A stretch of 64,000 bases of DNA from Moniliella sp. 'wahieum'. Its lineage: Eukaryota. Position 1 is the stretch's first letter; every line of letters starts with the position of its first letter. The notes beneath the pieces were generated by a model. It searched no databases. It was not told the origin of the DNA and was given only the letters and a program-made list of their open reading frames with translations. The DNA is taken from contig RSEE01000005.1 in assembly GCA_003971905.1 (NCBI GenBank), forward strand, positions 1,054,001 through 1,118,000. The letters are read 5' to 3'. Shown here in pieces: positions 1 to 64,000 of this stretch. The position numbers were made by a program, and so were the translations under genes.

Positions 1-682
1 GGGTGGATCCAGCTGCCAGCTTCCAGCTTCCAGGTTGCAGCGCGCTTACCTTTCAAAACGGGGGCATGGGGCACTGTAGGCGTTGGCGTGCGCCCAGGCG
101 GCAGGGCCGATGGGGAACAACGCATGGGGCCGCCCACTGGCCGCACGTGACATGTGACATGGGCAACACCCGGTGGTGCGTGTGGGATCTGCGGTGGGGC
201 AGCCGGCTGCTGGCTGCATCGGGGGCGGCAGGCAGCATGCAGCATTCGCACTGCCCCCATGCCGCATGCGAGCCAGGCAGCCCGGAGGTGCCTTGTGCTG
301 CGTCGGCCCATCGTGCGTCTGGCCCTGGCGTGCTGCACGTTGCACCTACAATGCAGGCCCAGACGCCCCACCATGCACCACGGCCCACTCACCGGTGACG
401 TCACCTGCTGGGCCCCCGGCGCCGCTGGGGCAGGCGGGGTGTAGCAACGCTTCTCAGCGCGCACTTGCGGAGGTTCCGACAGAGACGCCATTGCATGACC
501 ACCCTAGGCGGTGATCGTTCGGTGATCCGGCCAAAGAATGTGCAACGAGAATGCACAATCGCCCACATGCTGCTTGGCTACCCGCCGCTTGCTGACTAGG
601 ACCCGCAGCTCCTGACTGGCACGACAGCTGGCGACCTGTCTTGCTCCCACCACCCCCGCTGTCTCTCTTTGCGCCATTCCCC

Positions 683-1741
683 ATGGGCTGTACCGCTTCA
701 CGCCCACGAGACGGATGCCACCGCACGCAGCGATGCGATCGATGCCCAGCTGAAGGCAGACCGCTTGGCGCCGCCAACGAGGTCAAGCTCCTCCTCCTGG
801 GCGCCGGCGAATCGGGCAAGAGCACCGTGCTGAAACAGATGAAGCTGATCCACCACGGTCCCTACTCGGTCCCCGAACGCGAATCGTACAAGGAGATCAT
901 CTTTCCAACACGGTGCAGAGCATGAAGGTGCTGCTCGAGGCGATGGAAGTGTTGGATTTGCCGCTGGCGGACCCCAAGCTGTGCCGGCGGCCCAGGTGGT
1001 CATTGCCGCCCCAGCCCAGGTCGAAACGACCGTGCTCCCACCCGCGCTGTACCAAGCCATCAATGTGCTCTGGCACGATGCCGGTGTGCTTGCCTGCTTT
1101 GCTCGGGCTCGCGAGTTCCAGCTGAACGACTCGGCGCCGTACTACTTTGATGCGATTGCCCGCATTGGTGCGCCGGACTATGTCCCGACGGACCAGGACG
1201 TGCTGCGGTCCCGGGTCAAGACGACCGGCATTACCGAAACGACGTTTCAGATTGGCAGGTTGACGTACAAACTGTTTGATGTGGGCGGGCAACGCTCCGA
1301 ACGCAAAAGTGGATCCACTGTTTTGAGGCCGTCACCGCCGTCTTGTTTCTGGTAGCCATCTCGGAGTACGATCAGGCGCTGTATGAGGATGCCAATGTCA
1401 ACCGGATGCAGGAGGCGTTGATCTTGTTTGATTCGATTTGCAATTCGCGATGGTTTCTCAATTCATCCATCATCCTGTTTATGAACAAGGTGGATCTCTT
1501 CCAGCAAAAGCTGCCCATCTCGGCCCTGTCCAACTACTTTGCTGACTTTACCGGTGGATCGGACTACAATGCCGCTCTCGAGTTCTTGACCAACAAGTTT
1601 GTCCAACTCAACAAGAATCCAGCCAAGCAGATCTATACTCATTACACGTGTGCGACGGATACCCAGCAAATCAAGTTTGTCATGTCGGCAGTGAATGATA
1701 CGATCATCTCCAACAATTTGAGGGAATGCGGGCTGCTCTGA
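683..1741 (+). CDS. gpa1: Heterotrimeric G protein alpha subunit, group I/Gi-like (split by indels)
   Basis: MGCTAS acylation N-terminus; [50 protein letters not shown]-terminal NLRECGLL. Pieced from four ORF fragments. Confidence 0.93.
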
Positions 1742-2360
1742 GCAGGGAGGGTGCTTCAATTTCCTTTTCATCGTTCGCTTCCTTTTTGGTCCACCGACCA
1801 CTCATATCCGCACGGGGTGCACCTTTACAATCGTGGGCAGATGGCGATCCCCTCCTTTCTCTTGTCCACTCCCCTTTTCCAGCCCGGTCCAGCCCGTCTG
1901 CCTCATTCTCGGTCGGAGCAGCATTCGCTCCCGGGAGCAGAGTTGGTGGTGGTGAAGGTGGGGCGGAGGGGCGGGGGGCATACGCTCTTAGCCGGTGGAT
2001 TGTCTTGCCCAGACCGATCCGTTTGTTTTCTCCTTCCTCGGCTCGTTCATACCCTCACCCCTCGCCCTTTGTCCGGTCTGCCCCGCCGTGTTGCTCGTAT
2101 TGGCCTTGAACCCCTATTTGGAGGGTACAAACGGGAGAAATGGGAGTGACCCAGGCGGGTGCACTGTGGTGCTGCTGCATCAGCGTTTGCCCAAGTACTC
2201 TCTTTTCCCTGAGCGCGATTAGGACATCTACCTCTTCACTACGCCCCCCCCCATCTCCGCGATAACGTGACTAGGCGGATGAACGAGACAAAATGCGAAT
2301 GCTTTGCTTTGGAGGGTGTATATACAATCGAGAAAAGGAGGAGGGGAGGGACAGACCAAC

Positions 2361-3599
2361 TTATAGCTTTTCGCGCTATACCACGTAAGAAGAGAAGGAA
2401 AAGCCAAGTTAGCCACCATCGATCCTGCTCCGTGCAAGCCGAAGCTCCCATCCCGAGCCACGACCACGATCATTCCAGGAGGTGCGAAACGTACTGTGCG
2501 GACAAAGCTGGCCAAATACAAAAACACGCGCCACGCATCCTCTCCGGCTGCCGAGATGCGCGAGGCGGGCAGACGGTAGCCATGCGACCCCGTGTCGCGC
2601 AACTCGAGCGCAAAGGACCACTTGACATGCACCTCGTCGTACGCCCAGTCGATTGAGTTGCCCCAGTTTCCCACCAACAATTCACACACCCGTCCCGAAC
2701 TGTACAAGGCAGGGGAGCCCGGCAGGGTCGGGTTGCCTGGATTGCGCACCTCCTTGACCGCGCCCAGCGCGGCCTCCAACAAATCCTCTTCGTCCGGCAC
2801 GGGTGTGGCACAGGACGAAGCAAAGGGGTACATGAGCTGTTGGCCATACGCATGCAGGTCGAGCAAGACGGATACCTTGGGTCCTGGCAGGGCGTCCGAT
2901 GAGCCATTGATCAGCGCGGCCAATGCACGCGTTTCGGCCGCCTCGTTGGGCGTCGCACCGGCATAGTACTCGTCGCATCCGTCTTGCCACGGCCCGCCTT
3001 GGAATTGGTAATCAAAGTTGAGGTTGATGTCGATGCCCGTGCAGCCCGGGGTGGTGGGCTGGCGGTTGCGCCGCCACATGCGCTTGTGGGACCAACTGTA
3101 TGCGTACCCGTCCGGATTGAGCAACGGGACAAAGATGAGGTCGAACGTCTTGAGCACCCGGCGCACATGCTTCCGTTCCTGAGCAGAGCCCTTGCCGCCT
3201 TCCAACGGTCAGAAGATGGTCCACCATATACAGCGACGCTGCCGGGCCGACCCATTCGCGAGCATGGGTGCCAGCGTTGACCAAGATGCGAGGCTTGGGC
3301 GTCGTCGCAAGCGGAAGCAGGGGGATCTGTCCGGCCTGCGCAGCCGAGGGATGGTGCGAAGGCAAAGACAGGTACAGCGCCTCGATCGGACGCTGTTCGT
3401 ACGTGGTGCCAATGGTATGCACCCGGGCGTGCGACGAGTGGTTGGCAGCGATCGCATGGATAAAAGCAGACACGTCGTCGACGGGGTGGTAGGCGTGGTG
3501 GAACGCCAGCGACGACGGCGGTGCAGCGGGCACAGCGGCCGCGCCCAAGGCAGCGGCAGCGACAAGAAGGACGCGCGCTAGCAGCCTCGTGCCAAGCAT
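2361..3599 (-). CDS. Secreted M14 zinc carboxypeptidase (Ecm14-related)
   Basis: Signal peptide; GTHAREW, NPDGY, WRRNR, DLHAYGQ, ELRD motifs; 3' intron GTACGT..GCTAAC..TAG (~2376-2493) gives a C-terminus ending REKL*. Confidence 0.88.
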
Positions 3600-4460
3600 G
3601 CCAGAGGTGCGTCGCAGCGGGCAGGGCGGTGGGCCAAGGACAACAGCTTGGCCGGGGCCGTCAGAAAAAGCGCACGGCCGCCTCAGCGGTGGCGGGGTGA
3701 TGTAGGGGGACGGCAGAGGGAGGGCGTGCGGATGAGGTAAGCCACAGCTGCCGAATTCAGCCTGAATTCAGCTCGGGGCGTCTGATGGATGCGGTCTACG
3801 AGCTAAGCCCATGTTCAATGTTCAATGTTCAATTTCCATCGTTCAGTGTCCAAGGTGGACTGCCTCCATGGCTTCTGCCCACAGGAGAGACACGAGCGCT
3901 TCGCTTGGCCCATCAGCGCATCAGCGCCTCCTGCCCCACTCGCTCACCGCACCCTTATATGTGCGTCCCATCCTGCGTCCCAACCCACCCCTGCCGCACC
4001 AAGTGCCAACTGCCACCCACCGCGTCGCGGGCTTACCACAACCCCAGCCCGATCCTGCCCCTGCATCCACAGGGTTCTGGGTCGTACGGGGGCATAATGC
4101 CATACGTTGGGAGTCATGGACTGGCCTCGGCCGGCGACGCCCATGACTTAGATGGAACAGCCACGTACGATCCACCACGTGGCCGAGGTGGGAGGAGAGG
4201 GGCAAGGTCGGACGGAACAGGGAAGCTATCGTGGTGTGGGCTGTGGAAATAGGTAACCTCGGGGGGACGAGGGGATCGAGCCAAGGGTGACAAAAGCACG
4301 GTGGATTTCCCATAACGGTTCCCGTAATATCAAGGAGGGGCAAAAAAAGAGCAAGCGGCACAGCTAGTAGACAGAGGCCAAACGAAGGGGAAGGCGACTG
4401 GGTCCCGTTGCTGGGAAGCATGCCGAACGAGTGGAAACAAAGAATAGGGTACAGAACAGC

Positions 4461-7159
4461 TCACTGGGTACCCTTGCCAGCGTCTTCCATGATTGCAGCA
4501 TAGAGGCCATCGGCACTGGCTTCCGAACGGAGCTGGAGGAGGTACACCACACCGGTTCGCATGCCCTCATGGGAACACTCGACCGCCAAGCCCGTCCGAC
4601 CCATCCGATGCGCCCCGCCATCGGGCAAGACCAGGGTCGAAATGAGTGTTTTGGCTTTCCCCTGGGCCACCAGCTGGCGGGCCGGCACCTCGCTGTGCAC
4701 GCCCCGCACGGACCAGGGCATACAACTTGACCTGGGCCTGGCCCAACGGTTTCCATCCCGACCCAGCGCGAAGAAACACTTTGGACCGCATCTGGGCTAC
4801 CAGACGGGCCGACTTGATGCCGCTCATTTGGTCTTGTTCCGGAGGCCGCTCGCCGGGCAAGAGCGCTTCCGACGCGGATGCCATCATCTCAGATCGGCTT
4901 GCCATACCCTGTTGAGCCAACTGGCCCGACTTGAGCAACGCCGACGGCATGGCCACCCCATGCTGGGTGTCAGACGAGGCAGAGCGCAGGGGAGCACGCG
5001 GGGAAATGGGTCTACCGGGGGGAAGTTCCCCCCGCTTGGCCCAAAGGCTGGACTGGTAGGTGCCGAGCGGGCAGCTAGAACACCCGGCGGCATCCCTGAG
5101 TAAGGCGCCAGCCCACCCCAGGTGGAAAAGGAAGCCCCGGCTGTAAGGTTGGGCCTGGAAAGGCTATTGGTTGTCCAGGCCGGGTCGGGCTCACGGGGCT
5201 GATGGGGCTAGGAGAGGCGGACAGTTGGGGACTCGGCAGGCGGGGCGGAGGAGGACCGGGCTGCACCAGTGCAAAGGATTGGGACGAGGTGAAGGACGAC
5301 GCAGTGCTCGCGTTAGTCAAGCGGCGTTCCCCTTCGAACCGCATGTCTGCCGACCCTGGACCTGGGCCTGGACCGGGGCTAGGTGTGGGAGGGATGGGTG
5401 GGGGGTACCCTGCTGGCAGGCAGTCCAAAAGGAAGTGGTTGAGATTGAGGCGCATGATCCGAAGCGATCGATCCCCCGGAGCCATGGGACTCGGCGATGC
5501 CTGTGGGCCCGCATCCCGGCGTTGAGGAGGCACGCCAACTAAAAGGGGAAGGGTGTTAGTCACAAGAACCAATGGTGTGGAACACAGTACATACAGCCTA
5601 ATGCGAAATGTCGGCAATCTTCAATTTGAGCTCGCCAATGGGCAGCATTGTGGGCGGCCTGGGGGTCGCCCTTAGGGCCAAAGGACAGGACAATGTCTCC
5701 TTCCCCAGAACAGTCAGGGCTACCACCTCCTCGCGCTGGCGTGAGGCGGAGGAGGGACGATGGTGAGATGTTTTCCCGTCAAAGGCGGGAAAAGAAGGGA
5801 GCGGATAGCTGGCTTGCCCTGGTGCCGGTTCTGGGCCTGCTCAGAGGGAGACAAGTCGGTCGCAAGCAAGAAGAGATCGGTGAGCAAAATAGCATGGGCG
5901 TTACGCCATTCGGCACCCTGCCCTTGGGCAGCTGGCGAGCCACTCGAGGCAGCAACGAAACCGAGACATTGTTTGCGGCTCGTAGCTGGCGTTCAAACGG
6001 CAAGTCCGGACGTGCAAGGTGCAATGCACACGCTTTCGGCTGTAGCGTAAAAAGGTCCAAGGTGTGGGAAGTATCGAGTTCAGCTTGCAGTCGTGCAGCG
6101 AGGTCAGCAGGTGACTCGTTCCTCGGCGGGCCAGGTGCCGGGTTCAATGACAAAGAGCCAAAGGCAGCTAGTGGCTCCGTTGGGGAGAGGTAGCACGGGG
6201 GCCGTTGCCGGGAAATGCGGGGCCTGAGGGGGGAGGGCCAGGCGCAGGGGAGTGCGCATGATGAGAAGGTGAGGTCGGACCGGCAGGAGCATCAGGGCGA
6301 GGGAATGGATTGGGAAAGTCGGTCTCGTGAGCCGGAGGCGCAGCCGTCAGGGGTGAAGGGGATGCTGTGGGTTTAAGAGGACTCCCACGGGACGTTGGCT
6401 TGAGTGAAGGAGGGGTCATCGAGCTGGCACTGCTATGCGTTGCACTGTCGGGGGGGACATAACAGCTTGCTGCTGGCAGCCGAGATGGCCGAGCGACTGG
6501 ATGCGGTATTGCTTGTTCTCCTGTCCTCGTCACTGGACGGAGGAGGTCGACGACGAGCCTCGTCGGCTAGGTCAATCAAGGCATCGAGCTTCGAGTTGGC
6601 GGAAACGAGCAGGCGATGGTCCGAACGGCCTGGCTGAGTGGAACGGAGGAGACGTGCGTAAAGGCGCTTGTAGTACCCCAGCCGAGACAATGGAAGAGCA
6701 AACGCCGCGTCAAGAGAGTGGGAGGGTAGAAGAGGTGCGGACTCAGCCAGCAGAGAAGTGACGCGCGGGTTGTCGACCACACCGGGAAGAGAGTCGAGGG
6801 GAGAAGCATACACGGCAAGAAATCGGCTGTAGGGTCGGCCCAGATCATCGACCCAACGCATGAGCAAATCACCAAGTGCTTTGGGTGAGGCAGGACGCGG
6901 TCCAATGGCAGCGAGCTCGGTAAGGAAGGCGCGGTGGGCGCGAGTCAGTCCCTCGACGGCACGGAACATAGCATCTAGCACTCGTGGTGGTGGGTGGGAG
7001 CGGGACCCACGGGCAACATTGTGGACGAGTGCGGCGAGAGCAGAAGTGTGGGTATCCTCTGTGGCAAGTCGACGAGGGGGTTGGCCTGGCGGGTCTTGGA
7101 GCCTGCGGAGGCTGGCATGGCGGACGAGCCCGGGGCGAGGAGGCCATGGCGGCTGCCAT
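4461..7159 (-). CDS. Dbl-homology (RhoGEF-like) domain protein with Pro-rich linker and C-terminal PH-like region
   Basis: DH-like helices (LDAMFRAVEGLTRAHRAFL..LGDLLMRWVDDL..ALPLSRLGYYKRLYARLL); intron 5539-5594; fragments joined across indels; ends approximate. Confidence 0.65.
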
Positions 7160-8278
7160 GTGGCGACGGAGAGGTGGCCGAGATGGGGGCGCGAGGGGGC
7201 GGAACAGGGAGAGGGGGGAGAGGGCGTAGAAAGACAGACGAGGGCGGGAAGGGAGTGGCGCACGTGGTAGTGGAGATGGTGGTGCAGTTGGTGGTGATGA
7301 GTGGTGCTGGGATGGGGCGTTTCAGCTGGGACTGGCTTCAAGCGTAGCTGGATGCATCAGACAGCCCGCTGGGGCGTCGACGCAGCTGGCAGCTTGCCAT
7401 TTGAAATTTGCAGCCTGAAGGAAGAGCGGAAGTGATTGGTGGTGATCGATGATCGATGAGATAATAGTCGATCTTCTGGCAAGTTGGACGTTACATGAAT
7501 GTTCAATGGAGGTGGATACTGCCCTTGTGCGGCTAATGCCAACTGAGGCGCTGAGGCACCGGGTACTCGGCCTGAGGCATTTCCTTTGGAGGCGTGAGGC
7601 GGGAGGCCGAGGGGGGAGGCGTGGCGCGTGAGGCCCTGGCGCATGATGCAGGTGGCCGAGCTGTAGGCTGAGGCTCAGCAGCACGGGGCAAGGGTGGGTG
7701 ATGATCGGCAGGCACCGTCCCCACTGGCACATTGGGCGATGGCCGATGGTGCCGCTCCAAGCTCCACAGCGCAGAGGGGGGCGTGTTACGTGCTACATGC
7801 TCTACGCGGCAGGCGGCGGCTCGGCGGGGCAATTAACAAGTGCGCTTTCCGTAGACGCATAGTCGCACACACAGCACGTCTGCGCGCGCCCAGTGAGCCT
7901 CTGCCAAACAGATCCAAACGCCTAATGCACTCCTGTCTGGCAGTGCCATGTGCCACGACAACTTACAACGAGGAGCTCCTAGTTACTAACGCTGGTTCCT
8001 TGTCCACATGCGTCGAACCATCCGCGTCACGCGCGCCTACAATCACCGGCACCCCCTCCTCATGACCGGTAACCGTAACCCTCAGCCCGAGGCCTCATCC
8101 ATCCGCGGGTGCATTGCACTGGTTATACTGATGTACTGGTGCCGCAAGAATATCCTACCGAGATGTGCTATGACAGGCACACGTGGCGTTGGCAAAATAC
8201 ATTTCGCGATCGCTGGATTCCGATCGCCCCCTTCCTCCCATACTCCCCACAGCTGGTACGCTTCCGAGGCGGCACCCA

Positions 8279-9840
8279 TCACGTAGCACACAGCTCCCCA
8301 GCCCCCACACCAGCCTCTACTCGCCGGAAGGTACGGCCGCAGACGCTCGAGACGTTTCCGGCCTCGGCAAACTCATCCTCGCGCTTGCAAAATGAGAGCC
8401 GGATGAACTTGCTCAGATCCACCGGTGGCACCGAGCCCATCGAGCCATCCCCCGGCCGAGTGAACGCCGTGACAGGAATGCCCACCACGCCCGTTGTGGT
8501 GGCCACAAACCAAGCCGGGCCAAACGCAGGCGGGACGTGGGCGGGCGCAGCCCAACCCTCAGGCGGGTGAACCTTGCTCAGGTCGGCCACGACAAGTAAG
8601 CACCAGCTGGACCCAATGCGGGATGCCGAGTCGGCGCAATGCGCCCAATAGCCGCTCCCTCCGGCCTGTGTACTCTTCCAGCTGCTTGGCCAGGAACGCC
8701 TTGCTAGCTTCCCCTCCATCCTTGGTCAGCGCCGCCGCAACAGCCGCCTGGGCTGGCGCATTGACACAAACACAATGCGCGTCTGCGCCAAGTGGTCGCT
8801 CGTACCAGTTCTGCTGCCCCAACCACCCATCCCACCCCGCCATCCCGTCGCGGCGAACGTCTTGCCCGCTGAGCCAACGTCAGCGTGCGCTCCCACATGC
8901 CCTCATCGACGCCAATGGTACTGAGGCTGGCCATCAAACACGAGTGCGTCGTACACCTCGTCAGCCAAAACCACAATGTCGTACTTGATCGCCAGATGGG
9001 CAAGCCGCTGGAGCTCGGCAGTGGTGAACACCTTGCCAATCGGGTTGTGGGGCGAGTTGAACATGAGCATCTTGGCCTTCGGCCGCGCAAACGCAGCCTC
9101 GAGCGCCTCCCAATCCAGCGTCCAGTCGTTGGCGCTCGCAGGTGCTTCGGCGTACCAGACGAGCCGTTTGAAAGGCACAAACACAGGGACCCCATGCGAG
9201 AAGAGCGCTTGGGGTACTATTGGTCAAAGTAGGGCTCTAACAGGACGACCTCATCGTCTGCCCTCCAGGAGCGCCACACACGCGGCATACATGCCCTCGT
9301 TGGCACCGGCCGTGACCAAAATCTCGGTCTCGGGATCGATCGAGCGGCCCGACAGGCGCTTGGCAGGGTCCTTTCCTGCCAAGACAGCTTGTGCAGCCGC
9401 CTGTTTGTCCTCCTCTGCATTCGCAGGAGGAAGGATGGTGGGCGCATACCGCTCGGCAAGCCGCTGCCGTAGATCCACCCGCCCTTTGGGGGGGGGTATT
9501 GATGGGCACCACTGTCCTGCCGAGCCGCCTCGACCAGGGAATCAGCAGCCAACTGGGAGGGACCAAACATAAACCCCTGACCCAAGTTCACTGCGTCGGG
9601 GAAAACGAGCGGGGAGAAGAGCGACCAAACATCCTGGCCCCGCTGCGTCTCGCCCCACACCGCGGGCGACAGACCGGTAGCGAAGCGCGAGGGTTCGCCT
9701 GGCGCCGCCCGCGCAGGAAAGGCAGGCGCCTTGGCGGCCGAGTACACTTCTGGCTTGGAAGCGGGCATGGTGCGGGTACAGAAGCGGCAGATGGAAGTGG
9801 TTTTGATGGGACGAAGAGAAGAGGGAAGAGAACGGAGCAT
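8279..9840 (-). CDS. BNA3: PLP-dependent class I aminotransferase, kynurenine aminotransferase-like
   Basis: DVWSLF, VNLGQGF, VTAGANEG, EPYFDQ, FNSPHNPIGKVF, DEVYD, FIRLSFCK motifs across frameshifted fragments. Confidence 0.88.
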
Positions 9841-10390
9841 GCAGCCCGAGAGGAACAAAGAGGGGGGTCCATAAATATCCAAGCGGAACCCCGCCCGGCG
9901 GCCGCTTATCGATGGGACTAGTGACTGGAAGAATGGTAAGTACACCTCAGCAAAAGGGCAGTGTGCGGACTTGTCCTCCGGCCGTGCACCTGACCATCCC
10001 AGTGCCAGGCCTCCGGCGCTTGCGTGCTTTGCCAGCGCAGTGGATCAACCACCGCCGCGTTGCTGACTAGGCGGCTGAACTCGCCAAACCACCACCAACG
10101 CTCCCGTATCTCTCAACTTTGGTATCGACAGGAGCTTCTTATCATGGCCTCACATGCTTCGCACCCCCACCTCGAACTGCCACCTAGCTCAGCTAACGTT
10201 CCGTCACGCACCATATGGCGCGTTACCTCAACCTAATGCACCCCGAGCCCACACGCTACGATGAGCGTTTATCGATTATCAGGGTCGAAGGAGGCTGGGG
10301 CACAGAATAGATGTGAGTTGTATAGTGAGTACACTTTAGTTTGCGCGTCGTTAGCTTTACCAGGACCAACGACAGACTATGATCATCCCC

Positions 10391-10428
10391 GCGCCGCTTT
10401 AGAGTGGCGCCGCTTTAGAGTGGCGCCG
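10391..10428. repeat. Tandem 16-bp duplication GCGCCGCTTTAGAGTG, about 2.4 copies
   Basis: Read directly from the sequence. Confidence 0.85.
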
Positions 10429-11447
10429 GCGAGACTCTTCCTCCGGCCTCAGGCCTTATCAAGACACGGACGATCTCTGTCGATGACGGCCACCAAATAG
10501 GAAGTGTATCGGGCTCGGACTGGATGCAAGCTCGATTCGATCGCGAAAGGTGTCCAATGAAGCCCGACCCGAGAGGGACGGGCTCTGACAAAGGGTCATC
10601 TCAGGCTGGGAGAGAACGGAGGGAAGTGTGCTGGCATCCGGATCCGCCGTTTGGGTCACATGAGTTGCGTGAGCTGGGATAAATCCCTGACGCTCTTCAT
10701 AGGGCTTTGGGGGAGACTGCTCCGCACATTGAACTGCGCGCCTGTACCTTTTGCTAGGCTTGCTCGGAGAGAGTAGATCAAGTGCAAAGTGGAGAAGAGC
10801 AGCAGTCAGCCCAGATATCTCTTCCCTGCGGGGGTCCTTGGAAGGTAGGTCCGCGCCAGGTGGGCAGAGACGGATGTAGGGGCGCATCGAGCTGCTTTGT
10901 GTAGAATAGGACAAAAGGCCAAATGCACCCAACAAGGCCGATGCCCCATTTCCCTTCCCCGATGGCAGAAGAACGTAACAAAGCGGCAGGATAACCTGCC
11001 AAAGGGAGCGCTCGGCGCACACGAGGCCAGAAGGGGGTGGGCAGCAAGAGCACCTCTGACATCGCGCACAGGCATCCGTTTGCCAAGCGGTTTCCTCAGC
11101 GTGCCAAATACCCTCCCCTCCCCCAGCCGCTCACTCACCTGCGCGTGTAACGAGACAGGCGAGAAGCACTGACGATCAGGCCAACACCAAAAGCTGGGCA
11201 TTGCCGGCGGTGCACTGATCCGCCGACCGTAGTAATGATTCCTGGGCCAATGGCAAGTAGCCTTCCGACTAATAGAACCCAAGCAAGACCGGAGATTAAT
11301 ATATGATAACGGGATGCAAGAGTGCGGAGATTACAAAGTCATAGAAAGGGGTGGAGGTCTGGGCGGATGAGGGTCAGGGTTATACCAACCAGGTAAAAAT
11401 ATAGCCGGCAGGAGCATAATGGGCCATCGGGTTTAGCCAGTGCCACA

Positions 11448-12242
11448 TTAGGTCAAGAAGGACTCGCCACAGCCACACGCCTCCTTGATGTTGGGGTTAT
11501 CAAAGACAAACTTGGCGTTGAGCTTGTCCTCTTTCCAGTCCATGACAGAGCCAATGATGGAAAAGAGCGCCTTGGAATCAATGAGGACCTTGACGTTGTC
11601 CTGTTGAACAACCTCGTCAAACTTTCCCACCTCGTCGGGCGAGACATACTCCAGGTGATACGACAGACCCGCGCATCCTTTATTGCGGACGCCAATGCGA
11701 ATCAACCGCCCTGAGGCGCAGCGACAGTAGGCGCGGCCAGCGCCCGTAGATGCACCACTGCTGTCGGGGTCAAGGTCAAGGCAGCCTTGCGCGCCCGGAA
11801 TTTCCGGCCAGTCGCCGGGGCCGAGGTGGCCGTCCTTGTATCGGATGCAGGGGGAGAGCCAGCCTTGGGGGCGCCAGACTCCTTGGAAGGGGTGGAAGGA
11901 GCGCGCGGGAACAAATGACCAGGGGGTATGGGGGGGTTGTGAGCCGTGGATGGCGCACCAAGCCCGGGGGGCATTTGACCCTGAGTTTCTGAGCGGGAAA
12001 GCATCGAGGCGAGGGGAGGAAGTAAAGTCTTAGGATAAGCTTGGGACATTAAGTTGCGCTCGGAACCGGGATGGGTAGCCCCATTGCCAGGTGGCAATGA
12101 CGACGCTGGCCGCCCAGAGAGCACGGGGGTACCCGTGGACAGACGTCGACATGCAGGGCAGATGGCGTGTTGTGCAAAGTGCCGCGGAGGATGAGAGAAT
12201 AGTGCGCAAAGGTGGCGCTGCGGGTATCAGAGACGGAGGCAT
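11448..12242 (-). CDS. ISA1: Mitochondrial iron-sulfur cluster assembly protein (A-type carrier)
   Basis: RKAALTLTPTAV, GVRNKGCAGLSY, C-terminal CGCGESF; presequence-like N-terminus from ATG 12242. Confidence 0.93.
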
Positions 12243-13649
12243 GAAGAGTAGCCCCAAAGAGGATGGTGGTGGCCACTTCCATCGAGCCAAAAGGGACGCG
12301 TCCTGCAGAGTCTTTAAGATCAAAGCATCCTTAGGGTTGCGCCCAGATCTTTCCAGGACGCATGATACGGATGTTGCATGATGCGTGACAGCAGCCTGAG
12401 CGCAAAGAGGGCGGCAGATGCGGGCTAACCCAGCCAACACTGGCGTTGTGCGGGAAATATTCGCTCTATTTGTCATCGCTTTTAATCCCAAACAGGCTAC
12501 TGTTGCATTCGTGTATCATTACAGAGCTTCCTAGTTACTGTGGAGTGGATGGGGGCCCCAAACGTCCCCACGCAGCTCTCCTTCGCCCCCATCTCCATCT
12601 CTCTGACTTCCCGCATGTTCAGAACGCCTGTCGCAGTTCCAATTTGCCAACACTCTCTCCCACCCGCTGTGAGAAGCCAGCCCGGCCGAATCTGTGGGGC
12701 TAATTATAGCAATGGACCCTCTCCCAAGTATGAGACTGGGACAGGGTGGCATATATACCCTCGCTGTCAATGTGCGAATCGGTGCGTTTCACTTTCCCCT
12801 TCTTCACGGCCTGCCCATCTGCCATTGATGGACTCGCTCCTACTTCCAAGCTAAACTTTTTGATTCGCCCTTAACGGCGACTCAAGAGATGTGGGCGAAA
12901 CATCCGTCCGCGTCTGTGAGAGAGTTCTCAGCCCATATGTGTGGCTCACCCCGGCCTTGCTTTTGTCCTTCATCTCATGCCTTGCCAGTCATTACATACC
13001 CGTTGTGGCGACTCGTGAGTTCACATATTGACACTCTACTGTTCTCAATAAACGCTTTGTTCGTACAGCTTCTGTCGGCAGTTTCATTCACCAACCCTGC
13101 TCCCGGACGACGTCTCACCCTCTCCGCGCCCTCCCCCTCTGCTTTCGTGTCAGAATTCATTCTTCCAGGCGGGCCAACCTCTGGGGGCGCCACCCGCTCT
13201 CGCCTCTTATGGCACCCGCTTCTTCGTCCTTTAAGCCCTAAGGTTGAATACTATGATTGATTCATTAACTATTATACCTGTTGGAACGGTGGACTATGCG
13301 AGCAAAATGGAATGGGGGACCTGGACCCTCTCTCTCTACATGGGACGGTCCGGGACGAAACCCCAGACATACAGTGCGGACCGAACTAAACCAGCATCAC
13401 CTACGGGGCGCAGACCGGGCCGTGGGTCCAGTACTCATTTCGTAAGATGAACGGAACAACAACAAACGTAGTGGAGATATTATGAAGGAACGCGTGATAA
13501 GTTTCCGCCATTACTCCTCCCTACTATAGCTTTTTTGCCTGGGACCCCCTGCAATGATTTCCCTCTGATGGGATCAAGGGGGGGTGCGTATGCATGTCTT
13601 TTTGGTCTACTGATGTAAAAGATGAACTCTTTCTCATCCATCCACGGCA

Positions 13650-14620
13650 CCCTGTTATACCTGGAGTATAAAGGTCCCTTTTCCAAGTTAGAGTATCGAC
13701 TCCAAGTAATGATAATAGACTACTAAACATTAGCTGCTCTGATCCTCCATTGAACACATACAGTGGTTAACGCGTCCCGACCAATGGACGAAATCATCAG
13801 ATATTCGACATGCCTCTTGTCTTCCCTAAATTTTCCTTTACGGATGCAACCCTGTGCGACCTCTCCGTTAGGGGGTGATCCAGTATATATCTACGGACAT
13901 GGTAGAGGACCGCGGCTGCATTTTGCAGATGACCTGATCCCATCGAAACAAAGATCAGTCTTCTCATTACATTCGTAAGTATGTCCATGGGCAACTTTAC
14001 CTTCCATGCTGCGGGTATCCTCGGCAGCAGGACCGCATATGGGCCCCCAGCGCTACACGATGACCCGTATACCCCCTCCATTGTACGCTCCGCGTCTTTT
14101 GACGAATCCTTTGATGCACCGAATGCGCGGCGCTTAGCGTCCTTGAAAGTACGAGACCTGTGTGCCTTAGTGTCTTGATCTCTCTGTAAAGCTCCTATTA
14201 GCTTATTCCGCTGATACATGTTTTGACCTCTACGGTATATACAGCCGCAATATTGTAGGATACGTTCGCTCCTGGTATACTGTGTTCGACCAACTCTGAT
14301 CAATGCCCTCGGTCTCTCGTCCACCACCTTCTTCCTTCACCCTATACCGACTTATCCACGCTATACTTCCGCTTACTACAAGTTTATACCAGTCGCTCTC
14401 TCTTCCGCCTCTACACTCGCTCGGTTCGGCCAGGAGTTGGAGCCGGACATACCGCGGATTAGTCATGCGAGGGTTTATTATATCCTCTCTATGTATACAC
14501 TTCAGGGAAAGCCCCACCTCGGGGTCCGCTCCAAGACACTCCTTCGCAAGGTGATACCACCTGACACTCCTTTGCAATGTGTTCCACCACCTCTATCTTC
14601 TTTTGCTTCTACACTGTGCA
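13650..14620 (-). mobile_element. Highly degenerate Ty3/gypsy (chromovirus-like) pol relic: integrase plus chromodomain remnants
   Basis: Collinear degenerate motifs in shifting frames: EHIAKECQ (Zn-binding), RWGFP*SV (core), ERTYPTILRLY, GPYAVL..AAWKVKLP (GPY/F), YHVRRYILDH and EYL../VHWSG (chromodomain). Many stops; TpA-rich. Confidence 0.55.
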
Positions 14621-14720
14621 CTGGTACTACTCGCTCGACTTATACTATTGCATGCCCTCTCCACCTGCCTTCTTGTTCTAAAAGAACGTGACGGGTCATC
14701 ATGCAGATCGGTGCGGCCTC

Positions 14721-15231
14721 TGTGACGTCGTAATTTATAGGTCGCAATCATTAATTGATCACTAATCATTAATCATTGATCATTCTCCTCGTCCCTTCAA
14801 GACTCAAGCTTCATTCTCTCTCAGTTGACCAGTTGCCACCTTTTGCCACCTCTCCACATTTTTTTGTCGGCCCCAAACTCCAGTCAGTCACAACCATCAT
14901 GTTCCCATCAGTAATAAGGTCACACACTTCAGTGCTTCATGTGCGTCTCATGCGGAGCCAGTCACCGGGAGACCATAATAGAGATTGGCCTATTCCCGCT
15001 TGGGATATACTCGGTGTCACTCTTTGGCCTTTGGCCTCGGCCTCATGGGCCCATGGCCCCATGGCCCATGGCCTCACATATGTACCTCACATGCTCACAT
15101 CAGGCATCAGGCCGATGTCTCTGGAAGGCCATATTAAATCCTTGTGTGTATTGAATATTGACCTCGGCCTCGCGGTCACCAAGACAGGGGATGTCACTTG
15201 GTGACATGTGACAAGTCTTCTAATCGTCACA
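14721..15231. mobile_element. Candidate LTR (511 bp) adjacent to the gypsy relic
   Basis: Inverted termini TGTGACG...CGTCACA; internal short repeats (TAATCAT-like, CATGGCC-like); no matching target-site duplication. Confidence 0.35.
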
Positions 15232-16140
15232 ACACATACGTCTTTCAGCCGCATAGTACTCATTGATCGAAGAAGGAAGTCTCTCTTCTAGATCGAACCC
15301 CACACCTCATCTCTCGGATTAATGATTATGAAAATGCGTAATGGTTAATGGATACGGGAAAATATGATGGTTAGTGTTGCTCTCTGTTCAGTGAGAGTAT
15401 TATCGAGATTTCGTTTTGATGCATGCCTCGAGACGAGTATGCACCTGGTGTCCATCCTCTATGGACGGTCCCCGGCCAGAAGACGACCGTCTGGGTCGCC
15501 ACGATGCTCGCACAGTACTTGAAAGGAGCGCCAGAGAGCGCTTAAAGCAGGGCTAAGCGCGAAGCGATTCAAAAAAGATTAGCATCGTAGAGAAAAGCGG
15601 GCAAAGCTGTGGCGGCCTCACCGGTCTCACCGGTGAACGATGGTCGATGGCTGTCGCGATGTCATATCGATCTTCGTTCGATCTTCGATCAATTAACGCG
15701 CCTACGAGCAGGAGAACGTGCATCCGTGGAGGGTGTCCGATGATCGATGCTCGATGATCACTCTACTGACCAGTGACTGGGGGGCGGTGTTTGAGACGCT
15801 TGACGTCACGGAAATGATGTCACACACGCCCTTTGGCCAGGCCATGCAAGCCATGGGAGGCCACTCACGACGATATGAGGCAGGCATAGGAAGGCGCGGG
15901 GCACATCTACATTTCAAAAAGCTGCACTGCTTGCACAGGAGATACGGTCCTGAACGTCCGTGCACGCCGAAATATCTCGGCACGGTGGCAGTGTTACGTT
16001 GAGGCCGATGTCGAAGTCCTTCGCACAAGCCGCTTCGCGATCGGGTCTTAAACCGGGATATTCGCACCGGGTTTCCTCTTCTCCCCCCCCCCGCAACTCC
16101 CTACCTCTCCCCTTCACGCCCTCCCTTTCCCACGCCCAAC

Positions 16141-17275
16141 ATGACCCTCACCTATGAGAACCCAGTTATCGACATTGACTGGCCTGACCCAGGCGTCTTC
16201 TACGACGAAAACACCAAGAAATACTACAGCTACGCGACCAATGGTGCTGGCAAGAATCTGCAGGTCAGCGAGTCGCCTGACATGATGTCCTGGCACATTC
16301 TGCCAGACGATGCGCTTCCTGCCCCTTTCCCAGAGTGGACGGGCAAGCCTGGTTTCTTCTGGGCACCTGATGTTGTGAAGGCCCCCGCTGGGCGCCCCGG
16401 GTACCTCATGTACCTCGCCTGCCATGACAACTCGACGGATAAAATGTGCATTGGTGTCGCCTACTCCAAGGATTCTCCCGTTGGTCCTTTCCACTTTGTC
16501 TCCAATGGCCCCATCTGCAGCTACGTACGTTCCAGCTCATTATTGTACTTCTTTCGGCCTCTGACATGCATGACGACAGGGCGAGACTGGCGGTACCATT
16601 GATCCTTGCTGCTTTGAAGACCCACAATCAGGAAAGCGGTTCCTTCTGTTCAAGAACAGAACGACTTTAAGCACATGCGCGGCTGGCCCTCAGATTTGGA
16701 TCCAGGAGTTGGCGGACGACGGGATCAGCTTTGCCGGTGAACGGCACGGGATCTTGGAGGCGCAAGAGGATTGGACTACGGGCCTGATTGAGGCGCCTCA
16801 TATGATCTACCACGAACCTACGAAAACCTATGTGTGCTTCTTCTCGGGGTACGTTCACTGAGAACGACTACAAGATTGGTTATGCCACATCCAAGAACGT
16901 TTACGGTCCCTATACCCAGTCCAAGAAGCCTTTCCTTGAGACAGACTTTGGCCGTGGTATCGTCGGCCCGGGGGGGAATGTGCCCTGAAGGCTGCCGATG
17001 GCAACTACTACCTTGTCTTCCACTCGCACAAGACGCTCGATTGCCAGGGCGGCCGCTGCATGTCGATTCAGCGACTTGAGTTTGACAACAAAGGCCATCC
17101 GGTCTTCCCTACTCATCCCGTGTACCACCGTCGCTTGCGCCTCGGCCAAGAGGCCGAGGATGGGATGGGCGATGAAGAGGCTGAAAAGTGTGCCGAGGCC
17201 AGTGGCCATGGCAAGCCTAAGCACCCCCATGCTAAAGCCTTCCTGAAGAAGGCCTTCGATGTTTTGACGTCCTAA
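16141..17275 (+). CDS. Glycoside hydrolase family 43 (arabinanase/xylosidase-like), no signal peptide
   Basis: NPVIDIDWPDP, FWAPDV, TIDP, LIEAP, GPGG motifs; intron 16525-16579. Confidence 0.88.
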
Positions 17276-17586
17276 TATTGGATAGTAACTCTCCCTCTCC
17301 CCGATTTTCAATACATGTTGCTCATCGTGCAAGAATTGGGGGGGATGCCATGAGATATAATGATGCACAACGGGAGAACGATATGCGTTTTTAGGGCAAA
17401 AGGGTCACGGTCATAATGTGGGCGATGACTAGTGACTGGAGATGAAAATAAATAAGCCTGCAAATAAGCCTGCTTGGGTGGTACTGGTATGACACGAGGG
17501 CGATGGCCAGACCCGGAGTGACTTTGCTGGCTGACAACACTGCAACCACGAAAATCGGTAATGCCGTCCAAAAGGGAAAAAGAAAA

Positions 17587-17685
17587 TCTCCCCTCTGGGA
17601 GTCGAACCCAGGACATTCAGAGCGGACGGTCCGTCCAAGCTTGACCACTTACAATCTGACGCTCTTCCAACTGAGCTAAGGAGAG
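17587..17685 (-). tRNA. tRNA-Tyr(GTA) with 26-nt intron
   Basis: Acceptor CTCTCCT/AGGGGAG, D arm GCTC..GAGC, anticodon arm TCAGA-TT-GTA-A[intron]C-TCTGA, T arm CTGGG-TTCGACT-CCCAG, followed by oligo-T terminator. Confidence 0.95.
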
Positions 17686-18501
17686 GATTAACGTTACGAT
17701 CGGACTAAAGTGGTGGCCCGGATTCAATGAGTCTGCCTCAGTCCACGTGACTAGCGACTGGAGAAATGCGCGCTTGGCGCATAGCAGGGTATCTGCACTC
17801 GTGCACTTTTTGGCCGGAGATGGACGGAATACGCTCGTTACAAGCATTACGGCGCTTGAGCGCCCGAGCTGAGAGGCGTGATGCAGCGATGACGTATGCC
17901 ACGTTTGATTACACCAGCTGTTACGCGTTACGCGTTACGAGTCGCAGCAGAGGGTTCCCAGGAGGCGCCTGTCCCAAGGGTGGACGATCGGGTGTGAAAT
18001 GTGAAGTTGAACTGGAGCGAGGGTTGGGGGCTGGGGCTGCTGATGTAATGGTTGGATTTCATCTATCCTGACCCCCCTGTACAATTCAAATGGTCGGGTG
18101 GGTGTAGCGGTGCGTGGGTTCGGGGGCGGTGGGCACAGGGCGAGTGGGGGGTGGCGGTGGCCGGGTGACCGGGTGATGGGGTGAGCAGCGTGACAGGGGG
18201 CATGTGGCGTGTGCCAGGCGACCGGTGACGAGGAGGCGGTGTGCTGCTGCTGGGACAGACGTCTGGTCAGCCAGTGGGACCAGAGGTCAGCTGACCAGCC
18301 AGCCCAGCCAGCGCCGCTCAGCTGGTCAGACGTGCTGATCCTACTCAGACCACGGGCGTGGAGCGAAGCCTAGCCGCCAGTATATAGTTCCACCCTTGGC
18401 ACTCCCACGCGCCACCGCTCCCCCTTTTGCCCTCTTCGGCCCCCTCCCTCCCTCTGCCACCCGCATCCCCTCCATCCCCTTCTCTCTCCGCGCCTCCAAC
18501 C

Positions 18502-19831
18502 ATGGCGTCTGTCGCTTCTCCCCCCCCCTGCCCACGCCCCTCCAGCTTCTTCCCCGTCCTCCCATTGGCACCTGAGCCGAGCCCAGCGCGACATCCTTGC
18601 CGGCTCAGCAGGCGGACTGGTGAGCAAGGCGTGCGAGTACCCACTGGACCTGGTCAAGACTCGCTTACAGACCCAGGCCTCCTTCTTTTCACCCCCCCCT
18701 GCACCCATCACTGCCCCACCTGTGCCTCCCGCCGCGGCGTCCGTTGGAGCATCCCTCAAGCCCACCAGCCTCACCACTCCTCAGTCCACTTCTCTTGGTC
18801 GTCCATTTTGCACTGCTGCCAAGGGTGCTCCGCCCATGAGGGTGGCGGCACAGTATAACGGCGCAATTGACTGCTTCTTTCAAACGGTGCGGGATGAGGG
18901 CGTACGTGGACTGTACCGTGGCCTTTCCATGCCCCTTTCAGGGGCGATCGCGGAGAACGCATCGCTGTTCTTGACTTACAATGCCGTCACCCAGGCACTC
19001 GCCCCGAGCCTCGCCCGTCCCGATGGCAGCACCTCCTCTGTCCAAGCCGCTCTGGCGGGCGGGGCCGCTGGTGCCGCCGTCTCGCTTTTCCTCACCCGGT
19101 CGAGCTGGTCAAGTGCCGACTGCAAGTGCAGCGAGCTGCTGCTCGCGTAGCTATCGCCCGGGGCGCAATACCAGCTCAGACCAAGCTGCCTGGGCCGCTG
19201 CAACTTTTCCCTTCCATTGTGCGCAAGGAGGGTGTACGTGGTTTGTGGCTTGGATGGTCGGCCACCCTTGGTCGGGAGGCTATTGGCGATGCCGCCTGGT
19301 TCTTGGCTTTTGATGTTGTGACTCGCTGGATGTGTCTGCGGAAGGAACAAGGGCTATCCCCTTTCTTTTCGATGGCCAACATGATGGGTGTCCGTGGCCC
19401 TGCGCCCCCAGCAGGAACAAAGTACACGCGCCGTGACTTGAGTGCCACGGACATTGCTGCTGCCGGTGGGGTATCGGGCGTTACATACATTCTCATTTCC
19501 TACCCAGCAGATTGTGTAAAAGCGAATGTCCAGACGGCGCAAGCTGTGATCAAACCTCGCCCCCCAACTGCGGTCGCAACTTCCTCCAGTACATCCGTCC
19601 TGACTCACCCTCGTTCTTCGCCACCGCGCAGTCAATGTATCGTTCCCAGGGCATTCGTGCCTTCACTCGCGGTCTCGGCCTCACTGCCTGTCGCAGCGCC
19701 GCCAGCAGTTCTCTGATCTTGTACGTCCCACCCGCTCCCACGCAATTGCTTCTACTGACGTGGCCTTCTGGTTCTCCTCTCTCAGTTTGGTCTACCATCA
19801 AATCCAGCTGATGTTTGACCACCTTGCATGA
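18502..19831 (+). CDS. Mitochondrial carrier (SLC25), ornithine/amino-acid carrier-like
   Basis: Three PX[DE]XXK signatures (YPLDLVKTRLQ, ELVKCRLQ, YPADCVK), GLYRG; intron 19721-19785. Confidence 0.88.
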
Positions 19832-20313
19832 CATTTTGCTGTCGGTAGATGTCTTCTGTGATCGAATACTTTGGCCGACTCTCCGGATTGTCCCATATGC
19901 CACCGTGGTACTGTCCACACCGGCGTTGGCACCCGCATCCCACTTACTTCAGCCCACATTCGTTTCTTCCCCTTCCTCATATTTGCCCCGTGCTGTGCCC
20001 GCCCTTCACCACCATCGCCGATACCTCATATGTTGTGTGTAATGGATCTGCCTTTGCCGTCCCTCACAATTCTTTCGTCTTATTGCAGTTGTCGCTCGCC
20101 AAAAAGGCACCGTGCCCTTGATTCAAATACCTATCGCATACGCAAAGCATATAGACAGGAGCAGCTGAAAGGCGGCCCGCACCAGACTTGATCAGCTATA
20201 ACGTTTGTTGCAGTTCACACCCACCAAAGCTGAGGTTCAATGGTGTAGAGGTGTTGCCCTCCCCGCCTCTATCGTCTTGTTCCGGCAGGGACTGTACTAC
20301 TGCCGTGAAACAG

Positions 20314-21067
20314 ATGCCTCAGCCGAAAGGTCCCAGACCACACCTAAAAACGTCCTCTGCCAAGTAGCCCTCGAACCACAGGCGCAAACACCGCCGCTGC
20401 AGACAGTGGTAGCCCTTCCCAGAGCTCGGACTCATCGCGTTTACGTGGCTCCACTTCCATTCCCGCTTCTCAACGAGGCTCCCAGGCATCAACAAGGGAT
20501 CAGGACAAGGTGTGGCGGAGGAGGCGGAGGTCAAGTCCCGCCTCGACTAAGGAAAGAAAGAGACTACTAATATCCTGCGTACACCACCCCCCATGCCATC
20601 GCACATCCAAAATCCACCTGGGGGACTGGCCGGGCTCAATACGAGTCGCCAGATAGGGCTCCAGTTCGGTGAGCTCATCCCCTCTCCGGACCACGTGCAG
20701 CGCGTTCACCGGCCCGCCGGCATGTCTACATCTTCTGCCATCCGCTCCCGTTTGCGCAAGGAGCATGACCAACCCGAAACGATTGTGATTGAGCGACGGA
20801 AAACGACATGGGATCAGGGCATGCGCTCGGTCCAGCGCGTCTTCTTGTTCCCCTTCCGCCCCTTTTGTGTTGGTTTGGCGCAAACTGTTTGGCAAGGGCA
20901 GCGAGGGGGGACGCTCCATTCGCATGGCCGGGGCAGCTTTGTCAGCTGAGGAGCGTCTTGCCATTGCCGGCGGCCAAGCTAGTACAATTTCCCTCTCTCG
21001 TTTACCCCTGAGTCTCCATCCCACCACATCTCATTACACAAACCCCAGAGCAATCTACTCAGGATAG
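20314..21067 (+). CDS. Possible hypothetical protein (fragmented)
   Basis: Overlapping + ORFs 20593-20949 and 20789-21067 join plausibly across one indel; no recognisable motif; start uncertain. Confidence 0.25.
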
Positions 21068-21645
21068 TGTGATGCTGTTGTACTATTTTTTTCTCTGGCT
21101 GACATTTGGGTGTCCGATTACCTCCAGGCCACCATCCCCCTAACCGAGTTCAAGCAGCGCATTGTCCAACGGAAGCTGGCCATAATCAAGCAATGATACA
21201 ACAGCCTGACCGAAGCATTTGGTGCATCCTCAGCAGATACCACGAACACTGGTTCGAGCGAGATGGGTTCTCCGCATGCAACCATGGTCGACACGGCTTC
21301 TGTTTCGTTAACGCACCAGGTCCAATTTCTGTCGTGTCACTCGTTTGTGGTGCAAAAACTGTTTCACAGTTCTACTGCATCCCTTTCGTTACTTGTCAAG
21401 GGAGATCCAAACGAGGTTCTATCAACATCACAATCATGCTATGGAAGAGATGTCGCTAGATGACATGTTTTCAGTACGCCCGAATGCGCAAGGATGGAGA
21501 GGAAGCGGGGGGAACTTGATCCCAGTGACTCCCGACGGCAGACACTAGATTCAAGGATGGAGAGGGTAATGCAAACGTTGCTGGACCACCCCAAAGATGA
21601 AGCAGTGGCAACGAAGGCAGGGAGTAAAAAGACTCGGGGAGTCGC

Positions 21646-22288
21646 TTACTTGCCCTGGGGCGCCTCCTTGAACGCAAGGGCAGTCTCCTCACCCATGGCC
21701 GAGACAATGGTGACCATAAGGTCCTTGCCATCGTCGAAGTCAGCCTGCATCTGGTCGCCCAGCTCGCCCTCAGGCACACGGACATCGTCCTTCGAGTCAC
21801 CGTCGGGGGTGAGCAGGTTGAGGTAGCCATCGTCAATGTTGACCAGCTGGTACTCAGTACGCGTCACGTTGGGCACCTCCATGTTGTGCGTCGAGGGCGA
21901 GATGTCCTCGAGCTTCTTGCCGGTGAAAATGTCGACGGCGACAAGGTGCACCTTGGCGTGACCGTGCTTGCCTGTCTTGGAGGTCGACATGTCGACAATC
22001 TTGCAGGGACGGCCCTTGATCACCACGTGCCCGTTCTTGCGCAGCGCCGAGCACTGCATCGGGTAGGTGAGGGAGGCGCCGGCGTTGGCGGACTCGAACT
22101 CGACGTTGTGCTTCTCGTCGTCAGACTGGTGAGGAAGAGAGTGTCAGTCCATTTGTGCCCCACAACCAAGCAAGTTGCCCATCCCATATCAGACAAGAAC
22201 AGTATTCCCGCCATCCACGAAGCAGCGGGGGTACACGCATCCCGCGCCAATGGGGAGAAGCCACAAACAGGGCAGGAGTACGCACCAT
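21646..22288 (-). CDS. HYP2: Translation factor eIF5A
   Basis: Hypusine motif [15 protein letters not shown]-only first exon, intron 22126-22285. Confidence 0.98.
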
Positions 22289-24065
22289 GATGGTAAGATG
22301 GGGTAGAGGTGGTGGTGGAGAAAGAAGGCGAAGTCTGCGAAAAAAAAAAGTTCATCCCGTTTCTCAGGCCCGGCACGAGACCGCTGCTGCAAACACTATC
22401 GCCCCACTCCGCACGGGGGCAGTGCTCTGTCCAACCCTACGACATATTCCCCGCAACAATGTGTTGGCCAGTGGGAACATTGCAAAAAAATGCATGTGAT
22501 GTGCGCTTGGCCATTCCGCCTTGGTTCCGCTGTGGCCTCCACATGGCCAGGATGCTCAATTGGGGGTGAGCATGATGTTCTCGCGGGTAATACTATCAAG
22601 GGGACAATGCGTTGTATACGCCCATGTCGTCCACATCTTTTCGACAAGGAGAGTAGCAGGGCTACCATACCTTAAACAGGGTCGCACCTTCGTCGTGCGG
22701 GGAGCAGACGTGCAGCAATTGCCCAGAGGGTACGATGGTACGATGCATGAGGTGGAACAGAGCACAAGTAGAGAGAGAGAAAAATTCGCTTGCCGTATAT
22801 ATATGTGTGCCTCTATCAATTGGTTTCACAGCCGATCTCATCAAGAGCATGTTCACCGTAGATGCCCGAAAGCTGACCGCACGCGAGAAATGTATTGGAA
22901 CACACCTAATTATCGACAACCCCATCAGCCACGTTCCCTCCGTCAACTCCTCTTTGGCTCGTCCTTTGCATCCCTGCAAAGTAACAATGACCATGGGCAT
23001 AATAGGGAGCATTGCTTGTCACTCATCGCTGCCTCAGTTTACGGTGCCACTGAGTTGGCTCTCCATCCCAGCATTTTGTTACTGTTCGTTGCCCTCCTCG
23101 ATCGCGTCTCTTGTGCCTAATTCGGCACTTGCTATCCTCCATCACTATTCAGCCATACTATTATAGGGCCATCGCCCCCACCATAACACCGTTTTTCTAC
23201 AACCCAACGGAGTGAAGGCTGCATAACTCCGTGACGCTTCAGGCGGTAATTACTCATTTTGTGGGCGAACTCCGATCAACAATGGGGCACAGGAAGCCAG
23301 GGCCTAGTTAACGTCCCCTTTCTGGGGCTGTTGCGAAGTACGCCCAATCTGGAAAGCGTTCTTACTCTCAGTCTGAGCGCATATCCATATGGAGAGATCG
23401 TCGGCTGTTCTTACCCAGTGTCTGTCCAGGAAGGTTCTGTGGCAAAAGACATGTTATCTACAGGTGCCCACGCCACAGCCACACTACGGCCACACTCCCC
23501 TCTCTTCCTTCCGCTATCCATAGAATGGTGTAGTGTATAGATGCCATATCAAAAGCATGCCATTCAGTTGCATAGGAGAAGAGTTCCATCACTCACTCTA
23601 TAGGGAGTCTATCAGAGGACAGTGTGGAACTCATCCCAGCTCCACTTCTCTCACTACCCGTCCCGAAAAGGAAGCCAATGAATAGGCTTTCACAATGCTG
23701 CCCAAACAACTAGTTCAACCGTGTTCAATCCTTCCCCTCTCTAGGGTGTATATTCTAGCTGAGGTCGTAACAGAGATGGCGGCTTTGCTCAATGTGTGCG
23801 TGAGCAACACAAGGAGATGAGCGCCAAGGACACTCTTCTTTTCTACCGCCTTCCGTCAAGTTCTGCAAAAAAAGAAACCGATGTAAGATGATCCCGGTCC
23901 GGTATAGCCCACGACCCACCCTGTCCAGCCAATGTGGCGCAAAGAGACAGTGACTCGAAGCCTGTTTGGTCTACAGAGAACGTACTTACGGAACTAGCGA
24001 ATCTACTGTACAGAAGTATGCAGTTTTGAAGGTTGGGCAAAACCTAGACTCTTGGTCCACTTGGT

Positions 24066-25067
24066 CTATGAGGACAAAGTTGCGAGGGCGGGTGGGGCAT
24101 TAGCTCCGGCCAAAACGTGAATCAAACGAGAGGTGCGGGCCTTGATGACGGTATCCATCTCGTGCCTCAAGGCATCGGTAGCCTGGGCAGCCAGCTCAAG
24201 AGCAGAGGCAAGGCGATCGGCGTGCATCCTCGTCTCCAGTTCCAATAGTGCAATCCGTCCTTGCCGGGCGAGCATCCCAACGGTGATCAGGGGCAAAGCC
24301 ATTTCTTCGGCTTGGTTCAAATCCAATAGAAGTACGCCTCCTGCCGAGGTAGATGGGTCCCCGTCTTCTACTCCCGACCCGGTTGTTGCCTTGGACGCCT
24401 CGGGGCTAGGGACGACATGCGCCCCAGCATAGAGACCAACGGTAACCGCGACCAACGGTTCGAGCATGGCGATACCCGCATCCAAGAGGGCGAGCGAAAC
24501 TGCATTAACTGCGGCGGCCATGATGGAGCCATCAGCTTCGGTGATGGATACGTGGACGCTAATGACAGACCGGGAGTAAGTGCCGCAAGACGATCGGGGC
24601 AAATGCGCCTTCAATCGCAGCTGATAGGTTTCCCATTTGGCGGTCGCCCTTGGCCCGTTTCCTCCGTTCAGCGCCCGCCCAGGGTACCATCTCGCAGTCC
24701 ACAGCCAAGACAGCCGAGTCGTCTCGCGTCCCGCTTCCACTTCCGGATCCACCGGCTGCGCCAGAGGCGGCAGTCGCGCCCCCGGCTGCCGAACCGGTGG
24801 GTGCATCAGCCACTCTTTGCCTCGGACCGTAGACGGTGGCACTGACAGTGGTCAGTCCGTGAGATACTGTAGCAGACCCATCAGGTCGGGCGATGCTGGC
24901 CCCAGCCGAGTGGGAGCCAACGTGGAGTTGGAGTCCACGGAGCTCCAGAGGTTTGCGGCCGTCAGCACGGAGGTGACCTGACGAGAGCAGCTCAATTCGG
25001 GACTGATGGGGTTCAGGGGTCAGCCAAGCAAAGGGGGCAAGGAGGAGGCGGGCAGGCAGCATACCAT
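24066..25067 (-). CDS. RRP41: Exosome RNase PH-like subunit Rrp41
   Basis: MSRIELL..LRADGRKPLELR, VYGPR, EADGSIMAAAVNAVSLALLDAGIAM; ATG-only first exon, intron 25003-25064. Confidence 0.92.
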
Positions 25068-25198
25068 AAGGAGCAGCGCTGATGATGGTGTTGGTACTTG
25101 TCAGTGCAGCTTCAAACAGACTAGGCAAAAATGCCTACTAAAATGACCAGCGGAATAGGATGGCGGAATGAACTGCTCGTAGTCTCACGCCCACATGG

Positions 25199-25337
25199 AG
25201 CTTCAAGCTGCAGGCGTTCAACGTTCAACTTGAACTGAACGTTCAACAGGCTTCCACCTCTTCAACAGCTTCAACAGCTTCAGCGCTTCAGCGCTTCAGC
25301 TTCAGCTCTTCAACGTCTTCAACCTTGAGCTTGACTT
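25199..25337. repeat. Degenerate array of (C/G)TTCA(A/G) motifs in the RRP41/SRP21 divergent promoter
   Basis: More than 12 closely spaced TTCA/TGAA cores (GTTCAAC, CTTCAAC, CTTCAGC). Confidence 0.8.
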
Positions 25338-25453
25338 TAAGGCCAAAAGTCCATCGAGTCGGTAGGGCTTCACTCTTGTCAACGGGGAGCATAGCGCTCT
25401 GATAGCTCTAGTGCGGTCCGCCCCTGTTCCTATCGCCTGGATATGGTGCCACA

Positions 25454-25960
25454 ATGGTGCATATCAAGCATTGGCCCGAATACCAGGTAGCCACTGTAGA
25501 CCTGCTCGAAGTTTTTCTCCTGACAAGAAAGTGTGTTCCTCTGCCCCACCTCTCCCCGTTATGGACATTTTGCTCATGTCGGGTACTCCTAGGCCCTGCT
25601 GTCCTGCTACGTACAGACCAGGTTCGTGATCAAGCTTCGACCGAAAGATCAATGGCTTGTGCTCTTTCAAGGTTACCGACCTCACCTCCACTTTCAAGTC
25701 AAAGCTCGGTCCCAGGCTATCCTTAACCGTTTCGAAGCGTTGACCAGGGGTTTTCTTGCTGGCGCCGCGGGTGCCACCGCTGCAAGGCGGAACACCGTCA
25801 CACTGAGATGGTCCAAGGCCATTTGGCCCAGCTTGTAGCAAGTACACAGGCTACTTGTGGATCATCAGCCTTAGAGACAACCGTCAGTGGTGCCGAAGTA
25901 ACTCATCCATGTTGTGGTCGGGGGGGTTGCGAAGAAAAAAAGAAAAAGGGCAAGAAGTGA
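25454..25960 (+). CDS. SRP21: Signal recognition particle SRP9/SRP21 subunit
   Basis: MVHIKHWPEYQ.. then, after intron ~25531-25616, TRFVIKLRPKDQWLVL-KVTD..FK-KARSQAILNRFEAL; Lys-rich C-terminus. Confidence 0.85.
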
Positions 25961-26204
25961 TTGAAGTCAATATTCCCTCCCTTTCATTGCATCTCTCATG
26001 CCATGACCTTGTGTCCCCGGGCCGTACATCCATGACTTTTGTTCGCATTTGTTTTTGACAAGATACGCATATCTATCTCCTGTCTGCTTGTCAAAAAGTT
26101 GTTCCAAGAGGGCGTATGGCAAGGAGAATTGACATCGATTATGACAACGCCTTTACAACACCTTTAGTAGCGAGTGTTGGGCCGAAGGCGATAAGCCAAA
26201 CAGA

Positions 26205-27155
26205 TTAAACGGTAGCAGCGCCCATGAGCGCCATCATCTTCATAGATAGTAAAGACAATGCCGCCTGACAAGACCAGTCGAGCCAGACGCGTAGTCGATC
26301 CGCGCCACAAGGCCAGCACACCATCTGTCTTGACCGTCTGGACAAAGCAGTCGATTGTGCCCTTGTACCTTGCTTTGGCCTCGATCGACTGCATCCGTGT
26401 TTTGACCGTGTCAAGCGGCATGGTGCTGTACACAGTAATAATACCGGCCACAGCGCCGATGCCAAAGGTTACGCCTCCGGGCAATGTCTGCCCTGGGCGT
26501 GACGAGCCCTGTACCAAGTTCTTGAGTGTCGATAAGAGCCCAACCGGACCATGCTGTTGGCCCCCTGGCGTAGAATAACCGGAACCAGCCCCCGGTATAC
26601 GCCCGCCAAACCCTCTTGCCGCACGATGGCTGCGTGCCCGCCATAAGGCCTGGGGGGTACCGCCGCACGGGTTGTTTGGCGTCATCGATGAGCTTGGTCC
26701 TATAGAGGTACGGTCAGTTTAAGGAGCTCACACTTGATGGAAGCAGATCCAACTCACTTGATCGTTTCTGATGGCGTAACGGCAAAGACAGCCTCCATCA
26801 CGCCCGCGCCCAACCGGCAAGGAGCGAACGGGGGCCGCTAAGGCGCCCATCCTTGTCGCGAAGAAGCGTTTTGAAGTGGTCAAAGGCCAGGAAGCGCACG
26901 CCAGCCTTGACGAGTTCCCAACAACCAATGCACCGCATCCCGAGTACAGACCGCGGACTCCGGACTGGGCCACCGTGTCCTTGACAATCGCAAAGGGAGA
27001 GGGGGGTTTGCCGCCGCCGCGAACGGCAAATTGGGACACGGTCTTGGTGTACTCGATGGGATATGTGGCCACCCCCTCGATCGCGCCAGCTGTGGCGCCG
27101 GCAATGAGCGAGGCCAGGGCTTGTCCTTCTTGCCTGACTTGTTGGTGGCGGCCAT
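26205..27155 (-). CDS. CTP1: Mitochondrial citrate carrier
   Basis: TYPIEYTKT, KAGVRFLAFD, TPSETIK, TMPLDTVKTRMQS, RLVLSGGIVFTIYE; intron 26700-26757. Confidence 0.92.
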
Positions 27156-27471
27156 GGTGGTAGCGAGGAGCGAGCCGGGAGCACGCGCGGTTGGGCAGAT
27201 TGGACAAGGGTGCTAGCACGTCACATGACCCTTTTCACGCCATTGCAACTGCTGCCCTCGACGCTGCTCCTGCTCGGTCGACCGACGCGGCGAAAAAACC
27301 ACAGGCTGGCCTACAGACGTCATTGGCCGGCGCTGAAAGTTGCAACTGCAGCTGCCTGGCAGTTGCGAGCAGCAGCCCATCTGCCCTTCCATGGGTCCAC
27401 CCACACGGCCTCAACATCTCTGCGCCGCGCAGTGCTCCCGCCGCCACCAACCTCTCTTCACCCTTCCCGTC

Positions 27472-29344
27472 ATGCCCCATCCCTCTCGACCAGTCACTGT
27501 CGATGATCTTGTCGGAAAGACGTGTTGGATCTGTGCCGACAGTGAGGACGAAGATGCCGTTCGCGTGCCCCCACCCAGCGAGCGCGCCCGCTTTGTTCAT
27601 CCATGCGGATGCACCCTAATTGCCCACGAAACCTGCCTCTTGTCCTGGGTTGATATACAGCAGAAGAAGACGCCCCCGGCATAAATGCGATGGGAGTGGG
27701 CGGGGGCGGACGCGCAGGTGGACAGGATACTAGTTACCTGATCCCCATCAAATGTCCTCAGTGCCAGCAGCCGTACCAGATAACCGACGCCGCATCAGTA
27801 CCCGAGCGATGGCTGCGCAATTTCCTCGCCGTTGCTGCCCACAGATCACCTCGCTATCCAGTCTTGCCGCATGTGCCACCGTGGGTGTTAGCTGCTACAC
27901 TCTCTGTTCTACCTATGGTCGATTCGCATTGCGGCTGCTTGTCGGAAGCGACGCGGCGACGCGCGTCTTCAATCGGCCTTTGGGCTGGCATGTGCGTCCC
28001 TTCATCCATCAGCTGCCCAACTCACTGGGGTACCCATACTGACTTTTCCGCCTGCAGCTGAACGCCGACCTCGTCCTGGTCCCTTTCGTTTTGACCTTCA
28101 TGCGGCTCCCCATATTCTTGCGTCCCTCGCACTGGGTATTCCCAACGTTGCTGATGCTGCCTTTCATCTCAAACTCACCTTTTACTCCCCCAGTGGGAGG
28201 TTTTGGGCAAATGGGCGCACCAATGGACTGTTCCAGAGTCCTGCTTCATCCTTGGCTTCCTTGCCTCGCACTGGGTTGTGGCCCCCCACCCCAGCCACAA
28301 CCTTACTTCTGGTCCCCTGGGTTCGGGTGGCGTACTTCCCTCTCCCGCGCTCTGTATCGTCTTTTTTCCGATCTTGGTACCGTGCCGAAGTGGCGCGCAG
28401 AAACGTTTTCCTTCCCCTCCCTCCCATCGATCCTCCTGCAATGCGGTACATGTGGGGCGGCCACAGAGGTGAGAGGGAAGGCCCAACGATAGGCGACATG
28501 GTTCGTGATGGGCAGACGGAGGTGCCAGTGCGGGTCACTTCGAATGATGAACTACACATGTTTATCCCCAACTATGTGGTCGTCGAAACCATATCGGAGT
28601 GACCTTTGACCAACCGCCCCACTTGGAACGGGTGAATCCCCTCTTCCTAACCCGGACCACGCGCGGGATCCCTACGTCGACCCTGGGGTTACCGCGGTGG
28701 ATGTGGGGCACTCGAGTTGGGAGCGTGGGAGAGTGCAGCGCGTGATACCCGCCGATGCCGTTGCGGAGTGGCGGGGCGAAGAGACCCCGGTGGGGATCCC
28801 ATTGTCAACCTCGATCTCTTGCGGTGCATGGCCCCATCTCAGGGACCGTTCCGGGTTGTGAACATTGAGTATCGTCGCAAGACGGAGTTGCATCGGTACT
28901 ATATTACCTTCTCCTCGGTGCTAGGCTTAGTGATGGGCGGCTTGACGCTTCCTGTTTTCGCGGCGGCTGCAAGCGGGTCCTTCTCCTACATATATCCCGC
29001 TTTATTCCCCCTCCGCCGTGTGCTTGGGATGGCCCCGGCGGTCTCGCTGGGCTCAGCGGCTTTGGGATCGGCTGTGGTGAGTGCCGGGCTCCCCTCGCCC
29101 GAAGGTAATGGCTGGTGTGGGACACCGTAACTGGGGAGGACCCCGTCTGGTGGCGCAACGCGCTAGGCCTTTTGTGGATAACTGTTCGTGACTTGCAGTT
29201 GCCACCCTACGCCTGCTCCGATACCGCGCCCAGCGTTCGCGTCGCCTGAAGTCACTTCCCTTTGCCCCCAGCCAACTCGACACGCTTACCGTCCGACCTG
29301 GTCTCTCGTCCCCGTCGTCGACGTCGCGTACGCCCACAGCCTGA
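27472..29344 (+). CDS. RING-CH (RINGv) membrane E3 ubiquitin ligase, MARCH5-like
   Basis: CWIC..HPCGCTLIAHETCLLSW..CPQC, followed by hydrophobic segments; fragmented. Confidence 0.8.
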
Positions 29345-29547
29345 CAACCCTCCAGGTGCAACCCTCTCCGAGTCCACTCTTGCTACATTGCGTCCCCACC
29401 TCACTTGCCTGAGCAAGCCATACATATCTATTCTAGCATCGGATGGAGTTATCACCTGCCAAAGAAAACGTGATAGATGTGTATGGCCGTCAGATTATTA
29501 GAAGCCCAATTATTAAGGGAGAGGCACACGTTGCGCTGGTCTGGGGT

Positions 29548-30364
29548 TCACTTGTGCGCGCGTTTGAATTCGGCGGGTGTGGTCATCTTTTTCAAGGACC
29601 ACATGCCTCGTTTCCATCTCTTGGCCCTTTCCTGCTCGCAGCAAGCGGCGCTCGCCCGAGGTCGTCTTGCCCAGCAACATGTCGAGGTACGAAGACTTTC
29701 CGTACTCGGCACCTGACTGGGTATACACCGTAGCAAGGCCCTTTTTGACCATGAGAGAGAAATGTTGGTGGGGCCCAGGATGTAGGGGGGGCGCCAAACG
29801 TAGGCGTGCCGACAAGGCGGTGGTACTGGTCTAGGCGGCCGAGCCCAAGGGTGAGGTAGCGTCCTTGACCAGCCCGCGTCAGCTCCTGAAGCGCTTCCGC
29901 GGCATAGGGCTGGCCGGGTTGCCCAAAGTGCGGCATTTCCGGAGCATCGGCCCCAGCCAGACGCACACTGATGGTTTCTTTGGCGATTAACCTTACGGTC
30001 TTGGGAAGGGGGTAGAGCCAAGGCCCGAGGATCCGGCCGCCGGGTTGGTGGTACTACATGGCAGGTCAGCCCAGGAACAAAAAGGGAAGGGGAAAGGACG
30101 TACCAGGCGGAAGCCATCGCCATCGCCGACGTGCACCACCGTACCGGAAAGGTGTTTGGAGCGGCGCAAGAGCGCAGGGCTAAGGTAGTCGCCGTTGGGC
30201 AGGCGGCGCAAGTACCTCCACCACACCCAGCCGCCACCCAAGGCAAGCGCCAAGGCGGCCACGCCTACCTGGGTGTGGAGGGGAACTAAGGGCTCCGCCG
30301 GCTCATCGGGCGAGTGGGCGGAAAGCTTCGATGGGAGTGGCGCGAAGGCAGGGATGGCGGACAT
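29548..30364 (-). CDS. LCL3: Staphylococcal-nuclease-fold endonuclease Lcl3
   Basis: N-terminal TM, VGDGDGFRL, VRLAGADAPE.PHFG, DQYHRLVG, GLATVY..GAEYG, TPAEFKR; intron ~30053-30102. Confidence 0.92.
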
Positions 30365-31057
30365 GGCGAGATGGGATGGTCCCGGGCATGCCTGCAGGGG
30401 TCGGTGGGCCCGCACAGCAGAGCGGGTGGTGGTGGCAGCTGGCCTGTCTGCGTTGCGATGACGAGGCACGTGATCACGGGCCCCAATCACTGACCTAGGA
30501 AGAGCCAAAAAAACCTCCGGCTGGTTGGTCAGGAGTAATAGTACCGGCTCGCCGGGGTGGGAACGATGAACTATGAACGGTGGTGGTCAAGCAAGGCCAG
30601 CTCAACATCGTCATGGGGGGATCCAATACGGCAAGATCCCTCATCCCTGGAGAGTTTTTGTTAACCAAACTCCACGCTGCCTTCCACTACTATCAGTTCC
30701 TGTCCATATGGGCATCCCGCCCGCATTCTTCCTCAGCAAGATGGACCACACTATCATTATCGTCCGTTTCATGGGCGATTGAAACATATATATTGGGGGG
30801 GGAACGGTAGGCACGTGGGGCTGATTTGGTCGCATCATTAAGCGCACGCAATGAATGTAACCGTTACTATTGGGTCCGGTGCCCTTGGTAGGAGTCCCAG
30901 TGATGGCCACTTCTCAAGCCAGGCGAGAGGATCACAAAGGAGAGGTAATCCTTGAGCGCAGCAGGCAGCCTGGGCAAGCTCTCCTTCTACGTGACAACAA
31001 GATCCGTCGTGTTCCGGAAAGCATAGCAAAGGGGCCAGCGTAGCTTGCCAGACCCGA

Positions 31058-32139
31058 TTACCCACCCTTTTGTGCATTGGCAGCTGCCCGTGCCTTGCGG
31101 ATCTCCTTCGTAATTCCTCGTCTGCCTTGAGTTCGACCGACCAGTAGACCGGCGTGTCGGTCGTGATCTCGACCGTGCCGTCGCCCGTGAGATGATTGGA
31201 AGTGGAGGAGAAGGCCGCCAGATGGGTGGTTTGGTCCGGGGATAAATTCCATTCCAACCCTTTGGTACCCACTCTTGCCCGCCACCTTGCATCCCAATAC
31301 CAAGAGGGAGAATGCCGCATGTTTTGCCCAAAAGCCGGCGGTCCAACTCGATGCGATGTTCTCCTCGCGACAAGAGCCAGACAAGACTGTCGTCACTGAC
31401 AACGTAGGTATGTGCTCTTTTCTGCAGGTTATTTCCCCGCTGTGATTCCAGCCCCTGAGAGTCAGGATCGTAGACTCCGCTCAAGACAGGCACACCAGCG
31501 GCCATCTGCCAAAGGACATGAAGAGTATGGTTGGTTTGATCGAACCGACCGGAGAGGCCACCATAGATGACCACATCACGCCTAGCCTCGAACATATACT
31601 CGTCCTCCAAATCCTCGATGCTGGACACTCTTTGCAGGTCGGTCGCGTACTGGGAGGGACGATGAATAACCCGGGTGCCGAGCCCAACAAAAAATTTCTT
31701 GACATCCTCGCGTAACGAATCAAGGTCCCCAATAATTTCGTCGGGCGGGATCATCTTGTTGATCCCCACTCGATGAGGGGTGTCATTGGCACCGGCCAGA
31801 TTGACAAAGCCACGTTCATGGAACATGTCGTACAGCCGGTTTGCCGCGCCATCTGCACAGATCCGGGTCGTAGCTGCGCACTGTTAGCACCACCTTGCAC
31901 AGACTTCGAGAAGTAGGGAAGCGTACCTCGGCTCCAAAGGCGTTCAAAAGAGAGCATGTGAGTGTCCCAAATGGCCTGGTTGAGCATCACAATAAAGTAC
32001 CTTGCCTCAGAGCCTTGGGGTCAAACAAGCTCGAGGGTGCCCAGGTTAGGTTGTATGGCTGATACAGGCCCGAATCCGCATCGGCAACTTGGGTTGGCTT
32101 AGAGCTTGGAGCCTCCGTCTTCGTCTCAGCCTCGGCCAT
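31058..32139 (-). CDS. THI80: Thiamine pyrophosphokinase
   Basis: ICADGAANRLYD, IIGDLDSLR, SQYATDL, GGLSGRFDQT, TCGILP, TKGLEWNL, STSNHL; intron 31874-31926; both ends uncertain. Confidence 0.92.
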
Positions 32140-32202
32140 TGGCTCATCATGGGTTTGCGTTTTCGGTCGAGAGAATGGGCGCGCTGAGGGGGTCCTGAGG
32201 GA

Positions 32203-32807
32203 CTAGATCTGATCTGCCTGGTTAATACGTTCCTCCGAATCTTGGGATTGTGTTGGGTCATCGGCGTATCCGCCTCGGGCTGGAGCATGCCTTGTTGAGT
32301 CGGCTTCCCCCGTACCACGCCAGGGGGAAGGCGACGTGGGTCCATGACGCTCGCATGTGTCACATATGGGCGTGGAGAATCGCTTGGGTGTTCCGAGTGC
32401 AGAGAAGAAGGGATGACGGAGCTTGGGAAGCCTCACCCGATCCAGACCCGCTCGTAAGCGCGCTGCTCTCGGGCACATTGGCGGTGGGAACATCAGTGGT
32501 GGGCACATCGGCGGTGGGAACGGCAGCGGTGGGCACATTTGTAGTGGACACATCAGGAGTAGACAACGTTGGTGGTAGTGTTGCTAGTGGGGGCGGCGGT
32601 GGGGGTGGGGACGGAAGTGCTCGTGACTGGGAATAGCCAGGGGGCGTCTGCCACGAGCTTTCGCGCGTGATTTTGTTGAACCAGTAGTAGTCGCCTTTGC
32701 TGGACTGCACAGGAGCCCAGCTCTTGCGCACCTGGATGCGGAGTAGGTCTTGCCATTTATCATGACTTTGCCCTGGGGGGGCGAGGCCGCACCTTCATCG
32801 GGGTCAT
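32203..32807 (-). CDS. WW-domain region with poly-Pro and VPT repeats (possibly the N-terminus of THI80)
   Basis: W..VQSSKGDYYWFNKITRESSWQTP WW signature; 15-bp tandem repeats encoding xVPTx at ~32470-32550. Confidence 0.7.
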
Positions 32808-32999
32808 GGTGCGTGCGATGGGGGCGCGGGCAGGTAGGTGGGTGGTGAAGTAGTGGAATGGAGAGAAGTTCGATGTTTGATGGGCCAAGTTGTCGCGTTG
32901 GTGAGATCGGTGAAAAACGGCCAGGCACCGAATTGCAACATTCAAGGACATTTTGTTGGTTTGGTGGCAATGGAAAAAAAGAAGAACGCCCTGTCGGGT

Positions 33000-33076
33000 C
33001 GAACGACGCAGGGGTCGAATGCAACCTCTGATTACAACCAATCGTAGTCAGACGCGCTACCATTGCGCAGCCGTCC
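33000..33076 (-). tRNA. tRNA-Arg(ACG), 9-nt intron, with small deletions relative to the second copy
   Basis: Near-identical to 56463-56543 but lacks 4 nt (D stem, anticodon stem, T stem), probably assembly errors. Confidence 0.85.
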
Positions 33077-33872
33077 TGATGTGTTATACATAGTGGTACT
33101 AGAGGACCACCCGGGCCTACGGCCCGGTCAGGTGCTTGGTGCTTGGTGCTTGCTCGCCACCTTCGCCAGTTCCCGATGGTTAGGGTTAGGTGGATTTATA
33201 ACCATGTGTGGTGGGGGCGAGGCTGGGCTACACGTGCTATTAGGTCAGAACTTGGCATCGAGCTCTCTGTTTTATTAAAAGGGGGATGTACACAATGCCT
33301 TCTTTCCGGCCTAGGCGTCTGCTCTTTCGTTCCAGCTGGCAGGTCAAGTCGCACGTCAACTAAGTGTCAAGCACCAAAATGCGGCGGAAGCACAATAAGA
33401 CGGAGGTTTCCCTGGGGTTCTGTTGTCATCGGTATGAGTGATAAGCAGGGGGAAGGAGGAGAAAGAAGGGCCCGACAGAGGCAACAAAAGACCAGATCTG
33501 GATTATGCCGGGAGGCTAAAAGCTGCCATGGGAACGACACGTATGCCACCAGTGGAGGAAAGGTTCGAGGAGACGGCAGTCCAGTATATGACAATGTGTT
33601 TTCATCGTCTCATTGACATTGTTAGGCCGGGGAGTGCAGAAGGGGCGCGCGTAGAGGAAAACACGTACAATTGTGATGAGTAGGGGGCCATTGGCACCAT
33701 CTCGCTGGCATACATTGCTATGACTCCCCATGACGGCATGACTGTTGGGTGGAAAGCGTACGGGCCACAGTATGCTAGACACAGTCAGGTCGAACGTGAG
33801 GGTGGGCGAGGACTTGATTTAAACATCGCCTGGCCAAAATGCAGCAGCAGACGGGAACTTGACAAAAAAGTT

Positions 33873-33951
33873 CTCTCCGACCGGGAATCGAACCCGGGTC
33901 TCGTCCGAAACGTCTACATGACAGGGACGTGTCATAATAAACTATCGGAGA
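33873..33951 (-). tRNA. tRNA-Asp(GTC), 11-nt intron; truncated D loop
   Basis: TCTCCGA/TCGGAGA acceptor, CGTCC-CT-GTC-A[intron]C-GGACG, CCGGG-TTCGATT-CCCGG; D-loop GG missing. Confidence 0.85.
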
Positions 33952-34236
33952 TCTGTTGGGCACCAAATTGGATATGGCAACTTGTACAGAACAACGCGGC
34001 ACGTATTCGTTGACGGAGTCCTGCTCATCTGCTTTTCCCAAACTGTAACTGGATGGTAGAGGATGTAACGACTGTCATTGGCTACACTTTAGATCCGGGG
34101 CTGCAAAACCATAGGAATGTTATTTTTTTGGTCCCAAAAAAGGGTGGAGGGCATGGATGTCATCGGTCCAACAAAAGGATCGACGACGGTGGGGGAGCGG
34201 GAACGCGTAGAGTTACAAAAAACGGAACCTCCGTGC

Positions 34237-35129
34237 TTAAAGCTCGCCAGCGGCGAAGGCAGCCTTCTTGGCAGCAATGCGCTCCTTGCGCTGGGCGTAA
34301 GTAAGCTTAACTTGCTTGAACTTAAGCGACTCCTTCTTCCAGTGCTCCACATCCTTCTTGGTAGGCTCGAAGTCAGGGTTCTCCCGGATCTGCTCGTAGG
34401 CCTTCTCGTAGATCTCCTCAATGTCGTCGGACGAGATGTCGTCGGCGAGGTAAGAGGCGAAGTGCTTCTTGAAGCGCTCGTCGTCCTCCTCCTCAAGCGA
34501 CTCCATGAACTCGGCCACGTGCCCGCCAAAGATGTAGTTGCGGAGAACGTCAGCGTCAAGCTCCTTCTCCTCGGCATCGTAACCAGGGAAACGCTTGGGC
34601 GAGTGGGGCACAAAGAGACCACCGTCCGAAGCACCCTTCATCGCGGCAAACACACGCGACCCGGTCGAGGTACGCTTGAGGCCAACATCAAGGAAAACCT
34701 TGAAGGGGCGGGGAGCACCCTCCTCCAGAGCCTCCGTCTCGGTGAACTCGCCATCAGGCTCAGCAACACCCTCGTACTTCTCGTCAAGGCCAAGCTTCTT
34801 GAGAGCACGACGGGCTACCAAGAGACCCGTGGCGTAGGCAGCAGTCCAGTTGGACAGACCGTGGTTGATGCCGTACTTGGGGAGCTCCTTGGAGTGAGCG
34901 TGGGCGAACACGACGTCGCCCTGGATCTTGGCCGCAACAATCTGCACCGTCACGTACTTGTTGGAGAAACGGACGACCAGGCGGTACTTGGGGGCGTTGT
35001 ACTTGTTCTTGGCCTGGGTCACGAGAGCGCGACGAGCGGCGAAGTCGGTTTTCCCTCACGGCGACGGCGGTACTTGACCTGGTACCGCGAGAAGTAGGCC
35101 GAGGTCTTAACTTGCTTGACGAACGCCAT
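34237..35129 (-). CDS. RPL5: 60S ribosomal protein L5 (uL18)
   Basis: MAFVKQVKTSAYFSRYQVKYRRR, QAKNKYNAPKYRLVVRF, KGASDGGL. Confidence 0.98.
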
Positions 35130-35205
35130 TGTGGCCGGGTGATGGTTGCGCTGTGTCCCAGAGGCTGTGTGCGCCTGGGTGAGTTGGGGACCAACTCAGG
35201 GTCAC

Positions 35206-35331
35206 TAGGGTTGCCGCGGGCACCTGCCACCACTGCAAAAAAAATACACAGGCGCCGCGGCTGAATTTTAAGCTCATTACTGCAAATGCTGCGGCGGCGT
35301 AATTGCGGTTGAGCAACTATAGGGTTGCCGC
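35206..35331. promoter_or_regulatory. Two copies of TAGGGTTGCCGC (telo-box-like) in the RPL5/RPL15 bidirectional promoter
   Basis: Exact 12-mer at 35206-35217 and 35320-35331 within a 279-bp divergent spacer. Confidence 0.6.
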
Positions 35332-35408
35332 TGTGCTGCTGGCTTCGCTCGTTTGTGGTCGACTGGACTTGGTCCTCTCGGACCAAGCTCAAGAACAAGA
35401 AGGCTACG

Positions 35409-36013
35409 ATGGGTGCCTACACGTATCTTCAGACGCTGTACAACAACAAGCAGTCGGTGTGCTCCGTCTGCTCTTCCGTCTGCGCTGCTGGGAATACCGC
35501 CAGCTCAACGCCATCCACCGTGCCTCGCGCCCTTCGCGTCCCGACAAGGCTCGCCGCCTTGGCTACAAGGCCAAGCAGGGATACGTGATCACCGCGTGCG
35601 TGTCCGCCGCGGCAACCGCAAAAAGCCCGTGAGCAAGGGTATCACCTACGGTAAGCCCGTGCACCAGGGTGTGAACCACCTCAAGTACCAGCGTACGCTT
35701 CGTTCTACCGCCGAGGAGCGCGTGGGCAAGAAGTGCGGCAACCTGCGTATCCTCAACTCGTACTGGATAACCAGGACGGCATCTACAAGTACTACGAGGT
35801 GATTGCCGTCGACCCCTCCCACAAGGCCATCCGCCGTGACGCACGCATCAACTGGATTGTCGGCCAGAAGCACCGCGAGTCTCGCGGGCTCACCGCCACG
35901 GGCAAGAAGAGCCGTGGTCTGGGCAAGGGTCACCGCTACAACAAGACCCAGCACGGCGGCAAGAACGCGACGATCAAGAAGCGCGACACGCTTCGCTGCG
36001 TCGCTACCGGTAA
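35409..36013 (+). CDS. RPL15: 60S ribosomal protein L15 (eL15)
   Basis: [37 protein letters not shown], ends RYR*. Confidence 0.98.
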
Positions 36014-36496
36014 ACGGAATCATGTTCACTTTTTTGCAGGATGGTCGTTCTTTCTCCTGGCATTGTGTGGCACAACTCCAGTGTCTTCCTTCCCTATGTG
36101 CATCTCCCTGTTTCCGCATCCCAGCCGTTTGCGGCGAGCGGGATGGGGACGCCGCGTCTTCCCTCCCAAAAAAGCTATGGCGTTCATGCTCTTCATATGC
36201 CTGCCTTTGTTTATGTAGTTGTCACCGTTGAATAGCTCGACTGGGTATCTCATCACATACGTCGCTATCCACTCTGCAAAGCACTGACCAACGTTTGCAT
36301 GGTCTCCTGCGCATCGCGGGCGGAAGCCAAGATGTCTGTTGCTCCAGTGCGGTCCTTCCCGGCGAGTGTCGAAGGTACTGTACTGATCGAGGGCAGCGGT
36401 GGTCATACGGGCACGGCGGGAGATGGTGCGATCCAGGCCGTACCTCAAGTCGCTCAATGTGGTTTGGACTGCAGTCTGCAGCAGCCCTAATTGGGT

Positions 36497-39400
36497 TTAG
36501 TCATACCCCATCTCTGGCTCGGGAGAGAACCAGGATTCGGCCCAAGAAGGGTCCAGTTCCTCGTCCTCCTCTCCCTCCTCATCCGGTTCACTTTCGCTTT
36601 CGTCGTCCTGGTCGGGATGAGATGAACGGCGCTTACTCCGCCTCCCTGGGTGGGACGGACGTTCGATCTCTTGGTATTTGTCGTGGGCATAGACCAGCTG
36701 GACCGCGAGGGAGAGGAGTGTACGGATGGCCTCCGACGGGGTCTTGGCAGTGCTTGGGCGTGGGCCGAATGAGAAACTGAGGTGGCTCGTGTCCATAGAG
36801 CGGGTGGACCAATGCAGCCCCGCGGATGACGGTGCCATACCCTGATCCAATGGAGGAAGAAGAAGTTGGCAATGCAGTTCCTCCACGCACGTTCTGTGAG
36901 AATGGACCAACTCGGCAACACTGGTGGCCTTGTCGACCGCCTCGTCCAAATGATCCGTCATTCGACTCAACACAACGAGGAGAAGTGAGTCATCAGCGTG
37001 GTGAGCCCAGAGCAACTTTTCCGTAGCGCATAGAACAGCTTGGGCTCCCGCTTCTGCCGTCCACCCGTAGTTCCAGCCCGCACCCCCGCATATCCCAGCA
37101 GCGCGCTTGTCCACTGTAAGGTCAGCAGCAGACTGAACGATTGTGCGTAGGTTGCCATCTCTCGCTGGGTGATAACGTAGGTCAAGGGCCACTGGACTTG
37201 GTACGCTGGCACGATCCGACCAATTGAGCAAGCGAGTAGCGACCAACCGAGGAGGTCCAGGGGTCCATCACGATCGTGGCAGAGGAAGGGTGGGGGGGGG
37301 GGGCAGGAAGCAGTCTGAAGGTAACAGCGGTCAGGTCAAGCCAGGGAGGGCAGGGACTGGAAAGCGGCCTCCCGTAAGGCCGCAAACAGCGACGCGGGGT
37401 CCTGCGTCCCTGCAAGCCCAGTCAGGGAGGCATATGCAGTCCGCCTTATTGAAGGATGCAAAGACGTGGTCAGTCCAGGTGTACATGTCCGCATGCCGGA
37501 AGAGCATCAGGCCATGCACGGCGGTCAAGTGGGATATCAGATCGGATCCATCTGGGGGAGGGAGAATGAATGCATCGCGAGCACGCTTCTGGGCGAGGCG
37601 GACAAGCCCCAGCGAAGTCTGCATCACGCTCTCCACCACAGTCAACACATCCTCCCCTTCCTCTCCAGCCTCGGCAGGGTCGCCTGCACAACTTGATGCG
37701 CCAGAGGGAGGCAAAGGAGAAATCCACGCTCGCCCCATCGACCCGATACAGGCGAGATATGGTGCAGTGCAAGCGACTCTAAAGAAATGGGGGGAGGATC
37801 TTCGAGCCCCAGGACTGCGATGATGCCTACTGGCGGCACGAGCCAGGCGACGAGATGTACTAGCACACTTTACTTGCCACGTAGCCTCCGACTGAGAATC
37901 GTCAGCTTGGTGAAAGGCGCGGAGCAATCCAACGCTCATCCCCGCCTGAAGAACCGCGTCGGCATCGGGGCTCAGAAAGAGAGGGATGGGGTTTGGTATC
38001 GAGGACCGCACGGACCGAAGCGAAGGATTGATCTGCATCACGGGCACCTCAGCCGCGAGGAGAAGCGGCCCAGGCCGAGCAGTTCGATGCCTTCGCTGTC
38101 TTGAAAGGCCTGGGGAGGTGCATACTGCCATCCACGCATCCAGAATGTATCATTCGAGCGGCCAGGGCAGGATTAGGACGGAAGAGGCGGAGGGCGATGA
38201 TAGGCTGGGGCGAAGCACTATGGAAGGGTGCACCAAGATGAAGCCAGTACAATACCTCCTTCAGATACGGCATGACGACGGCCGCATAACACGATGCGAG
38301 GTCCTGTTCAACCGCGAGGGTGAGCGGCTGAGGAGCCAGCTCCTGGCGCACCTGGTCAGCACGCTGCATTCCCAAGAGAAGGTGTAGTCGGTTCAGCACG
38401 GATATAGTGTCAATCCGGTCGAGTTTGTTATCAGTCAAGGCAACGCTCTCCTCTTCAAGGGTGAGGATGGAGGCGAGGCAAATCAGGCCTTCCGCCCGGG
38501 CTTCCATCTGGGGCAAAAAATCAGTGAGAGTCAAGTTGGTAATCCCATCAAGCTTCCCCATAGCTGGATCGCCCAAGAGAGCAGTCGTCATGTACCCATC
38601 CTGCTCCGCCAGCCAGATATCCCATCGCTGCAGGGCCGAAGCGAGCCCGTCCCCGAGCGCCTGCGCCGCCACGGGTGGAACAGGTCGCTGATCCCCATCA
38701 GTGAACACGCCAACGGTAAGTGCCTGATAACGATGGACTTTCCCCACCGCTGTACGAACTTGCTCCACTCGAGTCCAGGCGGAGTGAGAGGCAGTGTGGT
38801 GATATAGTTAATGCTGCGGTGGGGCACTTTTCCAGTGCTATCGGAAGCGAGACAGTCGATCATCTCGCGCATCGCATTCACTTGGTCCAGCTTGGCTTCA
38901 GATCGTATAGAGAAGCGGAGCTCGTCCTCGCCTAATGTCCATCCCCCGCTGGGGGAGCAGAGACATTGAGTTCCATCTGGAGGGTTTGTTGGAACTGGAC
39001 CAGCGAATCTTTCTCGGCCTCGAAGGCGGCCTGCCATCCTTGGGCTTGGGCTTGGGGGGGCCAGCCAGCCATGGTCGCAGTAAACTGGTCCGACAAGGAA
39101 GGGGGAGATGCAGCTGGCGCATGGTCTCACGGGTTGTGGTAGAAGGGGGACGAGTCGTGTAAGCCAGTCGTTGTCCTCGTCCTCGTCTGAGCCAGGAGTC
39201 GACCAATTATCGCTATCCAACGCGTCGTCCTGTGCCAAATCGTCATCGGGACCCCATGCGTCATCGTCGGATGTGTGATCCGATGAGGAGGGAGCGTCCA
39301 GGAGCTCTGCGAACGCTGTTGGTCATATTCTTCTCGTTCGTGCGGGCTGAGATAGTCCCGCGCGTGAGGTCCATCTCCCATAGCAGCTGCATCGCATGAA

Positions 39401-40101
39401 GCCGGGTCGTTTCGGTAGGCCGAGAGTTGAGATGGAGCTAGAGAAGACTGATAGGTCAGTCTTGTTCGTCCAGGGCGCGAGGAAAACGTACAAGAAATTG
39501 GAGGAGTTCGGGCAGATGATCCGTAGCGATGGGTGGCTCGGGGGGAGGCGAACGCCGCAAAGGAGCCGATCTTCTGGGTGGCGAGCACGTTTTCGACCAG
39601 AATGTCAAGGTATGATCGCTTTGCTTTGCGGTACCTCCGATTGTGAGCTGACCACCTCTAGCAAGCGAGATAAAACCTTTTCGATAGCTTGAGCCACATC
39701 GCTTTGAAGGCCAATGCGATTAGAAAGCGCCAATCTTAAACGGAGACACAAAAGTCAGTGGCTAAGAAACTAGGAAGAAAAAGACATACTCTGCAAAACG
39801 AGTTGAACTTCGGCGAGAGAAGAAAGAAGCGGGTCGCGAGAGTGGTGGCGGCGAGAGAGAGCGCCCGTCCGAAGACGGCAGTCTCGGTACGGGGAGGAGA
39901 GGATGGGATGAGTCGGGGGGCCGGCAGAAAGAAAGATGATACAAGGTCGTGGACAGCTGCTTGCGCTCGGCACGCATGGTGGGGGTGGGGTGAGGTCTGA
40001 GGCCGAGGTGGTGGTGTTGAGGTGTTGCTATTCGACGCATTAGCGCCCTTCAACTCGCCGTGTCGAAGTGCCGCCAAGGACGCGTCAGGCTCAACTTTCA
40101 T
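36497..40101 (-). CDS. Gamma-tubulin complex component, Spc97/Spc98 family (GCP5-like)
   Basis: GRIP-like segments (AMREMI, VMPYLKEVLYWLHLG, LISHLTAVHGLMLF, SVAELVHSH..LHCQLLL); 5' intron ~39737-39789; boundaries approximate. Confidence 0.7.
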
Positions 40102-41052
40102 AAACTACACAGGTCGTCATCGATTGAATATTGATGGCCGTCACGTGTCACATGTCATCGGTCACACACTAACGCTCCAATGCATACTGCAGAGCCACCG
40201 CGTTTGAACTGGTGAGTAGTAAAGGAACATCGGTGTGATGAGCTGGGTGCTTGGCACCTTCGCAGCAGCTGGCCTGAAGCGCAACTCCAACCAATTGGGC
40301 CTTCGTTACGCGATAACCCCACCTATCGAGTTGGAATCAAAGCCAGCCAGAACCCGGAGCGGGAAGGTCGGCCTGCCAGCCTCGATGGTCTCAATCACTG
40401 CAGTGCTCACAGCCCCACTGCGAGCAACACAACGGGCGGTTGGTCGCCACCCACAGAGCCAATTTGCATAGTAGATTAATATCCTGCCGCGCGTGCCACC
40501 CCCAATGACTGGAAGCTCATCAAATGACGAACTACTGTGGTATTGGTGCGTACACAGAAGAAACCGATGTCCTGGTATCAATTAAGAGACACATTTGTGA
40601 GGGGCCGACCGTGCGAGACTCACTGATGCCTGGTGCACCCGGGAGTGCCGTACCAACTAATGCACCGCAGTTTCTTGGGATAGCAACAAGAACACCGAAC
40701 GCAGTGCAAAAGAGAGGCCAATGGTAGTACGCCAGTGGCAGATGCTGGTCCATGGACTACAGCGATTGCTTGGCAGGTGCTCTTAGGCATCCGGGCAACT
40801 GCGGGAATCCAGTCCATGCGCCATCCCTATGTACCCTGCACATATAATTCCTTCAGGCCTGTTCTCACATCCATGATTTCCTTGACTCCCCTACACCCCA
40901 GATCCGCAGTCTTCATATCCTTCGGTGTCCGGCCAAGCCAGTACTGTTGAAGGAACGCATTGAGTGCAACTCAGTAGGGCACACTGTCGCGGTAAGCATG
41001 CAGTCACGATGCGTTACAGGGCAACCAGTCCCGTTCGGAAGTGATTCGCAGC

Positions 41053-41409
41053 CTAGAATTTTGGCAACTTGAAGCCCTCGCGGAAGAGAACATGCTGCTT
41101 CACTAGTGACGAGGCAGCCAAAGGGGGTCAGAAGAACAGGTCCAGGAATGCAGAACATTAAGGGTGTGACGTACCCATGGGGTCGTACTTGATAAATGCC
41201 GCCTTATCGGCCACACGTGGGCGCCGGACAGTGTAGTAATGGCCAGTGCCCGCCATGCTGTAGATGCGCACAAAGATGCTGCTGTGGGCGGCAAGACGCA
41301 CACGCACACGCATAGACAAGTACGAAAATCGGTTAGATGCAGAACCAAACCAGATGCCGGTCAGGCAAGCATATCGTCATACGTACCGAGTACGAGCCTT
41401 GCCAGCCAT
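41053..41409 (-). CDS. MRPL39: Mitochondrial ribosomal protein bL33m (3 exons)
   Basis: Removing introns 41282-41386 and 41103-41174 gives MAGKARTRSIFVRIYSMAGTGHYYTVRRPRVADKAAFIKYDPMVKQHVLFREGFKLPKF*. Confidence 0.93.
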
Positions 41410-41614
41410 GACTTGAGAAGTGGAAGCGCGTGTAAGTGTAGGTGGCCAGGTTGGTGTCGGTGTTGGTCAGCTGGCCACAGGCTGCGGCCTCTGCCCAGCG
41501 CATTCCGTAGCACGACCAAGAAGGCAGGGCATAAGCGGAATGTGCTGATTGGGGCGGAATTCACCCTCTAGAACATTGAACATTTGACCTGACCGACAGG
41601 TTACCCGGTTGCAC

Positions 41615-41705
41615 GTTACGCGCTAGTCGCGTTAATAACCCTAGTCCACTCGTTCCTGTTGGACGCGTTAACGGCCTTGCACAAGGCCAGTGTACGCGAC
41701 GCGAG
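41615..41705. promoter_or_regulatory. MCB-like (ACGCGT/ACGCG/CGCG) cluster upstream of PCNA
   Basis: ACGCGT at 41663-41668 plus ACGCG/CGCG cores at ~41618, ~41628 and ~41694-41703, upstream of a G1/S-type gene. Confidence 0.65.
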
Positions 41706-41815
41706 GCGGGCGGGGGACGCTCCGCAGGCCCTCAGACCAGGGCGTATTTGTTCCTGCCAGGCGGCTACACCGCGTCTGTTCTACTCACCACCACGTCTTC
41801 CCCATCTCTGCCACC

Positions 41816-42763
41816 ATGCTCGAAGCACGCTTCCCCCAGGCCGTCCTTTTCAAGAAGATTCTTGATTCCATCTCTGGTTTGATCCAGGAGACCAACCTCA
41901 ACTGCACTGATGAGGGCATCCGCATTCAAGCCATCGACACTGCCCACGTCGCCCTCTGCGGCGTCGAGATCCGCCCCGAGGCCTTTACGCACTACCGCTG
42001 CGACCGCCCCATGATTCTCGGTGTTCCCATTAGTATGCTTCAAAAGGTTGTCAAGACAGCCAACAATGATGACACCCTTACCCTCCGCAAGGCTGACGGC
42101 GCCGACACCTCACTCTCGTCTTTGAGTCGCTCAAAGCGGACCGCATCGCGTCCTACGACCTCTCTCACCAACATTGACTCGGAACAGATGGATATTCCTC
42201 CAACCGACTACAAGGCCGTTGTCACCCTCGCATCGTCCGAATACGCTCGCATCACGCGCGACCTGAGCATCCTCGGAGAAGATATTACTGTGGGCGTAGA
42301 CAAGAACTCAGTCCGCTTCGAGGCGAGCTCGGACGAGGGCACCGGAACTCTTGTCCTCAAACAGGGCGGCGGATCCGACGGCCAGGGATCAAGCAATAAG
42401 CGCATGCGCAAGACTAAGCCCGAGCCGGTAGCCGATGATGAAGAGCCTGAAGAGGAGACTGCGGTTGCAGAGGACGAGGATGAGGATGAAGTGGTTCCGG
42501 CTGCAGGTAAACGCAAGCGCGCTCCGGCTTCACAGGATGACGATTCGTCTGCCTCTGTTCCCGTCCAGATCCATGTGGATCAAGCTGTGCGGCTCAAGTT
42601 TGCGCTCAAGTATCTCGCGGCTTTCTCCAAGGCCGGGCCGCTCGCGCCGGCAGTCACCCTCCGTCTTTCCCCCGCTTTCCCACTTCTGGTCGAGTATGCG
42701 TGGGAGGATGGCCATGTCCACTTCTACCTTGCGCCGAAGTTGGAGGAGGACGATGATGCCTAA
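41816..42763 (+). CDS. POL30: Proliferating cell nuclear antigen
   Basis: MLEARF, QAIDTAHVAL, YRCDR, FALKYLAAFSKA, FYLAPK; long charged insertion. Confidence 0.97.
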   Translation: MLEARFPQAVLFKKILDSISGLIQETNLNCTDEGIRIQAIDTAHVALCGVEIRPEAFTHYRCDRPMILGVPISMLQKVVKTANNDDTLTLRKADGADTSLSSLSRSKRTASRPTTSLTNIDSEQMDIPPTDYKAVVTLASSEYARITRDLSILGEDITVGVDKNSVRFEASSDEGTGTLVLKQGGGSDGQGSSNKRMRKTKPEPVADDEEPEEETAVAEDEDEDEVVPAAGKRKRAPASQDDDSSASVPVQIHVDQAVRLKFALKYLAAFSKAGPLAPAVTLRLSPAFPLLVEYAWEDGHVHFYLAPKLEEDDDA

Positions 42764-43278
42764 TGTGTTGCCCGTTTGCTTCACATTCCACGCATTCCGC
42801 GTTCTTTTTGACCTACTCCACTACTCCCCCCTTCCCTATCCTTCCCTTCCCATGTGTGTAATGTCACCAAGCTTTTGACTTCCCCACCGCCCTCATAGTA
42901 CTGGGTATCAGCGGCCATGAACTTCGTTGATAGGCGTAGTCCTTGTCTAGCGCGTCCGGAAGTAGTAGTTGTGAGCCGCCATACGATTCTTTGCGAGCGT
43001 GTTGCTCAACCATGCATCATGCATCATGCGCTCAGCCTGAGGCTGAGGCTTAACACCGGCACTGCATTAATGGACAGGGAAATTCAAACGTTCAGAGTGC
43101 TGAAGTAACGAAATACGCACGTAAGTACGTAGCCAAGGCTGCTGCCGCCCTATCAATTTAAGCTGGCACCCACTACTCACTCAATCCAGCCTCTTCTTCG
43201 ACGTCCAATGTCAGCACGCTGAGCGCTGAGGCTCATCCACCCGCTCATCGCCCCCTCCTCGCGTGACCGTTTGTCTCT

Positions 43279-44860
43279 ATGGTCCAGAGCGCCTCGACCA
43301 GCGGGTCGCCCTACTCGTTCCAGCGCGCCATGCCGGAGGCCTTCCGCGCCAAAGCGAAAAAGAAGAGCAAGTCTGCATCCGCCGGGCCGTCCATACCCGC
43401 CGCCACCGCCGCTGCTTCCATCTCCAGCCCGTTTGCCCGATTTCCTTGGGAGATTGTCTATCACATACTTCAGGTCGCTGCGTTGGATCAGTCCAACGCA
43501 GTCGCTCTTCTCTCCCTCTCGTCATTGCACCACGCCCAACTCAAACAGCATGTGTACCACACCATCTCTCTCGTCTCGCTTCCGGCCATCGAGTCATTTG
43601 CATCGCTTCTGCGCAAGCACCCTGAAGTCGGCCGTTTCGTGCGCAATTTGTGGATTGGTAAGCCATAATGTCCCATCCTTCTCTGTCCGAACCTAAGCTT
43701 TGTCTGACTCCTCGCTCCCGCGCCAGGTCCCGCCACCATGGAATCTGATCTTCTCTCCGCTCTGGCCCCACCCGAAGTAAACGAGAATGCCACCACACTC
43801 GACGCTCGCTACCGTGCCAATGCGTTTACACGTGCCATTTTACGTGCTTGTCGCAAGACCCAGCACCTTGCCCTCTCAGGAGGGCTGTGCAACCCAGCGT
43901 CAACGTATGGGTACGGCACGGCATGTCAACCCAAAGTGCTCACATGCGTCAACCCCCACTCGTTTGTTGGTGGCTTTGGGGCCCCATGTTCACCAAAACA
44001 GAACATATCCACCTTATTGACGTCATTGACGACGGACGAAACGGACCACCTCGTCCGGCTCCCCGCCTTGCGCCTCCTCACTTGGACCTCCCCACGAGAT
44101 GATGGGGACGCCACAGGGGACGCGCGCAAGATTGCTGATCTGGCCTGGCAGTGTTCGGGGAAAGAGGAAGGGGGTGCAATCCAGACCCATCCCCCTTCGC
44201 CCTCGTTTGACCGCGGGGGAGTACAGCGAGCGACCTGGTCATGGCGCAGTCGCGCCACCCTCGCCAGGGCCCCTCCACACTGCAGCATGTTCATCTCACT
44301 CTCCTCTACGCGGAGGGAGATGCTTCGGAGGGCGCTGATGAGTTTGGTGGATGATGTAGAGCTGGATGACACAGGCACTGTTACTTGCGAACTCCCAACG
44401 GGGGGAAGGAATCAGATGCCCCGCTCTTTTCCCAACCTCCCGCCCTTGCCCTTGCCCGTCTCCGCCTCCGCCCCCCATTTCAAAGGGATTGCCAACCGAC
44501 CTACCACTACCATCGCGGCCACTCACCCCACCACAAGACATGCCCGACTTGCTGGATGCGATGGACGACTTACACCTGGATCCTCACCCTCCTCCACGAG
44601 TGCGGGTGCAAACCTCGACGCTTCCCCATGCGGTGGTGGAGGAGTGGCAGGCGCTGCGGGACGAGATCCTGTCGCCCCAGTACCGATGGGACGGATATCG
44701 CGCCCCGAGGAAGCGCCCCCATCCTGCTTTCCCGGTAGAGACAGAATCGTCAGAGTACAAGACGATCGAGGATTCGTTTGCTGATGGCTCAGAGGCATTG
44801 GAGTACTTTCACCGTCAGTGGTTATTTGTCGTGGCCAAGAGTGTGGGGATTCGGCGTTGA
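43279..44860 (+). CDS. Hypothetical protein with F-box-like N-terminal motif
   Basis: FARFPWEIVYHIL F-box-like segment, VYHTISL..RFVRNLWIG; fragments joined across indels. Confidence 0.55.
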
Positions 44861-45615
44861 ACTCAGCTGCGCAAATGACGATCTCTACCAGATGCAGGGG
44901 AAGCAGAAGCGAAGAAGATACCTGTGTAGGAGCAAGGGCCCAAGGTTGGGAGCAGGGCGGTAAGAGAAGAATTAACCACGGCACACTAATGATGTGTCTC
45001 ATTGGGGATGGGCCACCGCTCACATGTCTACCGTGCTCATTCGTATCCTTGCGCGCTGCATCCAGTCTGGAAGGGAATGGGGGGCGCCAGAGGGTCTTGC
45101 AAGACCTGCTGGCGGACAAGCAGCACACGCCAGACGAGCAGGCCGGTTAATAAGTGTTTCTTTGTTCCAGCCCTTAAGCTCTGAATATGATATGAATGCA
45201 ACAAAGAGATGTGTTTGCAACTCTGAAGTAGTGTCACTTGCTCTCCAAGCGGAAGTGTGAATAGCATGGTACCGCGCCAAGGAGAAAAGTCAGTTGGGTC
45301 TCCATCAACCGCCAGGTGCCGATGAACAGAGAGTTGTGGGAGGCATGCAGGACTGATAGGACAGGATAACTGATGCCTAAGACAACTGCGGGAACAGGCT
45401 GTGTAAAAGAGCCGACATGGTACCAAGCCAGCATATCCTCAGGCTTCATAGAGAGTGTAGAACTGTAACTAGTGACTGGACAATAGATTATTCAAGTCCG
45501 TGCTTCACTCCCTTCTAACCCATTCAGAACTCGCCACCGACCCACATGTGTACCACATTTATCGTGACAGCAGACGTACAAAATTAACGTTTGGTGCATG
45601 TGCACATTATAATGG

Positions 45616-45832
45616 TGTAAGACCGGAGGAACCCAAGGGATTGGGTGAAGAACCTCTGGAAATGTAGAGCAATGCAATCGCGATGGTGGTGGTTAAGGTC
45701 TAAGCCTTGTGCCACACCTAGAGACAGGGGTTCAGACAAGCCTGAGTATACACGTGGAGGCTTCGGAGGACAAATCAGGGGTGAAGGGTGATGAGGCGCC
45801 TTGGCCTAAGTACGGGACCACGGGTCCCAACA
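45616..45832 (-). repeat. 3' LTR of the copia element
   Basis: Identical to 50959-51175 by eye. Confidence 0.97.
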
Positions 45833-45897
45833 CCCCCCCGGGCCAAGGGAACGAAAGAAGCCCGTTGGCCATCAACAAAAGAAAAGTAGAAAGGGGA

Positions 45898-48800
45898 TCA
45901 GCGCGAAGAAAGAGAAGCCAAATCGAAATTGTTACGCGCAGAAATGATCTTGGGAAGAGAAAGAGGTTTGGTGAACCAGTCAGGGAGATGGTGTGCACCT
46001 GGAGTGTAGTGGACTTTAATTTCGCCTCGGTGGATGCGTTCCCGCACCTCGTGGTACGAGACGTCAATCTCCCGTATTTTGCCTAGGCTGCCGAGCTTTT
46101 CGGCCAACGCTTTGGCAGCGGTGTTGTCAACAAAGAGCTCAATCGGGTGATTAGCCTTGCAGACACCAAGTTCAAACAGTATGTTGCGAATGAATAGAGC
46201 ATCTCGAAGGCCATCTCCCATGGCTAGGTATTCAGATGCTGCTGTGTTGCTCACACCTTGATTTTGGGACTTGGAGCCCCAGGATACAGGCACACCGAAA
46301 ACAAAAACAACATGGCCCGAAACGGAGTGAGAGTTGCTCTTGTCTGATGCAAAGGAGGCATCGGTGTGCAGCTCGAGTAGAGGGCGAGATCGGTTGGGTG
46401 TGAGGCACAAAGAGTAGTCAGACGTACCGGCGAAGAAACGTAATAGGTCCTCCGCTGCGCGTCGGTGGGCGGCGGACGGGTCGTCCATAAACCGCGCTAA
46501 AAAGGTAGCCGCAAAGAGGGCATCAGGCCGGGACATACGAGCCGCCCACAAGCTGGATCCGACAATAGAACGGTAGGCACGGTGCTCGTCTCGAGTGGCA
46601 CGCTTTTCGTGTTCGGGTCGCTTGGGAGGCGGAAGTTGGTGGCCGATTGGAAGGTAGCGGGGCCGGTGAGGTGATATGTCATGCGCGGCAAGCGTCTCAG
46701 CGATGAATTTGGGTTGGCTGATGTACAGTCGTCCATCGATACGGTCGTATTGGCAGCCGAGATGGAAACGTAGGGGGCCGTTGGACTTAATTTGGATGCT
46801 GCGCCTTAATTCCACTAAGAATTCATCATACGCTTCTTGGGACCGACACGCGACCAAAAAGTCGTCAGTGTGGACGGCGATTAGGATCAGGCCAAGAGGT
46901 TCGGTGCGACGTATGAACAGGCAAGGCTCTGATTTTAGGCTAGTGAAGTGGAGTCGGTCGCAAAGGAAAGTGCGGAGCCAATCTCCAAAGTTGGCCCCGC
47001 TCTGGTGCAGGCCATAGAGACTTTTCTTGAGTCTCCAGCAATGACCGGGCGCTTCTGGGAAGAAGGGGGGTGGTCGAACATAGACGAGCTCGTTGATATC
47101 GGCATAGAGGTAGGCAGCTTCCACATCGGCAGAAAATAAGTGGAGGCCATCAGCTTCGGCCAACGCAATTAGCGTGTTGACGGCAGCAGTACGAACGGCA
47201 GGAGCAAAAGATTTCGCCCATGTGCCAGGAACTTGCCGGTGCCCTCCCACAACGTAGCGGGCACGGTACTTGAGGAAGTTAGCATCCGCATCCGTCTTAG
47301 TACCTATGACCCACATGCCGGGAAGGGGTTTGATCCCTGGGGGGATGGGTACAACTTCCTTCACGTCACGCTCGTCAAAACGCCGAAGCTCGAGGCGCAT
47401 TGCCTCGAGTACGCCATCAAAGGCAGGGTGACCCACCAACTTCTTGATGTTCTTGGGGGCCACCGGGACCCCATCGGTGGTCAGTATGACCTCGGTGTCA
47501 CTTGCCGCGGATTCGATTGCGAGTGCAATGGGGGGCGAGCTTGGCTCCGAAGCAGGTAGCATGGATGTGTCCGGCGCTGGTCCGAAAATACTCACCAAAG
47601 CCTGCATTCCTAGGGCGGAGAGGGCGGCCGGGTTGCCAAAGATGCTAGGGGCCTTGTTGACGAGCAGGGAAAAGGTGCCATCGCGCAAATTGTCGTTGGC
47701 TGGAATGGACAGGTCGAGGGGTGGAGCGTTGATACGCGCTTGGCGAACGGGATTGCGACGCACGAGTGCGGGGACGGCTGTATCGGTCAGGGGCACGGTC
47801 ACGGGGGCGAGCGTGTCGGTGGGGGAGAGAGGGGAGGGGGATAGGGCGGGAGAGGAAGGGGAAGTGGAAGAGGGAGGGGAAAGCAGGACTTGGTGGCCAG
47901 TGTCAACGGCATCTTCTGTGATAGTTTCATTTTCTTCGGCTTGCTTTGCCTGGCGTTGTGCCATGCCTGCGGGGTCAGATGCAACAGGTTGGGGGGATAC
48001 ATGTGGGGGGTTGGAGTTGGTGGGAGTGGGGCCAGGCTCTGAATTCTCATTTTCGTTGGCTTGAGCCGGGCGATGTGCCTCTGTTTTTCGTTCTTTTAAT
48101 TTTCTTTTTCCATGGGGGGCATTGTCTTTCTTACCATTAGTATCGCGGGTCAGTTCATCTATCGCAAAACGCACACGCCGGGGTGGGGAGCTGTCTGACT
48201 TCCCACCAGCACCCATTTCTCCGCCCCCCCGCACCTCTCCGCCACCAGCAGGGACAAGGGGGTCCAGATGAAAGTGCGTGGGATATTCGGTGGTGTACGG
48301 GACATGCGTCCAGGTGGACGGCTTTTTCCAACGGAATCCAACTTGGCCGTCGTCCTGGTGGATGGCAAAGAGCCACCCCTTCGAACCGCGGCCGTGCCCG
48401 TAACCCACCAACATTGCTGGGACGGCCCGCGGACCAAGTTTGCCGCCCTCGCGTTGGTTGGGCAATAGGTGCAGGTAGGCAAGAGTGCCAAAACCGCGCA
48501 TGCGAAGGGAGGGTTTGAAGCCATGGTACCGGACAAATCGGCTGTCCCCACCCAGTGCTTTCGGCGGCGACTGGTTGTGTGCATATGTGGCCGCCAACAA
48601 GCTGTGTTCCCACCACTCGTCGGGAGTCAATCTGTTGGCGATTACCATGAGTCGAGCGCGATCCGTAATCGATCTTATGGCGCGTTCGGCGACCCCATTG
48701 GACGCACTTTCGCCAGGATTGGTGCGCTCGCTCACTACTCCCAGCTCGCAGTAAAACTCGTCCATTGCGGTGGTGAGTTCAGGCGCATTGTCAGAGCGGA

Positions 48801-50852
48801 CCGTCTGAAGGGGGCGGTCGGGATGTTGGCGATGCTCGCGCCGGATGAAGGCTTGAAGTTCGGCTGTGGCATCACCCTTGGACACCAGGGGTAGCGTCCA
48901 GGTATACCGCGTAAAGTCGTCGACAATGATAAGGGCGTAAGTATGACCCCGCCGCCTTGGCGGGATATGTCAAGGACGTCGAGGTGGAGGAGAGAGAAAG
49001 GGCGAATGGTTCGGATTGGGCGTCCAGTCGTGGCGTGGGGTGGGGCAGTGGCTCTGCTTAATGCGCATGGTGCACAGTGCCACGAGGACCGGACTAAAGC
49101 GATGTCGCCACTGTTGACCCGTTCGAATGCTGGGTCATCCGACGTGAGGGATGAAAGTTGATCTAGAGGTGCATGATTCCATCGGATGTGGGCGTTTTTC
49201 ACCTTGACCAGGGTTGCATCAAGGTTGAGTAGCGAAGTGGCGCTGTTGGCTGTGGCTGTCGTATTGGGCGCCAGAGTAAGGGAATAGCTTGAGTCGGCGG
49301 CGAGACGAAAAGGTTCGCCGTGTCGTCCGAGATAGAGACCATGGCCACCTGGAGGGATCCAGCTGCCAATGCCTGCGATAGATAGATGGTAAGCGCTGAG
49401 CAGGTTGGTCGGGAAGGTGGGGCAGTACAAGCTGCCGGGTAGGTGGATGCGGATAGGGGCTCCGTTCTGGGTTTGAATGTACATAGAGATGGTGCCAATG
49501 CCTTCAGTGTATGCGATCTGTCCGTTTGCCACTGCTATGGGCTCGCGGTGTGGACGAAGATTGATAAACGCACTTCGTTCATTGAATACGGATGGTCTCG
49601 CACCTGAATCGTGTTGCGCAGGGAGGTTGGCTGGCTTGGGTGGTGTAGTGGCTGCCATAGGGGTTACTGCATGGGCAGATGAGGTGGTCTGGGCTGTCGT
49701 AGCCGGCCGGCTAAAGTGGCCGCCACGTTGGCCACCACGGTGACTTCCTCTGTACCCGCTGCCACCTCGGCCTCGTCCGCGGCCTGTCACCGTACTGCTT
49801 GTTTGGCTGTGCGACGTGGCTTCCGAAGGGGCCGTACTGGAGGGAGCTGGGCTTGAACTGGAGGTACTGCCGTAGTTGGAGCCTTTGAGTTCGCTCACTG
49901 CTCGGCGCAATTCGGCGTAGCTGCTGTTACGATGGAGGTGCAACCACCCCTGATCAGTAACGCCTTTCCGTAGCATCTGTGCTAGACCAATCTCGTCCAG
50001 CTTGGACTTGGACGTCATCTCGTACTGGGTTACCGCCACAGTGAACTCATTCAGGTATTGGCGGCCCGACTTGGTGCCCATTTTGAGAGTGAGAACCTTT
50101 ATGAGGATATCACAGATCTCAGTGTCTGAAACGGTGCCGTACAAATCACGCAGAGCATGATAGTATGCAGACCCTAGAGCCGGCGTGCCATCGCCGGTGA
50201 TCTGCTGGACGACGTCGGAGTCTATCCACGGGAGTAGAATGTTGGCCAAGTGAGCGTCCAGTTCTGCGTTATACCCGTCCAGGGCCTTGCCCTGTTCCAG
50301 ATGCTCACGCGCTCCAGGGATAATCTGGATACGAGGGAGGAAGATCCGGGTCCATAACCAAAACGAGCTGTTGTTGTGGAAACGCTCGTGGTACGGCACG
50401 TTGCTGCGAGTGGCACTACGGAGGAGCTTGTCGGGAGTCAAAGCCCACGGGTTGTCGTCGACGGCCGGAGTTGACGATAAGGCACCTTCGTTCTTGCTAG
50501 CATTGGGTGGATTCTCACATGATAACATGACAATGGCTTCTGTGGTCGTCTTTTCGCTGTACCCAAGCTTGATACCAGTGTCCTGTAGCTGTTTGAGGGT
50601 GATGTGTTCGGGAAACAATTTGAACATGTTGCGAATGCGGTCGGCGAGGGTGGCGACGTCGTTCGCGGTGTTGTCGGGGCCCACGGGGGTGGGTTGAGGT
50701 GTAGGGGTAGATTCACGCGATGGTGTCAGCGGCGGGGAGGCGTGGTCAACTCCGACGGGAGTGGTGCTCTCTTCTGCTCCGGCAGTTGGTGAAGTAGGGG
50801 TTGAGGAGTTGAACCAAGACTCCTGAGTCTGAGAGCTCATGATGCTTGCCAT
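45898..50852 (-). CDS. Copia Gag-Pol polyprotein (one frameshift at ~48940)
   Basis: Protease DSGA; HHCC (HIRWNH..CAPC); integrase HLD..VDDFTR..RSDN..NGVAER; RT KYRARYVVGG, LKKSLYGLHQS, HTDD; RNase H TDASFA..EY..DN..DWFTK. Confidence 0.95.
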
Positions 50853-50935
50853 TAGCTTACGCAGTTCGAGCAAGCGCTTGTGGATAGGGCCGGCAGCGGA
50901 GGACCGAAGAGTGTAAGAGTGGAAGGCTCAGGGCT

Positions 50936-50958
50936 GAGCGTCAAGAGGATTGTAACTC
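50936..50958 (-). other. Bipartite primer-binding site complementary to the spliced tRNA-Tyr anticodon arm
   Basis: Plus strand GAGCGTCA-agag-GATTGTAACTC equals spliced tRNA-Tyr positions ~22-29 and 30-40, directly abutting the 5' LTR. Confidence 0.85.
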
Positions 50959-51175
50959 TGTAAGACCGGAGGAACCCAAGGGATTGGGTGAAGAACCTCT
51001 GGAAATGTAGAGCAATGCAATCGCGATGGTGGTGGTTAAGGTCTAAGCCTTGTGCCACACCTAGAGACAGGGGTTCAGACAAGCCTGAGTATACACGTGG
51101 AGGCTTCGGAGGACAAATCAGGGGTGAAGGGTGATGAGGCGCCTTGGCCTAAGTACGGGACCACGGGTCCCAACA
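50959..51175 (-). repeat. 5' LTR of the copia element
   Basis: Identical to 45616-45832 by eye. Confidence 0.97.
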
Positions 51176-51278
51176 AATGGAACCGTACATACGCCGCCAA
51201 CAGGTCAGCACAGACGCTAGCTAAAGGTCTAACAGCGAACTCGATACCTGCAAGCATGGGGGGGAGAGAGGCCGTATT

Positions 51279-51876
51279 TCACATGAACTCAGCAGATTCT
51301 CGTACAAGGCGACGCACCTGGCATGATAGAGACAGGGTCAGACATGCAGCCAATCAGAAACCAGACAGACAGAAGGAAGCGAGTACATACGCGCTTCTTG
51401 TATCCTGGCAGGTCCTCCCGCACCTGCTTGGCCGCATCAACGTTGGCAGGCGAGTCGGTATTGGGGTTGTCGGAGGAGAGGAGAGAGATGACAGAGATGA
51501 GAATGCTCTCAATCGAGTGGACTGGCATCCATCGTTCGCCGGCGTCTTCGTATCCATATTGGTCGGATCCAGGGGGATGGAGGATAGAGATGCAGACGGT
51601 GCCGTCTTCGTAAATGTTGGGGTGCCACATCTTGGTGATGAAGCGCATCTTCGGTGGTAGTAAAGGATACTCGGGAGGGAAGATAAGCTCAGCGTGGAGG
51701 AAGCCACCCTCGTAAAGGGTATCTTGGGGGCCGATGATCATAATGTCCCACTCGTAGAGGTTGGAGTCGTCCTTGAGGCCGGCACTGAAGCCATCGACGG
51801 GGTGTTTCGTCAGCTCGGTGAGCTGGCGTTTGAGGAGCAGCGCATTACCAGCAGAGGGGGTAGCGGAGGCGCTCAT
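51279..51876 (-). CDS. Ubiquitin-conjugating enzyme E2, UBE2G1/Ubc7-family
   Basis: WHPNIY.DG.VCISILHPPG..ERWMPV with acidic loop; intron 51318-51390. Confidence 0.95.
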
Positions 51877-52253
51877 CGTGATGGTAGTGGGGGTGGGGAT
51901 GGGGGACGCCAAGCGCCACGAGCCAAATCGGACCACCCAGGCGTGCTCGAGCGGTCATCGAGATCGATGATTAACGATTGATGATGCGTGATGCATGATG
52001 ATCGGTGAGTACTGAGGGTACTGAGTGGCGGAGGCTGAGCCTAGGGTTACGCGGTGGTGTTGGTTGCGTTTTGTTTTCTGGTCCTTCACGGGGTCTCTGC
52101 CAGCAACCGGTATCCCCGGTCGACAGTCGGGTCCCATTTGAAATTGCAGACAGCAAGCCAGCCAATTCCGCCCTCCTTGCCCTCCGCCCGATTGCCTTTT
52201 TTGGACGCATGCACGCACCCAGTCCGCACGCCCCCCTCCCTCGCCAACCCGCC

Positions 52254-55200
52254 ATGGACCCCGAAACGGCCAACGACGTCGACAATGACGAGCACATGCT
52301 CGACGCAGCAACCGACGGGGCAGTGAACCATGCGGATGTCCATGCCTCTTTCTACGGCGACCCCGCCGACCGCCCCGAGGTTGTGTCCGGGCCCGAACGT
52401 CCTGCCGGCCTTCCGAATGCTGCAAGCCTGCCGAAGCAGACGCGTTCCTTTGCACACGATCTAGCCCCGGTAGCAAAACCGCGTCTACTGGCCTGTATGA
52501 GTCCCTCTCTTTGGATCAACAGCACGCCGCCATTGCCCATCTCGCCCAGGCTCCCAATCTCACTGCTCCCATCAAGGAGGTGGCCGACAAGTGGCAGCTG
52601 CTGCCTGCCTTCCTGCAAGTCAAGGGTCTGGTCAAACAACATATTGACAGTTTCAATTACTTCGTTGACTATGGCCTCAAGGAGATTCTCAAGGCCAACC
52701 AGCTGGTCACCAGCGATATCGACCCCAAGTTTTACTGGAAGTACACTGACATCTACGTCGGCATTCCCTCCCGCCCGGGCGGTGACGGCCCGTGGTGGAG
52801 CCCGGCCCGACGATCAAGGGGTCAGGAAAGGGGTCGCTCAAGAGTTTCAAAGGCGCGTTCAGCCCACACGAATGCCGTCTCCGTGACATGACGTACAGCG
52901 CGCCGATCTATGTCGACATTGAATACACGCGTGGCGGCAAGATCTACCGCCGCAAGCATATCGACATTGGGCGGATGCCCATCATGCTCCGCTCCAACAA
53001 GTGTGCTCTCTCTGGTCGAACCGAAAAGGAGCTAGCGCAAATGAACGAATGCCCGCTTGACCCAGGTGGTTACTTTGTGGTAAAGGGACAAGAGAAGGTT
53101 ATTCTCATTCAAGAACAGCTCAGCAAAAACCGAGTGATCGTTGAAGCCGATACCAAAAAGGACATTGTGTCCGCCAGCGTGACATCGTACGTGCCCTTCA
53201 TTCCGGGTACCCTCGCATGGTGGTACTGACTCGGTGATGGACTTGACCAGCTCGACAGCCGAGCGGAAGAGTAAGTCATATGTCGTGAGCAAGAACAAGT
53301 GCGTCTACTTGCGCCACAACAGCATGACCGAGGATATTCCCATTGTGATAGCATTCAAGGCTATGGGCATAACAACGGACCGCGAAATCATCGAGACGGT
53401 AGCTGGAACGAACGAGGCATTCCGCGAGCTGTTCAGCAACTCGATCGAGGAGGGATGCCGACTCAAGGTATTCACTCGAAGGCAGGCGCTCGACTATATT
53501 GGGCGCAAGGTCCGTCGCATGATGCGTCCAGGCGTTCCCCGGCGGCCAGCGCACGAAGAGGCGCTGGAAGTGCTAGCCACCGTTGTGATAGCTCATGTGC
53601 CAGTTGAGAAGCTGAACTTCCGTCCCAAGGCGATCTATCTTTCCACGATGGTACGCCGCGTACTGGCTTGTGTCCTGGACCCGAGTCAGGTCGACGATCG
53701 AGACTACGTCGGCAACAAACGTCTCGAGCTGGCGGGGCAGTTGCTCTCGCTATTGTTCGAGGACATGTTTAAAAATACAACTATGATCTCAAGATGTCCT
53801 TTGACAAGGTCATGAAGAAGCCACCGTGCAACTGAGTTTGATGCCAATCAGCACCGCGCCTACCATGCCGACAACATTACTTCTGGTTTTGTCCGCGCCA
53901 TCAGCACGGGCAACTGGAGTCTCAAGCGTTTCCGTATGGAGCGTGCAGGCGTCACTCATCTTCTCTCTCGACTCAGCTACATCTCTGCCCTGGGTATGAT
54001 GACACGCATCTCGTCTCAGTTTGAGAAAACGCGCAAGGTATCGGGTCCGCGTGCATTGCAACCTTCACAGTGGGGAATGCTCTGTCCTTCTGACACGCCC
54101 GAAGGCGAAGCTTGTGGACTGGTGAAGAACCTGGCCCTCATGACCCATATCACGACTGAGATTGACGAAGCGCCACTCGAAAAGCTGGCTTATACCCTGG
54201 GATGCGAGGACGTGGCGCTGCTGACTGGCGCCGAAATGCACCACAAGGGCAGTTTCCTAGTATTCCTCAATGGCCGAGTGATTGGCTTGACCCGCGCACC
54301 CACTCGCTTCATCGCCGCATTCCGCAAGTTGCGACGAACAGGCAAGATATCGGAGTTTGTCAGTGTGCACACCAACACCCAACAGCAAGCTGTGGTGATT
54401 GCCTCTGATGGTGGGCGAGTGTGCCGCCCGATGATCATTGTCGACAATGGCAAGCCAAGGGTCAAGGACAGTCACATCGCACTCCTTAAGCGGGGGAGGA
54501 TGTCGTTTGATGCCTTTTTGGCAAAGGGGTTAGTCGAGTACTTGGATGTGAACGAGGAGAACGACAGCTACATTGCCCTTTATGAGAAGGACATTCTCCC
54601 TGGGTATACTACCCATCTAGAAATTGAGCCGTTTACCATTCTTGGTGCGGTAGCCGGACTGATCCCATACCCCCATCACAACCAATCTCCTCGAAACACA
54701 TATCAGTGCGCCATGGGTAAACAAGCCATTGGGGCAATTGGCTACAACCAGCTCAACCGGATTGACACATTGCTCTACCTGATGGTTTACCCCCAACAGC
54801 CGATGGTCAAGACCAAGACGATTGAGCTGATTGGGTACGACAAGCTGCCTGCCGGTCAAAATGCGATGGTAGCGGTAATGAGCTACTCGGGGTACGATAT
54901 TGAGGACGCGCTGATCATCAACAAGAGCTCGATTGACCGTGGCTTTGGGCGGTGTCAAGTGATGCGCAAGACAACCGTGCAGATCAAAGCGTACCCCAAC
55001 GGCACGAGTGACCGGATCGGAGATGTGCCCAAAGACGAACAGGGCAACGTGCCCTTCCGTTACCAGGTTCTAGAGGATGACGGTTTGGCCGCCGTTGGAG
55101 CCGAGGTGAGCGACGGGCAGGTGTACATCAATAAGCAATCGCCTGTCTTGGCCGCGGGCACGGGCGATATGGACCCGGGCATGGGTGCGAACCCGGTGGT

Positions 55201-56053
55201 GATCGGATACAAGGGCACCGCGCCCAGCTACAAAACCAAAGTGCCTTCCTACGTTGACCAGATCATGATCACCGATAGCGATGGAGACCAGCAAATCATC
55301 AAGGCCCTCCTGCGCCAGACCCGCCGCCCCGAGTTGGGAGATAAGTTTTCATCCCGTCACGGGCAGAAGGGTGTATGCGGGCTAATCGTACGACAAGAAG
55401 ACATGCCCTTTAGCGACCGGGGGATCTGCCCGGATATTATCATGAACCCCCACGGTTTCCCGTCGCGTATGACTGTGGGAAAGATGATCGAATTGCTTGC
55501 GGGCAAAGCGGGTGTGATCAGTGGGGAGCTCCAGTACGGCACCGCCTTTGGGGGCTCCAAGGTGGCAGATATGTCACGCATCTTGGTTGAAAATGGCTAC
55601 AACTACGGTGGCAAAGAGTACATGACTTCGGGCATTACCGGCGAACCGATGGAGTGCTACGTGTACTTTGGCCCGATCTACTACCAGAAGCTGAAGCACA
55701 TGGTGCAAGACAAGATGCATGCGCGTGCACGTGGGCCCCGTGCGCTGCTAACGCGCCAGCCAACCGAGGGCCGTTCCCGCGATGGTGGCCTGCGTTTGGG
55801 AGAGATGGAACGACTGTCTAATTGGGTACGGTGCCACCCCTTGCTCTTGGAGCGACTAATGATCTCTTCCGATGCATTCTCGGTGGACGTGTGTCAACTT
55901 TGCGGCCTGTTGGGCTACAATGGCTACTGCGGCCATTGCAAGACGGGGGCGCAAGTGGCCAACATCACGGTGCCGTATGCGACTAAGCTGCTGTTCCAGG
56001 AACTGATGGCGATGCAGGTTGTGCCCCGCCTGGTGCTGGAAGACTCAGTGTAA
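52254..56053 (+). CDS. RET1: RNA polymerase III second-largest subunit (RPC2)
   Basis: [66 protein letters not shown]; intron 53187-53250. Confidence 0.98.
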
Positions 56054-56462
56054 GTGATGTCCCATCTGTCGATGTCGCGTATCTTCAAACCAAAAGCCTG
56101 TCAACCAACAACACATGTACTCTACTACATCATACTGCATACACATACCACCCCACTACTAAGCGAGGCGAGCACATCCCAGATATCATATCGCATCTTC
56201 GATCTCATAGCGCCCCCGCCATTTCATCCAATACATACACATCGTGCGATGTCAGCTGTGGCGTTTGCGATGTCTCGAAATGGGTTACATTGGATGTGAG
56301 CCTAGAGAGGATGGGTATAGGGTGTAGGTCGTAAAGTCGAAAGAGTACACTGGTTATGGGAGTATAACTGTGGGTTTTTATGCATCTGCGGGCGCACTTG
56401 TCGCGAGCGCCCGTCATGGGCCTGTTTAAAAAAGGAGGCAAAAATAGGACGCCTTGTCGGGT

Positions 56463-56543
56463 CGAACGACGCAGGGGTCGAACCTGCAACCTCCTGATTA
56501 CAACCATTCGTAGTCAGACGCGCTACCATTGCGCCAGCCGTCC
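56463..56543 (-). tRNA. tRNA-Arg(ACG) with 9-nt intron
   Basis: GGACGGC/GTCGTTC acceptor, TCTGA-CT-ACG-A[ATGGTTGTA]A-TCAGG, GCAGG-TTCGACC-CCTGC. Confidence 0.95.
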
Positions 56544-56835
56544 TCTGTGTCCTCCTCTTAGCTTTCCAATTGGCTAAACATACCCATTTCATGCGAGAGA
56601 TGTGAAACTGCTGATGGCTGGCATGCCGGCTTTTTCGTGTTGCCCCCATTTGCCCTATAGCGCATCTCCATATCATTGACAGACAGCTTAAGGCAGGGAC
56701 AAAGAAACGCTATGCCTATCAGTTGCGCTCATCCGGCGGGTGATGTTTGCTCGTGCCAACCCAATTAGGAGACCACAGTGGAGTCGCCAGCAGGTCGGGA
56801 CGCGCTTTTTAGTATCGAGATGAGACGAGATGTTA

Positions 56836-58765
56836 TCACGAGAAAAACGGAAAAGATTTAGTGTATGTTTTCTCAAAAGGAAAGGGAGAGAGCGCTATAA
56901 CTTCATGTGCGACGTGGGATGTGTGAAAGAAGTGTACCGAGAGACCCGCTCTTTGATGAGAAAAGTGTACTGATGAAAAACCCCCTGTTTGGTGCTGTGC
57001 GAACAGCGTCTGAAGAAACATACAAACAACGCCATGGTACATGAGGACATGGAGGTGGTAACTAATACCGGTTACCGGCGAAGAAAGAAGTGGAGATACC
57101 ATAGGATGACCACGCTTGGCAGAACAAGTACCAAAAGGAGGAGAGAAACCAAACTGAACCCCCATCCCCAAGCCAGCCTGTGGTAAACGGGAAAGGCAAG
57201 GGGAAGACACAAAGCCTCCCAGCCAGAAGAAGAGAAATAGAAGACTGACTTTGCTCATATCGTGCATGGGCACCGCGGTAACCCACTAGATATATGTGAT
57301 GAAGACAGTGGTATGACAAAGGGGATTTAGTAGTGAACCTCGAATATATGGTACAAAAAGGGGGAAAGGGGCAACGTACGCTTAGCAATAGGGCCATGGT
57401 GACGAAGCATCCGAATCCGAGTACACCCGATCCTATGTCCACGGCGATCCAGTGGCGGTGGTGCTGTGCCGCCCATCCGAGGATGAGGAACCCCCCAATT
57501 GAAAGCAAACCCCAACGAGGGCCAAGAGCAAATATGGGAGATGATGGCCTACTGTTGGAAGGCGTGTTCCCGTATTTCCGAAAGAATTGTGCCAACGTAA
57601 AAAGAACGATAATGAGAGCGCACCTAAGAGGAATGCGATGATAAAAGGGATGTAGTGAAGACGACCAGACCCATGGAACGATAGTTTACACTACAGGGTA
57701 GAGGAAAACCAGCATCAACAGAATGACCACAAAGACAGCAGACAGAAGGGAGAGGGCGAAAGATACGAGAAGGATGAAGTAATTCTTATGATCTGTGCAA
57801 ACGGTTGAAGGAGAAAATGCCCAATGGGCTTGGTTCTTGGTGTCGTTGACGACGTGGGGCTGATCATGGCACTGCGATCAGCAGCATTGTGAGGCAGCTG
57901 CAAGCGGCAAAATCGACAGAACGTCTCGGGGAGGAAGAGAAAGGTGATGCAGAAGGCCACGGCCCCAGAAAGGGCAGTAACGACGAAGATCCAGCGCCAA
58001 TGGGGCTGGAGATGGTGTGGATGTAATCGATCGACCATCCAGCCGGTGAGAAAAGGCGAAATCACTAAGCCAAGCAGCAAGGAGAGCAACGAATGTCATC
58101 ACCAAACCCCGGAGGCGGGAAGGAACAAGTCCCCAACCACCCCTAACACCACTGCCATAGCTCCTCCTCCCCCCAATCCAGCCAAAAAGCGAAAAACAAT
58201 CATTCTGGCCACGGTCTTGGTCCAGATACAAACCAGGTTGAAAACGAGAAAGATCACACTGCTGATGAGGAGCGCAGGACGGCGGCCATGCCACTCTGAA
58301 ATCGCCCACCAGAATGGAGTAACTGGGAAGAAGAAGGGTTAGTCGATGTATGCTAAGACCAAAGTGAATACCTTTGGAAGTCAGTAACATACCCAAGGAT
58401 ATCCCAAGTGGAAAAACACAATATCAGGATCTGCCGAGGGTCACCCTGAGCAAGCCCATAGTAACTGCCCATCAAGCAAGGGCTGGGATGACCGAAGTAC
58501 AAGCGAGTGAGACTGTGAAAAGGATGAAAAGCATGAAACAAAGGGTAAAAATTTTGTAGAGCAACGGCCAGTTGCAAGGCAACTCAGGGTCAATGAAGGG
58601 CTTGGGAACAAACGAGGGAGTATACAGGGATTGATGTTTCGCCTCTTCGCCAACAGGGGGCTCGATGTGATCAGAGTGCTGACTTTCCTGGGCAAGGCCT
58701 GGACTAATAATGGTGTTACTGTGCGAAGGAGACACATGAGGAGGTGTATCTGAGTTCCCTTCCAT
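56836..58765 (-). CDS. MFS transporter, DHA1 drug:H+ antiporter-like; divergent and fragmented
   Basis: DPELPCNWP..K, WRWIF, LPET, ILGWAAQ..HWI motifs and many hydrophobic segments; ends approximate. Confidence 0.75.
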
Positions 58766-58966
58766 CTTGGCGGCTGGCTCAGCCGTTAAATAAGTTGGGT
58801 CCACAGTGGAGGCAGGCGGTTGAGTCCCCCCACAATAGATCCGTGGCTGGAGTAGTGAAGAGAGTTAGTGGGATCACTGTGATGGACATATCGGTCTTGG
58901 GGGTCACCGTTGCCTTCAAGCTCGAGTTGGGGTGCGTTGTCCCTGTCATTTTGTCCGCGCCTCTCT

Positions 58967-60175
58967 CATGACGATTACCATTAGTAGGAATAAGTTTCTC
59001 CTCACTCTCCCCACTTGCTCCGATAAGAAGTGCCTTCGCGATGAGAAGAAATTGGGACGGAGAGCAGACTAGTTTTCCCCTTTTGGGTAGGTTCACCAGT
59101 CGTCACGGAATCCATAACACGAGTGTCTGTTGCGGGAGAGACAAGAGGTTCTGGAGCGCACCGTGGGGACGCTCAGAATGTTGGACATTATGTAGGCTTG
59201 CCGCACCTTGGGCCGAGTAAAGGAAGTAGAAGAAACGACATCCCTGTTGTCAAGGGACTGATCCGACGGTTGCTCAAAATTAGCGAATGAGGTGGGCGTC
59301 CCCCCTCCGGTTACAACAGCATTTCCCATCGTTTGGTGCTCAGAGAATAAACGGGATGGGGTGCTGCCGCTGGCATTGCCCTCACGAAGGGAATGCTGCA
59401 TAATATGGGGGTTGCTCGATTTGGTTGAGACCCCCATTCCCACCTCCGTGGCTCTGTGTGGAGGGATTTTGTACAGTCCAGGTTTGGTATACGACCGGGG
59501 ATCCGTCATTCGTACCCTGTTGCTCACCGTTGGGGTCCCGCGGTTTGAACCAGGTTTGGACTGGGGACCACATTTCCCGAGCCTGAGTGTTGGAGGTAGA
59601 CGACACGCTTCTCAGGTGTCCCCTCCTGTCCCTGAGAAACAGTACGGGTAATCACATCAGGGGGGCTTTGGGCGGTAAGAGTTGAAACTGGGTGCGGCTC
59701 GCGTCCAGCTGGCCTTGTGGATGGGGCTGCTGCTGCGGGTTGGGGAGCACCTGAACATGCCTCGATGGGAGGGGCTGCGGAATGGTGCGGTATTCCACGT
59801 GGGTGGCACTGGTGGGAGCTTGGCTTGGGAGAACGTGCGTGGTTGTGCTGATGTCGGTGGGGCTGTCTTGCCCAGAGAGGGGCTGAGAGCGAGGGGGGGC
59901 GAGGCGCCTGGGATGGACATTGGATCCGAGGGTGGCCTGGTCCAGTTGAATGCGGTCTGGCGGGCGGGGCGATCCATAGGTCGTTGCTGGGGCGAAGGGT
60001 GGCTGGGGCAGGTGGTGGGGATGGACTAGGCGGTGGGCCAGAGGTGGTGGTGGAAACGCGCGAGAGGCACTAGCAACGGACTGCATCTACCCGGCCAGCT
60101 GCAAGGGGGTGCCGATGCCACGCGCGGTGGGCTGTGCTGCCGTCTCAATTCCCGCCTCTTGGCGCCCGGGCGCAT
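58967..60175 (-). CDS. Possible Pro/Gln-rich hypothetical protein
   Basis: Chain of overlapping minus-strand ORFs with low-complexity composition; no motif recognised. Confidence 0.3.
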
Positions 60176-60229
60176 GCAGGCGACATGGAACGCAGCTCTA
60201 TCCAATGCACATCATCCATTCCTGTCCGA

Positions 60230-62707
60230 CTACAATGCCAGGAGAGGCGCCCAGGTGTGGCGCAGGTGCACCAGTGCCTGGGCGCGCCTGTCGACCGCAG
60301 CAGGCGCGGGTGCGCTGCTCGCCACCGCGCCCGCGCCCAGCGGCGAGGCCAACGCCAACGGCGACGCTCGCTCCAAGCACCGGATGTCCTCCAGCAGATC
60401 GTGCAGCAGCGCCTTGCGCGCCGCCTTGCTGTGGCGCGCCGTGCTCGTGGACGCGACCAGCGCCGGCGCCACCGCCCGCAGCGACGTAAGGTCCAGCAGC
60501 AGTGCGCCGTGCACGTACGCCCCTTCCGCCTCGCCCTCCTCGGGCCCTAGTGCCAGCAGCGCCGCCTCAATGCCTCGCACAGCCCTCCAGCCGTGAAGCG
60601 TGCTGCCTCGGCACGCGACCGAGCCGAGCCCTGCCCCACCCCCGCCACTTGCTCTCGCAGCCACGATTGGCGACGTACAGGATCCCCAGCGCGGGGCTGA
60701 GCCCCACTGCCCCCAACACAAGCTGCTGGCTGGCCAGCAACCGGTCGATCCCATTCATCGCTAGTTCCAGATCCACCTTTGCCTTTTGCAGTTGAATCAG
60801 CGCCGGGCGCACCAGCGATCCCGTCAGGAGGTTGTACATGGGCGACTAGGTGTGGGGGTTAGCTTCATGGCCAAATCAGTGCCATCAGTGCAGAAGGAGC
60901 GGGCAGCACGTACCTTGAGCTGTTCCTCGTATACAGTCATCACCGGCGACAAGTCTCCCATCTTGACCCTCTGGGCCATCTCATTAATCTGCTCGGTGGA
61001 GAGATTGGATGTTACGCTGGAGGCGGTGGGGTGGTGGCGCATATCCTGCGCGAAGGCAGTGACCATCCGAGCCAATGAAGCTTGGTCCGACTCGAGCGAG
61101 AGTGGCGCAGTGAGCATTTGCCCACCCGCACCGCTTTGGAGCGTACGAACAAAATTGGCCACCGGGTTCCAGATCCAATTGACGATCAACCCCCTCGCCG
61201 TGTCCCACGCAGCCCACATGGTCGACTTGAGCGTAGCGCGATTGGCACTGACAAGGCGGTAGGTGGTATACCCGACCAAGGATAGCCCAACAGCTTGATC
61301 CAGATCCGGCTCCACCACGCGGGCACACTCAAGCCCAAAGGCGCAGCGTTGTACAGCCCCAAAGCCCTGGCAGCCGTGGTCTGCGCTATGCCTTCGGTTC
61401 CTGCAATGTTTAAGCCCGTGGTCAAAACCCCCTCAAGGGCGTCAAGAGCGGCCACTGCACCCCCCACTCTCCCCGAAAAGGAGACTGCCTCCGTTTGCGG
61501 CGGAAGAACAAGGGATCGCAACTGTTGCGCTTGGCCCAAGCTTAGAGCAAACGGATCCTCTTCACTCGAGGCAACGGAGGATCCCGCCTGCTGCAAGCCA
61601 GCGGCCGTGTAACCAATGGCGATAGCGAGTTGACGGATGTGGTCTTGCAGCGCTCGTTCCTTGGCCCTGGCCTCGTCCCGCATGAGGCGCAGTGGAAGGG
61701 TCAAGAGCGAACGAGGGGTCAGCAGCATCCGACGCAACTCACGGGTTGCTTTTCCCACACTCCGTGCCACCTGAGCATCAAGCCCTTGACCTTTGGAAGC
61801 CACATTGTCCAAGTAGTTGGACAGACCTGTAACCGACACACCGTCATCCTCGGGTCGGAGAATGGAGCGAAGGTCAATTCCGGCATTCCCCATCCGATAA
61901 GCAATCGACCTTTCTGGGGCAGCCCAGAGCCCTGAAGCCGAGCTAGCTTGCTGCCCGGCCATGCTCCAAGGGAAAAAGGCGAAGAGGATGACTGCAGGTT
62001 GCTTTTTAAGCAGGGTAAGGGTACTTGTCACCTCAGCTCGAGCCTCGGAAGGGGTACTCTCGGCTTGTGCGACAGATGCGCTCTCAAGCTTTGGGATGCG
62101 CTTTCATGTCGAAGCGGAAGGAGGATCAAGCCCGCAAGTTGGCGTGCTGCATCCATGCATCTCACAGGCAACGTTTGGGCAAAGTACACCAATGTTGATT
62201 GGGTCTCGTCATGGATTGTGCGCCAGGTCCAATTGCGTTCCCTCGAAGCATGCGCTTCCGACAGCAGAGACTGCAGCACAAGAGCATGCACACCACCGAG
62301 TCGTTCCAGCGCATCTCCCGCACCAGAAGCTGTAGTAGAGTAGGCCCCTGAACCCTGCACCTGTTCGAGCCGAATGAAGATGTTTCGAAGCTGGTCCAGC
62401 GCAGCCAAAGTTTCTGCTCCCCCAGGTAAGGACTTGCGATTGGCACCGAGATCCAGCGCGAGGGAAGCCGTCTTGGGCGTCTTCACTTCCTCCAGTGAGG
62501 TGACAGATGCTACGTCCTGCCCGATCGGCACGGAGGAAGGAGAGAGTCGCTGTAGATCAGCCAGGATACTGGCCAGCTCAGCATCATTTCCCCCCGAGTG
62601 GATGATAAGGACGCGACCGCGCCCACAAATGACCCCGTACGAGCCTCGATGCGCGCATCTAGACGCACCCCCGCGTCTCGAAGTAAGTCGAGCGGCAGAG
62701 ATGCCAT
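60230..62707 (-). CDS. NCA2: Nuclear control of ATPase protein 2-like
   Basis: NWIWNPV..SLESDQASLARMV..GDLSPVMTVYE..LIQLQKAKVDLELAMNGIDRLLASQQL; intron ~60847-60912. Confidence 0.88.
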
Positions 62708-63064
62708 GGGCGATGGTGGTGGGCACTGTGGCAGGTATTGGTCTACTGCAATAATCAACCTCGCTCTCCTATCATCGATATCATCGTCGGCCCAACAATT
62801 ATTCCGGCCCCCAAACCCTAATGTTCGTGTCGGGCCTGGAGCCTCTTCCAGCGCTTAGTTCGTTCCGCGCTTTTGAGCCCGTCCTCAACCGTTGAGCAAC
62901 ATTTCGAGCGTCTTGAAGGCGTCATCCACTCTACCCACCCATATCTGTCCGGATCTTCTACATCCCATTTCGCGGCTATCGCACCGCACTTTCAAGCCCA
63001 CAAGAACGTTTCGGCTATGGCTAATGATGATTTGGGGCATCGCTCTCATTTTGCACGAAAACTT

Positions 63065-64000
63065 TTAGGCCAACAGCAAAGACTCGAACCGGGACTCGGT
63101 CTTGATCGTCTCGATGGCCTGCTGCACCTCGAGCCGGGTCCGAGCGGCAGCGAGCCAATCCTGGGCAATCAGGGCAGGCCATCCCTCGAGCCCCGTGAGG
63201 GCAGCGGTAGCAGTCGCGAGCTGGTTGTGCTCGAGGGCGTTGCGAGCAACAGCGACAGCATTCGCAGTCTGGTTGTTCCGTGTGAAGGCAGCGTTGTACG
63301 ACAGCATGGTCCGAGCACTGCAGATGTAGCATGGCAATGGGTCCGGCTTCGGGCGGAACCAGGGAGGCGCTGAGAAGCGCAGGTGCCACACGATCCACAA
63401 ACCATACATTCAAGTACGGCCCGAGGCCACCCCCGTGTCCGGAGCCGATTGGCTGTCAAGCCAGTCGAGCAGAGTGTAACAGGGCCCCGTCCGTTTTGTG
63501 CCCTCCCCATCCGTCTTCCCCACCGACAAGACAGCCTCCTTGAGCGCCCGCCTCTCCCGGAACGGCTGGGGCGGTGCAGCAGCCGACTCGCCTGGGGTGA
63601 GAGTGGCATGCTCCAGAGCGGTCGTGGCGTTCTGCAGCTGCCGCAACCGCGACGCATCGTCCCGCGCTTTGGCCTCGGCAGCCGTAGCATCTTGCAGGCT
63701 GGAGACCTGCTTGGCCAAGTCGTTCAAGCGAGCCAGACGTCCGCCGCGTTCCTGCTCGACCCTCTGGCCAATCTCGTCGATCCACCGTTTCTGAAGGGCC
63801 ACACCCTGGGCAACGACCTCGTTGTACAGCCGCTCGTGGATGAGAGCGGCCTGGCTCGTAAGCTCCGCCTTCAGCTTTTTCTCCGCCTCCGACTGCAGTG
63901 CCTTGGACTGGGCCTGGAGACGTGCCTCCCATGCTGCATCGCTCTCCCCTGCCTGGCGCACTGCCGTGTCATGCTGCGCCTTGAGCTGAACCTCGTACTT
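63065..64000 (-). CDS. MIC60: MICOS subunit Mic60 (mitofilin), 3' part
   Basis: Coiled coil, RVEQERGGRLARL, mitofilin C-terminus L.GW...AQDWL..AR.RLEVQQA; continues beyond the window. Confidence 0.92.

Follow-up and report, generated by a model that had tools for sequence, protein, structure and literature searches.

Among the modes of reverse transcription, priming by half-tRNAs is a minor one and little understood: which nuclease generates the primer, and by what rules a primer is chosen, are still unsettled matters. A fungal copia element, Tca2/pCal of Candida, is said to use an internal fragment of tRNA-Arg. The use of a half-tRNA as primer is the defining trait of the hemiviruses (copia, Ty5, 1731 and Osser), whose cDNA synthesis starts from the 3'-OH of nucleotide 40 of the tRNA, as described in passages of PMC1181622. 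In plants, passages of PMC6317226 place this mode of priming solely in Ty1/copia lineages: Osser, Bryco and Gymco-II have a half tRNA-Met, and the Bianca lineage presents a half tRNA-Ile in 92% of 260 elements. The fungal FunCo1 copia clade carries an 11-nt site, ATTAAGAGTCT, that complements an inner stretch of tRNA-Lys (PMC5445492, in part). Bipartite primer-binding sites have been described for Ty1 and Ty3, and in Ty1 the segments are parted by a small internal loop and there are contacts with the D arm (PMC5371799, in part). In addition, sequence resembling the central portion of tRNA-Tyr has been observed immediately 3' of the 5' repeat of bivalve TRIMs, and it is left uninterpreted in the passages of PMC6934838 that present it.

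The element analyzed in this work lies in a window of 64,000 nucleotides (the whole stretch of DNA that was analyzed) from Moniliella sp. 'wahieum'. It is a complete Ty1/copia LTR retrotransposon of 5.56 kb, located on the minus strand and bounded by its two LTRs. Both LTRs present TG..CA ends, and a 5-bp duplication, CCATT, is found on both sides of the element. Its features are the following.

51176..51180, minus strand: target-site duplication CCATT, upstream copy, read directly
50959..51175, minus strand: 5' LTR, 217 nt, TG..CA, equal to the 3' LTR at 217/217 positions
48735..50852, minus strand: open reading frame for gag, protease and the N-terminal integrase, with its ATG at 50852; Pfam Pol_BBD
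45898..48885, minus strand: open reading frame, in a different frame, for the remaining integrase, reverse transcriptase and RNase H; RVT_2 1.4e-37, SH3_retrovirus
45833..45839, minus strand: run of 7 G adjoining the 3' LTR, read directly
45616..45832, minus strand: 3' LTR, 217 nt, TG..CA, aligned with the 5' LTR
45611..45615, minus strand: target-site duplication CCATT, downstream copy, read directly

The order of the domains (Pol_BBD, then the remainder of the integrase with SH3_retrovirus, then RVT_2 at 1.4e-37) is that of Ty1/copia elements. The integrase motifs are located upstream of the reverse transcriptase in both P0002 and P0003, as in copia-type elements, and rve is annotated for P0003. 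As to its function, the run of 7 G at 45833-45839 is likely the polypurine tract.

Two tRNA genes were found in the window.

17587..17685, minus strand: gene of tRNA-Tyr(GTA), from which the primer would derive; ARAGORN with introns, Rfam tRNA 55.2 bits
56463-56543, minus strand: second tRNA gene, Rfam 49.6 bits

The tRNA-Tyr(GTA) has 73 nt after removal of a 26-nt intron (17623-17648) located at the canonical 37/38 position, and a T run is present downstream of the gene.

On the minus strand, the sequence that follows the 5' LTR (50958-50936) reads GAGTTACAATC-CTCT-TGACGCTC. When this leader is compared with the spliced tRNA-Tyr, the following blocks can be distinguished.

50948..50958, minus strand: block 1 of the proposed primer-binding site, GAGTTACAATC, 11 nt, exact complement of spliced tRNA-Tyr nt 30-40, adjoining the LTR
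50944..50947, minus strand: bulge CUCU, 4 nt, on the element side, between tRNA nt 29 and 30
50936..50943, minus strand: block 2, TGACGCTC, 8 nt, complement of tRNA-Tyr nt 22-29
50926..50931, minus strand: block 3, CTGAGC, 6 nt, complement of tRNA-Tyr nt 10-15, colinear
50920..50925, minus strand: CTTCCA, 6 nt, complementary to nt 17-22 of tRNA-Tyr, out of order and the weakest part

Block 1 covers two stem nucleotides, the 7-nt anticodon loop and two further stem nucleotides of tRNA-Tyr. The end of the LTR is set by the alignment of both LTRs and by the CCATT duplication; therefore, the 11-mer adjoins the LTR with zero spacer. Furthermore, the final two bases of the LTR (CA) are complementary to tRNA nt 41-42, which gives 13 contiguous nucleotides. 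With zero mismatches, the 11-mer occurs a single time in the window. After the 4-nt bulge, block 2 resumes the tRNA-Tyr without any gap on the tRNA side. The TGGAAG block (50920-50925) and block 2 cannot pair simultaneously. The first-pass annotation of this DNA had read the same leader, had found no TGG in it, and had described a 19-nt complement once the 4-nt bulge is removed, a match running across the intron junction of the tRNA-Tyr(GTA) at 17587-17685, and two 6-mers matching the D arm. All of this was reproduced: the 19 nt are exact as 11 nt (nt 30-40) plus 8 nt (nt 22-29), and the 6-mers correspond to nt 10-15 (50926-50931) and nt 17-22 (50920-50925), with the qualification that the latter is out of order.

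The match of block 1 runs across the intron junction (37/38) and stops at nt 40. It extends over 11 nt when the spliced tRNA-Tyr is considered and over 8 nt with the unspliced gene. Since the match crosses the junction, the primer would have to derive from the spliced tRNA; the support for the spliced form amounts to 3 nt (nt 38-40), or to 5 nt if the CA of the LTR, which is constrained, is also counted. Considering placement, register and complementarity together, we propose that the element carries a hemivirus-style primer-binding site whose partner is tRNA-Tyr, and that the primer would be a 5' fragment of the spliced tRNA-Tyr. From the sequence evidence, we assign to this reading a probability of about 0.7.

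According to the proposed mechanism, the tRNA-Tyr(GTA) transcript would be spliced first. The whole tRNA-Tyr, or its 5' part, would then anneal to the leader RNA, with nt 30-40 paired to the 11 nt that adjoin U5; nt 22-29 and nt 10-15 would probably pair with blocks 2 and 3, leaving the 4-nt bulge on the element side and a small internal loop between the helices. Cleavage of the anticodon stem in its 3' strand, at the bond that joins nt 40 to nt 41, would produce a 3'-OH on C40, placed opposite the G at 50958. From this end the reverse transcriptase would extend into U5, the first copied base being the last base of the LTR (A at 50959). The remaining steps would be those usual for LTR elements: strand transfers, initiation of the plus strand at the run of G that precedes the 3' LTR, and insertion into a target site that becomes duplicated over 5 bp. 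In eukaryotic tRNAs, G26 often carries a dimethyl modification; this modification disfavours a G26-C pair and would weaken block 2. The half-primer mechanism had already been put forward in the first-pass annotation, and its identity as tRNA-Tyr, its nt-40 register and its dependence on splicing fit the sequence tests carried out here; the use of the tRNA-Tyr RNA as primer, the site and mode of its cleavage and the in vivo pairing of blocks 2 and 3 are what we infer from them. If so, the tRNA-Tyr case would add a primer that needs prior splicing, with an order of events (splicing, then the cut at nt 40/41) that can be read from the sequence.

The tRNA splicing endonuclease could itself be considered as the source of the primer, which would then be the 5' exon (nt 1-37); the match at nt 38-40 would be coincidental, and the integrase would trim three extra bases off the end of the cDNA. 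A 5' half finishing at nt 37 is a natural product of splicing, and with the unspliced gene block 2 stays matched in full and block 1 over 8 nt. However, the complementarity runs past the spliced junction as far as nt 40, or nt 42 with the CA of the LTR, and a 5'-exon primer predicts a different LTR end, while the observed end is the one expected of a primer that finishes at nt 40. In addition, the splicing endonuclease leaves a 2',3'-cyclic phosphate, which is not extendable by a polymerase and counts against such a primer. On balance, we consider a 5'-exon primer very improbable.

Two other modes of priming were considered and rejected. In the first 40 nt after the LTR there is no TGG, and priming from the CCA end of a tRNA, as in classical sites, is therefore ruled out. 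As regards self-priming of the Tf1 type, no complement of at least 8 nt to the site was found elsewhere in the element, and the LTR holds just two 6-mers; a better match with the element's own 5' end, which had been named beforehand as an outcome that would speak against tRNA-Tyr, is thus absent at that length.

The tRNA comparison covered the two tRNA genes present in the window, and this leaves some room for the idea that the tRNA-Tyr match is due to chance or irrelevant, the primer being instead an unseen tRNA or the element's own 5' end. The estimates obtained speak strongly against it. The chance that an LTR-adjoining 11-mer complements any site in 50 tRNAs is about 7.5e-4, and that of a contiguous 8-mer taking up the same tRNA beyond a 0-8 nt bulge is about 1.4e-4; for blocks 1 and 2 the joint chance is about 1e-7. 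At least two 6-mers within the next 16 nt are expected with P about 0.0015. It should be noted that, over the whole element, six matches of at least 8 nt to tRNA-Tyr were found, with 5.6 expected; 8-mers are therefore at chance level element-wide, and block 2 counts through its position alone. The predicted duplex of the leader with tRNA-Tyr nt 1-40 reaches -39.6 kcal/mol, far stronger than the duplexes obtained with shuffled tRNA halves (n=500; mean -13.6, sd 3.4, best -24.6 kcal/mol). When the leader and tRNA nt 1-40 are cofolded, -55.1 kcal/mol is obtained, in comparison with -25.3 and -5.5 kcal/mol for each RNA alone. The second tRNA of the window gives -28.6 kcal/mol with the site, a value reached solely by scattered long-range pairing. 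Taking into account these values, the lack of a TGG and the lack of a complement of at least 8 nt elsewhere in the element, a chance match is hardly credible. Given the logic of the GTA anticodon, it also seems unlikely that another tRNA would match equally well.

A pattern scan for the bipartite site (bulge of 0-8 nt) was also carried out on viral contigs and prokaryote records. It gave one match in a viral contig and 12 in prokaryotes, none of which overlaps a tRNA gene called by ARAGORN. LTR elements are not expected in such records, and these matches were treated as chance.

Another aspect to discuss is how much of the leader takes part in priming. The colinear likeness between the leader and the tRNA-Tyr holds at 27/31 positions of nt 10-40; it is interrupted by a single insertion of 4 nt and by an altered D loop. 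No difference is located outside the D loop and that insertion: the two strands of the D stem, nt 26 and the strand of the anticodon stem are all preserved. As judged on a single copy, this pattern would favour selection for pairing rather than even decay. One could then think of the 39 nt at 50920-50958 as a working mirror of the tRNA-Tyr 5' half, in which nt 10-40 would be captured in three helices, with the D-loop bases skipped and the 4 nt acting as a hinge. Such an extended, tRNA-specific docking site might have arisen by copying a new half-tRNA into the leader at a primer switch. We offer this extended docking tentatively, as a conceivable though doubtful reading. If true, the way in which half-tRNA-primed elements exchange one tRNA for another would become visible in this isolated fungal lineage, and retrotransposition would be tied to the splicing of tRNA-Tyr. 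The extended complement to the D arm also constitutes a natural test of the docking of a whole 5' half.

The same blocks admit a simpler history, in which the site consists of just the 11-13 nt by the LTR, still read by a tRNA-Tyr half, and the outer blocks are a relic of the primer (nt 10-40), copied during plus-strand synthesis and later drifted by indels. Several facts are in line with it: 27/31 colinear positions exceed what priming needs, a lone 8-mer is at chance level across the element, and in the fold of the free leader block 3 and part of block 2 form a small hairpin of their own that mirrors the D arm, leaving the 11-mer unpaired. Moreover, known half-tRNA sites are short, as is the 11-nt motif of FunCo1 (PMC5445492, in part). 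Nevertheless, differences limited to the D loop and to one insertion point, with the stems intact, look more like the result of selection for pairing, and the two-segment site of Ty1, with its small internal loop and D-arm contacts, is a precedent for extended pairing (PMC5371799, in part). For these reasons we consider the relic unlikely. Both histories keep tRNA-Tyr as the half-tRNA that would read the nucleotides next to the LTR.

With tRNA-Tyr as the putative primer, the element can be compared with the systems mentioned at the beginning. It resembles the hemiviruses, as far as the passages of PMC1181622 and PMC5371799 describe them: a Ty1/copia element with a site that adjoins the LTR and complements the anticodon stem-loop and not the CCA end, and a predicted primer 3' end at nt 40, from which cDNA synthesis would start. 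It differs from the hemiviruses of these passages in that the tRNA is tRNA-Tyr and not the initiator tRNA-Met, in that the match spans an intron junction, and in that colinear blocks continue into the D arm. In a strict sense, the genus Hemivirus is defined by initiator tRNA-Met, and the element falls outside of it: the anticodon implied is GTA (Tyr), and the matching gene is that of tRNA-Tyr. Furthermore, its pol protein sits on a long isolated branch, and the likeness to hemiviruses concerns the primer site and not a phylogenetic grouping. With Bianca it shares the condition of a Ty1/copia element with a half-tRNA other than initiator Met; Bianca differs in using tRNA-Ile, in an edited form, and in its plant hosts (PMC6317226, in part). 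FunCo1 differs in the tRNA (tRNA-Lys) and in its ascomycete hosts, and in the passages of PMC5445492 the authors term the site 'classical' and half-tRNAs are not discussed. As in Ty1 and Ty3, several template segments are complementary to one primer tRNA; the partner in those elements is the 3' end of the full-length initiator tRNA, and in Ty3 the second segment is about 4.8 kb off (PMC5371799, in part). Bivalve TRIMs, likened here by their description, have an internal tRNA-Tyr match at the expected position of the primer site. They are non-autonomous animal elements, for which the authors found no canonical site and, in the passages of PMC6934838, proposed no half-tRNA primer.

The first-pass annotation took a Tyr half-primer and this bulged layout to be possibly undescribed in the literature. 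The first point stood in part, since no tRNA-Tyr half primer for an autonomous element was found in the literature searched, and older or subscription papers may hold one. Within that literature, tRNA-Tyr is absent from the main-text passages and five supplement files of PMC6317226, and neither GAGTTACAATC nor its last 8 nt, TTACAATC, is present in six supplement files of PMC5445492. The novelty is nonetheless smaller than had been supposed: non-iMet half primers (Ile, Lys), the bipartite sites of Ty1 and Ty3 and a tRNA-Tyr match in bivalve TRIMs are already published, as the sources cited above show. The gain in knowledge is incremental. On a practical side, LTR annotation tools that seek tRNA 3' ends alone would score this element as one without a primer site.

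As we mentioned before, the two LTRs are equal at 217/217 positions. We conclude that the insertion is very recent. P0003, a protein on record with 1210 aa, reads through, whereas the window copy shifts frame near 48948, in the integrase core. Identity between P0003 and the window copy is 98% before the frame change and 93% after it (1016 alignment columns, 31 mismatches and 36 gap columns). The qualification 'young' given in the first-pass annotation is thus correct for the insertion, but the copy itself is altered inside the integrase with respect to its near-identical relative. Barring an assembly error behind the frame change, the window copy is probably not autonomous. Because the frame shifts inside the integrase, this copy may have been mobilised in trans, or may bear private mutations, with the 4-nt insertion of the leader possibly among them.

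Few close relatives could be found. Among the best 150 matches from 1.84 billion cluster representatives, P0004 (48%) and a 163-aa fragment (78%) are the only ones above 36% identity. A quick tree groups the family with P0004 alone, as an isolated pair whose branch measures 1.74 and is set apart from 43 metagenome copias. The lineage of the element is isolated and its family is almost unsampled. A protein scan of viral contigs with P0002 returned 20 pattern matches and no relatives. The scan of metagenomes with the P0003/P0004 alignment was more productive, with 175 relatives, from which 80 loci were kept. All of them are distant (24-37% identity over stretches of at least 80 aa), and neither a gag match among these relatives nor a tRNA gene in the 80 loci was found.

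The register was also checked independently, with a rule that describes an anticodon stem-loop read backwards from nt 40 and does not depend on any given tRNA gene: the first two nucleotides of the site are the reverse complement of its nt 10-11, an A stands opposite U33, and a pyrimidine stands opposite R37. A random 13-mer passes about 1 time in 128. The window element passes the rule at offset 0, with GTA as the implied anticodon, and this speaks for the tRNA-Tyr reading. The rule was then applied to the metagenome copias. The scan for repeat pairs was limited to metagenome loci of at least 4 kb and gave pairs in 26 loci; L005 and L012 were dropped as repeats of L004 and L011, and the 24 remaining loci were kept for the survey, several of whose repeat pairs are contig-end overlaps or simple repeats and not true LTRs.

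By eye, GGTTATGAG-type sites, which are of the half-Met kind, were recognized in 8 of these 24 loci (L015, L016, L017, L020, L022, L023, L029 and L052), located at the repeat ends called by BLAST or a few nucleotides from them. The strict rule flags four of the eight at offset 0 or -1, three with anticodon CAT and one with a TAT variant, and the other four fail it through substitutions. Seven of the eight loci belong to one clade; therefore, they represent about two independent lineages. The strict rule also flags L030, L043, L054 and L074, at different offsets, and we took these flags as chance level.

Some additional observations were made in the same survey. In seven of the loci with GGTTATGAG-type sites (L015, L016, L017, L020, L022, L023 and L029) an AGCTTCC box is present about 20 nt 3' of the site. 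These seven all belong to one clade, and in the window element CTTCCA occupies a similar position. By sequence likeness, AGCTTCC/CTTCCA may be a recurrent D-loop complement. In L043, AGGTGAGACCT is located 2 nt ahead of the BLAST repeat end and passes the rule, with CTC (Glu) as the implied anticodon. It could be a candidate for a further half-tRNA type with a BLAST-called LTR boundary, and we mention it as a weak lead. As a contrast case, L004 (4957 onward) presents a classical TGGTATCAGAGC site directly 3' of the repeat.

Regarding the second tRNA gene of the window, the ARAGORN calls conflict: the run without introns gives Ser(cga), whereas Ser(act) is called if an intron of 9 nt is taken out. 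The gene folds as a normal cloverleaf with an extended anticodon arm, and, as judged by eye, it fits a tRNA-Arg(ACG) with a 9-nt intron at 37/38. Finally, an open reading frame of 705 aa at 53936-56053 (plus strand) encodes part of Rpc2, which is the second-largest RNA polymerase III subunit, and served to place the host: a basidiomycete, probably a little-sampled relative or member of the Ustilaginomycotina. The best relatives of this protein that bear a name are found in Thecaphora frezii and Pseudozyma flocculosa (76% identity), with one further record at 95%, followed by other Ustilaginomycotina and then by other basidiomycetes.
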